DNA of 54,983 nt from IMG/VR virus record IMGVR_UViG_3300043466_000937, positions 1-54,983 of that record, one strand, 5' to 3'. Positions 1-54,983 of this stretch are shown in pieces. This DNA comes from a virus (taxonomy: Duplodnaviria; Caudoviricetes). Position 1 is the stretch's first letter. Each line of letters opens with the position of its first letter. The translations under genes were made by a program, and so were the position numbers. Under the pieces are notes generated by a model. It worked only from the letters and a program-made list of their open reading frames with translations. It searched no databases and had not been told where the DNA came from.

Positions 1-3
1 GTT

Positions 4-39
4 ATAATGCCACCTATTTGTAAATCTAGGTGGCATTAT
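4..39 (+). promoter_or_regulatory. 13-bp hairpin covering primase SD and start codon; TATAAT at 3-8 overlaps the 5' arm
   Basis: ATAATGCCACCTA (4-16) is the exact reverse complement of TAGGTGGCATTAT (27-39), which contains AGGTGG and the AT of ATG38. Confidence 0.75.
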
Positions 40-1042
40 GTCTTTATACATCGATAAGAAGTTCGTTTCTCTAGTCTCTCCCAAGCTAGAACGGTTCAAG
101 CAGAAATCTGAATACTTGTGGAATTTTAGATGTCCTGTATGTGGTGATTCCCATAAGAACAAGATCAAGGCTCGTGGCTATTTCTATCGGCGCAAGTCTG
201 ATGTGTTCTATACTTGTCATAATTGTGGAACAGGTCTATCTCTTGGTAATTTCCTCAAACTCATAGATAACTCACTATATCGTGAGTATCAAATGGAACG
301 CTACAAGAATGAGTCCTCTGGCAATGTAGCAAAGCCTGACTTTTCGCAAGCTATGGTCAAGCCAGTATTCAAGAAGCGTATTGATCTTCCTACAATCAAT
401 TCACTACCAGAAGATCATGCAGCAAAGCAGTATCTGCTGAAGCGTATGATTCCGCGCGATAGACTTAACGATATCTACTATGCATCTAACTTCAAGAGCT
501 ATGTCATGGAAACTATTCCTGACTATGAGAAGACCTTGTATGATGAGCAAAGGATTATCTTTCCCTTCTATGATGAAGAGAAGACTTTACTTGGCTTTCA
601 AGGTCGTGCATTGGGTGATAGCAAAGTCAAATACATCACAATCAAGCTGAGTGATGACAATAGAAAAGTATTCGGTCTTGATCGTATAGACTTGTCTAAG
701 CGTATCTATGTTGTAGAGGGTCCAATTGACAGTCTATTCTTACAAAACTCTCTTGCAACTATGGACGCATCACTATATAATATTACTCTTTTGCTAGGTA
801 ATCATGACTATGTGTTCATTCACGACAATGAACCTCGCAACTCTTCTATCGTGAAACAGATGTCAAAGACAATAAGTCACAATAAAAATATTTTTATTTG
901 GCCTCAAGATATAGCAGCAAAAGACATCAACGACTATATCTTGACTGGAGCGACACCTAGTGAAATCCAGAGTATTATAGATAGAAATACGTTCTGTGAT
1001 CTGAGGGCAAAACTGGAGTTTGAGAGATGGAAGAAAATTTAG
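38..1042 (+). CDS. gp61: T4-like DNA primase
   Basis: N-terminal zinc ribbon (CPVCGDS...CHNC), TOPRIM motifs VVEGPIDSLF, DNEPRN and KDIND. Confidence 0.95.
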   Translation: MSLYIDKKFVSLVSPKLERFKQKSEYLWNFRCPVCGDSHKNKIKARGYFYRRKSDVFYTCHNCGTGLSLGNFLKLIDNSLYREYQMERYKNESSGNVAKPDFSQAMVKPVFKKRIDLPTINSLPEDHAAKQYLLKRMIPRDRLNDIYYASNFKSYVMETIPDYEKTLYDEQRIIFPFYDEEKTLLGFQGRALGDSKVKYITIKLSDDNRKVFGLDRIDLSKRIYVVEGPIDSLFLQNSLATMDASLYNITLLLGNHDYVFIHDNEPRNSSIVKQMSKTISHNKNIFIWPQDIAAKDINDYILTGATPSEIQSIIDRNTFCDLRAKLEFERWKKI

Positions 1043-1293
1043 TAAGAAAGTTTAGAAAGCGACCTGTGACAATAGAAGCAATGCAGATTACAGATGCAAA
1101 GTCTGTATTAGACATTGAAGAATGGATCAACAGTCCGACCGTTAGTTTCAGCACTAGCCCGCCTGCACTTTGGATAGACACACTAGAAGGTCGTATGGAA
1201 GGTGGTCAGAGCGACTGGATCATCAAGGGTGTGAACGGTGAGTTCTATCCTTGCAAGAATGAAATCTTTATCAAGACATATCAGGAAGTGTGA
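1027..1293 (+). CDS. conserved phage hypothetical protein (PGDYG-like)
   Basis: KFRKRPVTIEAMQ...TLEG...DWIIKGVNGEFYPCK motif, common in phages. Confidence 0.75.
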   Translation: MEENLVRKFRKRPVTIEAMQITDAKSVLDIEEWINSPTVSFSTSPPALWIDTLEGRMEGGQSDWIIKGVNGEFYPCKNEIFIKTYQEV

Positions 1294-1844
1294 TGCACTA
1301 TCGTAGATTTTGGGAAAAATTTCACGGCCCTATTCCCGATGGTTTTGAGATACATCACATAGATGGCGATAGGTCTAACAATGATCTATCCAATCTCAAG
1401 TTAGTCTCTATCGAAGAACATCTAGAGATACATAGATCGCAAGGTGACATTGGTGCTGTTCAAGCGATATTGATCCGTATGAATGAGTATGATAGTGAAG
1501 AGATTGCTAGACTTGCCTCTATCACTCAAAAGAAGTTGATTGACGAAGGTGTCCATAACTTTCAGAGGATTGACAGAAAACAAGTCAGCAAAAAGACAAT
1601 GCAGAAAAGATTACAGTCGGGCAAGCCTGCATTTCTTGGTATAGCAGACACTAAAGCAAACTCTATGAAGGCAGGTCTTGCGGCAAAAGCAAAGAAGGCT
1701 GGCTATCTAGATACTAATAGCGACAATCACGGTAGCAAACATGTGATTGGAACTTGCTGGTGGACTCATAGTTCAGGAGCAAGAAAGAGAAGCAAAGACA
1801 AACCCGGTAATGATTGGTCAAGAGGAATGAAATATAATGGGTAG
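1293..1844 (+). CDS. free-standing HNH homing endonuclease
   Basis: HGPIPDGFEIHHIDGDRSNNDLSNL...H (HNH_3-type) followed by a basic C-terminal region. Confidence 0.85.
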   Translation: MHYRRFWEKFHGPIPDGFEIHHIDGDRSNNDLSNLKLVSIEEHLEIHRSQGDIGAVQAILIRMNEYDSEEIARLASITQKKLIDEGVHNFQRIDRKQVSKKTMQKRLQSGKPAFLGIADTKANSMKAGLAAKAKKAGYLDTNSDNHGSKHVIGTCWWTHSSGARKRSKDKPGNDWSRGMKYNG

Positions 1845-2493
1845 TGTGAAACTTGTGGCTATGACAAAGCCGATGATTGAGGGAGTGGAAACTCCAGAAC
1901 AGTTTATTGCTTACTGTGCTAGAGTATCCAATCCTAGCAATCAGTTGAATAATGAAACGGCAGAGAAGTTGTTGACCTATTGCGTGAAGAATAAGCATTG
2001 GTCAATCTTTGAAACTGTGAACATTGTGCTTGAGATCCAGACCACGCGCGATATTGCAAGGCAGATCCTTCGTCATCGTTCGTTCTCGTTTCAAGAGTTC
2101 AGCCAGCGTTATGCAGAAGTTACTGATAGTATGTTTGAACAGCGTGAAGCTCGTTTACAAGATACTAAGAATCGTCAGAACAGCATTGAAAATGAAGACG
2201 GTCATTTAGATATTGAGTTTAGACTTGCTCAACATAAAGTTACAGAGTTAGCAAAGTCTGCTTACAAATGGGCAATAGAAAATGGCATCGCAAAGGAAGT
2301 TGCTCGTTCTGTTCTTCCTGAAGGTCTCACTATGTCACGCATGTATATGTCAGGATCACTCCGTTCATGGATCCACTACTGTGAATTACGTATGGCCAAC
2401 GGAACGCAGAAAGAACATCGTCTAATCGCAGAACAATGTTGGAATGTTATCGTTGAACAATTCCCCTCACTTAAGACCGTATTAGAACAATAA
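1837..2493 (+). CDS. thyX: FAD-dependent thymidylate synthase ThyX
   Basis: RHRSFSFQEFSQRY signature (RHRx7S), plus HWSIFE and QKEHR. Confidence 0.96.
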   Translation: MGSVKLVAMTKPMIEGVETPEQFIAYCARVSNPSNQLNNETAEKLLTYCVKNKHWSIFETVNIVLEIQTTRDIARQILRHRSFSFQEFSQRYAEVTDSMFEQREARLQDTKNRQNSIENEDGHLDIEFRLAQHKVTELAKSAYKWAIENGIAKEVARSVLPEGLTMSRMYMSGSLRSWIHYCELRMANGTQKEHRLIAEQCWNVIVEQFPSLKTVLEQ

Positions 2494-2514
2494 AAACAAT
2501 TTAGGAGTATTCGT

Positions 2515-4449
2515 ATGTCAGGCAGTAATATGTTACCGTCTCTGTATCAAGAGTTCATTCATAAGTCTCGTTATGCCCGTTGGCTATGGGATGAAAATCG
2601 TAGAGAGAACTGGGACGAAACAGTCGCCCGTTATTTCAATTTCTTTGATGAACATATCAAGGAAACCACTGGTTACAATGTGACCGCAGAAGAGCGTAAG
2701 CAGCTAGAAGAAGCTGTTCTTAATCTTGAAATCATGCCGTCAATGCGTTGCTTGATGACTGCTGGTGAAGCTCTCAAGCGTGAGAACGTTGCTGGCTATA
2801 ACTGTTCGTATGTTGCTGTTGATAGCCCTCGGTCATTTGATGAAATTCTTTACATTCTTATGAATGGCACTGGCGTTGGTTTCTCTGTTGAATCAAAGTA
2901 TGTAGAGCAACTGCCTATTGTTCCTGACGAACTGTATCCAACTGACACGACTATTCAGGTTGCAGACTCAAAGCTTGGTTGGGCAAAGGCTCTCAAGGAA
3001 CTGGTGCATCTTTTGTATGCTGGTCAAGTCCCAAGCTGGGATGTATCAAAGGTTCGCCCTGCTGGCGCACCACTCAAGACATTTGGTGGTCGTGCATCTG
3101 GCCCGCAGCCGCTGACCGATCTATTCAAGTTCGTAGTTGCATCATTCAAGAAGGCTGCCGGTCGTCGTTTAACTACATTGGAGGCACATGATATCGTTTG
3201 TAAGATCGCTGAAATTGTGGTTGTCGGCGGCGTTCGTAGATCCGCGCTTATTTCTCTTTCTGACCTTAGTGATGATAGAATGCGCGTTGCAAAGTCTGGT
3301 GACTGGTGGAAAGAGAATGTCCAACGCGCTCTTGCTAACAACTCTTTCGTTGCTAAAGAGAAGCCTGATGTGGGCCTCTTCATGCGTGAGTGGCTTTCCC
3401 TCTATGAGTCGCGCTCTGGCGAACGCGGCATTTTTAGTAGAACTGCGTCTAAGAAGCAAGCAGAGAAGTTCGGACGCCGTGATCCTGAACACGATTTCGG
3501 CACCAACCCATGTTCTGAAATCATTCTCCGTTCACGCGAGTTCTGTAATCTTACAGAGGTGGTCGTCAGAGGAGATGATACACCCGAATCACTCAAGCGC
3601 AAGGTCAAACTCGCAACTATACTTGGTACATTCCAATCCACACTTACCAACTTCAAATACCTGAGCAAGAAGTGGTCTGAGAACTGTGCTGAAGAGCGTC
3701 TTCTTGGTGTGTCATTGACTGGTATCATGGACAATGAATACACAAACGGTCGTGCAACACAAGCTACAGGACTGTTTAATATTGGTGATATGTTGGAGGG
3801 TCTCCGTGAAGAAGCTGTTAAGACTAACAAGTTATGGGCTGCTAAACTTAATATTCCTATCTCCGCTGCTATCACTTGCGTCAAGCCTAGTGGAACGGTA
3901 TCACAGCTTGTCGACTCTGCAAGTGGTATTCATGCTCGTCACTCTCCTTATTATATTAGAACTGTTCGTGCAGATAAGAAGGATCCTCTCGCAGTTATGA
4001 TGAAGGACATGGGCTTCCCATGTGAAGATGATGTTATGAAGCCAGAGCATACATATGTGTTCTCGTTCCCGCAGAAATCTCCTGATCATGCTGTATTCCG
4101 CACTGATATGACTGCTATTGAACAGCTTGAACTATGGCTTGTTTATCAACGTCATTTCTGCGAACATAAGCCTTCTGTTACTATCTCTGTGAAGGAAGAT
4201 GAGTGGCCAGAAGTTGGCGCATGGGTCTACAATCACTTTGATGAAATGTCAGGCGTTTCATTCCTGCCATTCTCTGATCACGTTTATCAGCAAGCTCCTT
4301 ATCAGGACTGCACGAAGGAAGAATACGAAGCACTTGCAGCTAAGATGCCAAAAGATATTGATTGGACAATGTTAGCTAAGTATGAGAAGCGTGACAGCAC
4401 CACTGGTTCTCAAGAACTCGCGTGTGTCGCTGGAGGATGCGAAATCTAA
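2515..4449 (+). CDS. nrdJ: class II adenosylcobalamin-dependent ribonucleotide reductase (monomeric RTPR-like)
   Basis: GYNCSY, GTNPCSEI, FCNLTE, TCVKPSGTVS, C-terminal ACVAGGCEI; no adjacent beta subunit. Confidence 0.92.
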   Translation: MSGSNMLPSLYQEFIHKSRYARWLWDENRRENWDETVARYFNFFDEHIKETTGYNVTAEERKQLEEAVLNLEIMPSMRCLMTAGEALKRENVAGYNCSYVAVDSPRSFDEILYILMNGTGVGFSVESKYVEQLPIVPDELYPTDTTIQVADSKLGWAKALKELVHLLYAGQVPSWDVSKVRPAGAPLKTFGGRASGPQPLTDLFKFVVASFKKAAGRRLTTLEAHDIVCKIAEIVVVGGVRRSALISLSDLSDDRMRVAKSGDWWKENVQRALANNSFVAKEKPDVGLFMREWLSLYESRSGERGIFSRTASKKQAEKFGRRDPEHDFGTNPCSEIILRSREFCNLTEVVVRGDDTPESLKRKVKLATILGTFQSTLTNFKYLSKKWSENCAEERLLGVSLTGIMDNEYTNGRATQATGLFNIGDMLEGLREEAVKTNKLWAAKLNIPISAAITCVKPSGTVSQLVDSASGIHARHSPYYIRTVRADKKDPLAVMMKDMGFPCEDDVMKPEHTYVFSFPQKSPDHAVFRTDMTAIEQLELWLVYQRHFCEHKPSVTISVKEDEWPEVGAWVYNHFDEMSGVSFLPFSDHVYQQAPYQDCTKEEYEALAAKMPKDIDWTMLAKYEKRDSTTGSQELACVAGGCEI

Positions 4450-4460
4450 AGGAAACAAAA

Positions 4461-4622
4461 ATGACAAAAGAAGTAGATAAGATAAAATGCAACTACTGTG
4501 AGTCATCATACAAAGTGCTTTACGACTATGAAGAAACACAGGGGCAGCCTCGTTTCTGCTCCTTCTGTGGTGAAGAATGTTTTGATGAAGATGAAGTAGA
4601 AGTGGAAAATGAAGATGAGTAA
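4461..4622 (+). CDS. small acidic zinc-ribbon protein
   Basis: CNYC...CSFC with acidic tail; SD AAGGA upstream. Confidence 0.7.
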   Translation: MTKEVDKIKCNYCESSYKVLYDYEETQGQPRFCSFCGEECFDEDEVEVENEDE

Positions 4623-4779
4623 GATTTTGAAATGGTTCTTTACACCATATGAAGAAGATGATGTATCGCTGTATGTTCATAGTGGTGTTGGATACTCAGG
4701 TATAGACTTTGACTTATGGTATGCACAACCGGCAAGATTGAAACATTGTGGTGTTGGTTTTGGAGGTACGTATGACTGA
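4615..4779 (+). CDS. hypothetical protein (54 aa, not in ORF track)
   Basis: MSKILKWFFTPYEEDD...GFGGTYD, overlaps both neighbours by a few bases. Confidence 0.55.
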   Translation: MSKILKWFFTPYEEDDVSLYVHSGVGYSGIDFDLWYAQPARLKHCGVGFGGTYD

Positions 4780-5179
4780 TTATGCAAAGGGCTTCAAGGA
4801 CGGTTTTGCTGCTGGGCTTGAAGAAGGCAAGAAGCTTGTTGAAGATCGGTGGCGTAAAGAGCAGATCAAGAAGATTGAAGATGATCTTCATAAGTTGCCT
4901 AAACCGCAGCCGCGCCTTGATGATTATATATTTGGCGCAAAAGAGAAGTGTCCTAAGTGTGGTATAAGTCTAAGTGGTGTGATGGGATATGTTTGTTCAT
5001 CACCAAACTGCCCAACATTTCCTCAAGTGACATGCGAAGTAGGTCGACCTTTGACAGGTGCCGTAGGTGCAGTGAATATCGATGCGCCGGCAGTTGATCT
5101 TGGTGGTTGGGACGGCAAAGGCTCAAGACACGGTTGGTATGATCATCACGGTAAGTGGCAACCTGATCGCGGAAGGTAA
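4772..5179 (+). CDS. hypothetical protein with zinc-finger-like motif
   Basis: SD GGAGG before ATG4772; CPKC...CSSPNC. Confidence 0.7.
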   Translation: MTDYAKGFKDGFAAGLEEGKKLVEDRWRKEQIKKIEDDLHKLPKPQPRLDDYIFGAKEKCPKCGISLSGVMGYVCSSPNCPTFPQVTCEVGRPLTGAVGAVNIDAPAVDLGGWDGKGSRHGWYDHHGKWQPDRGR

Positions 5180-5199
5180 CATACATACTCTAAAAGGGT

Positions 5200-5607
5200 A
5201 TGATCATGTGGCTTTACAACGACAAAGAAATTGGTGATGACGATATCGAAGGCTATGTGTCCTTTGTGTATCGCATCACCAATCTAGAAAATGGAAAACA
5301 ATATATTGGTAAAAAGAACTTCACGAAAGTCCGAAGCAAAAAAGTTAAAGGGCAAACGCGAAAGAAAAAAGTCAAAAGTGAAAGTGACTGGCGCGAATAC
5401 TTTGGTTCAAACCTCACACTTCTTGGAGACGTTGAGAAACTGGGACGAGACAGATTCAAAAGAGAAATATTGAAACTCTGCAAGTCTAAAGGTACAGCGA
5501 ACTATTGGGAAGCTTGGCATCAGATGAATGAGAACGTTTTGGAATCTGATGGGTACTACAATGACTGGATCATGGTCAAAGTCCACAGGTCGCACATCAA
5601 AGAGTAG
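5200..5607 (+). CDS. GIY-YIG endonuclease family protein
   Basis: FVYRITNLENGKQYIGKK, ESDWREYFGS, FKREIL, YYN. Confidence 0.85.
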   Translation: MIMWLYNDKEIGDDDIEGYVSFVYRITNLENGKQYIGKKNFTKVRSKKVKGQTRKKKVKSESDWREYFGSNLTLLGDVEKLGRDRFKREILKLCKSKGTANYWEAWHQMNENVLESDGYYNDWIMVKVHRSHIKE

Positions 5608-5623
5608 CGACAATCTGTCATGC

Positions 5624-5635
5624 TGCATTGCACAA
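5624..5635 (+). promoter_or_regulatory. candidate PhaR/AniA-type operator
   Basis: intergenic TGCATTGCACAA fits the TGCRNYGCASMA consensus recalled for rhizobial PhaR. Confidence 0.35.
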
Positions 5636-5687
5636 CGTGAAATACTATATACTAGTGTATCACAACATGACTGAAAGGAGTCCTACC

Positions 5688-5870
5688 ATGATTGCATGGG
5701 GAAGAGCATTTATAGCGGCTATGAGCGGATTTGGTGACTCAAGAGAGTCCGGATTGATTAGAATGTTTCGTACCGAGTATGGAAAAGAGTATCATTGGAT
5801 GAAAAAGAACGGATATGAGATTAATGATAGCTTTGTGAGAACATTCTTAGAATTGAAAAAGCAGTCCTAA
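5688..5870 (+). CDS. hypothetical protein
   Basis: strong SD AAAGGAG upstream of ATG5688. Confidence 0.7.
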   Translation: MIAWGRAFIAAMSGFGDSRESGLIRMFRTEYGKEYHWMKKNGYEINDSFVRTFLELKKQS

Positions 5871-5897
5871 ACAATACTAGAAGTTGTATTCTATGGT

Positions 5898-5930
5898 AAA
5901 TGGCAGAAATTCAGTTTTCTGCCATTTTTT
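5898..5930 (+). terminator. intrinsic terminator
   Basis: AAATGGCAGAAA / TTTCTGCCATTT stem ending in a T run. Confidence 0.8.
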
Positions 5931-5932
5931 GT

Positions 5933-5961
5933 TTGACATTTATTTCCGTATCCAGTATATT
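5933..5961 (+). promoter_or_regulatory. sigma70-type early promoter
   Basis: TTGACA-N17-TATATT. Confidence 0.75.
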
Positions 5962-5985
5962 CTCTTTGTAACAACGGAGATGCAC

Positions 5986-6171
5986 ATGTTTAACAAGATC
6001 ATTCTCTTCATCAATGACAAGCTTGCTACTGCAACTCTCTATTCTATCTTTGAAAACGAGCGTCTTGCTCACGCACAAGCTGTAATCGCTTTGAAGTTGC
6101 AAACTGCGCTTCGTAAGCTCTTCAACATTGAATTCGACTACGAAAATAACGAATTCTACATCGAAAAGTGA
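5986..6171 (+). CDS. hypothetical early protein
   Basis: SD GGAG, directly after a promoter. Confidence 0.65.
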   Translation: MFNKIILFINDKLATATLYSIFENERLAHAQAVIALKLQTALRKLFNIEFDYENNEFYIEK

Positions 6172-6180
6172 AGAAAAGAG

Positions 6181-6208
6181 TTGACATTCTCTCCGTATCC
6201 TTTATAAA
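6181..6208 (+). promoter_or_regulatory. sigma70-type early promoter
   Basis: TTGACA-N16-TATAAA; spacer and leader resemble the 5933 promoter. Confidence 0.7.
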
Positions 6209-6238
6209 TGTCTCTGTAACAACGAAAGAGGTTCTCGA

Positions 6239-6508
6239 ATGTCTTACGTGATCTACAACACCGAAACGACTCGTCTCGCTGGAGGTTCCTTCAATTACAA
6301 AGTTTATCCGACAGAGCGTGGAGCCAAGATTGCTCTTGCTCGTCTTGATAACAAGTCTGACTTTGCTATCGCTGAAATCAATCACTTCTACGCAAACATT
6401 GAGAAGAAAGAAACGAAGCGCAACATGATGAGTGGAAAAGAATTCACTCAGGGTGTGAACACTCCTCTGTGCTGTGATCCGTCTTCTGAAACTTACTGGA
6501 GCATGTAA
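6239..6508 (+). CDS. hypothetical early protein
   Basis: SD GAGG; C-terminal TPLCCDPSSETYWSM motif common in phages. Confidence 0.75.
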   Translation: MSYVIYNTETTRLAGGSFNYKVYPTERGAKIALARLDNKSDFAIAEINHFYANIEKKETKRNMMSGKEFTQGVNTPLCCDPSSETYWSM

Positions 6509-6576
6509 TGTGGTTCTTGATCTACGTTATCGTGATGTGGATCATATTCATCATACTTCTAGAAGCGATAGAATAA
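6508..6576 (+). CDS. 22-aa single-TM peptide (not in ORF track)
   Basis: TAATG coupling; MWFLIYVIVMWIIFIILLEAIE fills the gap between neighbours. Confidence 0.45.
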   Translation: MWFLIYVIVMWIIFIILLEAIE

Positions 6577-6579
6577 CTA

Positions 6580-6807
6580 ATGGAACTTATGCACATGAAA
6601 AAGTATAGTGCGCGTCATGGTGGACCGTTTGATCGTGGTAGTGCTGACAGTTACTATCGACGTGGATATGAACCTCACTACTATGTGGGCAATACATATA
6701 GTACGCCTCGTGTAGATGCAGCAGATATGACTACTGAAGAACTTGCTGCATACAAAGCAGGTTATGATGAGAATGAAGCTGCTGGAAATTTCAAAGACTG
6801 GCGATAA
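6580..6807 (+). CDS. conserved phage hypothetical protein
   Basis: RHGGPFDRGSADSYY...AYKAGYDENE motif. Confidence 0.75.
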   Translation: MELMHMKKYSARHGGPFDRGSADSYYRRGYEPHYYVGNTYSTPRVDAADMTTEELAAYKAGYDENEAAGNFKDWR

Positions 6808-6814
6808 TAAAAAA

Positions 6815-7177
6815 ATGGCACTTGTATATATCAAGACTTCATCTGATCGTAAAAAGCCGTCCGCTAAGACACTGCGTCTACGTGAGGAACGTAAAGAATA
6901 TTTCAAGTCTGTACTCAAGGGTTCTGTTAAGGAACGCCCAATTAATTTGCCTGAGCCATTGCCGAAGCGAGAATTAGCACCACTGTCTAACTCTGTCGGC
7001 AATGGCTTCAAGCGGTCTGTTGAAGACTACAAGTGGAAGCGCGACCGTGAAGAGTCCGTTGCAACCATCAAAGAGATTGAACGTAAGAAAACTCGCGTTG
7101 CTCCAGCTTATAATAAGGGTGCTATTCAATACTTGACTGACGGAACTGATCCTGCTACAATTGGTCGTAAGATATAG
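6815..7177 (+). CDS. conserved T4-like hypothetical protein
   Basis: basic protein with APAYNKGAIQY motif. Confidence 0.7.
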   Translation: MALVYIKTSSDRKKPSAKTLRLREERKEYFKSVLKGSVKERPINLPEPLPKRELAPLSNSVGNGFKRSVEDYKWKRDREESVATIKEIERKKTRVAPAYNKGAIQYLTDGTDPATIGRKI

Positions 7178-7189
7178 AAAGGACAGAAA

Positions 7190-7372
7190 ATGAAGTATCG
7201 GATCTTTCTTGTGGAATCTGAACGCGGTTGGGGCCAAGAGTATTGGCATGAGGATTACGATACATATCAGGAAGCCAAGTCGCGTATTCAAAAGGTGAAC
7301 TCTGCTAATAAAGCAGGACCTGCTCCTGATTGGTATATGCAAGCTGAAGATAGGATTGAGTGTGTAGAATGA
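7190..7372 (+). CDS. hypothetical protein
   Basis: SD AAGGA; ESERGWGQ motif. Confidence 0.65.
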   Translation: MKYRIFLVESERGWGQEYWHEDYDTYQEAKSRIQKVNSANKAGPAPDWYMQAEDRIECVE

Positions 7373-7809
7373 CCAAGGTTATCGTTTTTGACATTGATGG
7401 CACTCTTGCGAACATTGAGCATCGGCGTGCCTTTGTCGCAACGAAGCCAAAGAACTGGAAAGCTTTCAATGCTGGTATCGTGAATGATACTCCGCATGAG
7501 GACATTGTACATCTTTCTACTATGCTTGTAGCCGCTGGTAATACTCTGCTTCTTTGCTCAGGTCGTAGCGAAGATCAGCGGCGGGAAACTGTAGTGCAGA
7601 TGACGAATTTTGGTGTTCTGTACTCCAAGCTGTACATGAGACCTGCGAAAGATCATCGGCCTGATGATATCATCAAGGTTGAACTGCTTCAGCAGATCCG
7701 TGCTGAGTTCGGCAATCCGTTTCTGTGGTTTGATGACCGCACTCGCGTAGTCAATGCAATCCGTGCTGAAGGCGTTCGTGTCCTTCAGGTAGCACCAGGA
7801 GATTTCTAA
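7369..7809 (+). CDS. HAD-family 3'-phosphatase (PseT phosphatase-domain-like)
   Basis: FDIDGTLA, SGR, LYMR...D.RPD..IK, FDDR. Confidence 0.88.
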   Translation: MTKVIVFDIDGTLANIEHRRAFVATKPKNWKAFNAGIVNDTPHEDIVHLSTMLVAAGNTLLLCSGRSEDQRRETVVQMTNFGVLYSKLYMRPAKDHRPDDIIKVELLQQIRAEFGNPFLWFDDRTRVVNAIRAEGVRVLQVAPGDF

Positions 7810-9026
7810 TGCAATATGATTTTCCTAAAATATACCACATAGATGATGTGTTACCGCACATCAAGGACTCTCCTGAGTTCATCCATGTTGTGAAGGATGG
7901 TTATCAGGTCATCAACTATGTTGTGGCTGGTCATGATACTTTTCCTGATGTTCATGTAACTGGTGATGTATACATCTCTGGGCAAAATGCAGGAAAGTAT
8001 TCTGGTCAGTTGCACGGCGCTGCTGTTCGTCGTGAGTGTCGTGGTCTTGTGTTTGACATGGACGGCGATCTGATCGGTCGTCGGTATCACAAGTTCTTCA
8101 ATGTGAACGAGCGTGATGAGACTTCTATCGGCAAGATTGATTGGTCTCGCCCGCACGTGATCCTTGAGAAGCTTGACGGCTCTATGGTATCTCCTTGTTT
8201 TGTCAACGGGCACCTTCGTTGGATGACCAAGATGGGTATCACTGATACTTCTATGGAAGCAGAAGCTTTCGTAGCCTCTCGCCCTGACTATACTGAACTT
8301 GCTGCTCACTATCTTGAACATGGATTCACTCCTGTGTTTGAGTGGTGTTCAAACAAGAACCGTATTGTGCTGGACTATCCTGAGGATCGTCTTGTGCTGA
8401 CTGCAATGCGTGAAATGAAGTTTGGTAGCTATATGCTGCATGGCACATTAGAGCGTATCGGTGAGCGTTATGGCATTGAAGTTGTAAAGGCATGGTCACA
8501 CGAACAAATTCAAAAGATGGGTACTCTCATCGGTATAATCCGTGAAATGGAAGATGCTGAAGGTGTGGTTGTTCGCTTTGATGATGGCCATATGGTCAAG
8601 ATCAAGTCCGACTGGTATGTCCGTATTCACAAGGTCAAGTCACTGCTCGGTCAGGAACGTGATGTTGTAGAACTGATCTTGAAGAGCGAACTGGATGATA
8701 TGCTTCCTGTCCTTCCGCGTGAAGATGTAGAAAAGATTGAGAAGTTCCAAATTGTTCTGATGGAACAGATGCGTCTTGCTGCATGGCATGTTTATCAGAC
8801 TGTCAAGCAGAACCGTGAGACGATGGATCGGAAGACGTTTGCAATCAACTATGCGCCGACTTTTGATCCTATGTTGCGCGGCCTTGTTTTCCAGTTCTGG
8901 GACAAGGAATGTGATGAACGCTTGACTTATGAAGCAGTTGTTGCTATGATACTTAAGAACTGTGGTTCCAACGCTTCCTATGCAAAGATCAAGGAAGCTT
9001 TTCTGAAGGACGCGCACTATGTCTAA
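7809..9026 (+). CDS. rnlA: RNA ligase 1 (T4 RnlA family)
   Basis: RECRGLVFD, KFFNVNE, EKLDGS (motif I), FEW, EGVVV, VKIKSDWY. Confidence 0.92.
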   Translation: MQYDFPKIYHIDDVLPHIKDSPEFIHVVKDGYQVINYVVAGHDTFPDVHVTGDVYISGQNAGKYSGQLHGAAVRRECRGLVFDMDGDLIGRRYHKFFNVNERDETSIGKIDWSRPHVILEKLDGSMVSPCFVNGHLRWMTKMGITDTSMEAEAFVASRPDYTELAAHYLEHGFTPVFEWCSNKNRIVLDYPEDRLVLTAMREMKFGSYMLHGTLERIGERYGIEVVKAWSHEQIQKMGTLIGIIREMEDAEGVVVRFDDGHMVKIKSDWYVRIHKVKSLLGQERDVVELILKSELDDMLPVLPREDVEKIEKFQIVLMEQMRLAAWHVYQTVKQNRETMDRKTFAINYAPTFDPMLRGLVFQFWDKECDERLTYEAVVAMILKNCGSNASYAKIKEAFLKDAHYV

Positions 9027-9492
9027 CCCTACGCTGTATATGCTTGTCGGAGTCCCTGGCTCCGGCAAGTCTACTTGGATCGCCAAGAACTTTCCTGATC
9101 TGACTGGGCATTATGTTGCATCTACAGATCGGTTGCTGGAAATCTATGCATCTATGCGTGGAGCAACTTACAATGATGTGTTTCAAGATAACATTGATTA
9201 TGCTAACAAGGCCATGATGACGCATGTTAAGGATGCTGTTATGTATGGCTATAACATAATCTGGGATCAGACCAATCTTAACAAGAAGTCGCGCGCACGA
9301 AAGCTTGCTGCGGTGCCTAACACTTACCGCAAGATTGCAATCTTCTTTCCTACTCCTGAAACTGGAGAGCTGTATCGTCGGCTTGGTTCTCGCCCTGGCA
9401 AGACCATTCCTGAGTTTGCTGTTCAGCAGATGATAAACACTCTGCAACAGCCGACGGTTGAAGAAGACTTTGATGAGGTTCGTGTTGTCTGA
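9019..9492 (+). CDS. polynucleotide 5'-kinase-like P-loop protein (AAA_33)
   Basis: GVPGSGKST, DQTN...R, RxxxR lid (YRRLGSR). Confidence 0.85.
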   Translation: MSNPTLYMLVGVPGSGKSTWIAKNFPDLTGHYVASTDRLLEIYASMRGATYNDVFQDNIDYANKAMMTHVKDAVMYGYNIIWDQTNLNKKSRARKLAAVPNTYRKIAIFFPTPETGELYRRLGSRPGKTIPEFAVQQMINTLQQPTVEEDFDEVRVV

Positions 9493-9772
9493 TTGGGGAA
9501 GTGAAGTTGAGGTTGAGCGGCGCAATCGTATCCGCTTGACCTTGGCTGCATATGCATATGAATTTGATGATAATCCTATCATGTCGGATGCTGAGTTTGA
9601 TGAACTATCAAAAGCAATTCGGCCTGAGATTGAAACAGGTATGAAGAAGCATGATGAGTTCTTTCGTACTCACTTTGATCCAAATACAGGCATGTGGATT
9701 CGTCAGCATCCGTTTCTTCGCAAGGTAGAACATACATATCGTTGGTTCCTAAGTAAAGGATATTATAAATGA
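9473..9772 (+). CDS. stand-alone NAD-dependent DNA ligase domain Ia-like protein
   Basis: AAYAYEFDDNPIMSDAEFDEL resembles the LigA Y-Y...P..SD.EYD motif; start uncertain. Confidence 0.7.
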   Translation: MRFVLSDWGSEVEVERRNRIRLTLAAYAYEFDDNPIMSDAEFDELSKAIRPEIETGMKKHDEFFRTHFDPNTGMWIRQHPFLRKVEHTYRWFLSKGYYK

Positions 9773-9915
9773 AAAAGTTTACTATTCGTTATGCCATTGG
9801 TGTTTATTGGTATCAATCTGAAATCTTTACAGACAGTTCAAACGCTGCTATACTTTGGGCCGAGAAGATCGGTGGATATAATGTCTCGGTCGTGAAGCAA
9901 GAGGAAGTAGAGTGA
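9769..9915 (+). CDS. hypothetical protein (48 aa, not in ORF track)
   Basis: SD AAGGA; 4-bp overlaps with both neighbours. Confidence 0.6.
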   Translation: MKKFTIRYAIGVYWYQSEIFTDSSNAAILWAEKIGGYNVSVVKQEEVE

Positions 9916-10112
9916 AAACGCTAAGTGAATATAATGCTGAGTGGTCTGAGAAGAATAAGAAACTCGGTCGTCATGAAAAGTGGATTGCTCTCGCATGTGA
10001 TCATTGTGGGCATGAACTTGCAGGTGAAAACAGTTTGCTAATGTCTAGTCCGCCGCAGCAAAACATTTATTGTCCTGGTTGTGGTTGGCAGGGTAGGAGA
10101 TTCGTATACTAA
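9912..10112 (+). CDS. zinc-ribbon hypothetical protein
   Basis: CDHC...CPGC. Confidence 0.65.
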   Translation: MKTLSEYNAEWSEKNKKLGRHEKWIALACDHCGHELAGENSLLMSSPPQQNIYCPGCGWQGRRFVY

Positions 10113-10774
10113 TGAAGTTTGGAATCTTTTCAGATTTGCATATGGAGTTTCAACCGTGGTTCTTTGAGCCTGATCCTGATGTATTCTATCTGAATGCTGG
10201 TGATACTCATCCGCAGTTTCTAACCCGTGAGTATTTCTACTCGCTATTCAAAGGCAACATCTTTTCAATTCCAGGCAATCATGATTTCTATGGTGGCACT
10301 TTTGAGAATGCCGATCTACATTTTTCTGAATGCTATCATGGAGATGTAAAGATTGCTGGTGCTACTCTTTGGACTGACATCTCTCCTACTCGTTGGTGGG
10401 ACTTCAAAGAGTATATGATGGACTATCGGAACATCAGGGGTATGAACTACGATAGATATATGAATGCTCATGAAACTCATAAACATTTTTTATTTAACTC
10501 TGGTGCCGATATCTGGCTTGTGCATCATCTGCCGTCTTTCCAGTCAGTGCATCCGAAGTATCGTGAGTCTGGCGGTAACGACTTTTTCGCTACTGAACTA
10601 TCACACCAGATTCTTGAAATGAAGAAGCCGCCGAAGCTTATCGTGCATGGGCACACGCATGAACGATGTGATTATATGATTGGTGATACAAGAGTTGTGT
10701 GCAATCCTCGCGGCTATCCGAATGAACAGCCGTGGTATCAAAACTATGAACCCCTAATTGTGGAGATTGACTAA
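10112..10774 (+). CDS. calcineurin-like metallophosphoesterase
   Basis: SDLH, AGD, GNHD, HHLP, HGHTH, NPRGY. Confidence 0.9.
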   Translation: MKFGIFSDLHMEFQPWFFEPDPDVFYLNAGDTHPQFLTREYFYSLFKGNIFSIPGNHDFYGGTFENADLHFSECYHGDVKIAGATLWTDISPTRWWDFKEYMMDYRNIRGMNYDRYMNAHETHKHFLFNSGADIWLVHHLPSFQSVHPKYRESGGNDFFATELSHQILEMKKPPKLIVHGHTHERCDYMIGDTRVVCNPRGYPNEQPWYQNYEPLIVEID

Positions 10775-10968
10775 TGACCGAAGTAACTAAGAGAGCTTTG
10801 TTCAAGACTGTATTGACAGTCGGTATTATTGCAATTCTATATGTGATAGGCACATTGTGGCCTTCAATTATTGGATATGTTGTGGTTGCTTTTATTGCAA
10901 GTGTTTTCATCGGAATAATCTATATGTTCTTCTACGCGATTGAAGATACCAAAACTTGGAGAAGGTGA
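10774..10968 (+). CDS. small membrane protein
   Basis: two hydrophobic segments; translational coupling. Confidence 0.65.
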   Translation: MTEVTKRALFKTVLTVGIIAILYVIGTLWPSIIGYVVVAFIASVFIGIIYMFFYAIEDTKTWRR

Positions 10969-11237
10969 TGAACATCGTAATCTATTCCAAACCAAACTGT
11001 TCTTGGTGCGTTAAGGCTAAAGAACTGATGAACAAGCTGCATCTTAAGTATGATGAGAAGAAGCTTGATGAAGACTATACGCGAGACTATCTCAGAGCAT
11101 TGATCTATGGTGATAGTCCTGCATCGTTGAATCCACCCTTGACAGTGCCGCAGATTTTCGTTAATGATAATCGCATTGGTGGTTACGAAGACTTTGCTGA
11201 TTGGTGTGATAATCACGGATATGGTAATGGACAGTGA
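10968..11237 (+). CDS. glutaredoxin (NrdC-like)
   Basis: YSKPNCSWCVKAK, TVPQIF, IGGY. Confidence 0.9.
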   Translation: MNIVIYSKPNCSWCVKAKELMNKLHLKYDEKKLDEDYTRDYLRALIYGDSPASLNPPLTVPQIFVNDNRIGGYEDFADWCDNHGYGNGQ

Positions 11238-11478
11238 TAGATTTCCAGATACAAAAGCAAACACATATGCATTCGGTGATGATGAATGGAAAAAGATTGT
11301 GTCAGAAAGTGCTATATCTATCAATCTCAGCCCACCCGTATCAGAGTGGGAATGTGTTATAATTAGTAATGGTCAGTGGTCCACAACATTTCGTCCTGTG
11401 AAAGGAAGTGAACCCAACTGGTTTCATCGCAAGATGCAAGAGTTATGTTTTGGTATTAAATGGAGAAAGGTAAAGTAA
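11221..11478 (+). CDS. hypothetical protein
   Basis: PNWFHRKMQELCFGIKW motif; coupled to neighbours. Confidence 0.6.
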   Translation: MVMDSDRFPDTKANTYAFGDDEWKKIVSESAISINLSPPVSEWECVIISNGQWSTTFRPVKGSEPNWFHRKMQELCFGIKWRKVK

Positions 11479-11750
11479 TGTATAACGTGAGTGTGAAGCG
11501 GAATATGGAAATTGACCTTGAAGCTGCTGGCAATCTTGTTGCTCAGGTTCTCAAGGAAGACTTTGAATTTGTCTGTCAGGAGCTTCATGAGTTGAAGCAC
11601 AAGATGGGCAATCTGAGGGACTTTGAGATTGAAGACTTCAAGCGTAATGCTGAGGTTCATGATGCTATGAAGGTTCTTCTTGGCTACTACATGACCAAGG
11701 GAGACTATGACGAATTCATGGAACTTCAGAGGGTATATGGCAATGTTTGA
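11478..11750 (+). CDS. hypothetical protein
   Basis: TAATG coupling; helical composition. Confidence 0.65.
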   Translation: MYNVSVKRNMEIDLEAAGNLVAQVLKEDFEFVCQELHELKHKMGNLRDFEIEDFKRNAEVHDAMKVLLGYYMTKGDYDEFMELQRVYGNV

Positions 11751-11991
11751 TAAAGAAACATTGAAGAGTGAACTTCAGTCTTTTGTCGCAAAGATTACTT
11801 TTACAAAGGCTGACGGTTCAAACCGTGAGATGACTTGTACTCTCAAGCCATCATTACTTCCTGAAGTAAAGTTGGTAGAAGCACATGTGCCGCGAAAGCA
11901 GAACGATGATGTACTCGCCGTATGGGATTTAGATAATAGCGCATGGCGTTCTTTCAGGCTTGATTCTATTATTGAGGTTCAGCTACAATGA
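11743..11991 (+). CDS. WYL-like SH3-barrel protein (DUF2693-like)
   Basis: FTKADGSNREMTCTL...VWDLDNSAWRSFRLDSI. Confidence 0.8.
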   Translation: MFDKETLKSELQSFVAKITFTKADGSNREMTCTLKPSLLPEVKLVEAHVPRKQNDDVLAVWDLDNSAWRSFRLDSIIEVQLQ

Positions 11992-12911
11992 AACGAATTT
12001 TAGTCATCCAAGCTGCTGCCGGCCCAGATTATTTGGCAGACCATCTAGCACATTGGCTTTACTTAGATGACGATTTGAAACTTTTTACGAATCGTCATCC
12101 AGAATATTTGTTTGATGATTATCCAAAGAGTATGCCTTTGTCTGGTGGTGGCTTTACAGTATACAGACAAATTCCACATGATCGAAAGCAGCACATAACT
12201 CTTTTAGATGCTGAGACTATCACGAATAACATTCGTGAGAAGTTATTCGATTATATCATTTGGACAAGCGGAAGACGTTGCCAAGATTTTCTTCATGAAG
12301 CAGTTAAAATTGGATACGATAAGAGTAAATTGAATGTTGTTGATGGTGAAGATGATATTTACGGTTATACCTCACCATATTATACATACTTCAAAAGAGA
12401 ACTTGTAAATGATAGCGCATTGCCTATCTCATTCAAATTTCCATCTTGTCATCCAATGCTTAACAAGCCCTACATTCAAAAATCTAGGTTGTTAGCTAAC
12501 ATTGATCCTCGCTGGCAAAATTCTTATATAAACGGTCTAGAGCCTACTCATGTAGACTATCGATACAAAGAAGAAGAAGACTATTATAGACAATACCAAG
12601 AATCGCTCTTTGCTTTTACAACAAAGAAGTCAGGATGGGATTGTATGCGTCATTATGAAATTATTGCCTGCAACTGTTTACCTGTTTTCCCTGATTTTAA
12701 TTCAGCACCAACAAATACGATGATTGAATGGGACAGAAATTTACAATCACGTGTTAATGCTTTGTGGTTGCACATGTCTCAGGTAAATAGTAAGATAGAT
12801 ATTGGTGAATGCATGAATAGTTGGTCGGAACTCATGGAAGAATTTCATCAAATCTTTTCAACTAAAATGAAAACTGAGCATTATAAGAACACATTCAGAT
12901 TTGATATATAG
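11988..12911 (+). CDS. putative glycosyltransferase (GT-B-like)
   Basis: VDGED, YFKREL, YY..YQ.S.FAFT.KKSGWDCMRHYEIIACNCLP. Confidence 0.6.
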   Translation: MKRILVIQAAAGPDYLADHLAHWLYLDDDLKLFTNRHPEYLFDDYPKSMPLSGGGFTVYRQIPHDRKQHITLLDAETITNNIREKLFDYIIWTSGRRCQDFLHEAVKIGYDKSKLNVVDGEDDIYGYTSPYYTYFKRELVNDSALPISFKFPSCHPMLNKPYIQKSRLLANIDPRWQNSYINGLEPTHVDYRYKEEEDYYRQYQESLFAFTTKKSGWDCMRHYEIIACNCLPVFPDFNSAPTNTMIEWDRNLQSRVNALWLHMSQVNSKIDIGECMNSWSELMEEFHQIFSTKMKTEHYKNTFRFDI

Positions 12912-12920
12912 GAGTAGAGA

Positions 12921-13010
12921 ATGTCGCATCCACATAAGAATAGACCTCGAAAGGGTCGTCGTAAGATCGGTTCAAAGAAGCGAAAGGCACGCAACAGAAG
13001 GAAGAACTAA
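12921..13010 (+). CDS. 29-aa Arg/Lys-rich peptide (not in ORF track)
   Basis: SD AGGAG; MSHPHKNRPRKGRRKIGSKKRKARNRRKN; TAATG coupling to the next gene. Confidence 0.6.
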   Translation: MSHPHKNRPRKGRRKIGSKKRKARNRRKN

Positions 13011-13243
13011 TGTCTAAGGGCAGGGCTGAACGTAGGCATCATCATGATAGAATGCTGAATAAGGTCAAGAAGTTTTTTTGGTATAAAAATTGGTTCTCAG
13101 GTGAAGAACACAAGGAACAGCATCAAAAGAGAATGGCCGAAACGCGAAAGCCCTGCTCTTGTTATGTGTGCGGTAATCCTCGCAAACACTGGAAACAAAA
13201 GACTATGCAAGAAAAGAAATTTGATGAGTATGAGATTGAATAA
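13010..13243 (+). CDS. hypothetical basic protein with Cys motif
   Basis: KPCSCYVCGNPR. Confidence 0.7.
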   Translation: MSKGRAERRHHHDRMLNKVKKFFWYKNWFSGEEHKEQHQKRMAETRKPCSCYVCGNPRKHWKQKTMQEKKFDEYEIE

Positions 13244-13566
13244 TGTCAGCAGATAATGGCGTGTATATTTTAGAGACTAAAGGTCCAGAGTACAGGGTTG
13301 CGTATGGTCAGAACATAGACGAAATTTATGGTGAATTCTCAGATGAGAGTCTACATTGGCAAGGTGACCCACAATCAATGATTGACTTCTTTGGTCAAGC
13401 CGTTGTTTTCCTTGATGAATTTGAAGCTATTGACAACGCAGAGCAAATTGCGCTACAATACGCATATCTCGAAGACGGGATTTGCGTCATCCGAGACTTC
13501 AAAGATTGGGACTTCAACTCGTTAAAGGAAAAATATGTCCAAGAAACCGAAAGCAATCCGCGGTAA
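13243..13566 (+). CDS. hypothetical protein
   Basis: MSADNGVYIL start; coupled to upstream gene. Confidence 0.7.
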   Translation: MSADNGVYILETKGPEYRVAYGQNIDEIYGEFSDESLHWQGDPQSMIDFFGQAVVFLDEFEAIDNAEQIALQYAYLEDGICVIRDFKDWDFNSLKEKYVQETESNPR

Positions 13567-14686
13567 GTTTGCAGATGAGAAGCACATGGGCGCTGAACCC
13601 GATCTGCGCGGCGAAGTTTCGAATTCAGATATCATCTTAGCCTACAATTGGTATAACTACTTTTACGACTCCGCTCAGGCTAAAGAGTGGGTCATTGAAT
13701 ATTTGAAAGAATTTCATAAGACAGAAAAGGATCTAATTAAAAATGCAAACAGAATTGATGATAGTCGCTGCCGCACTAATGGTTGGAATTGTCGCATATT
13801 GTTACTGGGTGGTAACCTCCCAGATGGCATCAAAGAGCGAAACGAAGCGCGAATCCGTGCCCTTGCCGATGAAGCCAACACCAGTGATCGAGGAAGAGAC
13901 ACAGGTGGCGCCGAAGCCGAAGAAGAAGTCGGCACCAAAAAAGAAGAAGTCGCAAAGCAAGTAATCTCTATTCAAGAGCGTGTAGCCAATCGCGCCAATG
14001 ACCTGATCGCCAACATTGAAGAACAGATTGATGTGTTCTATCGTGATGGCACTCAGTTCAAGGCGTCCGATTGGCTCTCTCAGAATGATGTGAAGCCTGC
14101 TGTTGCACAATACATTGCAGACTATTACAAGCCTCTCTATTCTGAACTCTTTGATGCTCTTTCGGGTAAGGTGCCTGATTTGCGTGAAGCATACTCTCAC
14201 TACACTAAGCCGAAGCTGAAAGCTTATGTAGAGTTTATCAAGTCTATTGTGTCTGCCGCTGAAACTCGTGCAGTCGTAGCAAAAGTTGAACGCAAGCCTC
14301 GTAAGAAAAAGGTCAAGCCTGCATCCGCTCAGGTTGCTAAACTCAAGTATAAGGAAAAAGATGAAACACACAATGTTATTTCAGTCGATCCGAAACAGAT
14401 CATTGGATGCAATCAGCTTTGGGTGTTCAATACCAAATATCGAACTCTATCTGTTTACAATGCTATGGGTCCTGCTGGACTTGGCATCAAGGGCTGCACG
14501 GTAATTGGCTACGATGAGAAGACTTCCATCGTCAAGAGACTTCGCAAGCCTGAAATTCAGTTGAAGAAGCTTCTTGATGGTGGTAAGGTCGTTCTTCGCA
14601 AGTTCATGGACGAAATCAAGTGCAAGTCCAAAGAAGCAAGTGGTCGCATAAATAATGAGACAGTTCTTCTAAGGATCATTAAATGA
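13535..14686 (+). CDS. conserved T4-like hypothetical protein
   Basis: 383-aa ORF with AYNWYNYFY, LWVFNTKYR and GRIN motifs. Confidence 0.8.
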   Translation: MSKKPKAIRGKFADEKHMGAEPDLRGEVSNSDIILAYNWYNYFYDSAQAKEWVIEYLKEFHKTEKDLIKNANRIDDSRCRTNGWNCRILLLGGNLPDGIKERNEARIRALADEANTSDRGRDTGGAEAEEEVGTKKEEVAKQVISIQERVANRANDLIANIEEQIDVFYRDGTQFKASDWLSQNDVKPAVAQYIADYYKPLYSELFDALSGKVPDLREAYSHYTKPKLKAYVEFIKSIVSAAETRAVVAKVERKPRKKKVKPASAQVAKLKYKEKDETHNVISVDPKQIIGCNQLWVFNTKYRTLSVYNAMGPAGLGIKGCTVIGYDEKTSIVKRLRKPEIQLKKLLDGGKVVLRKFMDEIKCKSKEASGRINNETVLLRIIK

Positions 14687-15087
14687 CAGACAACGTATTT
14701 CAATTCCCCAAGGACAAGATCGTTCGTGAAGTTCCTCCAAACATAGATGAAATAGAAAAGCACCGAGAGCGAGGCAGACAAAACTATGCTGAGGATGTTG
14801 TAAATGACATTATTGAAAACTTGGTTGTGCTTTTGGACTCTTACGGTGTTGATCAAGACGGTAAACACTTCGAACGTGACTTCACATTTTCTATAGATGC
14901 AATTCGATCAACAATCTATCGCGCGATGAATGTAGATCATACACTTCATGACTTTATTGATAAGCATGTTTCGATTGTGAAGAAGGATGACAGTGGTAAT
15001 ATTGTAATTGATGATCCAATTGAAATGCAAGAAATCGTGCTGCAAAACATGGTCGAAAAAGATCAGGTACTCGACAAAACAGAATGA
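14683..15087 (+). CDS. hypothetical protein
   Basis: NVFQFP N-terminus; ATGA overlap. Confidence 0.75.
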   Translation: MTDNVFQFPKDKIVREVPPNIDEIEKHRERGRQNYAEDVVNDIIENLVVLLDSYGVDQDGKHFERDFTFSIDAIRSTIYRAMNVDHTLHDFIDKHVSIVKKDDSGNIVIDDPIEMQEIVLQNMVEKDQVLDKTE

Positions 15088-15099
15088 GAACTATATAAT
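15071..15099 (+). promoter_or_regulatory. sigma70-type promoter for rnh
   Basis: TCGACA-N17-TATAAT. Confidence 0.65.
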
Positions 15100-15124
15100 A
15101 GTATAGTTTACAAAGGAAGTTATT

Positions 15125-15979
15125 ATGGCAATTCTGATTGACCTAAATCAGGTGTTGATCTCAAATCTCATGCAGCAGATCAACTCTAATCCAAAAATGA
15201 AGCTTGATGAAAATCTCATTCGGCACATGGTACTCAACAGTCTTCGCTCACACATTACTCAGTTCAAAGAGAAGTATGGTGAAGTCATCATCGCATGTGA
15301 CAACAAGAGATTTTGGCGCCGCGATGTTTTTCCACTTTATAAAGCAAACAGAAAGAAGGCTCGTGAAGAGTCTGGTTTTGACTGGACTTTGATCTTTGAA
15401 ACACTCAACAAAATCCGTGAAGAGTTGAAGCTACACTTTCCATACAAGGTAATTGATGTTGAAGGTGCAGAAGCTGATGATGTTATCGGTGTGCTGGCTG
15501 CACGAAAAGCACCACATGAAGAGGTGCTAATTCTATCTTCAGATAAAGACTTCGTTCAGCTTCAGAAGTATGCCAATGTGAAGCAGTACAATCCTATTCT
15601 CAAGCGTTATGTTGAGACTGATGATCCATACAAGTATGTTAAAGAGCATATCATTCGAGGTGATCGTGGTGATGGTGTACCAAATTTTTTATCGGCAGAT
15701 AATGTCTTTGCTCTTGGTGAAAGACAAAAAGTCATAAATACAAAGAAGCTTAATGAATGGCTTAACAAGTCTCCTGAAGAGTTTTGCACCACTGAAATCA
15801 TGCTGCGAAACTACAAGAGAAATCAGATGCTGGTTGATCTTGACTATATTCCTGAGACGATCAAGAGTCAGATTGTGGACTGTTATGATAACATCAAAGT
15901 GGCAAGCAGGTCTAATCTGGTCAACTATTTCGCAGAAAAAGGTCTGAAGAACCTATTTGATGTTATACAGGAGTTTTAA
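15125..15979 (+). CDS. rnh: T4 RNase H (5'-3' exonuclease, FEN family)
   Basis: ILIDLNQ, YKANR, EADDVI, SSDKDFVQL, GDRGDGVPN. Confidence 0.93.
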   Translation: MAILIDLNQVLISNLMQQINSNPKMKLDENLIRHMVLNSLRSHITQFKEKYGEVIIACDNKRFWRRDVFPLYKANRKKAREESGFDWTLIFETLNKIREELKLHFPYKVIDVEGAEADDVIGVLAARKAPHEEVLILSSDKDFVQLQKYANVKQYNPILKRYVETDDPYKYVKEHIIRGDRGDGVPNFLSADNVFALGERQKVINTKKLNEWLNKSPEEFCTTEIMLRNYKRNQMLVDLDYIPETIKSQIVDCYDNIKVASRSNLVNYFAEKGLKNLFDVIQEF

Positions 15980-16413
15980 TGAGTAAGAAAAATATTTATG
16001 AGGTGTTTGATGATTTCGTCAATGCACCCACTCGTGAAGCCAAGATAGATGTTCTGAGAAAGAATAGTGGCTATGCACTGGATGCTGTGCTTCGTGGCAC
16101 ATTTCATCCACAAATCAAATATGTCTTTAACGATATCCCCGAATATAAAAAGTCTGATGATCCACCTGGATTGAGCTATACATCAATTCATCAAGAGCTA
16201 AGTCGAGTGTATCTGTTTGAAGAAGATAATCCAAGAGTTGCAAGCGGTTTGACTTTAGACAGAAAGAAGTATCTTTTGATTCAAATGTTAGAAGCACTAG
16301 AAGCAAAAGAAGCTGACATACTTTCTGGTATGCTAATGAAAAAGCTGCCAATAAAAGGACTAACATATAAGATAGTACAAGAAGCTTTTCCTGGAATGCT
16401 ACCTGATATTTGA
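15979..16413 (+). CDS. conserved T4-like hypothetical protein
   Basis: family typically found after rnh; ends VQEAFPG. Confidence 0.75.
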   Translation: MSKKNIYEVFDDFVNAPTREAKIDVLRKNSGYALDAVLRGTFHPQIKYVFNDIPEYKKSDDPPGLSYTSIHQELSRVYLFEEDNPRVASGLTLDRKKYLLIQMLEALEAKEADILSGMLMKKLPIKGLTYKIVQEAFPGMLPDI

Positions 16414-16447
16414 TTGATCTTTGTTATGCTGTTTCACAAGGATCGAA

Positions 16448-16846
16448 ATGGCAAAAAGAAAGCGCAGAACAAAGCTAGAAAAAATTATGAGCGAAGACTG
16501 TGAATCAATATACGAAACAACGATTGAGGACTGCCAAGAATGGTTCAAAGTCCTCAATCGCGAACTCTTTGAAAACAACCTCCCACAAATTAATGAAATC
16601 GACATTCGCTGGCGCCGTGGTGCTTATGCATACTATGACTATGATGAAAGACGATCAAACGGTACCTGCAAGTTGCTCATGAGCAAACGATATAAATCAA
16701 AAAAGTTTTTTATTGAAATCTTGGCGCACGAAATGGTGCACCATTATCAATACATCAATAACGAAGGGATAGGTCACGGCTCTTCGTTTCTTAAATGGCG
16801 TGACAAGTTTAACAAGAAAGGTTTGAACCTCGCAAGGTCTTATTAG
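16448..16846 (+). CDS. SprT-like zinc metalloprotease
   Basis: LNRELF, LAHEMVHHYQ, GHG..F. Confidence 0.8.
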   Translation: MAKRKRRTKLEKIMSEDCESIYETTIEDCQEWFKVLNRELFENNLPQINEIDIRWRRGAYAYYDYDERRSNGTCKLLMSKRYKSKKFFIEILAHEMVHHYQYINNEGIGHGSSFLKWRDKFNKKGLNLARSY

Positions 16847-16847
16847 C

Positions 16848-17015
16848 ATGAAGTACAAAAAGAACCAGTATGGAAATCATGAAGATTATGACGATGAAGA
16901 ATATTCTGATCTTAGAAAAGGTCAGAAAAGGCGCCCGATCCGCAACTGGAAAAAGGCATGGGTAGAGCATGAAACTGAGGCTGATGCCGTAGACGATTTC
17001 TATACCAGACGCTAA
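16848..17015 (+). CDS. hypothetical protein (55 aa, not in ORF track)
   Basis: ATG one base after the SprT stop; open to TAA17013. Confidence 0.55.
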   Translation: MKYKKNQYGNHEDYDDEEYSDLRKGQKRRPIRNWKKAWVEHETEADAVDDFYTRR

Positions 17016-17055
17016 GTCTTTGATTTAGCTCGACCATCTTTTTTGAAGATTTCTC

Positions 17056-17084
17056 TTGCAAATGATTTCCGTTTGCAGTATATT
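17056..17084 (+). promoter_or_regulatory. sigma70-type early promoter
   Basis: TTGCAA-N17-TATATT; shares ATTTCCGT and CAGTATATTCT with the 5933 promoter. Confidence 0.7.
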
Positions 17085-17116
17085 CTTCTCAACAACGACA
17101 CAGAGGAGACTACTGA

Positions 17117-17776
17117 ATGGCTATCACTCGCATGGTTTCTGAGAAGTACGAAATGGTCGACGGAAAGTACACCAAGGTTGCTGAAGCTTATCCCGAAACT
17201 CTCGCTCACGGTTGTGTTCTTGAGACTGGTACACGCTCTGTTCGTATCATGTCTGACATTTGGGGTTCTGAGAAGTACGCTGTCTACTGGGACGCTGAAC
17301 AGTCCAAGCCCGTAGACGTTTGGCTCGACACTTGCGACTACAACTGGATGTGGGGTGACAAGGTTTCTGCGACTGTGGACGCCACTCCTGAAGTCAAGGA
17401 AGCGTATCGCCACTATCGCGTAAGCAAGCAGTTTGATCGTATGCTTGAAGACGCAAAGCACAATGCAAAGCAGATTGAGAAGGGTTGCGTTGCAAAGGTT
17501 ACTCGCGGTAAGACTGCCAAGGGTACTGAAGGCAAGGTGATCGCCGTGATCAAGGCTAGCTATGGCATGGGCTATCGCGCTTCTGTTGAAAACAAGCTTG
17601 GCATTGCAACTTCTGATGTCATGTACAAGAAAGCTCTTCCCAACGGCAAAGTGGTCGATGCTCACAAGGATGTCGTGTGGGTCTGGGCACGCAACTGTGA
17701 GCGCGTAGACGTTGCTGAAGTCAACGAACATGAAGTGTGGCTTCAGGCCGAGAAGCATTTTCCTAAGGCCGCTTGA
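17117..17776 (+). CDS. hypothetical early protein
   Basis: strong SD GAGGAG; strongly biased codon usage. Confidence 0.8.
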   Translation: MAITRMVSEKYEMVDGKYTKVAEAYPETLAHGCVLETGTRSVRIMSDIWGSEKYAVYWDAEQSKPVDVWLDTCDYNWMWGDKVSATVDATPEVKEAYRHYRVSKQFDRMLEDAKHNAKQIEKGCVAKVTRGKTAKGTEGKVIAVIKASYGMGYRASVENKLGIATSDVMYKKALPNGKVVDAHKDVVWVWARNCERVDVAEVNEHEVWLQAEKHFPKAA

Positions 17777-17801
17777 CAGCGGCCCTAACTTCCTGTATAA
17801 C
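17773..17801 (+). promoter_or_regulatory. sigma70-type promoter with -35 inside a GC hairpin
   Basis: TTGACA-N17-TATAAC; GGCCGCT/AGCGGCC inverted repeat 17767-17784. Confidence 0.65.
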
Positions 17802-17830
17802 ACTCTCATAGTCAACACGGAGTTCGCATA

Positions 17831-18067
17831 ATGGTTGCTCGTTCTTTCAAGTCTAGCACTAGCTTCGACAAGTCTCTTGAACTTCTCATTAATGAAAATG
17901 ATGATGGTCGAAAGACAAATTCTGTATACAGCGGTTTCCGCTCTCTCAAGGAAGCAAAAGACTTTGTTAATTGGTGGGAAGGTGTGTGGGGTTGGGGTTA
18001 CATGGGTTCTGCTAGTGTCTCTTCCGATTTGACTGTTCACACTTCTCGTTATAACTCTTGCGACTAA
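17831..18067 (+). CDS. hypothetical protein
   Basis: SD GGAG; C-terminal SRYNSCD. Confidence 0.7.
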   Translation: MVARSFKSSTSFDKSLELLINENDDGRKTNSVYSGFRSLKEAKDFVNWWEGVWGWGYMGSASVSSDLTVHTSRYNSCD

Positions 18068-18077
18068 GGAGATATAC

Positions 18078-18245
18078 ATGACTGTTGACAAGATCCGAGT
18101 TTTTGACTATCTTGAAGCTCTGCGGCAATCAGGTATCACCAACATGTTTGGTGCTGCGCCCTATATCGAACGGGTATTTGATGTCCCGCGCAAGGAAGCC
18201 GTATCTCTTTTGGTTGAATGGATGGAGATTAAGTCGAATGGCTAA
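18078..18245 (+). CDS. hypothetical protein (DUF5049-like; not in ORF track)
   Basis: SD AAGGAG; YLEALRQSGITNMFGAAPYI. Confidence 0.75.
   Translation: MTVDKIRVFDYLEALRQSGITNMFGAAPYIERVFDVPRKEAVSLLVEWMEIKSNG
18085..18113 (+). promoter_or_regulatory. possible internal sigma70-type promoter
   Basis: TTGACA-N17-TATCTT. Confidence 0.4.
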
Positions 18246-18456
18246 GGTCAAGGACTGGTTGATGGAAATGGAATCGCACGTGTGGACTGCTATGGAACTT
18301 GGTCTTCCTCGTGCAAATGTTTACTCGTATGTCTGCACTCAGATGTACGGCGCCTCTGAACGTGATGTAGATAGCATCATCGATCAGATACAGAACCACT
18401 ATTATGGCTACACGTTTAACGAGAATGGAGAGATGAAGTATGCCACAAGCGAGTAA
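18238..18456 (+). CDS. hypothetical protein
   Basis: MAKVKDWLMEME start with SD GGAG; the upstream part of the track ORF overlaps the previous gene. Confidence 0.7.
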   Translation: MAKVKDWLMEMESHVWTAMELGLPRANVYSYVCTQMYGASERDVDSIIDQIQNHYYGYTFNENGEMKYATSE

Positions 18457-18892
18457 GCACGGTAAGAGACCTGAATTTGTTGCACTTGAACTTTTCGAGC
18501 GACAGATCATTGTGACGCCCTCTGAGGTAGATCAGTATGTGGGTACAACTGGATATACGTCCAAGTATGTGTGCTTTCTGAAGAGAGACGGTCACCAGTT
18601 TGAAACCAACAAGGATGGTCGGAGGGTCGTGTCCTATGTCTATAAGGGAATGACTAAGGCTGGTGCTAAGAAAGCTGCCAAGGCTGCTCCTAAAGCGTCC
18701 AAGAGCAAGCCAGAGAAGATTGCAAAGGTCAAAAACGCAGTCGTCAAGAAGCCTAAGGTCTCTGTAGAAGAGAAGCTTCTACAGGAACTGGACATGATGC
18801 CTCTTCAGAAAGATTTCAGTTCCAGTTCTTTTTCTATTGACTCCGAGTGGGATTCAATGGATAATGTTGACGTTACAAGTCTTGTTAGGTAA
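18440..18892 (+). CDS. hypothetical protein with Lys/Ala-rich segment (possible DNA binding)
   Basis: KAGAKKAAKAAPKASK low-complexity region. Confidence 0.7.
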   Translation: MPQASKHGKRPEFVALELFERQIIVTPSEVDQYVGTTGYTSKYVCFLKRDGHQFETNKDGRRVVSYVYKGMTKAGAKKAAKAAPKASKSKPEKIAKVKNAVVKKPKVSVEEKLLQELDMMPLQKDFSSSSFSIDSEWDSMDNVDVTSLVR

Positions 18893-18902
18893 GGAGATAT
18901 AA

Positions 18903-19109
18903 ATGACTAGTAGTAAAAAGATTATGGCGGGTGCTGGCTTGATTGGGCTTGGTGTGATTATCATCATCTTTGGGCCGATTGCTACAATCTGGTCTTGGAA
19001 CCAGTTGTTCGGTGATATCGAGATGCTTGAATATAGTTTTTGGAATTGGCTTGCAGTAATCGTAATCGGCATGTTCTTTCGCGGTGCCAAGATTGAGAAG
19101 GTAAAGTAA
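18903..19109 (+). CDS. small membrane protein
   Basis: SD AAGGAG; two hydrophobic stretches. Confidence 0.7.
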   Translation: MTSSKKIMAGAGLIGLGVIIIIFGPIATIWSWNQLFGDIEMLEYSFWNWLAVIVIGMFFRGAKIEKVK

Positions 19110-19501
19110 TGTATCGCGATTATCCTGAAGTTGACGTTTCTGTTTTGATGCATCGCACCATCACCAATCTACAACAGAATGGTGATGACGAATTGCTGTT
19201 CACCATGGACAATGGTGACCGCTACATCATGTATCATTCACAGGATTGTTGTGAGTATGTGCGAATCGAGGACATTGATGGCGACCTCAATGATCTTGTA
19301 GGCTCGCCAATCTTGCAGGCCGAGGAAGTGACTGGTGAAACCCAAGATGCCTGGGAAGAAGACGAACGGCAAGATTCCTACACTTGGACATTCTACAAGT
19401 TTGCGACCATCAAGGGTTCCGTAACCCTGCGTTGGTTGGGTGAGTCCAACGGTTACTACTCTGAGCGTGTTGATTTTGGAAAGGTTGAAGATGATGAATA
19501 A
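19109..19501 (+). CDS. conserved phage hypothetical protein
   Basis: YHSQDCCE.V.IEDI...TWTFY...GESNGYYS motif. Confidence 0.8.
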   Translation: MYRDYPEVDVSVLMHRTITNLQQNGDDELLFTMDNGDRYIMYHSQDCCEYVRIEDIDGDLNDLVGSPILQAEEVTGETQDAWEEDERQDSYTWTFYKFATIKGSVTLRWLGESNGYYSERVDFGKVEDDE

Positions 19502-19706
19502 ACGTTGGTTACTTGCAGGGCTTGCTGCTCTGCCTTTTATCGGTGTTGCTAATGCATCTGGCAAGAACTCTGCTTCGTGGCGTGTTCCTGCTGGTGTTAA
19601 AAAGATCCGTGTTCGGTCTTGGAATGCAGACGGCAGCAAGGATCTAGACAGGACTCTGAGTGTAGAGCCTGGTGACTTTTTTCGTATTGATGCAATTGAG
19701 GAATAA
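19491..19706 (+). CDS. small secreted/membrane-anchored protein
   Basis: N-terminal signal-like segment. Confidence 0.55.
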   Translation: MMNKRWLLAGLAALPFIGVANASGKNSASWRVPAGVKKIRVRSWNADGSKDLDRTLSVEPGDFFRIDAIEE

Positions 19707-19710
19707 TGAA

Positions 19711-20097
19711 ATGATGAAGCGTGTTCTTTCTACTCTTGGTATTGTTGGTGTTGCTCTCGGTCTTGGTGCATGTACGGATGCTGAAATGGCATCACAGAAC
19801 ATCTCTAAGGCTGCGGACTATTTTGAGATTAATCGGCGTATCATCTTCTACAATGGTATCACCGATAACTATATGCTGACTATTGAGGGTCGGTGTTCTA
19901 TCAAGAAGGACAATCAGGACAATCAACTTGAAGTGACATGTAAGACGAGTCCGACGGAATACAAGAAGCATTTTCTTGGCATTTCGGATAACGTGACTTA
20001 CTTCGTAGAACAGTTGGAAAATGCCAACGTGAGTGTCTATCAGTATCGCGTGGTCTTCAAGCCGTCTGCTATTATGCCTGACATTGAAGTAAAGTAA
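19711..20097 (+). CDS. conserved phage lipoprotein
   Basis: lipobox LGAC; NISKAADYFEINRRIIFYNGITD...KKHFLGISDNVTYFVEQ. Confidence 0.8.
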   Translation: MMKRVLSTLGIVGVALGLGACTDAEMASQNISKAADYFEINRRIIFYNGITDNYMLTIEGRCSIKKDNQDNQLEVTCKTSPTEYKKHFLGISDNVTYFVEQLENANVSVYQYRVVFKPSAIMPDIEVK

Positions 20098-20384
20098 TGG
20101 GTGACATTATTAAAATGGCAGAAGCCCGCAATGAATTTGCTTGTTTAGAAGACGGTTTCTGCTATTATTGGCCTAGTCAGCATGGCGCAATTTCCTCATA
20201 TCAACTGCGCCAGCTTGCAGATGAACTTGATAAACGTAATAAAAAGTGGAGCGAAGAAATAGATGAATATTTTCGCAATCAGCAACGATCCGACTCAGGC
20301 AGCGGAGTGGATGGTGGACAAGCATGTGGTGAAGATGATTTTGGAGACAGCGCAACTCCTGTCCACCGCTCATCGGTTACTTGA
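20097..20384 (+). CDS. hypothetical protein
   Basis: DGFCYYWP...LRQLADELD; last ~40 codons overlap the next gene. Confidence 0.55.
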   Translation: MGDIIKMAEARNEFACLEDGFCYYWPSQHGAISSYQLRQLADELDKRNKKWSEEIDEYFRNQQRSDSGSGVDGGQACGEDDFGDSATPVHRSSVT

Positions 20385-20802
20385 CGGCACACAATACATT
20401 GACAAGACCAAGACTGGTCGCAATGTAAAGCGTTGGCGTTTGCCTGACGAGCGCGAGACTGTGCTATATTCAGCCACACATATCAATCATCCGTCAGCCG
20501 TGTGGTGCCGTGAGACTAGCGACAACTACAAATGGCTGTATCGGCATTTTCTAGCACTGTGTATGGAATATAAACATCGTTATGGTAAAGTACACAAGTG
20601 TATGGATATGTGCGACCATCTTTGTTCGTATCCTCGCTATATAAAGTTAGGTGATCTGACTCCAGTAACACCCGCAATGCCTGATGAATACAAAGTGCCT
20701 AATGATCACGTAGAATCCTATCGTAACTATTATCGTATTGCAAAAGAGAGAATGCACAAATGGACGAAGCGCGAAAAGCCCGAATGGATCACAATCAGTT
20801 AA
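20263..20802 (+). CDS. pyrimidine-dimer DNA glycosylase / DenV-like family protein
   Basis: MNIF...DKHVVKMILETAQLLSTAH, THINHPSAVW, AMPDEYK, YRNYY. Confidence 0.8.
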   Translation: MNIFAISNDPTQAAEWMVDKHVVKMILETAQLLSTAHRLLDGTQYIDKTKTGRNVKRWRLPDERETVLYSATHINHPSAVWCRETSDNYKWLYRHFLALCMEYKHRYGKVHKCMDMCDHLCSYPRYIKLGDLTPVTPAMPDEYKVPNDHVESYRNYYRIAKERMHKWTKREKPEWITIS

Positions 20803-21098
20803 AAGAGTTGATTGATAATCTGCGGCATCCAACAGAAACATCTATACCATTTACTGAACTAATGAATGATGCCGCAGATGAACTTGAAGAGATAATGGTC
20901 CTGTTAGAAAAGCAACAGGTCATCATTCGTCGTATATATGCAGAGAAGCTGCCTGACACTTGGTTCGTGTGTGGTGAACTTGGTGAGAAGGATCAAAACA
21001 ATCTGCCGAAATATATAGAAGTATGTCCTGCATATGGTGCAGACTGGTCGCAGGTATATGAGCGAACTGATCACACAATTGGAGGAATGGGCAGCTAG
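20784..21098 (+). CDS. hypothetical protein
   Basis: open frame filling the gap; start uncertain. Confidence 0.6.
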   Translation: MDHNQLKELIDNLRHPTETSIPFTELMNDAADELEEIMVLLEKQQVIIRRIYAEKLPDTWFVCGELGEKDQNNLPKYIEVCPAYGADWSQVYERTDHTIGGMGS

Positions 21099-21105
21099 AA
21101 AGGAT

Positions 21106-21113
21106 ACTAAATA
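21106..21113 (+). promoter_or_regulatory. T4-type late promoter variant
   Basis: intergenic ACTAAATA (T4 consensus TATAAATA). Confidence 0.5.
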
Positions 21114-21118
21114 ATAGC

Positions 21119-21376
21119 ATGATTTATTCATTTATAGATACTGAAACCGAAGAAGAGTTTGAATTGGAAATGACCTATGATCAACTCAAGGCATTTCTAG
21201 AAGCTAATCCAAAATTCAACCAGACATTTCGCATGAATGTTGTTGATCCAGTAGGAATCGGTGTTACGAAACCACCATCTGATTTCCAAAAATACGTTCT
21301 AGGTAAAGTCGCAGCAGCCCCAGGCGCGCAGGCATCTGCTATTGATCGTAGATGGAGTCGTAAGAGAGAGTGGTAA
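21119..21376 (+). CDS. FmdB-like small protein
   Basis: MIYSFIDTETEEEFE...LEANP; typical neighbour upstream of phoH in T4-like phages. Confidence 0.7.
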   Translation: MIYSFIDTETEEEFELEMTYDQLKAFLEANPKFNQTFRMNVVDPVGIGVTKPPSDFQKYVLGKVAAAPGAQASAIDRRWSRKREW

Positions 21377-21400
21377 AATATAAGAAGAATACACGAGTTT

Positions 21401-21445
21401 CAAAAGAGGGTAGTCACGTAGGTGATGCGCCCTCTTTTGCTTTTA
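21401..21445 (+). terminator. hairpin / intrinsic terminator before phoH
   Basis: CAAAAGAGGG...CCCTCTTTTG stem, inner TCAC/GTGA, T-rich tail. Confidence 0.6.
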
Positions 21446-21456
21446 AAGGAGTAAAC

Positions 21457-22173
21457 ATGTCCAAGAAGCCTAAGAATAGAAATGCAAACAAAGAACAAGA
21501 AGCACAAAAGAAGGCAGCACATTTTGAACTTAGACACATAAAACCGCTCACACCAAATCAGGAGAAAGTCTTTACAGCTTATCAACAAGGATATCATCTG
21601 ATGCTTCACGGTTTTGCTGGAACAGGCAAAACATTCTGCGCTCTATACTTGGCATTAAATCAAATACTAAATTCACAATCAGTATACAATAAGATAGTCG
21701 TAATACGATCCGTAGTTCCCTCAAGAGATATGGGATTCTTACCAGGATCAATGAAAGAAAAGATACAAGTTTACGAAGAACCATACCGCGAAATCTGCGA
21801 CAGTCTGTTTGGTCGTGGCGATGGTTATGACATACTCAAGATGAAAGGCATTGTACATTTCACTACCACTTCTTATCTTCGCGGACTGACATTCAACAAT
21901 GGCATTGTCATACTAGACGAAAGTCAGAACTTGTCATTCCAAGAATGTGACACGGTTCTAACAAGAATGGGTGACGAAAGTAGATTGCTTGTATGTGGTG
22001 ATTTCAGACAGACAGACTTAAATAAGCCCCATGAGAAAGAGGGTGTTACTCAGTTGATGAGAATTACCAATCGTATAAATACTTTTCAGCATATTGAGTT
22101 TCAGAAGGAAGATATCGTTCGTTCTGGACTAGTTAAGTCATACATAATTCAGAAGGACGCAATGGGGCTATGA
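21457..22173 (+). CDS. phoH: PhoH-like ATPase
   Basis: GFAGTGKT, GFLPG, LRGLTF, LDESQN, TRMG, GDFRQTD, DIVRS. Confidence 0.93.
   Translation: MSKKPKNRNANKEQEAQKKAAHFELRHIKPLTPNQEKVFTAYQQGYHLMLHGFAGTGKTFCALYLALNQILNSQSVYNKIVVIRSVVPSRDMGFLPGSMKEKIQVYEEPYREICDSLFGRGDGYDILKMKGIVHFTTTSYLRGLTFNNGIVILDESQNLSFQECDTVLTRMGDESRLLVCGDFRQTDLNKPHEKEGVTQLMRITNRINTFQHIEFQKEDIVRSGLVKSYIIQKDAMGL
22074..22081 (+). promoter_or_regulatory. T4-type late promoter
   Basis: exact TATAAATA near the end of phoH, upstream of the MKxF cassette. Confidence 0.6.
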
Positions 22174-23027
22174 AAACATTTTTAGAGTTTATAACAGAAG
22201 GGAAATCTCTTCGTGAACGAGTTCAACCTGCAATTGAACATACGGACGAAGAAGGCAAAGTACAAATAAAACGTGGCAAGCGTGGTGAAGATCATGCTGA
22301 GATCCGCGAAAGACATATGAAAGAGCCAGGCAAGCCTTTGCCAGGTAGAGCAGGTTTTTATGATCCAGAAGAACAGAAATTTTATACACGCGAAGAAATG
22401 GGTAATATAGACAGCACAAGAATGCTCACACCAAAAGAACGAGATGATCGTGAAGAAAGACTTGAAAAGAAATATGCTGGTGGTCAGTCTTCTACTGATA
22501 ACATGACAGACTTCCAAAGAACCAAACAAATGCTGAGATATACAGAAAATCTTGAAGAAGGTAATCCTCTTTCTCGTATGAGAACTCTTGAAAAAGAAGG
22601 GCGACATTTCATTGCAATATCAACTGAAAGACCAGGTCTAACAAAGAAGCAAGTTGCAAAAAGAAATGAAGAACTTATGTCTATGGCAAGAGAAGCTGGC
22701 TTTGGTGTAAGAAAAACTGAAGGTAGATATGAAGGTAACAAAGAATCATCACACGTTATTCATGCGCGCGCGGCCGGCCGTGAAGCTGGTGCAGAGCTTG
22801 TAGCATTTGGTCGTAGAGCAGGAAAGCACTTTGATCAAGATTCTGTCTTGCATCACAACGGCAAAACCGCTAGACTAATAGGTACAAACACAACTGGTTT
22901 TCCAGGTATGGACAAATCAGAAAAAGTTGGTGGTGAACTCAAATATAATCCAGATGAAAAATTCCCATTCCAAACTGAATTGAGACCATCTAAGAAAAGA
23001 TCACCAGCACGTTTCACTACGGAGTAA
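22170..23027 (+). CDS. probable internal virion protein (C-terminal DUF3293-like domain)
   Basis: MKTFLEFITE capsid-targeting-like start; ISTER...RNEEL...GRY..ESS...FDQDSVL. Confidence 0.65.
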   Translation: MKTFLEFITEGKSLRERVQPAIEHTDEEGKVQIKRGKRGEDHAEIRERHMKEPGKPLPGRAGFYDPEEQKFYTREEMGNIDSTRMLTPKERDDREERLEKKYAGGQSSTDNMTDFQRTKQMLRYTENLEEGNPLSRMRTLEKEGRHFIAISTERPGLTKKQVAKRNEELMSMAREAGFGVRKTEGRYEGNKESSHVIHARAAGREAGAELVAFGRRAGKHFDQDSVLHHNGKTARLIGTNTTGFPGMDKSEKVGGELKYNPDEKFPFQTELRPSKKRSPARFTTE

Positions 23028-23030
23028 ATT

Positions 23031-23168
23031 GTGAGTTATAGTGAAGATTGTTTAAAGTATATTAAAGAGTGTCTGACTAAAGAAGAACGTAAGCCTGTTG
23101 GCATGTTTGGCACTTGGGCATATTACGAACAAAAGAAAAAAGAGTACGAGAAGAACAGTTCATCTTAA
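23031..23168 (+). CDS. hypothetical protein (45 aa, GTG start; not in ORF track)
   Basis: SD GGAG; fills the gap. Confidence 0.45.
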   Translation: MSYSEDCLKYIKECLTKEERKPVGMFGTWAYYEQKKKEYEKNSSS

Positions 23169-23190
23169 ATTCTAAAAAGTGGAATGAACA

Positions 23191-24000
23191 ATGAAGTCAT
23201 TTAAGAAGTTTGTCGCAGACAAGACTGAAAAAGAACCTGTATATCACAAGGTTTACATTGGTAAAGATTTTGAAGTAAATACTAACAAGAAGCCAACTTT
23301 TCACAAGGTCTTCATTGGTAAAGTTGGTAAGCTTGACGATCTTGATGAAGCATACGACTTTAGTAAAGTCTCAACAAAATCTGACCTTCTTACGTCAGCT
23401 GGTCGACTTGAGAGTTCACAGAGAAGCATCGCGCTAAGACAGCATTATGATTTCAGTGGTGATTACAATCATAGAAGAGCAATACGATATTATACAACAA
23501 GTGCATATCGTAGAATCAATGGTCCAATGTATAAAGGTGAAGAGATTACTGATCCTGATGCGGCAGACGTAGTGCCACATTTGAAGTCAGCTTTAACAAA
23601 ACACAAAGCACCAGAAGATATTCCTGTACACTCAGGTATCAAGTATGATCCTAGAAAGCTACCTGTTGATGATGATAATGTCATGCGCGTAACAAACCCT
23701 GCATTCACAAGCACATCTTTACATTCGCAAGTTGCAAAGAATTTTGTTGGCACAGATATTGATGAAAAAGAAAAGCATGTGATACACTTCACTGTACCCA
23801 AAGGATCACATGGTGCATATGTTGATCATCATTCAGACAATGAAGGTGAAAAAGAATTCGTATTGCACCCAAATGCGAAGCTTGAGATACATCCAACTCC
23901 TGAAGTTGAAGATTTTGATACATGGAACGGAATGGGAAAACTGTATCATTGGAGAGCAAGACTTGTACATGACGGCGTTCAAGAGGTTGGAGAGAAATGA
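23191..24000 (+). CDS. ADP-ribosyltransferase (Alt/VIP2-like), paralog 1
   Basis: Y..IN..., AFTSTSL, VPKGSHGAYV, EGEKEFVLHP. Confidence 0.82.
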   Translation: MKSFKKFVADKTEKEPVYHKVYIGKDFEVNTNKKPTFHKVFIGKVGKLDDLDEAYDFSKVSTKSDLLTSAGRLESSQRSIALRQHYDFSGDYNHRRAIRYYTTSAYRRINGPMYKGEEITDPDAADVVPHLKSALTKHKAPEDIPVHSGIKYDPRKLPVDDDNVMRVTNPAFTSTSLHSQVAKNFVGTDIDEKEKHVIHFTVPKGSHGAYVDHHSDNEGEKEFVLHPNAKLEIHPTPEVEDFDTWNGMGKLYHWRARLVHDGVQEVGEK

Positions 24001-24203
24001 AACACTTCATCAAATATCTAGATGATAAGAACGCTGAAAAAGAAAAAGACATAGAGATGAAGATGAATGCTGCTATCACAGAAAATGATAAGACTGTGTA
24101 TGCAGCACATGATTATTATGGTAGCCCAAAGAAGATGGTATTCAAAAGAAAGTCTCCAAGTTCTTCAGGTGGTAATGGTGGTAATGGAAATGGTGGTGAA
24201 TAA
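23997..24203 (+). CDS. small hypothetical protein, possible internal virion peptide
   Basis: MKHFIKYLDD start; Gly/Asn-rich tail. Confidence 0.6.
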   Translation: MKHFIKYLDDKNAEKEKDIEMKMNAAITENDKTVYAAHDYYGSPKKMVFKRKSPSSSGGNGGNGNGGE

Positions 24204-24424
24204 TGTATCTTGATTATTGGATGATTGCGGCAGTCATATTGTCATTTGGTGCATGTCACTGGATTAGCAGAGTGCAAGGTATTCAAGAGGGTGCAGTAAC
24301 AACTCTTCGTCTTCTGCATGCAGAAAAGATAATCAATGTGTCTGATGAAGGCAAAGTAAGTCGCTACTCGACATGGAATCAAAAACCAAAAAGAAAAAGA
24401 AGAAACAAAAATGCTGACCTTTAA
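24203..24424 (+). CDS. small membrane protein
   Basis: N-terminal TM and basic tail. Confidence 0.6.
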   Translation: MYLDYWMIAAVILSFGACHWISRVQGIQEGAVTTLRLLHAEKIINVSDEGKVSRYSTWNQKPKRKRRNKNADL

Positions 24425-25268
24425 ATCATACTTGAACGAACAAAAAGAAAAGAAGAAAGAAGTGGAGACGAACTATCATAAAGTCTTTATCGGTAAGATC
24501 GGTAAATTTGACGAAGATGATGATGCAAAGTCTATCTATCATAAAGTCTTCATTGGTAAGATCAAGAAACTAGACGAAGCATTTAGACAGGGCGCAGCCA
24601 GACATGAAGGGCCGCGCTCTGATGAGACACAAAGTCTTCATGAAAAGTTATCGAGACGATATAAGTTTGGTAGAAAGCTAAAAGAATCAAAACGATTTGA
24701 ACCCGATCTTGATGATCCAGAAGGCAGCAAAAAAAATGCAATCAGAAAATATTCTGGTATAATGTATAAGAAAATAAACAAGGCATTATACACAGGGGAC
24801 TCAAGTGATCTGACTACTCAACATCATGATATAATCGAAAATTTGAAATCAGCTTTAGTTAAGCATAAGACAGGTGAAGACATGACTGTCAGTTCTGGTC
24901 TCAAAGTTTCTCCTGATTCCTTCAGAAAAGAAGGTGATGAAGGTCCAATAAAAATGATAATGCCAGCTTTCACAAGTACATCGTTAAGGCCGGCGATTGC
25001 AAGAGAGTTTGCTAAACCTATTCGGAAAGAAGGTGAGCCCGAAGAACACGTAGTTCATATAGATGTTCCTAAAGGTTCTCATGGTGCATATGTAGCACAT
25101 CACAGTGCAATACCTGAAGAACACGAATTCATTTTACATCCAGGTGCAAGACTACATGTCGATCCTCTTCCATCACATATCAGCGAACGCACAGATTGGG
25201 ATGGTAATAGAATTAAAACTCACCATTGGAATGCTCGTTTAGTTCATGATGGTGTAAAAGACGTTTGA
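24411..25268 (+). CDS. ADP-ribosyltransferase (Alt/VIP2-like), paralog 2
   Basis: YKKINKALY, AFTSTSL, VPKGSHGAYV, EEHEFILHP. Confidence 0.82.
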   Translation: MLTFKSYLNEQKEKKKEVETNYHKVFIGKIGKFDEDDDAKSIYHKVFIGKIKKLDEAFRQGAARHEGPRSDETQSLHEKLSRRYKFGRKLKESKRFEPDLDDPEGSKKNAIRKYSGIMYKKINKALYTGDSSDLTTQHHDIIENLKSALVKHKTGEDMTVSSGLKVSPDSFRKEGDEGPIKMIMPAFTSTSLRPAIAREFAKPIRKEGEPEEHVVHIDVPKGSHGAYVAHHSAIPEEHEFILHPGARLHVDPLPSHISERTDWDGNRIKTHHWNARLVHDGVKDV

Positions 25269-25293
25269 CAAGAATTTTTCCATACTATATGAT
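25265..25293 (+). promoter_or_regulatory. sigma70-type promoter upstream of the phosphatase/tmRNA block
   Basis: TTGACA-N17-TATGAT. Confidence 0.7.
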
Positions 25294-25317
25294 ATTGTTA
25301 TAATAAGGAATTGATAT

Positions 25318-25971
25318 ATGAAACGTTATGTGATTGGTGATATCCACGGTTGTTACGTGGAACTGTGTGCATTGTTGGATATGATCCATAAACATGCTGA
25401 TGGTAATCAATATAAGATCATCTTTGTTGGTGACTATGTTGATCGTGGACCAGATTCCAAGAAAGTTGTAGATCAAATTCGACTCCTTGAAAAGGAAGGT
25501 TGCATTGCTTTGATGGGCAATCACGAAGATATGCTTCTGTTTGGTGATTTCACTTATGCTGCTCAAACACTTGTGAGTTATAATGCTTTACTAATGCCCG
25601 AAGATGTGCTAGAATGGATGCGTTCTCTACCAAAGTACTATGAGGATGACACGATCATCGTTGCTCATGCTGGTGCTAATCCTGCATTTCCAATGAATGA
25701 GCAAACAGACGCAATGCTCTTGTGGTTACGATATGAACAGCATCAACATGCAATGCTTGATAAGCACTTCTATCACGGGCATACACCAAGACTAGGTAAG
25801 ATTGAACAAGTAGCAGATCGCACAAATGTGGACACTGCTTGCGTGTTCGGCGGCCATCTAACAGCCGCTATTGTAGGAGATGATGGTAAGCCTGAAGGTT
25901 TCATTCAGGTGCCAGCAAAGGGTGGTGTATATGATATGAGTGATGCTCAATCGCGAGGTTGGGAAGTCTAA
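25318..25971 (+). CDS. PPP-family Ser/Thr protein phosphatase (lambda NinI-like)
   Basis: GDIHG, GDYVDRG, GNHE, HAG, HGHTP, DT. Confidence 0.9.
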   Translation: MKRYVIGDIHGCYVELCALLDMIHKHADGNQYKIIFVGDYVDRGPDSKKVVDQIRLLEKEGCIALMGNHEDMLLFGDFTYAAQTLVSYNALLMPEDVLEWMRSLPKYYEDDTIIVAHAGANPAFPMNEQTDAMLLWLRYEQHQHAMLDKHFYHGHTPRLGKIEQVADRTNVDTACVFGGHLTAAIVGDDGKPEGFIQVPAKGGVYDMSDAQSRGWEV

Positions 25972-25973
25972 AT

Positions 25974-26126
25974 ATGAGACTATATAAAGTAAAAGAGTTT
26001 GTCATTGAAGAAACGGGAGTAAAGGTTACCATTCTTGGTGATGTTGAAACCAGAGGCGCAGCATACGCTGAGGCTCATCTGAAATGGCCAAAGATATTAT
26101 CGTTGAAGGAATACGAAAAACACTGA
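25974..26126 (+). CDS. hypothetical 50-aa ORF overlapping the tmRNA acceptor piece (not in ORF track)
   Basis: MRLYKVKEFVIEETG...LKEYEKH; stop TGA lies in helix P2a. Confidence 0.4.
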   Translation: MRLYKVKEFVIEETGVKVTILGDVETRGAAYAEAHLKWPKILSLKEYEKH

Positions 26127-26158
26127 GGACGGGGGTGCAAATCCCCCCTGCTCCACCA
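26096..26158 (+). ncRNA. ssrA: permuted tmRNA, acceptor piece (5' boundary uncertain, may extend upstream)
   Basis: GAC + T-arm GGGGG-TGCAAAT-CCCCC + acceptor 3' strand CTGCTCC + A-CCA; ACACTGAG and ATTATC pair with the coding piece. Confidence 0.92.
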
Positions 26159-26483
26159 TAAAGACTGAGATGCCGTTTAAAAGACAGGAAGATAGAAACA
26201 GATATAACGCGAAAAAAGTACAGGAAAGAAGAGAGTTTCTTGATAACTACAAACTCCAAAAAGGATGTGAGATTTGTGGATACGACAAACACCCAAAAGC
26301 ACTGTGCTTTGATCATATTGATCCTATGACAAAACATAAAGATTACTCATCTAAGAATATGACGAGATGGAGTATTGATATGTTGACAGAGGAAATAGCG
26401 AAGTGCCGCGTTTTATGTGCTAACTGTCATAATATAGAGACGTTTGAAAAAGAACATCATCGGTTAAACAAGCAGTCTTTATG
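26157..26483 (+). repeat. 11-bp inverted repeat closing the tmRNA intervening segment
   Basis: CATAAAGACTG (26157-26167) / CAGTCTTTATG (26473-26483). Confidence 0.9.
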
Positions 26484-26484
26484 A
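26170..26484 (+). CDS. HNH endonuclease inside the tmRNA intervening segment
   Basis: CEICG...FDHIDP...KCRVLCANCH zinc-binding HNH pattern. Confidence 0.88.
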   Translation: MPFKRQEDRNRYNAKKVQERREFLDNYKLQKGCEICGYDKHPKALCFDHIDPMTKHKDYSSKNMTRWSIDMLTEEIAKCRVLCANCHNIETFEKEHHRLNKQSL

Positions 26485-26485
26485 C

Positions 26486-26653
26486 GGGGCAGAATTTAGG
26501 ATCGACTGAGTGTAGAATAGTTGACTGGAGATAATCGTAGGCGACTACGTACAAGCGCAAAACTCTAAATGCAAACGATAACTTTGCACCTCGTATGGCA
26601 CTAGCTGCCTAACATGCGCTCGGAGGGGGCGTGGAAACAGAACCCCTCCACCA
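26486..26653 (+). ncRNA. ssrA: permuted tmRNA, coding piece (tag ANDNFAPRMALAA at 26571-26612)
   Basis: 5' GGGGCAG-AATTTAGGATCGAC; G3.U70 pair with the acceptor piece; pk1 CGTAG/CTACG + GCG/CGC; resume codon GCA; terminal hairpin with TGGAAACAGAA loop. Confidence 0.92.
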
Positions 26654-26667
26654 ATACTTTGCGCTAG

Positions 26668-26745
26668 TGCCAGTTTTAGGCGCATCGTACAATGAACTGG
26701 CAAAACGGAACGCCGTGTCTCCGTTGCAACAAACCTAAACACGGC
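26668..26745 (+). ncRNA. candidate structured RNA (double pseudoknot) in the leader of the 84-aa gene
   Basis: four perfect helices found by hand: TGCCAGTT/AACTGGCA, AACGGA/TCCGTT, GCCGTGT/ACACGGC, TTAGG/CCTAA. Confidence 0.55.
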
Positions 26746-26776
26746 ACCTTAACACACATGACACAGGAGAAATATC

Positions 26777-27031
26777 ATGTCAAAGAACCCTTACGAAATC
26801 CGTTTAGAACTGCTTGCGATGGCACAATCCATCATAACGGAGCAAGCTATGAATGATCGCATTCGTCTTGAAAACGATTGGGGTCTCGCAAGAGAGAAAG
26901 CATCTATTCAGCTCTCTTCTGGTGATACGAAGATTGATCTTCCACCTTTTCCAGAAGTACCAAAGATCAGTGAAGACGCTATCATCAAGATGGCTGAAAA
27001 GCTGAACGCATTCGTATCTAAGAACGACTAA
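26777..27031 (+). CDS. conserved phage hypothetical protein
   Basis: MSKNPYEIRLELL.MA...AEKLNAFVS; SD AGGAG. Confidence 0.8.
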   Translation: MSKNPYEIRLELLAMAQSIITEQAMNDRIRLENDWGLAREKASIQLSSGDTKIDLPPFPEVPKISEDAIIKMAEKLNAFVSKND

Positions 27032-27034
27032 ATA
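27027..27034 (+). promoter_or_regulatory. T4-type late promoter variant
   Basis: ACTAAATA 30 nt upstream of the MotA-like gene. Confidence 0.5.
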
Positions 27035-27064
27035 ATACTGACACTAAAAAATAGCGAGGTCAGT

Positions 27065-27523
27065 ATGCAATTATTCAAGCCATTCTATATCTGGTGGGTC
27101 ACAAATCTAGCAGTCGCGTCTGGTGTTTTCTGGGCATGGCACACTGGCATCATTACCAAAATCTGGTATGATGATGTGACATTGATTACATCTGCCCTCG
27201 CTGTTCTCTATGTTATCACAACAGGACTTATTGGCTACGTTGCGTATACCAAAGACTATACAAGCAAGATTGTAGATGCTTGCTGGTTTCTATCTGAGCA
27301 AATGCTTGCACTTGGTATGTTAGGTACTGTTGTCGGCTTCATCTATCTTCTATCTTCAGGTATTTCATCCGCATCTGTTAGTGATCCAACAAGTCTAGCA
27401 ACTCTGCTGGCTAATATGTCTGTTGGTCTCGGCATCGCACTGTACACGAATGCAGTTGGTATCTTAGCAAGTCTAATATCAAAGACATTGCTATATGCGG
27501 TAACATACGATCATGAAGAATAA
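27065..27523 (+). CDS. MotA/TolQ/ExbB proton-channel family protein
   Basis: four hydrophobic segments; LGMLGTVVG and GLGIALYT..VG motifs. Confidence 0.82.
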   Translation: MQLFKPFYIWWVTNLAVASGVFWAWHTGIITKIWYDDVTLITSALAVLYVITTGLIGYVAYTKDYTSKIVDACWFLSEQMLALGMLGTVVGFIYLLSSGISSASVSDPTSLATLLANMSVGLGIALYTNAVGILASLISKTLLYAVTYDHEE

Positions 27524-28154
27524 AAAGTTTGACTTCCGAACAGCATACATTGATCTGCTAATCAATCTGCTGACTGGCACGGTTGTTCTATTCATTCTCA
27601 CAACTCTTCTCATTGCACCTGTCACGCAACAAAACGAAGGTATCAAGAAGAATGCAGATTATGTTATCACGCTAGAATGGCCAAACGAACTGGACTGTGA
27701 CGTTGACTTGTGGGTGCGTGATCCTCAAAACAATATCGTATCATATCGCTTTCTTGAAGCAGGCTTGATGTACTTTGAGCGTGATGATATGGGCAAGCGC
27801 CGTAGTATCTACGAGATAGATGGCAAAGAAGTTGTCATTGATCCAGACAACAAAGAGTTCGTAACTCTGCGCGGTACATTTCCCGGAGAGTATATTGTCA
27901 ATCTTCATGTCTACTCATGCTTAGACAGCGAAAAGAATTTAGGACTGCCAGCAGGAACTCTCATGGAAGTACCTGTGAAGATTGAGATTGTCAGAATCAA
28001 TCCAACGTACATTGTTGTTAAGCACATTGAAATGAAAATGGAAAGTGTATGGCAAGAGAAGACAGCTATTCGCTTTGTGATGGACAACAAGAAGAACATT
28101 CTTCGGTTCAAGAATGATTATGTTTCCGTTAGAACAGGAAAGACAGCACCATGA
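27513..28154 (+). CDS. single-pass ExbD/TolR/MotB-like partner with YfaP-like periplasmic domain
   Basis: AYIDLLINLL TM segment with Asp; LEW...DVDLWVRDP...RDD.G...E...PGEY.VNLHVY. Confidence 0.65.
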   Translation: MKNKKFDFRTAYIDLLINLLTGTVVLFILTTLLIAPVTQQNEGIKKNADYVITLEWPNELDCDVDLWVRDPQNNIVSYRFLEAGLMYFERDDMGKRRSIYEIDGKEVVIDPDNKEFVTLRGTFPGEYIVNLHVYSCLDSEKNLGLPAGTLMEVPVKIEIVRINPTYIVVKHIEMKMESVWQEKTAIRFVMDNKKNILRFKNDYVSVRTGKTAP

Positions 28155-28735
28155 CACAAACAATTCTCTTGTTCATCGCGCTATTTGTTGCTATAATACT
28201 AGCTGCATCATTCTACTGGAACAGCAAGATACTGAAGTTCATCACGATTGCATTCTTTGTGCTTCTAGCAAATGCTATTTACTTCTCACTTGATGGCGTC
28301 AAGGGATGGCCGTCAGAAGATACAAGAGTTGTCAAAGGACTTCTTGCATCTGTTGTGATTGTCAATCCATCTAACACGGACGATGGAGCAATCTATATCA
28401 GCATATTCCCTACCACACCAAAAAAGTGGTATGAGTATGACTATCCAAGATATGCACCAAAGACTTTCTATGTGAAGTATTCCAATGATCGTGCTGCACA
28501 GTTTGAAGAAGCAAAGCAGGCCATGGAAGAGGGCAAGGAAGTCCGTATCAATGGTATACCACCTGAGAATGCTGCGCCTGGTGAAGGCGAAGGAACAGGT
28601 GATGACAGTATCTCTGGTATGATTAACCAGATTATAGATAGAGTCATGTCTCCACAAAGAGACACATATAAACCAAAAGTGCCTGATGTTGAAATCATAA
28701 CACCTGAGGTTCCACCACAGAAAGGAACAAAGTAA
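28151..28735 (+). CDS. membrane protein with two TMs and Pro-rich tail
   Basis: two N-terminal TMs, KGWPS, C-terminal PKVPDVEIITPEVPP. Confidence 0.7.
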   Translation: MTQTILLFIALFVAIILAASFYWNSKILKFITIAFFVLLANAIYFSLDGVKGWPSEDTRVVKGLLASVVIVNPSNTDDGAIYISIFPTTPKKWYEYDYPRYAPKTFYVKYSNDRAAQFEEAKQAMEEGKEVRINGIPPENAAPGEGEGTGDDSISGMINQIIDRVMSPQRDTYKPKVPDVEIITPEVPPQKGTK

Positions 28736-29718
28736 TGAAAAAGTTTTTAGCAGTCAGTCTTTTAGCATTAGCACTAGTAGGCTGCAATGAAATGTCAGCG
28801 AAAGAGATATACAACATAAGCGTTGATGGTGTTGTTCTCATTCAGAACAGAATAGATGCATCTAATGGTGGATCAGGCACTGGCTTTATTCTTGAAGACA
28901 ATCAGATTGTTACAAACCACCATGTCATCGGCGGTCAGGGCAAAATTTTTGTGTTCTCTAGCAAGTCTGGTAAAGAGTATGAAGCTCAAGTAGTCTACGC
29001 GGATCCTGTTGCAGATATAGCAGTCATTCAATTGAAAGATTGGGAACTCTATGAGAAGAATGAGAACCCTGTTAATCTCATTCTTGGTAATAGTAATTAT
29101 ATGAAGCCTGGTGATAAGATTGTGGTCATCGGTCATCCTTGGGGATTAACATGGACTGTATCTGAAGGTATTATCTCAGGTAAGCATCGCCGTGTCGGAC
29201 AAAATCCAAAGTTTGTAGATCAAATTGACGCCAATCTATTTCAAGGCAATTCAGGCGGCCCAATCTTCAATGAGAACGGGCAGATCATCTGTGTGAGTAA
29301 TATGATGCTTGCAATGGAAGGTGGATCATATGGCTTCTGTGTTCCTTCCAATCTTGTGAAGAAGGTCGTTTATGACTTTAACACTCTAGGTGAAGTGCGC
29401 TGGAGAGTATTGAACATATCAGCAGATTTGACAGACGATAAACAGTCTGTTATAATTCGTGAATTGGAACTTGATGGTGCTGCTGCAAAGGCAGGATTAA
29501 ATCAGAACGATATTATCATGGGCATTTCAACAACAAAAAATGCCGCGACCATCAAGAAGGTATCAAATCCAAATGATCTGATTACTGAGCTTGCAATGCT
29601 ATTTGGTGATAATGAAGAGATTATTTTATTGATTGATAGAAAAGGTGAAAAGATGATGATCAATGTGAAAACAAACTACAGAAAGTCTAGCGAGTACTCA
29701 CCAGATCAGGCAAAGTGA
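28735..29718 (+). CDS. HtrA/DegP-like trypsin serine protease lipoprotein with PDZ domain
   Basis: lipobox LVGC; triad VTNHHV / DIAVI / GNSGGP; AAKAGL..NDII PDZ motif. Confidence 0.9.
   Translation: MKKFLAVSLLALALVGCNEMSAKEIYNISVDGVVLIQNRIDASNGGSGTGFILEDNQIVTNHHVIGGQGKIFVFSSKSGKEYEAQVVYADPVADIAVIQLKDWELYEKNENPVNLILGNSNYMKPGDKIVVIGHPWGLTWTVSEGIISGKHRRVGQNPKFVDQIDANLFQGNSGGPIFNENGQIICVSNMMLAMEGGSYGFCVPSNLVKKVVYDFNTLGEVRWRVLNISADLTDDKQSVIIRELELDGAAAKAGLNQNDIIMGISTTKNAATIKKVSNPNDLITELAMLFGDNEEIILLIDRKGEKMMINVKTNYRKSSEYSPDQAK
29428..29456 (+). promoter_or_regulatory. consensus sigma70 promoter inside the protease gene
   Basis: TTGACA-N17-TATAAT, perfect match. Confidence 0.7.
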
Positions 29719-29719
29719 T

Positions 29720-29947
29720 ATGCCCAATAAAGATGAAATTACCAACTTCTCTCTGGTCATTGAGACTTTGGCCAGAGAGAAGTGCATACCTTACATGGAT
29801 GCAATTCTATTACACTGTGAGAATACTGGACTTGAAGTAGAAGTCGCAGCCAAACTCATTTCTGGTGTGCTGAAATCCAAAGTCAAGAATGAAGCAGAAG
29901 AACTTCATTTTCTGCCGAAGTCAAATACAGCAAAACTTCCTATCTGA
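29720..29947 (+). CDS. gp33: late transcription coactivator gp33
   Basis: YMDAIL.CE..GLEVE..AKLIS..LK.K...EA..L.FL; synteny with gp59 and gp32. Confidence 0.88.
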   Translation: MPNKDEITNFSLVIETLAREKCIPYMDAILLHCENTGLEVEVAAKLISGVLKSKVKNEAEELHFLPKSNTAKLPI

Positions 29948-29956
29948 GGATACATT

Positions 29957-30610
29957 ATGATCGTTGAAGATGTTTTTGATTCTTTCGAGAGAAAGAAAAT
30001 TCTTCATATGAAGAGTACTGCTAAGTCTCATATGCAGCTGGTGCTAAATGAAAAAATATTTGTGAGTGTTGGGCATTATCTTGTTGTCTCTGGTAATGCA
30101 TTTACTTCATGGCATGATCAAAGTGAACTTAAAGACATTGATGTGTTCGTGCTAGGCGATGATGTTGCAAAACACCAACTTCGTAAATATCTTGCAAACA
30201 ATGGTTTTAAACACAAAGATATTGAATATCTGAAGCAAACAAATCCTGGTGCAACTCATGTTCAAGAAGTTTGGGAAGCCGTAAGTCATGGTAAAAAGTA
30301 TCAGTTCATCTTTACTGATTATTGGGATCGCAAGGATCTGATCAAAGAGTTTGATTACAAGCATTGCATGGTATCATATGCTGTAGGCAAGGACATAATT
30401 TACATTACTCGCTCCATTTATGATGCTATTGATCACAAGCATCTTATCGTTAATAATAAGAATAGAGTTGCAGAATGGCGCCGCAATAAGTTTCTTCAGC
30501 GCGGCTTTACTGAGCCTACAAAAGCAGAGGAACAATTTGTTACTTGGACAAATCATGCCTATCAGACTTTTGCAACCAGACTTACACAGGAACTAATAGA
30601 GATTGCATAA
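29957..30610 (+). CDS. nucleotidyltransferase-like protein (pol-beta/CCA head-domain-like)
   Basis: VSGNAF.S...KDIDVF, QFI, FDYKHC, R..KF..RGF. Confidence 0.55.
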   Translation: MIVEDVFDSFERKKILHMKSTAKSHMQLVLNEKIFVSVGHYLVVSGNAFTSWHDQSELKDIDVFVLGDDVAKHQLRKYLANNGFKHKDIEYLKQTNPGATHVQEVWEAVSHGKKYQFIFTDYWDRKDLIKEFDYKHCMVSYAVGKDIIYITRSIYDAIDHKHLIVNNKNRVAEWRRNKFLQRGFTEPTKAEEQFVTWTNHAYQTFATRLTQELIEIA

Positions 30611-31200
30611 TGAAATTGTCTGGTTACGAAACTTACTGTACCTATCTTGCATTGAAGAACCATTTTACTCGTGACAACTATGATTTCTTCAAGTACAATG
30701 GTAAAGTTTCTGCAAGCAAAGAATCTTTTCTAAACAGACAGGACAGGTTCAAGTTTGAGAAGCTGTCAAGAAAGTGTGATGATGTAAAGACACACATTGC
30801 ACTTTGTTTCATGGCAGATAGGACATGGATTGGTGATATGTTAGATGATGATGCTTTTGAATTTTATCAAAGACACAAGCGAAAAGTCCAATCCATGTCC
30901 TACGATTTTAAGAATGAATTGGAACACATTGATGATATCAAGTCTCTATTCAAACTAGAAGACAATAATTATCCTAAGTTCCTCAATGAATACATGCGAG
31001 GTGATATGTCTTTCGAGACGCTGATTATTCTCAACTCATTCATTGATTTCATTCCTAAGTTTGATGCTAAACTCAAGGACGACTTTTTGTGGTCCAAGTT
31101 TAGCTTCAAGGCACGGAAGTTTGCTCCGTTTCTGTTATCTCAGATAGACAGAAAAAAGTTCAAACAAATACTAAAAGACCATATAAAGGTTACTATATAA
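30610..31200 (+). CDS. gp59: helicase loader gp59
   Basis: YLALKNHFT...YDFFKYNGKV...F..R.D...FEKL. Confidence 0.9.
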   Translation: MKLSGYETYCTYLALKNHFTRDNYDFFKYNGKVSASKESFLNRQDRFKFEKLSRKCDDVKTHIALCFMADRTWIGDMLDDDAFEFYQRHKRKVQSMSYDFKNELEHIDDIKSLFKLEDNNYPKFLNEYMRGDMSFETLIILNSFIDFIPKFDAKLKDDFLWSKFSFKARKFAPFLLSQIDRKKFKQILKDHIKVTI

Positions 31201-31229
31201 TTGACAGAGGGAGATTCCTCTGATAACAT
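31201..31229 (+). promoter_or_regulatory. sigma70-type promoter for gp32
   Basis: TTGACA-N17-TAACAT. Confidence 0.6.
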
Positions 31230-31265
31230 ATACAAATTATACAACGAAACATACGGAGAAAATAC

Positions 31266-32189
31266 ATGACAAACTTTGCTGCACTTAAGAAGACCTCTTC
31301 TGACATCTCTCGCCTCACCAAAGAAATCGAAAAGATCAACAATCCAGAATCCAGCACTGAGTATGAAGAAGATACTCGTTTCTGGAAGCTTACTCGTGAC
31401 AAGTCGGGTAATGGTTCTGCTATCATTCGTTTTCTTCCTGGTCCTGCTGTGGATGGTGATGATGCTCTTCCTTGGGTGCGTTATTTCGATCATTGGTTCA
31501 AGGGTCCCACTGGTAAGTGGTTTGTTGAAAACTCTCTGACGACCTTCGGTAAGAAGGATCCTGTGTCAGAGTACAACTCTACTCTTTGGGGTGATTCTTC
31601 AATCAAGGAAGAGTCCTATCGTCCTCTTGAGCGTAAGCAGGCTCGTGAACAGAAGCGCAGACTTCATTATGTCTCTAACATCTACATTGTCTCTGATCCT
31701 GCAAATCGTGAGAACGAAGGTAAGGTGTTTCTGTTCAAGTATGGTAAGAAGATTTTTGATAAGATCACTCTTTCCATGAAGCCTGAGTATGAAGGTGATC
31801 AAGCAGTTGTTCCTTTTGATCTTTGGAAGGGTGCTAATCTGAAGCTTCGCTGTCGTACAGTCGCAGGTTATCCCAACTACGATCAGTCTCTTTGGGACTC
31901 ACCGTCTGCACTTAGCGATGATGATAATACACTTGAGAAGATTTGGAAGTCTGAATACTCTCTCAAGGAGTTCATTGATCCTAAGAACTACAAGTCTTAC
32001 GATGAACTGAAGAAGCGTTTGAATGAGGTTCTGATGTTGAATGACCAGATCACCGATTCGGTCACTTCTTCAAAGCAGTCTAATGATGTTGCTTCGTCAA
32101 AGCCGACATTTGATGGTCCAAAGACCAAGACTTATGATGATGCAAGTCTTGATGAAGATGAAGACTACTTCAAGAACCTGATTGACTAA
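31266..32189 (+). CDS. gp32: single-stranded DNA-binding protein gp32
   Basis: D.RFWKL..DKSGNGSAIIRFLP, ENSLTT, KYGKKIFDKI, NYD.S, acidic tail. Confidence 0.96.
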   Translation: MTNFAALKKTSSDISRLTKEIEKINNPESSTEYEEDTRFWKLTRDKSGNGSAIIRFLPGPAVDGDDALPWVRYFDHWFKGPTGKWFVENSLTTFGKKDPVSEYNSTLWGDSSIKEESYRPLERKQAREQKRRLHYVSNIYIVSDPANRENEGKVFLFKYGKKIFDKITLSMKPEYEGDQAVVPFDLWKGANLKLRCRTVAGYPNYDQSLWDSPSALSDDDNTLEKIWKSEYSLKEFIDPKNYKSYDELKKRLNEVLMLNDQITDSVTSSKQSNDVASSKPTFDGPKTKTYDDASLDEDEDYFKNLID

Positions 32190-32210
32190 TAAAAAGTAAG
32201 TGCGACTGAG

Positions 32211-32240
32211 AAAAGGGAGAGTTTCGGCTCTCCCTTTTTT
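32211..32240. terminator. bidirectional intrinsic terminator between convergent genes
   Basis: AAAAGGGAGAGT-TTCG-GCTCTCCCTTTTTT. Confidence 0.9.
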
Positions 32241-34980
32241 ATTTCTGTGCGTAGATTGTTCTTGGTGCAGAGTGGAATCCATGATTATCTGCATACTTGT
32301 CTCGCGCAAAAGCACGAATAGCAGTTGGTGAATAATCTATAGCACCTAAAGAAGATGGTATTGTTGACTGATTTGAAGGTGAGTATCCAGCAGTAGACAT
32401 CTTTGCTTGATTTAATGGAGCTTCACCGGGCTTTGTTGTGTTTGTTGTTTCATCCATTGAATCAAGACCTGTTCTCTGATCTGTGCCATCAAGTGACACA
32501 AAATCTCTAGCTTTGCGTCTTTCATCTGGTGGTATGATAACAGCAGTTTCATCTGATGCTACACGAATACCTGTTGGTGATCCATCTTCACGAACAACTT
32601 TAAGATTGTCTTTTGCATTGATGATACCACCTTCGTAAAGACCAGCTTCTGTAGCAGTAGCGACTTGTCCTGTTTCTGTTTCAACGTCAGTAGATATGTT
32701 TCTTGATGCTTTTCGTTTTTCCTGTTCTTCATAAATCTTATTCGCTTCATCAGTTAATCTGTTGAATTCTTCTTCATAATTTTCTTGCGATGTGGCTATT
32801 CTTTGTTGTGCAAAGATTTCTTCTTTCTTCTTTTTGAGTTCTTCATCTGTCATATCAACATAAGCATTTGAAGCATCTTCTGCTGTTTGAGTTTCTTCTT
32901 TAGGTCTACTGTAATCTATTATTGAAACAGGTTCTTTTTTTTCTACAGACTGCAATTTTTCATTTTGTTCTTCTTCAGATACAACATCTTCTTCTCTCTC
33001 TTGTGATAATAGCCATTCATTAAGAGGGTTACGTTTATTTTTCAAATCATCTACTCTTTGGGCCACACCTTCAGCATGAGCTTGTCTGAACCAATCTGGT
33101 CCGGCATATGCTGCTGGCGGACCACCTTTATAATTAGGACCGCCAAAATGCATTGAATGGGCTTTATCTCTCATATATCCTGCGCCAACGCCAGCACTAG
33201 GTAATACTCTAGAAAAGTTTGTTGTAAATGATTTAATGTAAGGAATGTCTTCTCTATCATAGATGCTTAAAACTTTTAATTTATTATTTTTATCACGAGT
33301 CATTAGAACAACATCTGCGGCGCCTGGTATATCTGGATTTTCAATATCGTGACGATTAGATGGTAATTTTCCACCAGTTTTTCTTCTATATTCGGCTAAA
33401 GCTGCCTGCTGTTCTTCAGTTTGTCCTCCTGAAAATGTATCCACAACTTCTATATTGGACATTGCTGCTGCATAGTCTAATGCATTTTTTAGTTCTTGTT
33501 TGATTTTTGATCTTCGAAAACCTTCTTGATTTTCTTGAACTCTGCTACCACTTGTAACTTGTTCAGCAGTAGCTGCATTACCAGTTAGTCCTTTCTCATA
33601 CATAATCTTAGCTAAGTCTGCTTCAGCTTTGTTAAACTCTTCTGGAGTCTGAAGTTTCTCAGCAAAATCTACAATGTCTACGCCAGCACCAATACCTCCT
33701 GGTCCAGTTTCTATGATACCTCCAAGTTTCTTAAGTGTTTCACCATCCATTGACTTCATCACTTGAACAAACTTAGGCATTGAATCCACTGGAACTGTTT
33801 CATCAAGAGTTACTACATCAATACCCATTTTTTTTGCTATTGCAATTCTGGCGGCAGCATTTACTACTTCTGGCTTTTCAAAGTCTCGTACAAATGCTGT
33901 AGTTGTTTCTTCAAAGCTATTTGATGTTTTCATAAGTTCATTCAGACTAGCATAATTCTTATTGTTCTGAAATAGATCAAAAGACTCATCAATTGAATCT
34001 TTCATCGATGCAATGTATTCATCAACATCTTTTACGTTGCTTTTGTTAACGTGATACTTTTTAGGATCAATACCAGCTTCTGCTGCGGCACCTCTAACAT
34101 GCAAGTGAAATACACCACCAGAACCACCATGATCACCATATGGTAATAGTCCTAAATTACTTTCAGCTATTGCATTTGCAACCATGCCTTTGATAGCTGC
34201 ATCTGTATATCCAGCTTCTTTACCTTTTTTGGCAATATAATTGGCCAGTTCTGTTTGAATTTTAGCATTATCTTCTTTATTACCCATGCCGGCGCCATGA
34301 GTCGCATAATAGTTTCCAGTCAATCTGTTGTCATTGAATGTTGCAGGAGAATCTTCAAATTTGAAACCAGAAACTTTGCTTTCCGATTTGAATTCACCTA
34401 GAATTTTTTTCTTAGCCGCTTCAACAGACATCGTGTCTTTAATGTATATGTTTCTTGTGCTTTGAGGACCTATAGTTTGCTGTGATCTCTTTATGCCTAT
34501 AGACTTTAGTTCAGCATCAGAAAGACCTGAGAATGGATCATCAGTTGACGAGAATGATTGTGTTTTCTTGTTTCTTACCACTTCATCAAAAGTTTTTTTT
34601 GCTTTCTCTGGTAATAATTTTCTCAATCTCTCTTCATTAACTTTACCAGTCAAACTAGACTCTAATTCTCTTTTCGATTTCGTTGTTCTAGGACTAACAT
34701 ATTCACTTGAAACGCCGCTGGTAATTGGTGAACTAGGTAAACCCTCACCAAACTTACCAGCAGCTATCTGAGATGTTGCTAATTGAAATCCACTAATGTC
34801 AGGCAATCTGTCTCTGTAGTATCTTGGAAACAAGTTTGCCATCTGGGTTGGTGTCAGCACTTGAGCCAACTGAGAATAAAACGTGTTATCACTTTGAGCC
34901 ATATTGACACGATCACGAATAGTTGTGCTTCTAATCAGTTGACTGTAGCTGATCGTATATTCGTTTGGATTTATTGCCAT
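32239..34980 (-). CDS. 913-aa baseplate-hub/tape-measure-region protein with phage tail lysozyme-like and M15-peptidase-like domains
   Basis: AIKGMVANAIAESNL...FVRDFEKP...R; SGGQ...SNRHD...AADV...MHFG; downstream of gp26 and gp51. Confidence 0.65.
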   Translation of the reverse strand: MAINPNEYTISYSQLIRSTTIRDRVNMAQSDNTFYSQLAQVLTPTQMANLFPRYYRDRLPDISGFQLATSQIAAGKFGEGLPSSPITSGVSSEYVSPRTTKSKRELESSLTGKVNEERLRKLLPEKAKKTFDEVVRNKKTQSFSSTDDPFSGLSDAELKSIGIKRSQQTIGPQSTRNIYIKDTMSVEAAKKKILGEFKSESKVSGFKFEDSPATFNDNRLTGNYYATHGAGMGNKEDNAKIQTELANYIAKKGKEAGYTDAAIKGMVANAIAESNLGLLPYGDHGGSGGVFHLHVRGAAAEAGIDPKKYHVNKSNVKDVDEYIASMKDSIDESFDLFQNNKNYASLNELMKTSNSFEETTTAFVRDFEKPEVVNAAARIAIAKKMGIDVVTLDETVPVDSMPKFVQVMKSMDGETLKKLGGIIETGPGGIGAGVDIVDFAEKLQTPEEFNKAEADLAKIMYEKGLTGNAATAEQVTSGSRVQENQEGFRRSKIKQELKNALDYAAAMSNIEVVDTFSGGQTEEQQAALAEYRRKTGGKLPSNRHDIENPDIPGAADVVLMTRDKNNKLKVLSIYDREDIPYIKSFTTNFSRVLPSAGVGAGYMRDKAHSMHFGGPNYKGGPPAAYAGPDWFRQAHAEGVAQRVDDLKNKRNPLNEWLLSQEREEDVVSEEEQNEKLQSVEKKEPVSIIDYSRPKEETQTAEDASNAYVDMTDEELKKKKEEIFAQQRIATSQENYEEEFNRLTDEANKIYEEQEKRKASRNISTDVETETGQVATATEAGLYEGGIINAKDNLKVVREDGSPTGIRVASDETAVIIPPDERRKARDFVSLDGTDQRTGLDSMDETTNTTKPGEAPLNQAKMSTAGYSPSNQSTIPSSLGAIDYSPTAIRAFARDKYADNHGFHSAPRTIYAQK

Positions 34981-34986
34981 CTATTA

Positions 34987-35187
34987 CTATCTCTTCATTC
35001 GTTTTTGTGATGCGGCTCGGTCGCGTCTTGCTTCTTCTTGCTGCCTGATATGATCTTTCAGTAGATCAAGATAGATACCCTTTTCCCAAGGTATCATATT
35101 GTCAAGTTCTGTTAGACTATACTTGTGCATGTGCATCAAAGCAAAATTTGTTCTGTAGAAATTCTTCAGAGTATCATGACCGAGCAT
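34987..35187 (-). CDS. gp51: baseplate hub assembly chaperone gp51-like
   Basis: NFYRTNFALMHMHKYSLTELDNMIPWE..IY. Confidence 0.85.
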   Translation of the reverse strand: MLGHDTLKNFYRTNFALMHMHKYSLTELDNMIPWEKGIYLDLLKDHIRQQEEARRDRAASQKRMKR

Positions 35188-35909
35188 TATTGAAAAAAAC
35201 TTTCAAAGTCTTGGATCTTGATCTTGTGATTGAATCCGCATTTCTCACATGTTCCAGATGCTACAAAACGGAAAAATGGTAGATCATTGATGAAGTCATC
35301 AAGCTTCTTGAATTGGCTTTCGGTCAAGTTTTCTAGAAAATCACGAAGCTCTTCTTTTGTGAAATCTTTAGATGTCAGTACCTTGTCTTTATCATAGATT
35401 ATTTCAATGCAATTAACCAAAAGGTCAATCTTCTTATCAAAAGGGTTATCAGAACTATTGACGCTCTTCATTGCAGTGTATGATGGATATTTCATCTTGA
35501 GCTTGATGTTATTACCTATGTCTATGTCTAGCTTAGAGACATCTGTTCCGTATACTTCATAGTCTGTGATATTCATTTTTACATCAAAGACATTACGGCA
35601 CTGACCATCATCTATTACGTGATTGCACCTGTACTTTAACTCGACTGTTTCACCAATAGACTTTGATCTAAGAGCAATGAATAGATAATCAATATCAAAG
35701 AATGCCAGCTTCTCAACATTGAGTTCACCAGATACCAAGCAGTTGTTTATGACCTGCTTTGTTGTCTTGATGATCTCATTGCTATCATTACTTTCAGAAG
35801 CCATCATCAGTAACTTCTCTTCTTTGACAACAAATGGTCTAAATGTTGCTTCTTTACCAGTCGATGGTATCTTTATCATGAATGTAGGTAAATCAATTTT
35901 GGGTAACAT
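35187..35909 (-). CDS. gp26: baseplate hub subunit gp26
   Basis: MLPKIDLP...FRPFVVKEEKLL, FDIDYLFIALRSKSIGE, MKYPS. Confidence 0.9.
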   Translation of the reverse strand: MLPKIDLPTFMIKIPSTGKEATFRPFVVKEEKLLMMASESNDSNEIIKTTKQVINNCLVSGELNVEKLAFFDIDYLFIALRSKSIGETVELKYRCNHVIDDGQCRNVFDVKMNITDYEVYGTDVSKLDIDIGNNIKLKMKYPSYTAMKSVNSSDNPFDKKIDLLVNCIEIIYDKDKVLTSKDFTKEELRDFLENLTESQFKKLDDFINDLPFFRFVASGTCEKCGFNHKIKIQDFESFFQ

Positions 35910-35917
35910 TATATCTC

Positions 35918-36505
35918 CTAATAATTATAATCAATACCATTTCTTCCCCAACTGCTGTAAGTAAATGTAACAGCAAGTCTCTGAAAGTTGTCATCCGCCC
36001 ATGTGACTGGTTGCGGGCTGATCTGAATAGGATAAGCTTCTCGAAGAGTTATGGCATATGTTGCTTTTTGTTCTTCATCTAGCTGAAAAATATCAATACT
36101 TGTAGAGTAGTCATCTTTATAGTTGAAATCAAATGTGTCGATAGGATTTATCATTTCTAACCAAGAGTCAAAAAATTGTCTCTCTTGTGAATTGATGCGA
36201 CAAAGAAAAGTAAAGTTCACATCTTCATACACTGTTTGAAATGGAAACTTTACACTTGGACCGTAATAACGGATATCTGAATTCATGAATGTGCGACCAG
36301 GAAACTCGGCAACTTCACACAAATAGACTAAATCTTTTCTTACGAAATCAAGCGTTGTAGCTAATGGTAGAAGAGGCCAGGCGTTAATCTGCACAACAAA
36401 TCTAGCACTTCTCGCAGGACCTTTACCTTCATTCATCTTAGAAAGAATTGTATTCATATCAAGAGCATTTGGTGCTGGTGCTACAGACTTAAAGTTTAAT
36501 GCCAT
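35918..36505 (-). CDS. gp54: baseplate/tail tube initiator (gp54/gp19 fold)
   Basis: CEVAEFPG, FFDSW, AYP.....W......L.VTF.Y. Confidence 0.75.
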   Translation of the reverse strand: MALNFKSVAPAPNALDMNTILSKMNEGKGPARSARFVVQINAWPLLPLATTLDFVRKDLVYLCEVAEFPGRTFMNSDIRYYGPSVKFPFQTVYEDVNFTFLCRINSQERQFFDSWLEMINPIDTFDFNYKDDYSTSIDIFQLDEEQKATYAITLREAYPIQISPQPVTWADDNFQRLAVTFTYSSWGRNGIDYNY

Positions 36506-36511
36506 TTATTT

Positions 36512-37018
36512 TTACCTTTTTACTACAAAGAACTCGACTGGTAACTCTATTGCTCTGTCCCATTCTGTAGCAGGTACTTCAATAAAAGGACTTCTGACAT
36601 GTGTGAATAGATATCTCTTTATGCAAGGACGCATCTGATTTGCAATTCTCTTGGTGCCAGCTAATAGATCATATGAAAGCTTCAACTTTGATCTTTCTGT
36701 CAGATTGCTGCTTGACTTGAACTTCATAAGCTTACCAAGCAACTCGGCGCGCTCTCCTTGACTTAGATAGTGTAAGTTCAAACCTAAGAATCCATCTGAA
36801 TATCTCTCAATAGGAAATACCAAAGGAAATCTGTCATATACTGGAAGAGTGTCTTTGTGCTTTGGATCATACCAGTAAAAATACATCTTACCGATAACTG
36901 TAGAGCTTCGGCTTCGATCAACTGATCCTATGATCTTTCTGCGATATCCTACGGCAGTCTTTACCTTGCCAGAGAACCAGTCGCTAAGTTCTTTTTTGTT
37001 ATATTTGTTATTGGTCAT
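36512..37018 (-). CDS. gp2: DNA end protector protein gp2
   Basis: GKMYFYWYDPKHKDTLPVYDRFPLVF, GLNLHYL, CIKRYL. Confidence 0.92.
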   Translation of the reverse strand: MTNNKYNKKELSDWFSGKVKTAVGYRRKIIGSVDRSRSSTVIGKMYFYWYDPKHKDTLPVYDRFPLVFPIERYSDGFLGLNLHYLSQGERAELLGKLMKFKSSSNLTERSKLKLSYDLLAGTKRIANQMRPCIKRYLFTHVRSPFIEVPATEWDRAIELPVEFFVVKR

Positions 37019-37026
37019 AAGACTAT

Positions 37027-37467
37027 TTATTTAATTCCTAAGTGATCTTCAGTCATAATCATGAATTGCCAACCACGATCAGCACAATATTCTTCTGCTG
37101 CCTGCCATTTGGCTTGGTTTTTACCCCATGTTGTGACTTCTGTGATGTACTGCTTTGTGATGCGCTTCTTCTTTATAGGTTCTCTAGTCTCTTTCTTAGG
37201 TTTGATCTCAACGATCATTTCCTTCAGAGTACCATCTTTATCCTTTGCTTTGACATAGAAATCAGGAAAATATCTGTGATATCGATTATCTAACGGTGAC
37301 TTGTATGGTATCTGAATTTCTTCACTAGACCACTCAAGAACAGCAGAATTCTCGTCTAAATATTTCATGAATTTTCGTTCCCATAACGAACGATATATGA
37401 TGTTCGTCGGGTCACCTCTATACTTTTTTGGATTTTGTGGGGTAAATCTACCTTTGTATGTTTTCAT
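37027..37467 (-). CDS. gp4: head completion nuclease gp4
   Basis: YKGRF.P.NPKKYRGDPTNIIYRSLWE, WSSEE, HRYFPDF, EIKP. Confidence 0.93.
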   Translation of the reverse strand: MKTYKGRFTPQNPKKYRGDPTNIIYRSLWERKFMKYLDENSAVLEWSSEEIQIPYKSPLDNRYHRYFPDFYVKAKDKDGTLKEMIVEIKPKKETREPIKKKRITKQYITEVTTWGKNQAKWQAAEEYCADRGWQFMIMTEDHLGIK

Positions 37468-37474
37468 ATAAATA
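37467..37474 (+). promoter_or_regulatory. T4-type late promoter in the divergent gp4/gp48 gap
   Basis: TATAAATA. Confidence 0.7.
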
Positions 37475-37504
37475 TATATAACTCAATAAGGACTTGCATC
37501 GTAC

Positions 37505-38512
37505 ATGGAAACGACAAACGATAACAGAGAAGAAATATTACCTGGTGTAGACAGTAAATATAACTTCAAATACTACAAATTTCCTAATGATCTCACTCAG
37601 CGTCATAACAACCATTACATGGTAATACAGATCAATGTTCAGACCAATTTAGGTTCTGTACAGGGTAATTTTCCTATCACAGGTGTAACTGGTGATCTTT
37701 CAAAAGTTGATGAGTTGAACTGGAATGGTGGTGGTCAATTTGTAAGTCGAAATACTGAACAAGCAGAAAGAATGGGTAGAATAGGTGGAATAGGATTAAC
37801 TAATGATCCAAGGGTAGGCACGTATGATCCTTTGAAAATGGGTCCGACAAGCAGAGGTACAAGAAGAATATCAGATGCCATCGCTTTGTTCATGCCTACA
37901 CCTATCATATTCAATACCATCAATGATTATGAAGAAATAAAACTAACTCAACTTTTTGGACAAGGTATCGCTGCATTAGCGGGTGCCGCAGCAGCTAGAA
38001 ACGCGGGTGCCGCAGGTGCTTCAATTCAAGATGCACAGCAGGCAGGCGCTAATCGAACACAAGCGGTAGATGGATTAGGTAGAGTTGCAGGTGCAGCATC
38101 AAAGATGCTAGGTTATCCAATCAATCCAAGAGTTGAAGTTCTATTCTCTAACACAAAGCTTAGACAGTATGTATTCGAGTTTCTGCTTGCACCTAGGTCA
38201 CCAGAAGAATCAAAAGTCATTTCAAACATCATCAGAACACTTAGATTTCATGCAGCACCAGAACTAGAGTTGTTTGGTAATTTCTTTATTCCACCAGCAG
38301 AATTTGACATTACATTCTATCATAACGGTAAAGAAAACTTGGCAATGCCGCGTATCAATACTTGCATACTAGATCGTATAGAAGTAGACTATACTCCACA
38401 GCAAGGCATGTACGCAACCTTCAGCAACGGTTATCCAGTAACAACAAGATTAAGTCTTGGTCTTCGTGAAGTTGAAGCTATTCACAAGACTAGAGTATAT
38501 CAAGGATTTTAA
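37505..38512 (+). CDS. gp48: baseplate tail-tube cap gp48
   Basis: IALFMP, INPRVEVLF, F.F...PRS..ES, C....I.VDYTP, L.L.E. Confidence 0.85.
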   Translation: METTNDNREEILPGVDSKYNFKYYKFPNDLTQRHNNHYMVIQINVQTNLGSVQGNFPITGVTGDLSKVDELNWNGGGQFVSRNTEQAERMGRIGGIGLTNDPRVGTYDPLKMGPTSRGTRRISDAIALFMPTPIIFNTINDYEEIKLTQLFGQGIAALAGAAAARNAGAAGASIQDAQQAGANRTQAVDGLGRVAGAASKMLGYPINPRVEVLFSNTKLRQYVFEFLLAPRSPEESKVISNIIRTLRFHAAPELELFGNFFIPPAEFDITFYHNGKENLAMPRINTCILDRIEVDYTPQQGMYATFSNGYPVTTRLSLGLREVEAIHKTRVYQGF

Positions 38513-38515
38513 GAT

Positions 38516-39271
38516 ATGCCAGCATTTTTCAATAAGTTTCCTGTTATCTCTTATGATACACAAAAGAAGATATATTCGTATCAGAACTCACAGTTCGTAA
38601 CAAATATTCTTTTCAGAGTTGCTATTATTCGTGAAGTCATGTCAAATATATCTTCATACTTTGAATATACAATAAACGATGGTGAAAAACCAGAAGTTCT
38701 TGCAGACAAATTCTACAACGATCCAGAAGCACATTGGATCATTCTATATGCTAATGATATATTTGATCCGCAATACGATTGGCCATTAGATTCCAGATCA
38801 TTTCCAAAGTATCTTGCAGACAAGTATCGCGCTCAAGCAGAAGTCAGTCTTGGTGCTGGAATTCCAGATTTCAGAGTGGTAGATTGGACAAGAGACACAA
38901 CTAACGTAAACTCAATACATCACTACGAAAAGATAATTACCAGAGAAAATTCTGTTTCAAAGGTAATTGATGAGAAGCGCATCGAAATTAACAAAAATGA
39001 AGAATGGTTGACTCACGTTCTTGATGTTCCGTTTGATACGTATGACAATCTACCTTCACAGACAGTTGAGTTTTTTAACCTATCGGATAATAACGTAACA
39101 ATAACACAAACAACAACAAAAAATGCTGTTACATATTATGATTACGAAGAAGAAATGAATGAAAAAAAGAGAAACATCAAGATCATAAAGAAGATGTATT
39201 ACGGTCGAATTCTCTCTGAATTCAACAACTTAACAAATGCTCCAGTGTACAGCAGAAGATTGATAGTGTAA
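38516..39271 (+). CDS. gp53: baseplate wedge subunit gp53
   Basis: FF..FP.I.Y, DGEKPEVLADKFY.DP..HWIIL.AN, DWPL, YEE..NEKKR.IK. Confidence 0.9.
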   Translation: MPAFFNKFPVISYDTQKKIYSYQNSQFVTNILFRVAIIREVMSNISSYFEYTINDGEKPEVLADKFYNDPEAHWIILYANDIFDPQYDWPLDSRSFPKYLADKYRAQAEVSLGAGIPDFRVVDWTRDTTNVNSIHHYEKIITRENSVSKVIDEKRIEINKNEEWLTHVLDVPFDTYDNLPSQTVEFFNLSDNNVTITQTTTKNAVTYYDYEEEMNEKKRNIKIIKKMYYGRILSEFNNLTNAPVYSRRLIV

Positions 39272-40530
39272 TGCCAGAACCCGGTTTAGATACTCAAAAA
39301 ACGATATTCAATACTCTAGCGTCTTTTGAGGTGATGATTCCTTCACCACTCAAAGATAGACTTGAAATAACTCCTGTTGAGGTAAACCTTGTCGAAAGTC
39401 TGCTAACTCCAGGTCTTCAAACATCGGTGACATTTCACAGCTATATGAACTCTTTGGCATACTATATTGATAACAATTATGTTGGTGGAGAGGTAAAGAA
39501 CTTTGATAATTTTAAAGGTAAAGACCTTGAAATCATAATAGAGCGCCCTATTCTTGCTGAATATAAAACTCAATATAGATTACCAATAAGGCAAGTTGCA
39601 TATAGGTTGAGTAATAGAAAGTTGCTCAATATGAACACTGAAATGTTTACCATACATGGCTGTGATCCATCACTACTCAATGATGCAAATGCTATGGTAA
39701 ACCAGGCTTGGAAGTGTGTGACACCATCATCAATTGCTGCACAAGTATTATCTGCTTGTGCTGGTGTAAGTGAGATGGATATTGAATCATCTGGACCTGC
39801 CAGAGACTATGTTGCAAAGAACGTTCGACCATTCAAAGTAGTAGCAGACCAGTCTGAAGTCGCTCTTGCTAATGGTGATGATCCATCATTTGTTCATTAC
39901 ATGACCTATCAGAATTATGGAACGCACCATTTTAGATCGCTTCAATCTCTTACCAGTCAAAATCCAGTCGCAAAATTTGCATTCTCTGAAGTTGGCTCAT
40001 CTAATGGTTATGGTAATCCATTTACAATAATTGATTATTCTTTTCCGTGTGATTTTGATTTATTGGCTGACATTCTTAATGGTGTAGGACTGAAAGGTAA
40101 TCCAATAACAAGTCTCATTTCATTCAATCCAGCATTATTCTCTATGGGATTATTTGGCACACAGCAAATTGGTTGTGGTATTGGTGCTGGTGACACAATG
40201 GTATCATTTACCAATCTTGGTTCAGCAACAGAACAAGCTTCATGCAATTTAGAAGTTGAAAAGTATTTACCTAGAAGACAAGCAAGAATGTCATTACTTG
40301 AGCAAGATAAAGTTGCACTGAGAGTTACCGTACCATGGAACCCATCATTGAATGCTGGTAAAGTTATAACAGTAGAGTTATATGATAAATCTTCACCTGG
40401 TGCCGCGACATATACATATGGTTCAGGAAATTATTTAATAGCAAGCGTTGTACACAATATCAAACAGGGTGGTTTTGCAACAACTACAATGGATTGTGTC
40501 TCAACGACAGTAGGTATTGGAGTAGTATAA
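39271..40530 (+). CDS. baseplate hub protein (gp27/gpD-like)
   Basis: C-terminal VPWNPSLNAGKVI...SGNYLIASVVHNI; position before gp5. Confidence 0.65.
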   Translation: MPEPGLDTQKTIFNTLASFEVMIPSPLKDRLEITPVEVNLVESLLTPGLQTSVTFHSYMNSLAYYIDNNYVGGEVKNFDNFKGKDLEIIIERPILAEYKTQYRLPIRQVAYRLSNRKLLNMNTEMFTIHGCDPSLLNDANAMVNQAWKCVTPSSIAAQVLSACAGVSEMDIESSGPARDYVAKNVRPFKVVADQSEVALANGDDPSFVHYMTYQNYGTHHFRSLQSLTSQNPVAKFAFSEVGSSNGYGNPFTIIDYSFPCDFDLLADILNGVGLKGNPITSLISFNPALFSMGLFGTQQIGCGIGAGDTMVSFTNLGSATEQASCNLEVEKYLPRRQARMSLLEQDKVALRVTVPWNPSLNAGKVITVELYDKSSPGAATYTYGSGNYLIASVVHNIKQGGFATTTMDCVSTTVGIGVV

Positions 40531-40531
40531 T

Positions 40532-41836
40532 ATGGCTTTGAAGTATGCAATCGTAGTAGATAGGCATCCAGAATATGGTGTGAAAGCATTACCTATCGAC
40601 TTGAATCCGCAGACATGTCCACCAGAAAAATTGGCATGGAGTCCTGTATTTTCTGGTCCTAATGAGCGTGGTAGAAACTACATGCCTGAGATAGGTCAAC
40701 CAGTTGTTATTGATGATAGTCATACCATGGCAGGTCCTAGTGGTTCAAACTTTTTTCCAGTAATTGCAACATATAACCCAGCAATGAATCAGCAGGCCGG
40801 TCTTCAAGGCAATTTAAATTTAATGCAACTATTTGAACCCTTCTTAAATAGCGTAAAAAATAATGTAAGATTACCTCCAAAAGCCAAAGAAACAGGTAAA
40901 CCAACTACTCGTCAAAGAGAAGAAACTGGTGATTTCAAATACAGTTCAACAAAAGGTATGCCTGCACACGTATCCATCGCACAGACATTTGGTATGATAC
41001 TACCACAAGTAAAGAACATCTCTACTGCGATTGATCAATTTACCGGCGTTCTTACACCTGGATTACTTGGTGCGTTTCCTGGTCTACCTCTTGGTAACAT
41101 GCTATCATCACTAAGCAGCAATGCGTTATTTCAAACTGCTCTTGGTAAGTTACCAACAGAAGTTCAACAGGCATTTCAATCTGTTCAAGCATTTTCAAGA
41201 AGCGTTCAAGGTGGTTCTAGCTATGGATTTTCACTTGGTAGTTTGGTGGATGAAGCTACTTTTGTAAATAATGCGGTAAATTTATTAAGTAATATAAAAG
41301 ACCCTGTTGAATTGTTTGCTGCTCTACAAGAGTTACAGTCAGATCCATCACTACATGGATGTGAGAAGCTTCAAGATACAGTAATTTACTTAAATAATTT
41401 CAATACAATAGATGCAAACACAACAAATACTAATTCAATAGAGATTGAGACTGAAGATGCAAACGCATCAAATGTCATAGTTGTTACTATAGACGATAGT
41501 GTTACAATCTCAGCTAATGTGACAAATTCTAAAATTACCATCACATCATGCGGTAAAGTACAGCAACAAGATGATAATGATGTTCTTGATGCTGTGAAGA
41601 ATGTCATGTCTCTACTGAACACTTTTGCAAGCATATCATCACCAAGTTCTGGATTAGGTATTGGTGGTATGAACAATGTCGCAAAGAAGTGGGCAGATGC
41701 TCAGTCTAGATTGCCACCACAAATTCAACAGTTGAGACAGAAGCTATTGAAAGATATTTCTGTTTCTGGTGGCAATCTATCGAATTTGGCTATTGCCGCT
41801 CAAGTTGCGAAGCGTGTTTATAAATTAATTCCATAA
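40532..41836 (+). CDS. putative gp5 N-terminal (OB-fold-like) baseplate protein
   Basis: short N-terminal region ending MPEIGQPVVI; position between hub and spike genes. Confidence 0.45.
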   Translation: MALKYAIVVDRHPEYGVKALPIDLNPQTCPPEKLAWSPVFSGPNERGRNYMPEIGQPVVIDDSHTMAGPSGSNFFPVIATYNPAMNQQAGLQGNLNLMQLFEPFLNSVKNNVRLPPKAKETGKPTTRQREETGDFKYSSTKGMPAHVSIAQTFGMILPQVKNISTAIDQFTGVLTPGLLGAFPGLPLGNMLSSLSSNALFQTALGKLPTEVQQAFQSVQAFSRSVQGGSSYGFSLGSLVDEATFVNNAVNLLSNIKDPVELFAALQELQSDPSLHGCEKLQDTVIYLNNFNTIDANTTNTNSIEIETEDANASNVIVVTIDDSVTISANVTNSKITITSCGKVQQQDDNDVLDAVKNVMSLLNTFASISSPSSGLGIGGMNNVAKKWADAQSRLPPQIQQLRQKLLKDISVSGGNLSNLAIAAQVAKRVYKLIP

Positions 41837-41848
41837 AGGATTCATATA

Positions 41849-42637
41849 ATGGTAAAAGATAGTGGACAGACAGAACCAAGAGATAAGTCAGCATCGAAAT
41901 TCGATCAGTTCAAGACGCCTCATGATATACCTGAAGCGTTTCAGAAGATGGAGAACGTGACAGCACTTCATCATGGTAGATCAGGCAATCTTATTGCTGC
42001 TGGTGATAATAAAGACGGTGAATTCTTGATGTTTCAGCACGTATCAGGATCAGCAATCTATATGATGCCTGATGGTGCTGTTCAGTTTGTCTCACACAAT
42101 GGACAGAACAGCTTGATCTTTGGTGAGAACCGAATGATGGTAACAGGCGCATATGATATCGTTGTTCATGGCGGCGGCAGTCTCAAGGTTGATGGTGATT
42201 ACAATACGACTATTCTAGGTGATTGCATTCAGACCATACAGGGTGATATGATCACATCATGTAAGAATAGATTTGAAACTGTAAATGGTATGAACAGTCA
42301 GATAGCTCAAAATCATGCTATGATGGCATCTGAAAGCTTTACGATGGCAGCTAAGGGTCATGCAAGTATTACCGGTAAAGCTGGTATTGGTATGTCTTCA
42401 GCAGAAGGCGGTATCAAGATTGAAGCAAAGGGTGAACTCAGTGTGGAATCTGTAGGTGGTGCATTGAACTTTGTATCAAAAGGTATGTTTAATATGTTTT
42501 CTGGTTCTGATATCAATATGGATGGATCACCAAATATCTACTTTAATTCTAATAAAGCAACCGCACAAGATGCACAAAAAGGAACTTTTGCTTCTGCTCA
42601 GAAGGCTACACCAGAACCTAACTACAGTAGAGCATAA
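41849..42637 (+). CDS. gp5 C-terminal beta-helix spike-like protein
   Basis: SG.....D....E.....H.SGS......DG, followed by VxG repeats (VTGA, VHGG, VDGD, ILGD, IQGD). Confidence 0.75.
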   Translation: MVKDSGQTEPRDKSASKFDQFKTPHDIPEAFQKMENVTALHHGRSGNLIAAGDNKDGEFLMFQHVSGSAIYMMPDGAVQFVSHNGQNSLIFGENRMMVTGAYDIVVHGGGSLKVDGDYNTTILGDCIQTIQGDMITSCKNRFETVNGMNSQIAQNHAMMASESFTMAAKGHASITGKAGIGMSSAEGGIKIEAKGELSVESVGGALNFVSKGMFNMFSGSDINMDGSPNIYFNSNKATAQDAQKGTFASAQKATPEPNYSRA

Positions 42638-42640
42638 ATA
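42633..42640 (+). promoter_or_regulatory. T4-type late promoter variant
   Basis: CATAAATA before gp25. Confidence 0.5.
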
Positions 42641-42645
42641 ATAAC

Positions 42646-43053
42646 ATGCTAAAACAACAAAAATCTAGACAAAACGATTACTCAGACTTAGACCTCGACT
42701 TCTTAATGAATCCGACAACGAAAGATGTTGTTATTAAGAGAGGTGAAGATGCTATCAAGAGGTCTATTCGAAATTTGATCTTGACGAACTTCTATGATCG
42801 CCCATTCAGACCATCTATTGGTTCGAATGTTCAAAAACTCTTGTTCGATGAGATAGCAGATCCTCTTGTAAAAAATCTTTTGGAAACTGCAATAAACGAG
42901 ACAATCTACAAATTTGAACCAAGAGTAAATCTTCAATTTGTTGAAGTAATACCTGATCTTGATGCAAACGGACTGACAGTAAGACTTCAATATACAATAT
43001 TGAATAGAGAAGAACCTGTAATAACATCACTATTCCTAGAGAGAATTCGATAA
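42646..43053 (+). CDS. gp25: baseplate wedge subunit gp25
   Basis: YSDLDLDF, AIKRSIRNLILTN..DRPF, FEPRV. Confidence 0.93.
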   Translation: MLKQQKSRQNDYSDLDLDFLMNPTTKDVVIKRGEDAIKRSIRNLILTNFYDRPFRPSIGSNVQKLLFDEIADPLVKNLLETAINETIYKFEPRVNLQFVEVIPDLDANGLTVRLQYTILNREEPVITSLFLERIR

Positions 43054-45126
43054 ATGTCATTGGCAAATACAGCACTTAGAATTACTGAACTTGATTTCTT
43101 ATCAATCAAAGAAAACATTAAGACATATCTGAGAAATCAAACAGAATTTCAAGACTTTGACTTTGAAGGTTCTGGTATGTCTGTCTTGTTGGACATTCTC
43201 GCATATAATACTCACTACATGGGTTACTATGTCAATATGGTTGGTAATGAGATGTTTCTTGATACCGCTCAGATTAGACAGTCGGTAATCTCTCATGCCA
43301 AGATGATCAATTATTTCCCAACAAGCAAAAGAGCTTCAGAGACAAGAGTGAATATTCTTGTTACTCCAAGTGTCAATGAAGATCAAGACCAAACAATTTT
43401 GACAATGAACAAGTATACCAGGTTCTTAGGTAGAGACATAGATGGTATAAATTATCAGTTTGTATTAAATGACACATACTCAACAAGCAAATCTAATGGA
43501 GCGTTTTCTTTTGCAAACGTTGCATTGAAGCAAGGTGAAGTCGTAACAAGACAGTTTGTTATGGATTCAAACAATGTAAAAAGACGTTTTGATATACCGT
43601 CTGCAAATATTGATACTGAAACAATATCTGTTATCACTCAGGAATCAGATATCGATATTACATCTACAACATACGTTCCATATGATAACATACTTGATAT
43701 TAGTGCAAATACACCAGCATACTTTATAGAAGAAAACGAAAACAATAATTATTCTATCTACTTTGGTGATAATGTCATTGGTAAAAGACCAAGAGATGGT
43801 AATATAATAACCATTACATATCTGGATGTCATGGGTTCTTTGACAAACAAGATAAACAACTTCTCAATTGTTCAGGCAGCAGGTGGACTATACAACGATA
43901 ATATTGCAATTACTTCACTTGCACCATCATACTCTGGTGCTGAAAAAGAAACAATTGAAGACATAAGATATAGAGCACCATATAGCTATTCTACACAGAA
44001 TAGAGCGGTGACCATATCAGACTATGAAACTCTAATTCTTAAAGACTATAAGAACATAGATGCTGTCAAGACATGGGGCGGAGAAGATAATGATCCTCCA
44101 GTATACGGAAAAGTATTCTTGTCTCTAAAGACAAAAGAAAATTACTTCTTAACAAATCTTGAAAAAGAATCAATCAAGGACTCTCTGATTCGAAATAGAA
44201 ACGTACTCACTGTTATTCCAGAAATTGTTGATCCTGATTACTCTTATATCATTATCAGAGGTGATGTGTACTATGATGCATCACTAACATCACTATCAAC
44301 AGAACAAATAAGACAGTTTGCTAGAGCATCTATTATTGACTATAAAAACAATGAGTTAACAGGATTTAATTCTGTCTTCAGAAAAGAAAACTTACAAGAC
44401 TACATTAGACAGTCTGAGAAATCAATTACATCTTCAGACATCAAAATCTCTCTACAGAAAAGAATTGAGCTTTCTGTTGGAGAAGTAAAAAAGTATGCCA
44501 TCAACAGTAATTTCCCTATCAAGAAGGGAGATTATACACATGAAATCACATCATTTCCAGAAATCAAAGTTTATGACTCATCAAATATTCAAAGAAATGT
44601 CAAGTTTGAAGAAGTGCCAGCAGCGTTCACTGGTATTGAGTCAATCGAAATTGTAAATCCTGGTATCAACTATACATCAACACCTACGATTAGCATAGTT
44701 GGTGATGGTACTGGTGCTACTGCAACTGCAAGAGTTTCTGGTGGTCGTATTGTAGAGATCACTGTCACAAACAAAGGCATAAACTATACCAGAGCAACAG
44801 TATCAATATCAGGTGTAGGATCAGAAGCTTCTGCTATAACTAAACTTCAATCTAAATTTGGTGAACTTCGATCATTCTATCTTAAATCAAATGGTGAAAA
44901 AGTCATTGTCAATGCAAAAGCAGGAACAATCAACTATGAAGATGGTATAATAGAATTAAATCCACTATTGACGAATGGTGCTGTGTTAAACGACTTCTAT
45001 GATACAAACATTCTAACTTTTGAACTACCTATTGAAAAAGAAATTATCTTCCCTTTGAGAAATCGTATTGTCGATATTGATGAAAATGATGCCAGAGCAA
45101 TTCAATTAACCGTTATACCAGAGTAA
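43054..45126 (+). CDS. gp6: baseplate wedge subunit gp6
   Basis: LDF..IK......L..Q.EF.DFDFEGSG, LAYNTHY, QNRAVT..DY, WGGEDN.PP.YGKVF. Confidence 0.95.
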   Translation: MSLANTALRITELDFLSIKENIKTYLRNQTEFQDFDFEGSGMSVLLDILAYNTHYMGYYVNMVGNEMFLDTAQIRQSVISHAKMINYFPTSKRASETRVNILVTPSVNEDQDQTILTMNKYTRFLGRDIDGINYQFVLNDTYSTSKSNGAFSFANVALKQGEVVTRQFVMDSNNVKRRFDIPSANIDTETISVITQESDIDITSTTYVPYDNILDISANTPAYFIEENENNNYSIYFGDNVIGKRPRDGNIITITYLDVMGSLTNKINNFSIVQAAGGLYNDNIAITSLAPSYSGAEKETIEDIRYRAPYSYSTQNRAVTISDYETLILKDYKNIDAVKTWGGEDNDPPVYGKVFLSLKTKENYFLTNLEKESIKDSLIRNRNVLTVIPEIVDPDYSYIIIRGDVYYDASLTSLSTEQIRQFARASIIDYKNNELTGFNSVFRKENLQDYIRQSEKSITSSDIKISLQKRIELSVGEVKKYAINSNFPIKKGDYTHEITSFPEIKVYDSSNIQRNVKFEEVPAAFTGIESIEIVNPGINYTSTPTISIVGDGTGATATARVSGGRIVEITVTNKGINYTRATVSISGVGSEASAITKLQSKFGELRSFYLKSNGEKVIVNAKAGTINYEDGIIELNPLLTNGAVLNDFYDTNILTFELPIEKEIIFPLRNRIVDIDENDARAIQLTVIPE

Positions 45127-45129
45127 TAA

Positions 45130-47448
45130 ATGGCAAACACTACTAACAGCAAAATATCAAATCTGGTAGCATCTCAAGTTCCTTTCTTTGTTAGGAACGA
45201 TCACGATACCTTTGTCAAGTTTATGGAAGCATATTACGAGTACACAGAGCAAAGTGGTAAAGTTGTTGAACGTGCAAAAAATTTACCAGCATATTCGGAC
45301 ATTGATAGAACAGTAGATGAATTTACAGAGTATTTCTATAAGACATATCTTGCCAAGATACCAAGAAACATCATGGCAGACAAGTCTCTTGTTCTTAAGC
45401 ATATCAAAGATTTCTATACTGCACGAGGCACAGAGAAATCTATTCAGTTTCTCATAAGAATACTGCTAGGCGATGAGAATGTAGAATTTTACTATCCAAA
45501 AAGAGATGTTCTGAAAGCATCTGATGGTAAATGGTTTGTTGAAAAATCACTTAAAATTGAAGACGTTCATGTAAATGGTGTACCAAATACTAGTGTAAAC
45601 GTCATACAGAATTTCAAGAATAGAAAAATAAGTGGTAACACATCTAATGCATATGCTATTGTAGAACGTGCTGAAGTCTACTACGAAGGTGATGTTCTTA
45701 TCTATGAACTGAAGATTTCTAATCAGTATAAGACATTTAGAGCAGGTGAGACAATTTACACTCTGTTCGATGAGAATGGCACAACAAAAAGTCTTACTGC
45801 AAATCTATTTAAAGGTTTTATCAATACTGTAGAAGTGACATCACCAGGTACAGGATACAAAATTGGTGATATAGTATCGATTGAGAGTTTGACAGGTACC
45901 GGTGGTAATATCATTGTATCAAGCGTTACATCTGGTAATATCGTATCTCTTGGTATTATTAACGGCGGTGCTGGATTTAAAATAGGTGATACTTTTCTGA
46001 TTACTGGTGGTGGCGGTTCTGGTGCAGGTGGTTTTACTACTGCTGTTCTTACAGATAACTCAGTTCATCCAAACTCATACTCAGTGCCAATTTCAACAAT
46101 TGCTCTTGAAGCTAATACACCGATAGGAAATACTTTCTATTCTAATCTGAGTTCATCAAACGCAAATACAACTCTCGCTAATGCAACATCATATTTCACA
46201 TACAGTAACACTGGTCCAATAAGTGCTACAACAGTATCATTTCAAGGTAGTGGATATCTAGGTCTACCAACAATAACTGCGGTATCTAATACAGTTATAA
46301 GAAATCTTGGTATTCTAGGTCGTATGGAAATCGTTAATGGTGGTTTGAACTACGCAAACGGAGATATCATTACGTTTACTAATGTCATTGGTGGGTATGG
46401 AACAGGAGCATCAGCAAATGTTAAGTCTGTTGATGCAAACGGTAAGATTGCAGCGGTACAGTTTGTACAAGTTCCAGGTCAGATAATAGGTGGCTCAGGA
46501 TATTCACAAAGTCATTTACCAATAGCTAATGTTGTAAGTGGAACTGGTAATGGTGCAAGCATTATTGTAAGTGCTGTACTTGGCGATGGTGAAAATATTC
46601 AAGCTGGTACGACAAGTGTTGGTAGTATCATAAGACTTTTAATTGTTTCTCGCGGTACAAATTATGATGTTGATACCACACTCAATCTCTCAAGTATTGG
46701 TGACGGTACAGCAAAAGCTACTGCATCAATCGTTACTGGATCATTTACATATCCTGGAAGATATCTGAATGATGATGGTCATCTATCTGGCTATAATTTC
46801 TTAGAAGATAGAGACTATTATCAAAGCTTCTCTTATGTTGTCAAAGCAAGACATTCTATTGAGAAGTATAGAAAAGCATTGAAAGATTTGATTCACCCTG
46901 CTGGTATGAGATTATTTGGTGAATATCTATTTGTTGATCCTATGGTTAATGTCTCTTTCAATACAACTAATGGACAATATGCAAATACAACATATACTGG
47001 CACATATACATCAACATCAAACGCAAACGGAACTCTTGTTCTTGTTTACAGCCCAAATATTGATGTTTCAGCATTATCTAATGTGTATATCGAAATAATG
47101 AGTGGTGATACTGACAATCTCTCAAGTGGTAAATTCTCAGTAAATACAATAAACTCATCGGCGTTTACAATATACTATGCAAATACTATGTCAGGTACAG
47201 TATCAGCAAATGCAGGAGTTGGTAATACAAGAATTCTTACAGGTTCAAGCACACCATTTGGTAGATTTAATCTTGGTGATAGAATACGTATTTCTGGACA
47301 CTCAAACACATTCTATGTTGGTGCAGTTAAAAATGCAACAAGTCTGACAGTAACAACAAGATTACCAAAGAACATAACAGGAAATACATTCTACAGAGTT
47401 CAAACTAGAGCCAATAGTAATGGTAATATATTGTTTACTAGCATATAA
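45130..47448 (+). CDS. gp7: baseplate wedge initiator gp7-like
   Basis: FVKFMEAYYEY, IKDFY.ARGTEKS, SDGKW, D.DYYQ.FSYV, HPAG. Confidence 0.82.
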   Translation: MANTTNSKISNLVASQVPFFVRNDHDTFVKFMEAYYEYTEQSGKVVERAKNLPAYSDIDRTVDEFTEYFYKTYLAKIPRNIMADKSLVLKHIKDFYTARGTEKSIQFLIRILLGDENVEFYYPKRDVLKASDGKWFVEKSLKIEDVHVNGVPNTSVNVIQNFKNRKISGNTSNAYAIVERAEVYYEGDVLIYELKISNQYKTFRAGETIYTLFDENGTTKSLTANLFKGFINTVEVTSPGTGYKIGDIVSIESLTGTGGNIIVSSVTSGNIVSLGIINGGAGFKIGDTFLITGGGGSGAGGFTTAVLTDNSVHPNSYSVPISTIALEANTPIGNTFYSNLSSSNANTTLANATSYFTYSNTGPISATTVSFQGSGYLGLPTITAVSNTVIRNLGILGRMEIVNGGLNYANGDIITFTNVIGGYGTGASANVKSVDANGKIAAVQFVQVPGQIIGGSGYSQSHLPIANVVSGTGNGASIIVSAVLGDGENIQAGTTSVGSIIRLLIVSRGTNYDVDTTLNLSSIGDGTAKATASIVTGSFTYPGRYLNDDGHLSGYNFLEDRDYYQSFSYVVKARHSIEKYRKALKDLIHPAGMRLFGEYLFVDPMVNVSFNTTNGQYANTTYTGTYTSTSNANGTLVLVYSPNIDVSALSNVYIEIMSGDTDNLSSGKFSVNTINSSAFTIYYANTMSGTVSANAGVGNTRILTGSSTPFGRFNLGDRIRISGHSNTFYVGAVKNATSLTVTTRLPKNITGNTFYRVQTRANSNGNILFTSI

Positions 47449-47451
47449 ATA
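47444..47451 (+). promoter_or_regulatory. T4-type late promoter
   Basis: TATAAATA before gp8. Confidence 0.65.
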
Positions 47452-47478
47452 GAGTAATGAAATTAGGATAAAGCAATA

Positions 47479-48810
47479 ATGTCTTCAGTGTTTTCTGAAA
47501 ATCTTCGAATATACAATGCTGAACAATTCAAGCAGTCAATATCTGAACTAGGTCCAACAAGCATATATCTAACAATAGGTAAAGTTAGACCTTGGGATAA
47601 TGACGCTGAGCCACCACAAGCAGACTCAGGAGTTGGTACATTTAATGAAGTTTGGCAGCAAATGATAGCCGCCAAGCTCATAGTTGGTAGTGATGTAAGA
47701 CATGCTATTCGTAGAATAAATTGGACTTCAGATACGGTTTATGATGCATATGATCATTGCACATGTACTCTATTACTGTTCAATGATGATGTAGAGTTTT
47801 TTGTTTTGACCACTGATTGGAATATCTATAAGTGTTTGTATAACAACAATGGTGGACAATCAACTGTTATGCCAACACAAACAATCGTTGATGCTGCCGT
47901 AGAAGAACAAGATGGTTACATATGGAAATATATGTATACTTTGACTGCCGAAGAAAGAATTCGCTTCATGACGGACTCTTATATTCCTGTCAGAACTCTT
48001 CTTGCAGATAATAACTCACTTCAGTGGCAAGTTCAAGAATCCGCTACACCAGGTTCAATTGATATCATCAAGGTGGTTGATGGCGGCTCAAATTATTCTA
48101 ATGCAAGCACTATTACTGTGACAATTGCAGGAGATGGAGTTGGCGCTACAGCAAGAGCCAAAATCAATTCTTCGTCAAATACGGTCAGTAGTATAACTAT
48201 GATCAATCGAGGTTTAAATTATACATATGCTACAATCTCTATAACCGATAGCGGCACTGGTTCAGGTGCTACCGCTAATGCAGTTATAAGTCCACCTGGC
48301 GGTCATGGATCAGATCCAATGAGAGAACTTGGTGGTTCATATTTGATGTTAAATCCTAGAATAAAATCGTCAGAAGATGGAAAAATATCAATAAATAATG
48401 AATACAGACAAATAGCATTGATACAAGACCCTGTTGTTGTTGGCACTGGCAATATCGCTTCAAATACTGTTTACACGCAAGTTGCGAAGCTGACAATGAG
48501 TCCAAGTGGATCAGAATTCATTGAAGATGAATATGTGTATCAGGGAGAATCTCTGTTGAGTTCTACATTCAAAGGTCTTGTTGTCGATTGGAACAGTGGA
48601 AATAATATTTTACAGTTGACCGATACAACTGGTATCATAACTTCTGTAATTCTCAATGGTGCTACTAGTGGTGCATCAAGATTTGTGGAATCTGTTACTG
48701 AAAAAGAATTAAGACCTTACAGCGGAAATCTTCTCTATGTTGATAACATTGTGCCCATCGAAAGAGCAATAGATCAGACAGAAGATTACAAGATATTATT
48801 GAAATTTTAA
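47479..48810 (+). CDS. gp8: baseplate wedge subunit gp8
   Basis: YL.IG...PW, YKCLYN, DGYIWKYMY, PPGGHG.DP..ELG, YRQI.L..DP, SG.LLY.DN. Confidence 0.9.
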   Translation: MSSVFSENLRIYNAEQFKQSISELGPTSIYLTIGKVRPWDNDAEPPQADSGVGTFNEVWQQMIAAKLIVGSDVRHAIRRINWTSDTVYDAYDHCTCTLLLFNDDVEFFVLTTDWNIYKCLYNNNGGQSTVMPTQTIVDAAVEEQDGYIWKYMYTLTAEERIRFMTDSYIPVRTLLADNNSLQWQVQESATPGSIDIIKVVDGGSNYSNASTITVTIAGDGVGATARAKINSSSNTVSSITMINRGLNYTYATISITDSGTGSGATANAVISPPGGHGSDPMRELGGSYLMLNPRIKSSEDGKISINNEYRQIALIQDPVVVGTGNIASNTVYTQVAKLTMSPSGSEFIEDEYVYQGESLLSSTFKGLVVDWNSGNNILQLTDTTGIITSVILNGATSGASRFVESVTEKELRPYSGNLLYVDNIVPIERAIDQTEDYKILLKF

Positions 48811-48825
48811 GAGGAAGAATAAAAG

Positions 48826-51800
48826 ATGGCAAATACAGCCAATGGTAAGCTAACTACTGATTTTAACGTATTTCCTTATTATGATGACTATAATGAGGAT
48901 AAGAAATACTATCGTATTCTCTATAAGCCAGGTTATGCTGTTCAAGCTCGTGAACTTACTCAGATGCAGACAATGCTTCAGAAGCAGATTGATCGCTTTG
49001 GTAAACACGTGTTTAGAGAAGGTTCTATCGTTCTTCCAGGTAAATTCAATATTGAAACGGACGTTCCTTATGTAAAAGTGCGTGATGTCAATGATGCAAA
49101 TGCCACAATCGATATTGCAGACTACAAGAAACTTGTTGTTACAAGTGACAATAGCGGTATAGAAGCATTCATCGAAGATGTTATCGACGGCACTGAAACA
49201 AGTGCAAATGCAAAGACTATATTTGTATCTTATAGAAGTTCTGGTACATCAAATGCAGACATCGTTACTTTTCAAACAGGCGATACACTTACTACAAATA
49301 TAGGTAAGTTGCTTGTTGTAAACTCTGTACCTCCAGGTGCAAATGCTGTGACAGGTAAAGGCACAAGATTTGTCATTGAACAAGGCGTGTTATTTGCAAA
49401 AGAACATTTCATTTACTTCCCAACATCTTCTATTGTTCTTTCTCCATATTCACAAAATTACTCAGGCACTGTTGGTTTTACTATCACAGAAAAGATTGTA
49501 TCTGCATCTCAAGACTCAAGTCTTCTTGATCCGGCATTGGAATCTTCAAACTACTCAGCACCCGGTGCTGACAGACTACAGTTAGACATCTCTCTTCAAT
49601 CATATGGTCCTGATGAAACAATTGATAATCCAGATTTTATTCAGTTGTTCTCTATTCGTGATGGTATTGTTACAGAAATCTATGATAGACCTTTATACAA
49701 TATTCTTCGTGATGAAATGGCAAAACAAAAGTATGATGAGTCTGGTGACTATTACGTTCATGGTCTAGGTGTTCGTCTACGTGAAAATCTAAACATAGCA
49801 AACAATGGTGGCCTTCTCTCTACAGGTAATAATGAGTTGTTGTCAGTGGGTGTTGAACCAGGTATTGGTTATGTTAAAGGTTATGAAGTAAACAAACTCG
49901 TTACTGAATATGTAACCCTTGAAAAAGGATTGACACATACAACCGTAAGCACTCAGATTTCAAGCGCATCAATGGGCAGCTATGTTACATTGAATGAGTT
50001 TATTGGATCTCTTGATCATGATAAAGGTCAACAAGTTGCACTATATGATACAGCAAACAAGAGATTAACAAACAAGTTATATACTGGTGCACCAACAGGC
50101 AACTCTATTGGTACAGCCAGAATGATGGCATATGAGTATAATTCTGGTACTTTAGGTACTCCTTCAGGAACAGTTGATTTCTATCTTACAGATTTGCGTA
50201 TGAATGGTACAAATGCTTTTGCTAACGTAAGAAGCATATATGCACCTACAACTGGACTTGGTGGTGATATCGTATTAAACGTAAACGAAACAGAAACTAT
50301 CTTAAGAGATTCGACAACATCAGCATTGTTGTATCCTGTTGGTTCTTATGCTGTAAAAAACTTGAGAGATTCTTCCGGTAATCCAAGAACAACATTCAAT
50401 TTCAAGAGAACATCTGCGGTATCACCTATTACTACATCTGGTACAGTTACTCTTACTCTTGGCACAACGGGCATCGGTGAAACTCTTCCATATGGTACAG
50501 ATTCCGATTTATCTGATAGTGACAAGAGAGAGATTATATTTACACTTGACAATAATTCAAACATTGCAGGACCAGGTACTGTAAGTATCTCATCAGGCAC
50601 CAATATTCTAAATGGTACAAGCACACAGTTCTTAAAATATAATGTTGGTGATAAGATTGAAATTCAAGGCATTGCTAACACTTATTACATTTCTACTATC
50701 GTAAGTGATACTTCACTCACATTAACGGAAAATGTTGTGTCTTCTGGTGTAACAGGAAACACATATAGCAAAGTCTACAAAGCAGGTGATATAATTGATC
50801 TGACAACAAAAGGTAACACTGGATTGAAGAGAGTTGTTTCTACAACATCAAGTCAGTTATCGTTTGATTTGAAAGAAATATATCCAGCAAGTATGTCAGG
50901 TAAAGTTACATATCAAGTTGTTCGTACTAATACTGCTGGAGTTACAAAAAATCTTTCACAAGAGAGATATGTCAAGATTAATTGTTCTACAGCAGGTACA
51001 GTTGGACCATTTAATCTTGGTTTTGCTGACGTTTATCGTATAAGAAAAATTGTTAGAAAATCTGGTAGCTATCCAACAAGTCTTTCAGACGGTACAGATG
51101 TGACATCATTGTTTACATTTGATAACGGTCAGAGAGACATGTACTATGAACACGGCAGTATCAAACCTAACTTTGCATTAAGTTCAAGTGACAGACTACT
51201 TGTTCAACTAGACTATTTTATTCCAACATCATCACCAGGATTTGGATACTTCTCTGTTGAATCTTACCCTATCGATGATGATAATTCACCTGCTGCAAGA
51301 ACGATAAGAACAGAAAACATTCCGATTTACAAGTCACCAACAACAGGTACAACATATGATCTGAGAAACTACATTGATTTCAGACAGGTCAAAACAAGTA
51401 CTGCGAATGATCCTGGTGCATCGACAACCATGGTTATAGCAGATGCGACAGAAAATCCTTCTGTATCATCTTCATTCATTTCTGATACAAATGGATTCAG
51501 ATTGCCTGTTCCTTCTTCACAGTTCAATTATGATTTCTCATATTATCTACCAAGAAGAGACGTTGTAGTAATAGATAAGAACGGTGTCATATCTGTCGTA
51601 AAGGGTGTACCAGCATCTTCACCTATTTCACCAGATATTCCTGCAAACTCAATGTCTCTGGCAAATCTTTACGTTGCACCATATCCTTCTCTTGCTCCAA
51701 ATTATGGACAAGCAATCCGCAGAAGAGACTTATCATGTAATGCAATAAAGACATCTAATATTCGCTTTACAATGCGTGACATTAACGTACTAAAAGAGAG

Positions 51801-54800
51801 AATTGTAAATCTTGAATACTACACAAGCTTGAACCTTCTTGAAAAAGCAGTTTCTGATCTCAAGATCAGAGATGAAAATGGACTTGAGAGATTTAAGAGT
51901 GGTATTTTTGTAGACACATTCAGTGATCACAACAATGGTGATATATCAAATCTTGAATATAGAATTGTTGTAGATCCAAAAGAATTGTCAATTCGACCTC
52001 AATACACAATGCACTCTATTGACTATGATCTTGTTGCAAATACCAATGTTGTAAAGACTGGTGATTTGATAACTCTACCATATACTCACGTTACTTTGAT
52101 TGATCAGCCAAGAGTAACAACATTTAGAAATATTGAGCTTTCTACATACCGCTTTATTGGTAATCTATACTTGTATCCAGACACAGATGTTTGGAGTGAT
52201 ACAGACCTTATGCCAGATGAAGTTATCTTTGCTGGTCCAAATCCTAGTTCTGTTCAACAAGGTACAACTACAACATGGAACGCATGGCAGACAACAATTG
52301 TTGGTCAAACTTATGAGAAATCAACGGGCGGCGGTAGTCACGGAGGTACAGGTAATCCAAATGATCCTAAGATTTGGGGTAAACCAACAGCGTTTACAGG
52401 CGATGCTACAAAATATTTAAATTCTGGTGGTCAAATCGTATCATCACTTACAACAGTAAGTGACAGAGATTTTAGAATTACTGAACTATCAAAGTCAACA
52501 AGAACTGGTGTTGAGACAACAACAAAGCTCACAGAAAAGTCTGAGTCAATAAGTTCTAAGCTTATCGATGTTTCATTGAAACCTTACATTCGTGCAAGAA
52601 CAATTCAAGTAAATGGTAAAGGTTTAAAAGCCAACACCAAATACTTCGTGTTCTTTGACGGTGAAAACATGTCAAATACAGGTGTGACTTCATATGTCAG
52701 ACCTCTTACACAAAGCGAATTTAATCTTGAAGCTGCAAACATCGAAAACACTGTTTTAAGATCATATACAAATGCTCTAGGTGCAAATTTGGTATCAAAT
52801 GCAAATGGTGAAATTTGGTTCAACTTGACAATACCTCCTGGTATTTTCAGAATGGGTTCTAGAGAACTTATTGTAACAGATAGTCCAACAAATGCTGTAG
52901 ATGCTTCTAGCTATGCCAAGAAAGAATATGTTGCAGCAGGACTGAGTGAAACAAAACAAAACACAATTCTAACAACTCGTTCTGTTTCTGTTACAACAAA
53001 ACCATTAACAGAAACGAAAGATCAGACAAAAGTTTACTTTGTAAACAACATTTCATGCTCTGGTTATTCATTTATTCCAAAAGCACCTGAAGGTGAAGAA
53101 GGTGTCTTCTTAACTAAACTTGATATGTGGTTTGCTGCAAAGCATCCTACACTTGGTGTATGGGTAGAAGTTCGTGAAATGGACAATGCTGGTGGTGTTA
53201 CACGTAATCAAGTACCGTTCTCTGAAGTATGGTTAACACCTGATGAAATGAATGTTGCTTCTGCCGCAGATGTAAAGAATGGCGCAAACTCTACAACTAT
53301 TACATTCCCAGCACCGGTTTTCTTGTATAACGACACACAGTATGCATTTATCATTCACACTGTTGCTTTGAATCCAGACACATATTTCTGGGTATCAAGA
53401 GTTGGTGAAACAGACGTTAGAACTAACACAAAAGTTAATGCAAGACCATTGACAGGCACATTCTACACAACGAACAATAACCTAAACTGGGATATGGTAC
53501 CAGATATTGACTTGTTCATCAAGTTCTATAGAGCATCTTTCTCTACAGGTGTAACTGGTCAAGTTGTACTTGGTAATAAACCAATTGAAAGAGCAACTCT
53601 TGGTAACTTGAGTTCTGCTATTGTCAAGAATGGTGAAAGATTTATAGGCAACGACAGACTTACATTGACCGGTAATACAACAAACAGAGGTGATGGTAAT
53701 GCACTTGTTGTTGGAGACAGACTTATCGGTCAAAATTCAGGTGCAAATGCAGCAATCATAAGCATCTCTGGTTCAGTCTATGCTCTAGCAAATAATCTTT
53801 ATATTCAAGGCGAAAGAGTATCGCTTGCTAATGCTAATGGAACTTTCTACGCAAACACTTCAGTTGTTACATTAAAGAGAACTGGTCAAGCAATTCTATC
53901 AGATTACAAAGTATTTGATGGTGTAAATCGCACAGAATTTGTAAGATCAAGTGGTGACTTCTATGTTGGTGATACAATCCGTGGAGTGTCAACTGGAATT
54001 ACAGCAACAATCGACGGCATTGCAAATCAAAGATACTCTACAATTGACGTTGAGCCAAGTTATATCAAGTTTAACAAGACAACTGTTGGTTTTGAGGTTA
54101 GAACAACAGCAAATAACACAGCAGTACTTGATAGCTACATCTCAGTAAATGAAAGTCAAAACTATGAGTTTGATAATGAAAAAGTTATTCTTTCAAGATC
54201 ATACGAAAAAGACAGTCTAGGAGGTAGCAGATCAAGCAATCTTAGAATCAGTATGTCAACAACAACAAACTATCTGTCTCCTGTCATTGATCTTGCAAAG
54301 ACACAATCTATTGTTGTTGATAATATTATCAACGCAAACACAAAAGGAGAGAGTGCCGTCAATAAGTTAACACTATCATTGACAACAGCAGCAAACGGAA
54401 CAATCAATGTATCTGACAGACTTGTTGGTCAAAATTCTGGTGCAAATTTGATTGTTGAATCTGTAGACGGAAGCAATTATATCATGTCGGCAAATGGCTT
54501 CTTCAACAATGAACTCGTTATTGCGTATAACAGTGATATGTCTTCGAAGAATACAGGTAATACTGTAAGTGCAACAGTAACAAATCTGTTCAATGTGAGA
54601 AGCGTTGATAGTGGTAAACTCTTCAACAAATATATCTCACAACCAATCATTCTTGCTGAAGGTCAAGATGCTGAAGATATTCGTGTGATCATAACTGCAT
54701 ATAGACCACCTCCAACAGATATCAAGATTTGGTTCAAACCAAGACATAGTGAAGACCCAGATACACTTGAAGTTCTTCCTTGGATTGAACTTGAGAAATC

Positions 54801-54983
54801 TGATAATACAGTATACTCATCTCTTGTAAATAGAAATGACTTCAAAGAGTTCAATTATGTGATTCCTGAAAGATACTTGTCAGGTAATAACTATTTACAG
54901 AGTGGAAGTGCCCTTGGTGTGTTCCAATACAGAAACACAAACAATACACTATTCACTGGATACAGATCATATCAGATCAAGAT
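48826..54983 (+). CDS. large virion structural protein, DUF4815/VrlC-like (partial, >2050 aa, no stop in window)
   Basis: N-terminus FNVFPYYDDY...YYRILYKPGYAVQARELTQMQ; internal RFTMRDI...LEYYTSLNLLE...RFKSGIFVD.F; frame open at every point checked up to the window end. Confidence 0.88.
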   Translation, partial: MANTANGKLTTDFNVFPYYDDYNEDKKYYRILYKPGYAVQARELTQMQTMLQKQIDRFGKHVFREGSIVLPGKFNIETDVPYVKVRDVNDANATIDIADYKKLVVTSDNSGIEAFIEDVIDGTETSANAKTIFVSYRSSGTSNADIVTFQTGDTLTTNIGKLLVVNSVPPGANAVTGKGTRFVIEQGVLFAKEHFIYFPTSSIVLSPYSQNYSGTVGFTITEKIVSASQDSSLLDPALESSNYSAPGADRLQLDISLQSYGPDETIDNPDFIQLFSIRDGIVTEIYDRPLYNILRDEMAKQKYDESGDYYVHGLGVRLRENLNIANNGGLLSTGNNELLSVGVEPGIGYVKGYEVNKLVTEYVTLEKGLTHTTVSTQISSASMGSYVTLNEFIGSLDHDKGQQVALYDTANKRLTNKLYTGAPTGNSIGTARMMAYEYNSGTLGTPSGTVDFYLTDLRMNGTNAFANVRSIYAPTTGLGGDIVLNVNETETILRDSTTSALLYPVGSYAVKNLRDSSGNPRTTFNFKRTSAVSPITTSGTVTLTLGTTGIGETLPYGTDSDLSDSDKREIIFTLDNNSNIAGPGTVSISSGTNILNGTSTQFLKYNVGDKIEIQGIANTYYISTIVSDTSLTLTENVVSSGVTGNTYSKVYKAGDIIDLTTKGNTGLKRVVSTTSSQLSFDLKEIYPASMSGKVTYQVVRTNTAGVTKNLSQERYVKINCSTAGTVGPFNLGFADVYRIRKIVRKSGSYPTSLSDGTDVTSLFTFDNGQRDMYYEHGSIKPNFALSSSDRLLVQLDYFIPTSSPGFGYFSVESYPIDDDNSPAARTIRTENIPIYKSPTTGTTYDLRNYIDFRQVKTSTANDPGASTTMVIADATENPSVSSSFISDTNGFRLPVPSSQFNYDFSYYLPRRDVVVIDKNGVISVVKGVPASSPISPDIPANSMSLANLYVAPYPSLAPNYGQAIRRRDLSCNAIKTSNIRFTMRDINVLKERIVNLEYYTSLNLLEKAVSDLKIRDENGLERFKSGIFVDTFSDHNNGDISNLEYRIVVDPKELSIRPQYTMHSIDYDLVANTNVVKTGDLITLPYTHVTLIDQPRVTTFRNIELSTYRFIGNLYLYPDTDVWSDTDLMPDEVIFAGPNPSSVQQGTTTTWNAWQTTIVGQTYEKSTGGGSHGGTGNPNDPKIWGKPTAFTGDATKYLNSGGQIVSSLTTVSDRDFRITELSKSTRTGVETTTKLTEKSESISSKLIDVSLKPYIRARTIQVNGKGLKANTKYFVFFDGENMSNTGVTSYVRPLTQSEFNLEAANIENTVLRSYTNALGANLVSNANGEIWFNLTIPPGIFRMGSRELIVTDSPTNAVDASSYAKKEYVAAGLSETKQNTILTTRSVSVTTKPLTETKDQTKVYFVNNISCSGYSFIPKAPEGEEGVFLTKLDMWFAAKHPTLGVWVEVREMDNAGGVTRNQVPFSEVWLTPDEMNVASAADVKNGANSTTITFPAPVFLYNDTQYAFIIHTVALNPDTYFWVSRVGETDVRTNTKVNARPLTGTFYTTNNNLNWDMVPDIDLFIKFYRASFSTGVTGQVVLGNKPIERATLGNLSSAIVKNGERFIGNDRLTLTGNTTNRGDGNALVVGDRLIGQNSGANAAIISISGSVYALANNLYIQGERVSLANANGTFYANTSVVTLKRTGQAILSDYKVFDGVNRTEFVRSSGDFYVGDTIRGVSTGITATIDGIANQRYSTIDVEPSYIKFNKTTVGFEVRTTANNTAVLDSYISVNESQNYEFDNEKVILSRSYEKDSLGGSRSSNLRISMSTTTNYLSPVIDLAKTQSIVVDNIINANTKGESAVNKLTLSLTTAANGTINVSDRLVGQNSGANLIVESVDGSNYIMSANGFFNNELVIAYNSDMSSKNTGNTVSATVTNLFNVRSVDSGKLFNKYISQPIILAEGQDAEDIRVIITAYRPPPTDIKIWFKPRHSEDPDTLEVLPWIELEKSDNTVYSSLVNRNDFKEFNYVIPERYLSGNNYLQSGSALGVFQYRNTNNTLFTGYRSYQIK

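Follow-up and report, generated by a model that had tools for sequence, protein, structure and literature searches.

Anatomy of the tmRNA locus

The window, i.e. the whole stretch of 54,983 nt of viral DNA analysed here, is a fragment of a T4-like phage genome with genes for primase, gp32, gp59 and baseplate proteins. Its DNA is found mainly in lake and freshwater metagenome runs; the closest gp32 from cultured phages is 50% identical and comes from cyanophages. The Rfam model RF04321 (permuted tmRNA) matches positions 26096-26612 with 85.3 bits (cut-off 47, E = 5.5e-15); ARAGORN, run on the window, called no tmRNA. The pieces follow the order of a permuted tmRNA: T-arm and acceptor strand with CCA, spacer, then acceptor 5′ strand with D-loop and tag. 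The acceptor stem is paired (pair probabilities 0.98-1.0), the G3-U70 alanine pair and A73 are present, and the tag, alphaproteobacterial in type, is encoded in a frame ending in AA, as for permuted tmRNA. The features of the locus, all on the + strand, are as follows.

25974..26126, +, 50-aa upstream ORF, its last codons overlapping the 5′ end of the acceptor piece
26096..26158, +, tmRNA acceptor piece (RF04321 alignment and fold): helix-2 strand, T-arm, acceptor 3′ strand, A, CCA
26131..26147, +, T-arm with variant loop TGCAAAT, candidate immunity change 1
26131..26496, +, putative exchanged cassette (comparison with sister alleles and with allele L421): T-arm, both acceptor strands, spacer, D-loop
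26148-26154, +, acceptor 3′ strand, followed by discriminator A26155 and CCA 26156-26158
26157..26167, +, 5′ arm of the closing stem, ancestral by sequence comparison, beginning within CCA
26159..26485, +, intervening segment (spacer), 327 nt, predicted to be removed during maturation
26170..26484, +, HNH nuclease gene, 104 aa, predicted homodimer
26473..26483, +, 3′ arm of the closing stem, encoding the last residues QSL and supplying the TGA stop
26486..26612, +, tmRNA coding piece (RF04321): acceptor 5′ strand, D-loop, helix 2, tag frame
26486-26492, +, mature 5′ end GGGGCAG
26493..26505, +, D-loop variant AATTTAGG, one base longer than the common AA[ACT]TAGG, candidate immunity change 2
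26571-26612, +, tag frame ANDNFAPRMALAA with stop
26622..26649, +, predicted 3′ hairpin downstream of the tag frame

A first-pass annotation, made from the sequence alone, had placed an HNH ORF in the spacer between CCA and position 26486. The ORF is there and fills 315 of the 327 nt; its TGA ends 1 nt before G26486, as had been noted. Identical copies of the gene on three other IMG/VR contigs rule out an artefact of a single contig assembly. A tmRNA pseudogene is ruled out by the intact stems and by a compensatory acceptor pair seen in comparison with allele L421. We infer from the introduction of PMC11915505 that host maturation would remove the spacer.

The 50-aa upstream ORF is conserved in sister phages and has no Pfam or PHROG match. 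An SmpB gene, looked for in five records (one of them complete), was not found. Elsewhere in the window lie two paralogous genes of Alt-like ADP-ribosyltransferases with N-terminal HKVFIGK repeats (23191-24000 and 24411-25268) and a gene (22170-23027) for a protein whose C-terminal half contains an S-adenosylmethionine lyase domain (Pfam PF23780, E = 1e-8), possibly an anti-restriction gene. A block of four genes at 27065-29718 encodes a MotA/ExbB-like protein (weak match), two membrane-anchored proteins of no assigned family and a DegP-like protease; similar DNA is found downstream in L006, L023 and L025. A second, unrelated and free-standing HNH gene (1290-1844) adjoins the primase gene.

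The HNH protein and its homologues

The HNH assignment of the first-pass annotation is supported by a match to PHROG phrog_2255 (E = 2e-25) and by a Pfam HNH score of 21.1 bits, just below the cut-off of 21.4. The motif residues are C33-C36, D48-H49 and C83-C86-H87; among 61 homologues, C33, C36, H49, C83 and C86 are invariant (61/61), and D48 and H87 are kept in 56 and 60, respectively. We take these residues to be the Zn ligands and the D-H...H active site, by analogy with endonuclease VII. The same CxxC...DH...CxxCH pattern occurs in small Zn-binding HNH nucleases (Gme HNH, 4h9d; phage GVE2 HNH, 5h0m; T4 endonuclease VII; the HNH domain of Cap5).

A structure model built with the 61-sequence alignment reached pLDDT 87.6 (an earlier model, 65) and has a long basic N-terminal helix, two strands and a C-terminal helix; the 104-aa protein has no separate DNA-binding domain. 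HNH nucleases fill most of the top ranks of the Foldseek search (best E 0.034, none at E ≤ 0.001); VIA gave Z 3.6 to 4h9d (rmsd 3.9, 62 residues aligned), and a wide fold search gave Z of at most 3.7. A sequence search of the PDB found no solved structure for the family. Folded in two copies, the protein scored 0.46, against 0.01 for the best of three controls, with 100% contact agreement and pLDDT of at least 84; at the score mark the test picks up 20 of 30 solved dimers and one of 23 monomers, rates that are only rough for this alignment. The predicted interface (residues 38-44 and 83-92) contains the invariant A44 and the near-invariant N85; tandem copies of the HNH domain are found in 83 of 149 relatives. 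The protein is thus predicted to act as a homodimer, which would suit a roughly symmetric site, such as the inverted repeat of the T-arm or the GATC/TCGA palindromes after the D-loop.

Twelve close homologues (55-90% identity) have full-length frames and keep the Cys/His residues. Most of their C-termini (QSL, QFL, KPL or QPL) resemble stem-coded ends. Translation of the 5′ end of an L013-type tmRNA gives exactly the tail of homologue P0024 (0/1000 shuffles); the corresponding count was 14/1000 for homologue P0006 and 332-952 for four distant controls. Both P0024 and P0006 have frameshifted or read-through ends. The protein tails of the close homologues are what suggests their placement in tmRNA spacers. 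The wider HNH family is large (29,323 clusters). None of 81 distant HNH loci (41-55% identity at best) lies in a tmRNA; a metagenome scan with alignment A1 (19 of 64 parts) gave relatives of at most 55% identity, none in a tmRNA, and a scan with P0005 gave distant loci only. The 104-aa family is represented by one readable DNA allele, with its identical copies.

The closing stem of the spacer

Scans for viral permuted tmRNA genes gave 192 entries; 129 could be parsed and yielded 86 different alleles, four of them HNH carriers and 82 free of such a gene, 63 stayed unparsed as incomplete or presumed chance matches, and L182-L269 were excluded as protein-scan loci.

In the window the ends of the spacer form a perfect 11-bp helix (26157-26167/26473-26483) across a 2x2 loop, as the first-pass annotation described. 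The helix appears in both the MFE and the centroid folds (z = -5.2, 0/100 shuffles, pair probabilities 0.98-1.0), and one of its strands is indeed made by the last HNH codons. The C and A of CCA itself take part in the first two pairs; after 3′ maturation 9 bp would be left.

At least nine of the 11 closing pairs form in all 82 nuclease-free phage alleles, and a perfect run of at least 11 bp in 44 of them. Across the phage alleles 94.8% of the closing-stem cells pair, against 31-67% with one arm slid by 1-3 nt. The covariation that the annotation proposed to look for is real, with compensatory pair types at several positions among phage alleles. The stem is present as well in 75 of 113 parsed bacterial genes (from 120 loci). 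A reading of the stem as an adaptation supplied by the mobile element is rejected; its presence in nuclease-free phage genes and in bacterial genes means that the element neither built nor brought it. The closing stem is, by this comparison of sequences, an ancestral feature. The spacer ends in TGA in 19 of 20 phage alleles not selected on the TGA motif: the UG of the stem pairs with the CA of CCA, and the TGA at the spacer end is thus a built-in stop codon.

Insert-free alleles and an exchanged frame

Alleles without the insert, the existence of which the annotation had left to be checked, are present in the same lineage (e.g. L007 and L017). Among 21 contigs with the tag-region motif, four have the HNH insert, one has a second HNH gene, 15 have a short spacer and one is truncated; the complete 167-kb genome of a sister phage has no homologue of the nuclease. 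Compared with L017, the window allele has no differences in 26035-26130, eight in 26131-26150, four in 26490-26496 and none in 26497-26535; compared with L007, it has none in 26060-26130 and none in 26497-26594. The 12 differences from insert-free sisters therefore fall within 31 nt beside the spacer, and flanks of 39-98 nt are identical. One RNA run, in assembled contigs that may contain DNA, yielded a 167-nt contig identical to 26175-26341 and also the insert-free junction with 251 bases identical to 26497-26747. Runs X16, X18 and X20 yielded related tmRNA pieces only.

The exchanged sequence includes a 68-nt frame that consists of the T-arm, the acceptor strands, the stem arms and the D-loop. 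This frame is 97%/94% identical to that of a distant phage, L421, with a tmRNA backbone of 50-53% identity (best of 116 allele entries); its identity to the same-lineage allele L010 is 75%/84%. It departs from the L421 frame in one acceptor pair, a compensatory change, and in the final base of the spacer. The spacer of L421 carries an HNH gene of a different family. Since the frame is shared despite distant backbones and different nucleases, it appears to have moved between distant phages, with its nuclease exchanged.

The sharply bounded block and the frame in common with L421 are signs of mobility that fit the homing proposed in the annotation. We favour, with moderate confidence, the reading that the HNH protein is a free-standing homing endonuclease, cutting the nuclease-free tmRNA genes of co-infecting phages and copied into them by repair.

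Other cargo in the same slot

The spacer of two-piece tmRNA genes had been described as normally short. This holds poorly in related phages, where it is hypervariable and extends 25-520 nt after CCA. Among 113 bacterial genes the median spacer is 34 nt and the longest 112 nt, in contrast to the 327 nt, with a nuclease gene, of the window. According to the first-pass annotation, the spacer of the two-piece tmRNA in Rickettsia tolerates insertions of palindromic elements.

Other ORFs of at least 37 aa are found in the spacers of 15 of the 82 nuclease-free phage alleles; 10 of these stop at the TGA of the stem, and many are preceded by a strong SD located within its 5′ arm or close to it. Five pairs of cargo genes gave pN/pS of 0.14-0.49, and a PHROG search with four cargo proteins found no match. 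The T-arm and acceptor stems are hypervariable across all phage alleles. These observations fit an alternative in which the nuclease is a passenger in a moron slot: a cassette driven by recombination, whose nuclease has another target or serves some accessory function, and with loop variants that are neutral or structural. That the slot exchanges non-nuclease cargo counts against homing, as recombination alone can move cassettes. We consider the passenger reading unlikely, though the strongest of the alternatives; a frame nearly identical across distant lineages is found only in two nuclease carriers, which it does not explain readily.

Several of the small cargo proteins, preceded by an AGGAG-type SD, form families (L068/L150/L130/L157/L098; L093/L146; L089/L113; L154/L106; L096/L101/L105). 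The spacers of L077 and L140 look tRNA-like by eye, and ARAGORN and Rfam call no tRNA inside them. Short structured motifs are common to spacers on differing tmRNA backbones (L025 and L060; L007 and L037), which suggests that non-coding spacers are exchanged between backbones and may be small RNAs. The cultured jumbo phage Phosso of Sinorhizobium (PV764938.1; L461:1234-1642) has an unannotated permuted tmRNA with a spacer of ∼410 nt and no ORF in it longer than 57 aa. This spacer matches no Rfam family itself and is possibly structured RNA cargo.

A second HNH family

A second HNH family, phrog_655, occupies five spacers on divergent backbones (L010, L173, L421 and L422 by profile scan; L171 by 72% identity); the incomplete L446 was added by eye for its C-terminal similarity to L421. 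All five alleles have a TAAATA motif in a hairpin covering the RBS, found in one of the 82 non-carriers. The same late-promoter/RBS hairpin control is described for I-TevI, segB and mobE of T4 in the accessible part of PMC2988022. The pN/pS values of the second family are 0.25-0.62. Three more distant relatives are free-standing, and a tree of eight second-family and free-standing proteins accommodates one invasion of the slot as well as several. The finding of two unrelated HNH families in one slot, one of them with homing-type regulation in five of five alleles, argues against a mere passenger.

The HNH frame of L171-L172 has no stop in the spacer and continues through the mature 5′ end of the coding piece; the closing stem there begins with a compensatory U-A pair.

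Candidate target sites and possible immunity

The common D-loop, AA[ACT]TAGG, occurs in 76 of 82 non-carriers and in none of the four carriers, in a set where one viral-scan pattern favoured this loop and the alleles, being related by descent, are not independent. Restricted to alleles chosen without regard to the D-loop region, the counts are 13 of 16 against 0 of 4 (p = 0.007). A prospective scan for D-loops with the additional base gave 61 loci, with 34 parsed alleles plus L446; five loci stayed unparsed, four of them without a tag match. With two known carriers set aside, a nuclease was found in three of 33 such alleles, against none of 76 common-loop alleles (p = 0.026). The lack of the common D-loop in the four carriers speaks against a passenger cassette; the lack of a nuclease in 30 of the 33 variant-loop alleles, two of them already in the first allele set, speaks for one.

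Of the 82 nuclease-free phage alleles 68 have the T-loop GGC[AG]GTA, as do 113 of 113 bacterial genes; the window allele has TGCAAAT. As a target common to both nuclease families this loop was rejected: three of five fully read second-family carriers keep GGCAGTA. Among the 86 phage alleles the base at the end of the T-loop and D-loop position 3 vary together (AATT accompanies T/C; AAAT or AACT accompanies A). This covariation holds in non-carriers and possibly reflects a tertiary contact in the tRNA-like domain. The D-loop variant may therefore be partly structural, as the passenger reading would have it. Within homing, the most likely target, judged from these alleles, is the common D-loop (AA[ACT]TAGG-TCGA) or the T-loop (GGGGC[AG]GTACC), both altered in the window allele.

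Both candidate sites also occur in alphaproteobacterial genomes. A 20-mer spanning the common acceptor/D-loop junction is found in ∼3,900 bacterial genome stretches, mostly of Alphaproteobacteria among the matches listed, and neither site is found in the 55-kb window. Together with the common T-loop of all 113 parsed bacterial genes, this would suit a phage weapon: the nuclease would cut the ssrA gene of the host (or of rival phages), and the phage would supply a resistant tmRNA, a use in takeover or interference and not a purely selfish one. We hold this to be improbable, given that 82 of 86 related alleles, and the complete 167-kb sister, do without the nuclease, and that conservation of tmRNA explains the shared sequence simply.

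Expression of the nuclease gene

It had been suggested that the stem limits translation of the nuclease by masking its SD. This was not borne out: the pairing of the 11-nt leader with the anti-SD amounts to -1.5 kcal/mol (median of 29 window genes, -5.6), and the closing helix leaves the AUG free, 3 nt away. With the SD nearly absent and the AUG exposed, SD masking explains little and is ruled out as the main control. Upstream of the gene at 26170 we found neither a late-promoter/RBS hairpin, which is common in T4 homing endonuclease genes but not universal, nor a sigma-70 promoter.

The first 8 nt of the 5′ arm of the stem, CATAAAGA (26157-26164), match the T4 late promoter at six of eight positions and are separated from the ATG by 5 nt; 8-mers of similar quality are frequent in the window (25 on one strand and 26 on the other). 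The arrangement NATAAATA-N5-ATG is found at the genes 42646 (42633-42648, +), which has a weak SD, and 37018 (37031-37016, -), both of them candidates for leaderless late transcripts. As the spacing of CATAAAGA to the ATG equals that of NATAAATA in these two genes, a leaderless late HNH transcript starting from the ATG is possible.

Poor signals of this kind could also mean that the gene is a silent or decaying relic, untranslated and persisting in a neutral spacer, like the S23 ORF of Coxiella. The -1.5 kcal/mol leader, the missing late hairpin and the frameshifted or read-through ends of P0024 and P0006 point that way, as does the report that the ORF of the Coxiella intervening sequence (IVS) is not made in vivo (accessible part of PMC4990558). 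Full-length frames with invariant Cys/His residues over 55-90% identity point the other way, and so does the possible leaderless start with the geometry of two other window genes; we regard a relic as very improbable.

Relation to known systems

Permuted tmRNA genes (RF04321/RF01849; phage example Melnitz, PMC9004378) have the same piece order, alanine identity and closing stem, and a tag of the same alphaproteobacterial type; the accessible part of PMC9004378 counts 53 two-piece phage tmRNAs and does not mention spacer genes. In the accessible part of PMC11915505, spacers are said to contain a tRNA-Ala and a repetitive element, and group I introns are the only place named for nuclease genes. 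We found no published description of an HNH gene in a permuted tmRNA spacer in a search of mostly open-access literature; the accessible parts of PMC4131195, PMC4990558 and PMC11270868 do not describe the arrangement.

The first-pass annotation spoke of an intron-like mobile element needing no splicing. An intact HNH gene in a presumably processing-neutral spacer stands; 'intron-like' is loose, as nothing joins the two pieces and the intron families of Rfam give no match. The CCA end and the mature 5′ end are free termini in a two-piece tmRNA, with no ligation of the flanks; the tmRNA is the only Rfam match in the window, and the HNH gene lies outside any intron or intein. An intron (group I, group II or bulge-helix-bulge) was rejected, as no Rfam intron family reaches its gathering score. 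Group I introns that interrupt standard tmRNA (PMC11915505) and the rRNA insertions of CPR bacteria (PMC11270868), as described in the accessible parts, also carry a nuclease gene rendered harmless by removal at the RNA level, as is predicted for the window spacer, and the tmRNA insertion likewise adjoins the tRNA-like domain. In contrast to them, the window spacer has neither ribozyme nor exon ligation, encodes an HNH and not a LAGLIDADG protein, and would be removed by ordinary maturation.

The intronless homing known from T4 (segB within its tRNA region, mobE; accessible part of PMC2988022) also concerns genes that are intron-free and patchy, with flanks co-exchanged, the last of these probable for the window gene too; its late-promoter/RBS hairpin recurs in the second family of the tmRNA slot. 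The T4 free-standing endonucleases described there lie between genes and have sites hundreds of bases off, whereas the window gene lies inside an RNA-gene precursor and its candidate site within ∼30 nt. The 104-aa family, known here from sequence, differs from them also in having no DNA-binding domain and no hairpin.

The 23S IVS of Coxiella (accessible part of PMC4990558) is, like the window spacer, closed by a stem and ORF-bearing; it is excised without religation, as predicted for the spacer, leaving a fragmented but functional RNA. That IVS itself fragments the rRNA and encodes no nuclease; in the window, spacer and stem pre-exist and take up changing cargo. An RNase III-excised rRNA intervening sequence was rejected, as the segment sits in a tmRNA gene and not in an rRNA helix. 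By analogy, the arrangement would work as a union of the intronless homing of T4 with an intervening sequence of the rRNA kind.

Proposed mechanism and significance

In the homing reading, RNase P and 3′ trimming by the host would release the spacer as with any permuted tmRNA; with the spacer discarded by host enzymes, the insert would cost little and need no intron. The conserved UGA of the stem would give any spacer ORF a ready stop. The predicted homodimer would cut a short site in the tRNA-like domain of common-type alleles, and repair would copy the T-arm, both acceptor strands and the D-loop as one unit, so that the acceptor stem stays paired. The altered T- and D-loop sites would make the carrier allele immune. 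The least certain step is expression, which might proceed by weak initiation from the precursor or excised spacer, or from a leaderless late transcript.

A bolder proposal, which we put forward tentatively and think unlikely to hold in full, is that in aquatic T4-like phages the tmRNA spacer serves as a general gene-cassette port, recurrently captured by unrelated homing nucleases that carry immune frames and also cut host ssrA. Such a port would offer conserved flanks, a built-in stem and stop, and free excision by the tRNA-processing enzymes of the host. Recoded T-arm/D-loop frames would travel between distant phages, and nucleases would swap into the frames of others and drive the turnover of cargo. 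Where host ssrA is cut, ribosome rescue would pass to the phage copy.

If homing is confirmed, a homing nuclease would have a third way to live inside a conserved gene, relying on the routine maturation of a permuted RNA with no intron or intein; the short candidate target sites are named here. The 'disposable' spacer is a busy cassette of small genes missed by annotation, as the ARAGORN result and the unannotated tmRNA of Phosso illustrate. The finding bears on the reasons why phages keep tmRNA genes and on the variability of their tRNA-like domains.
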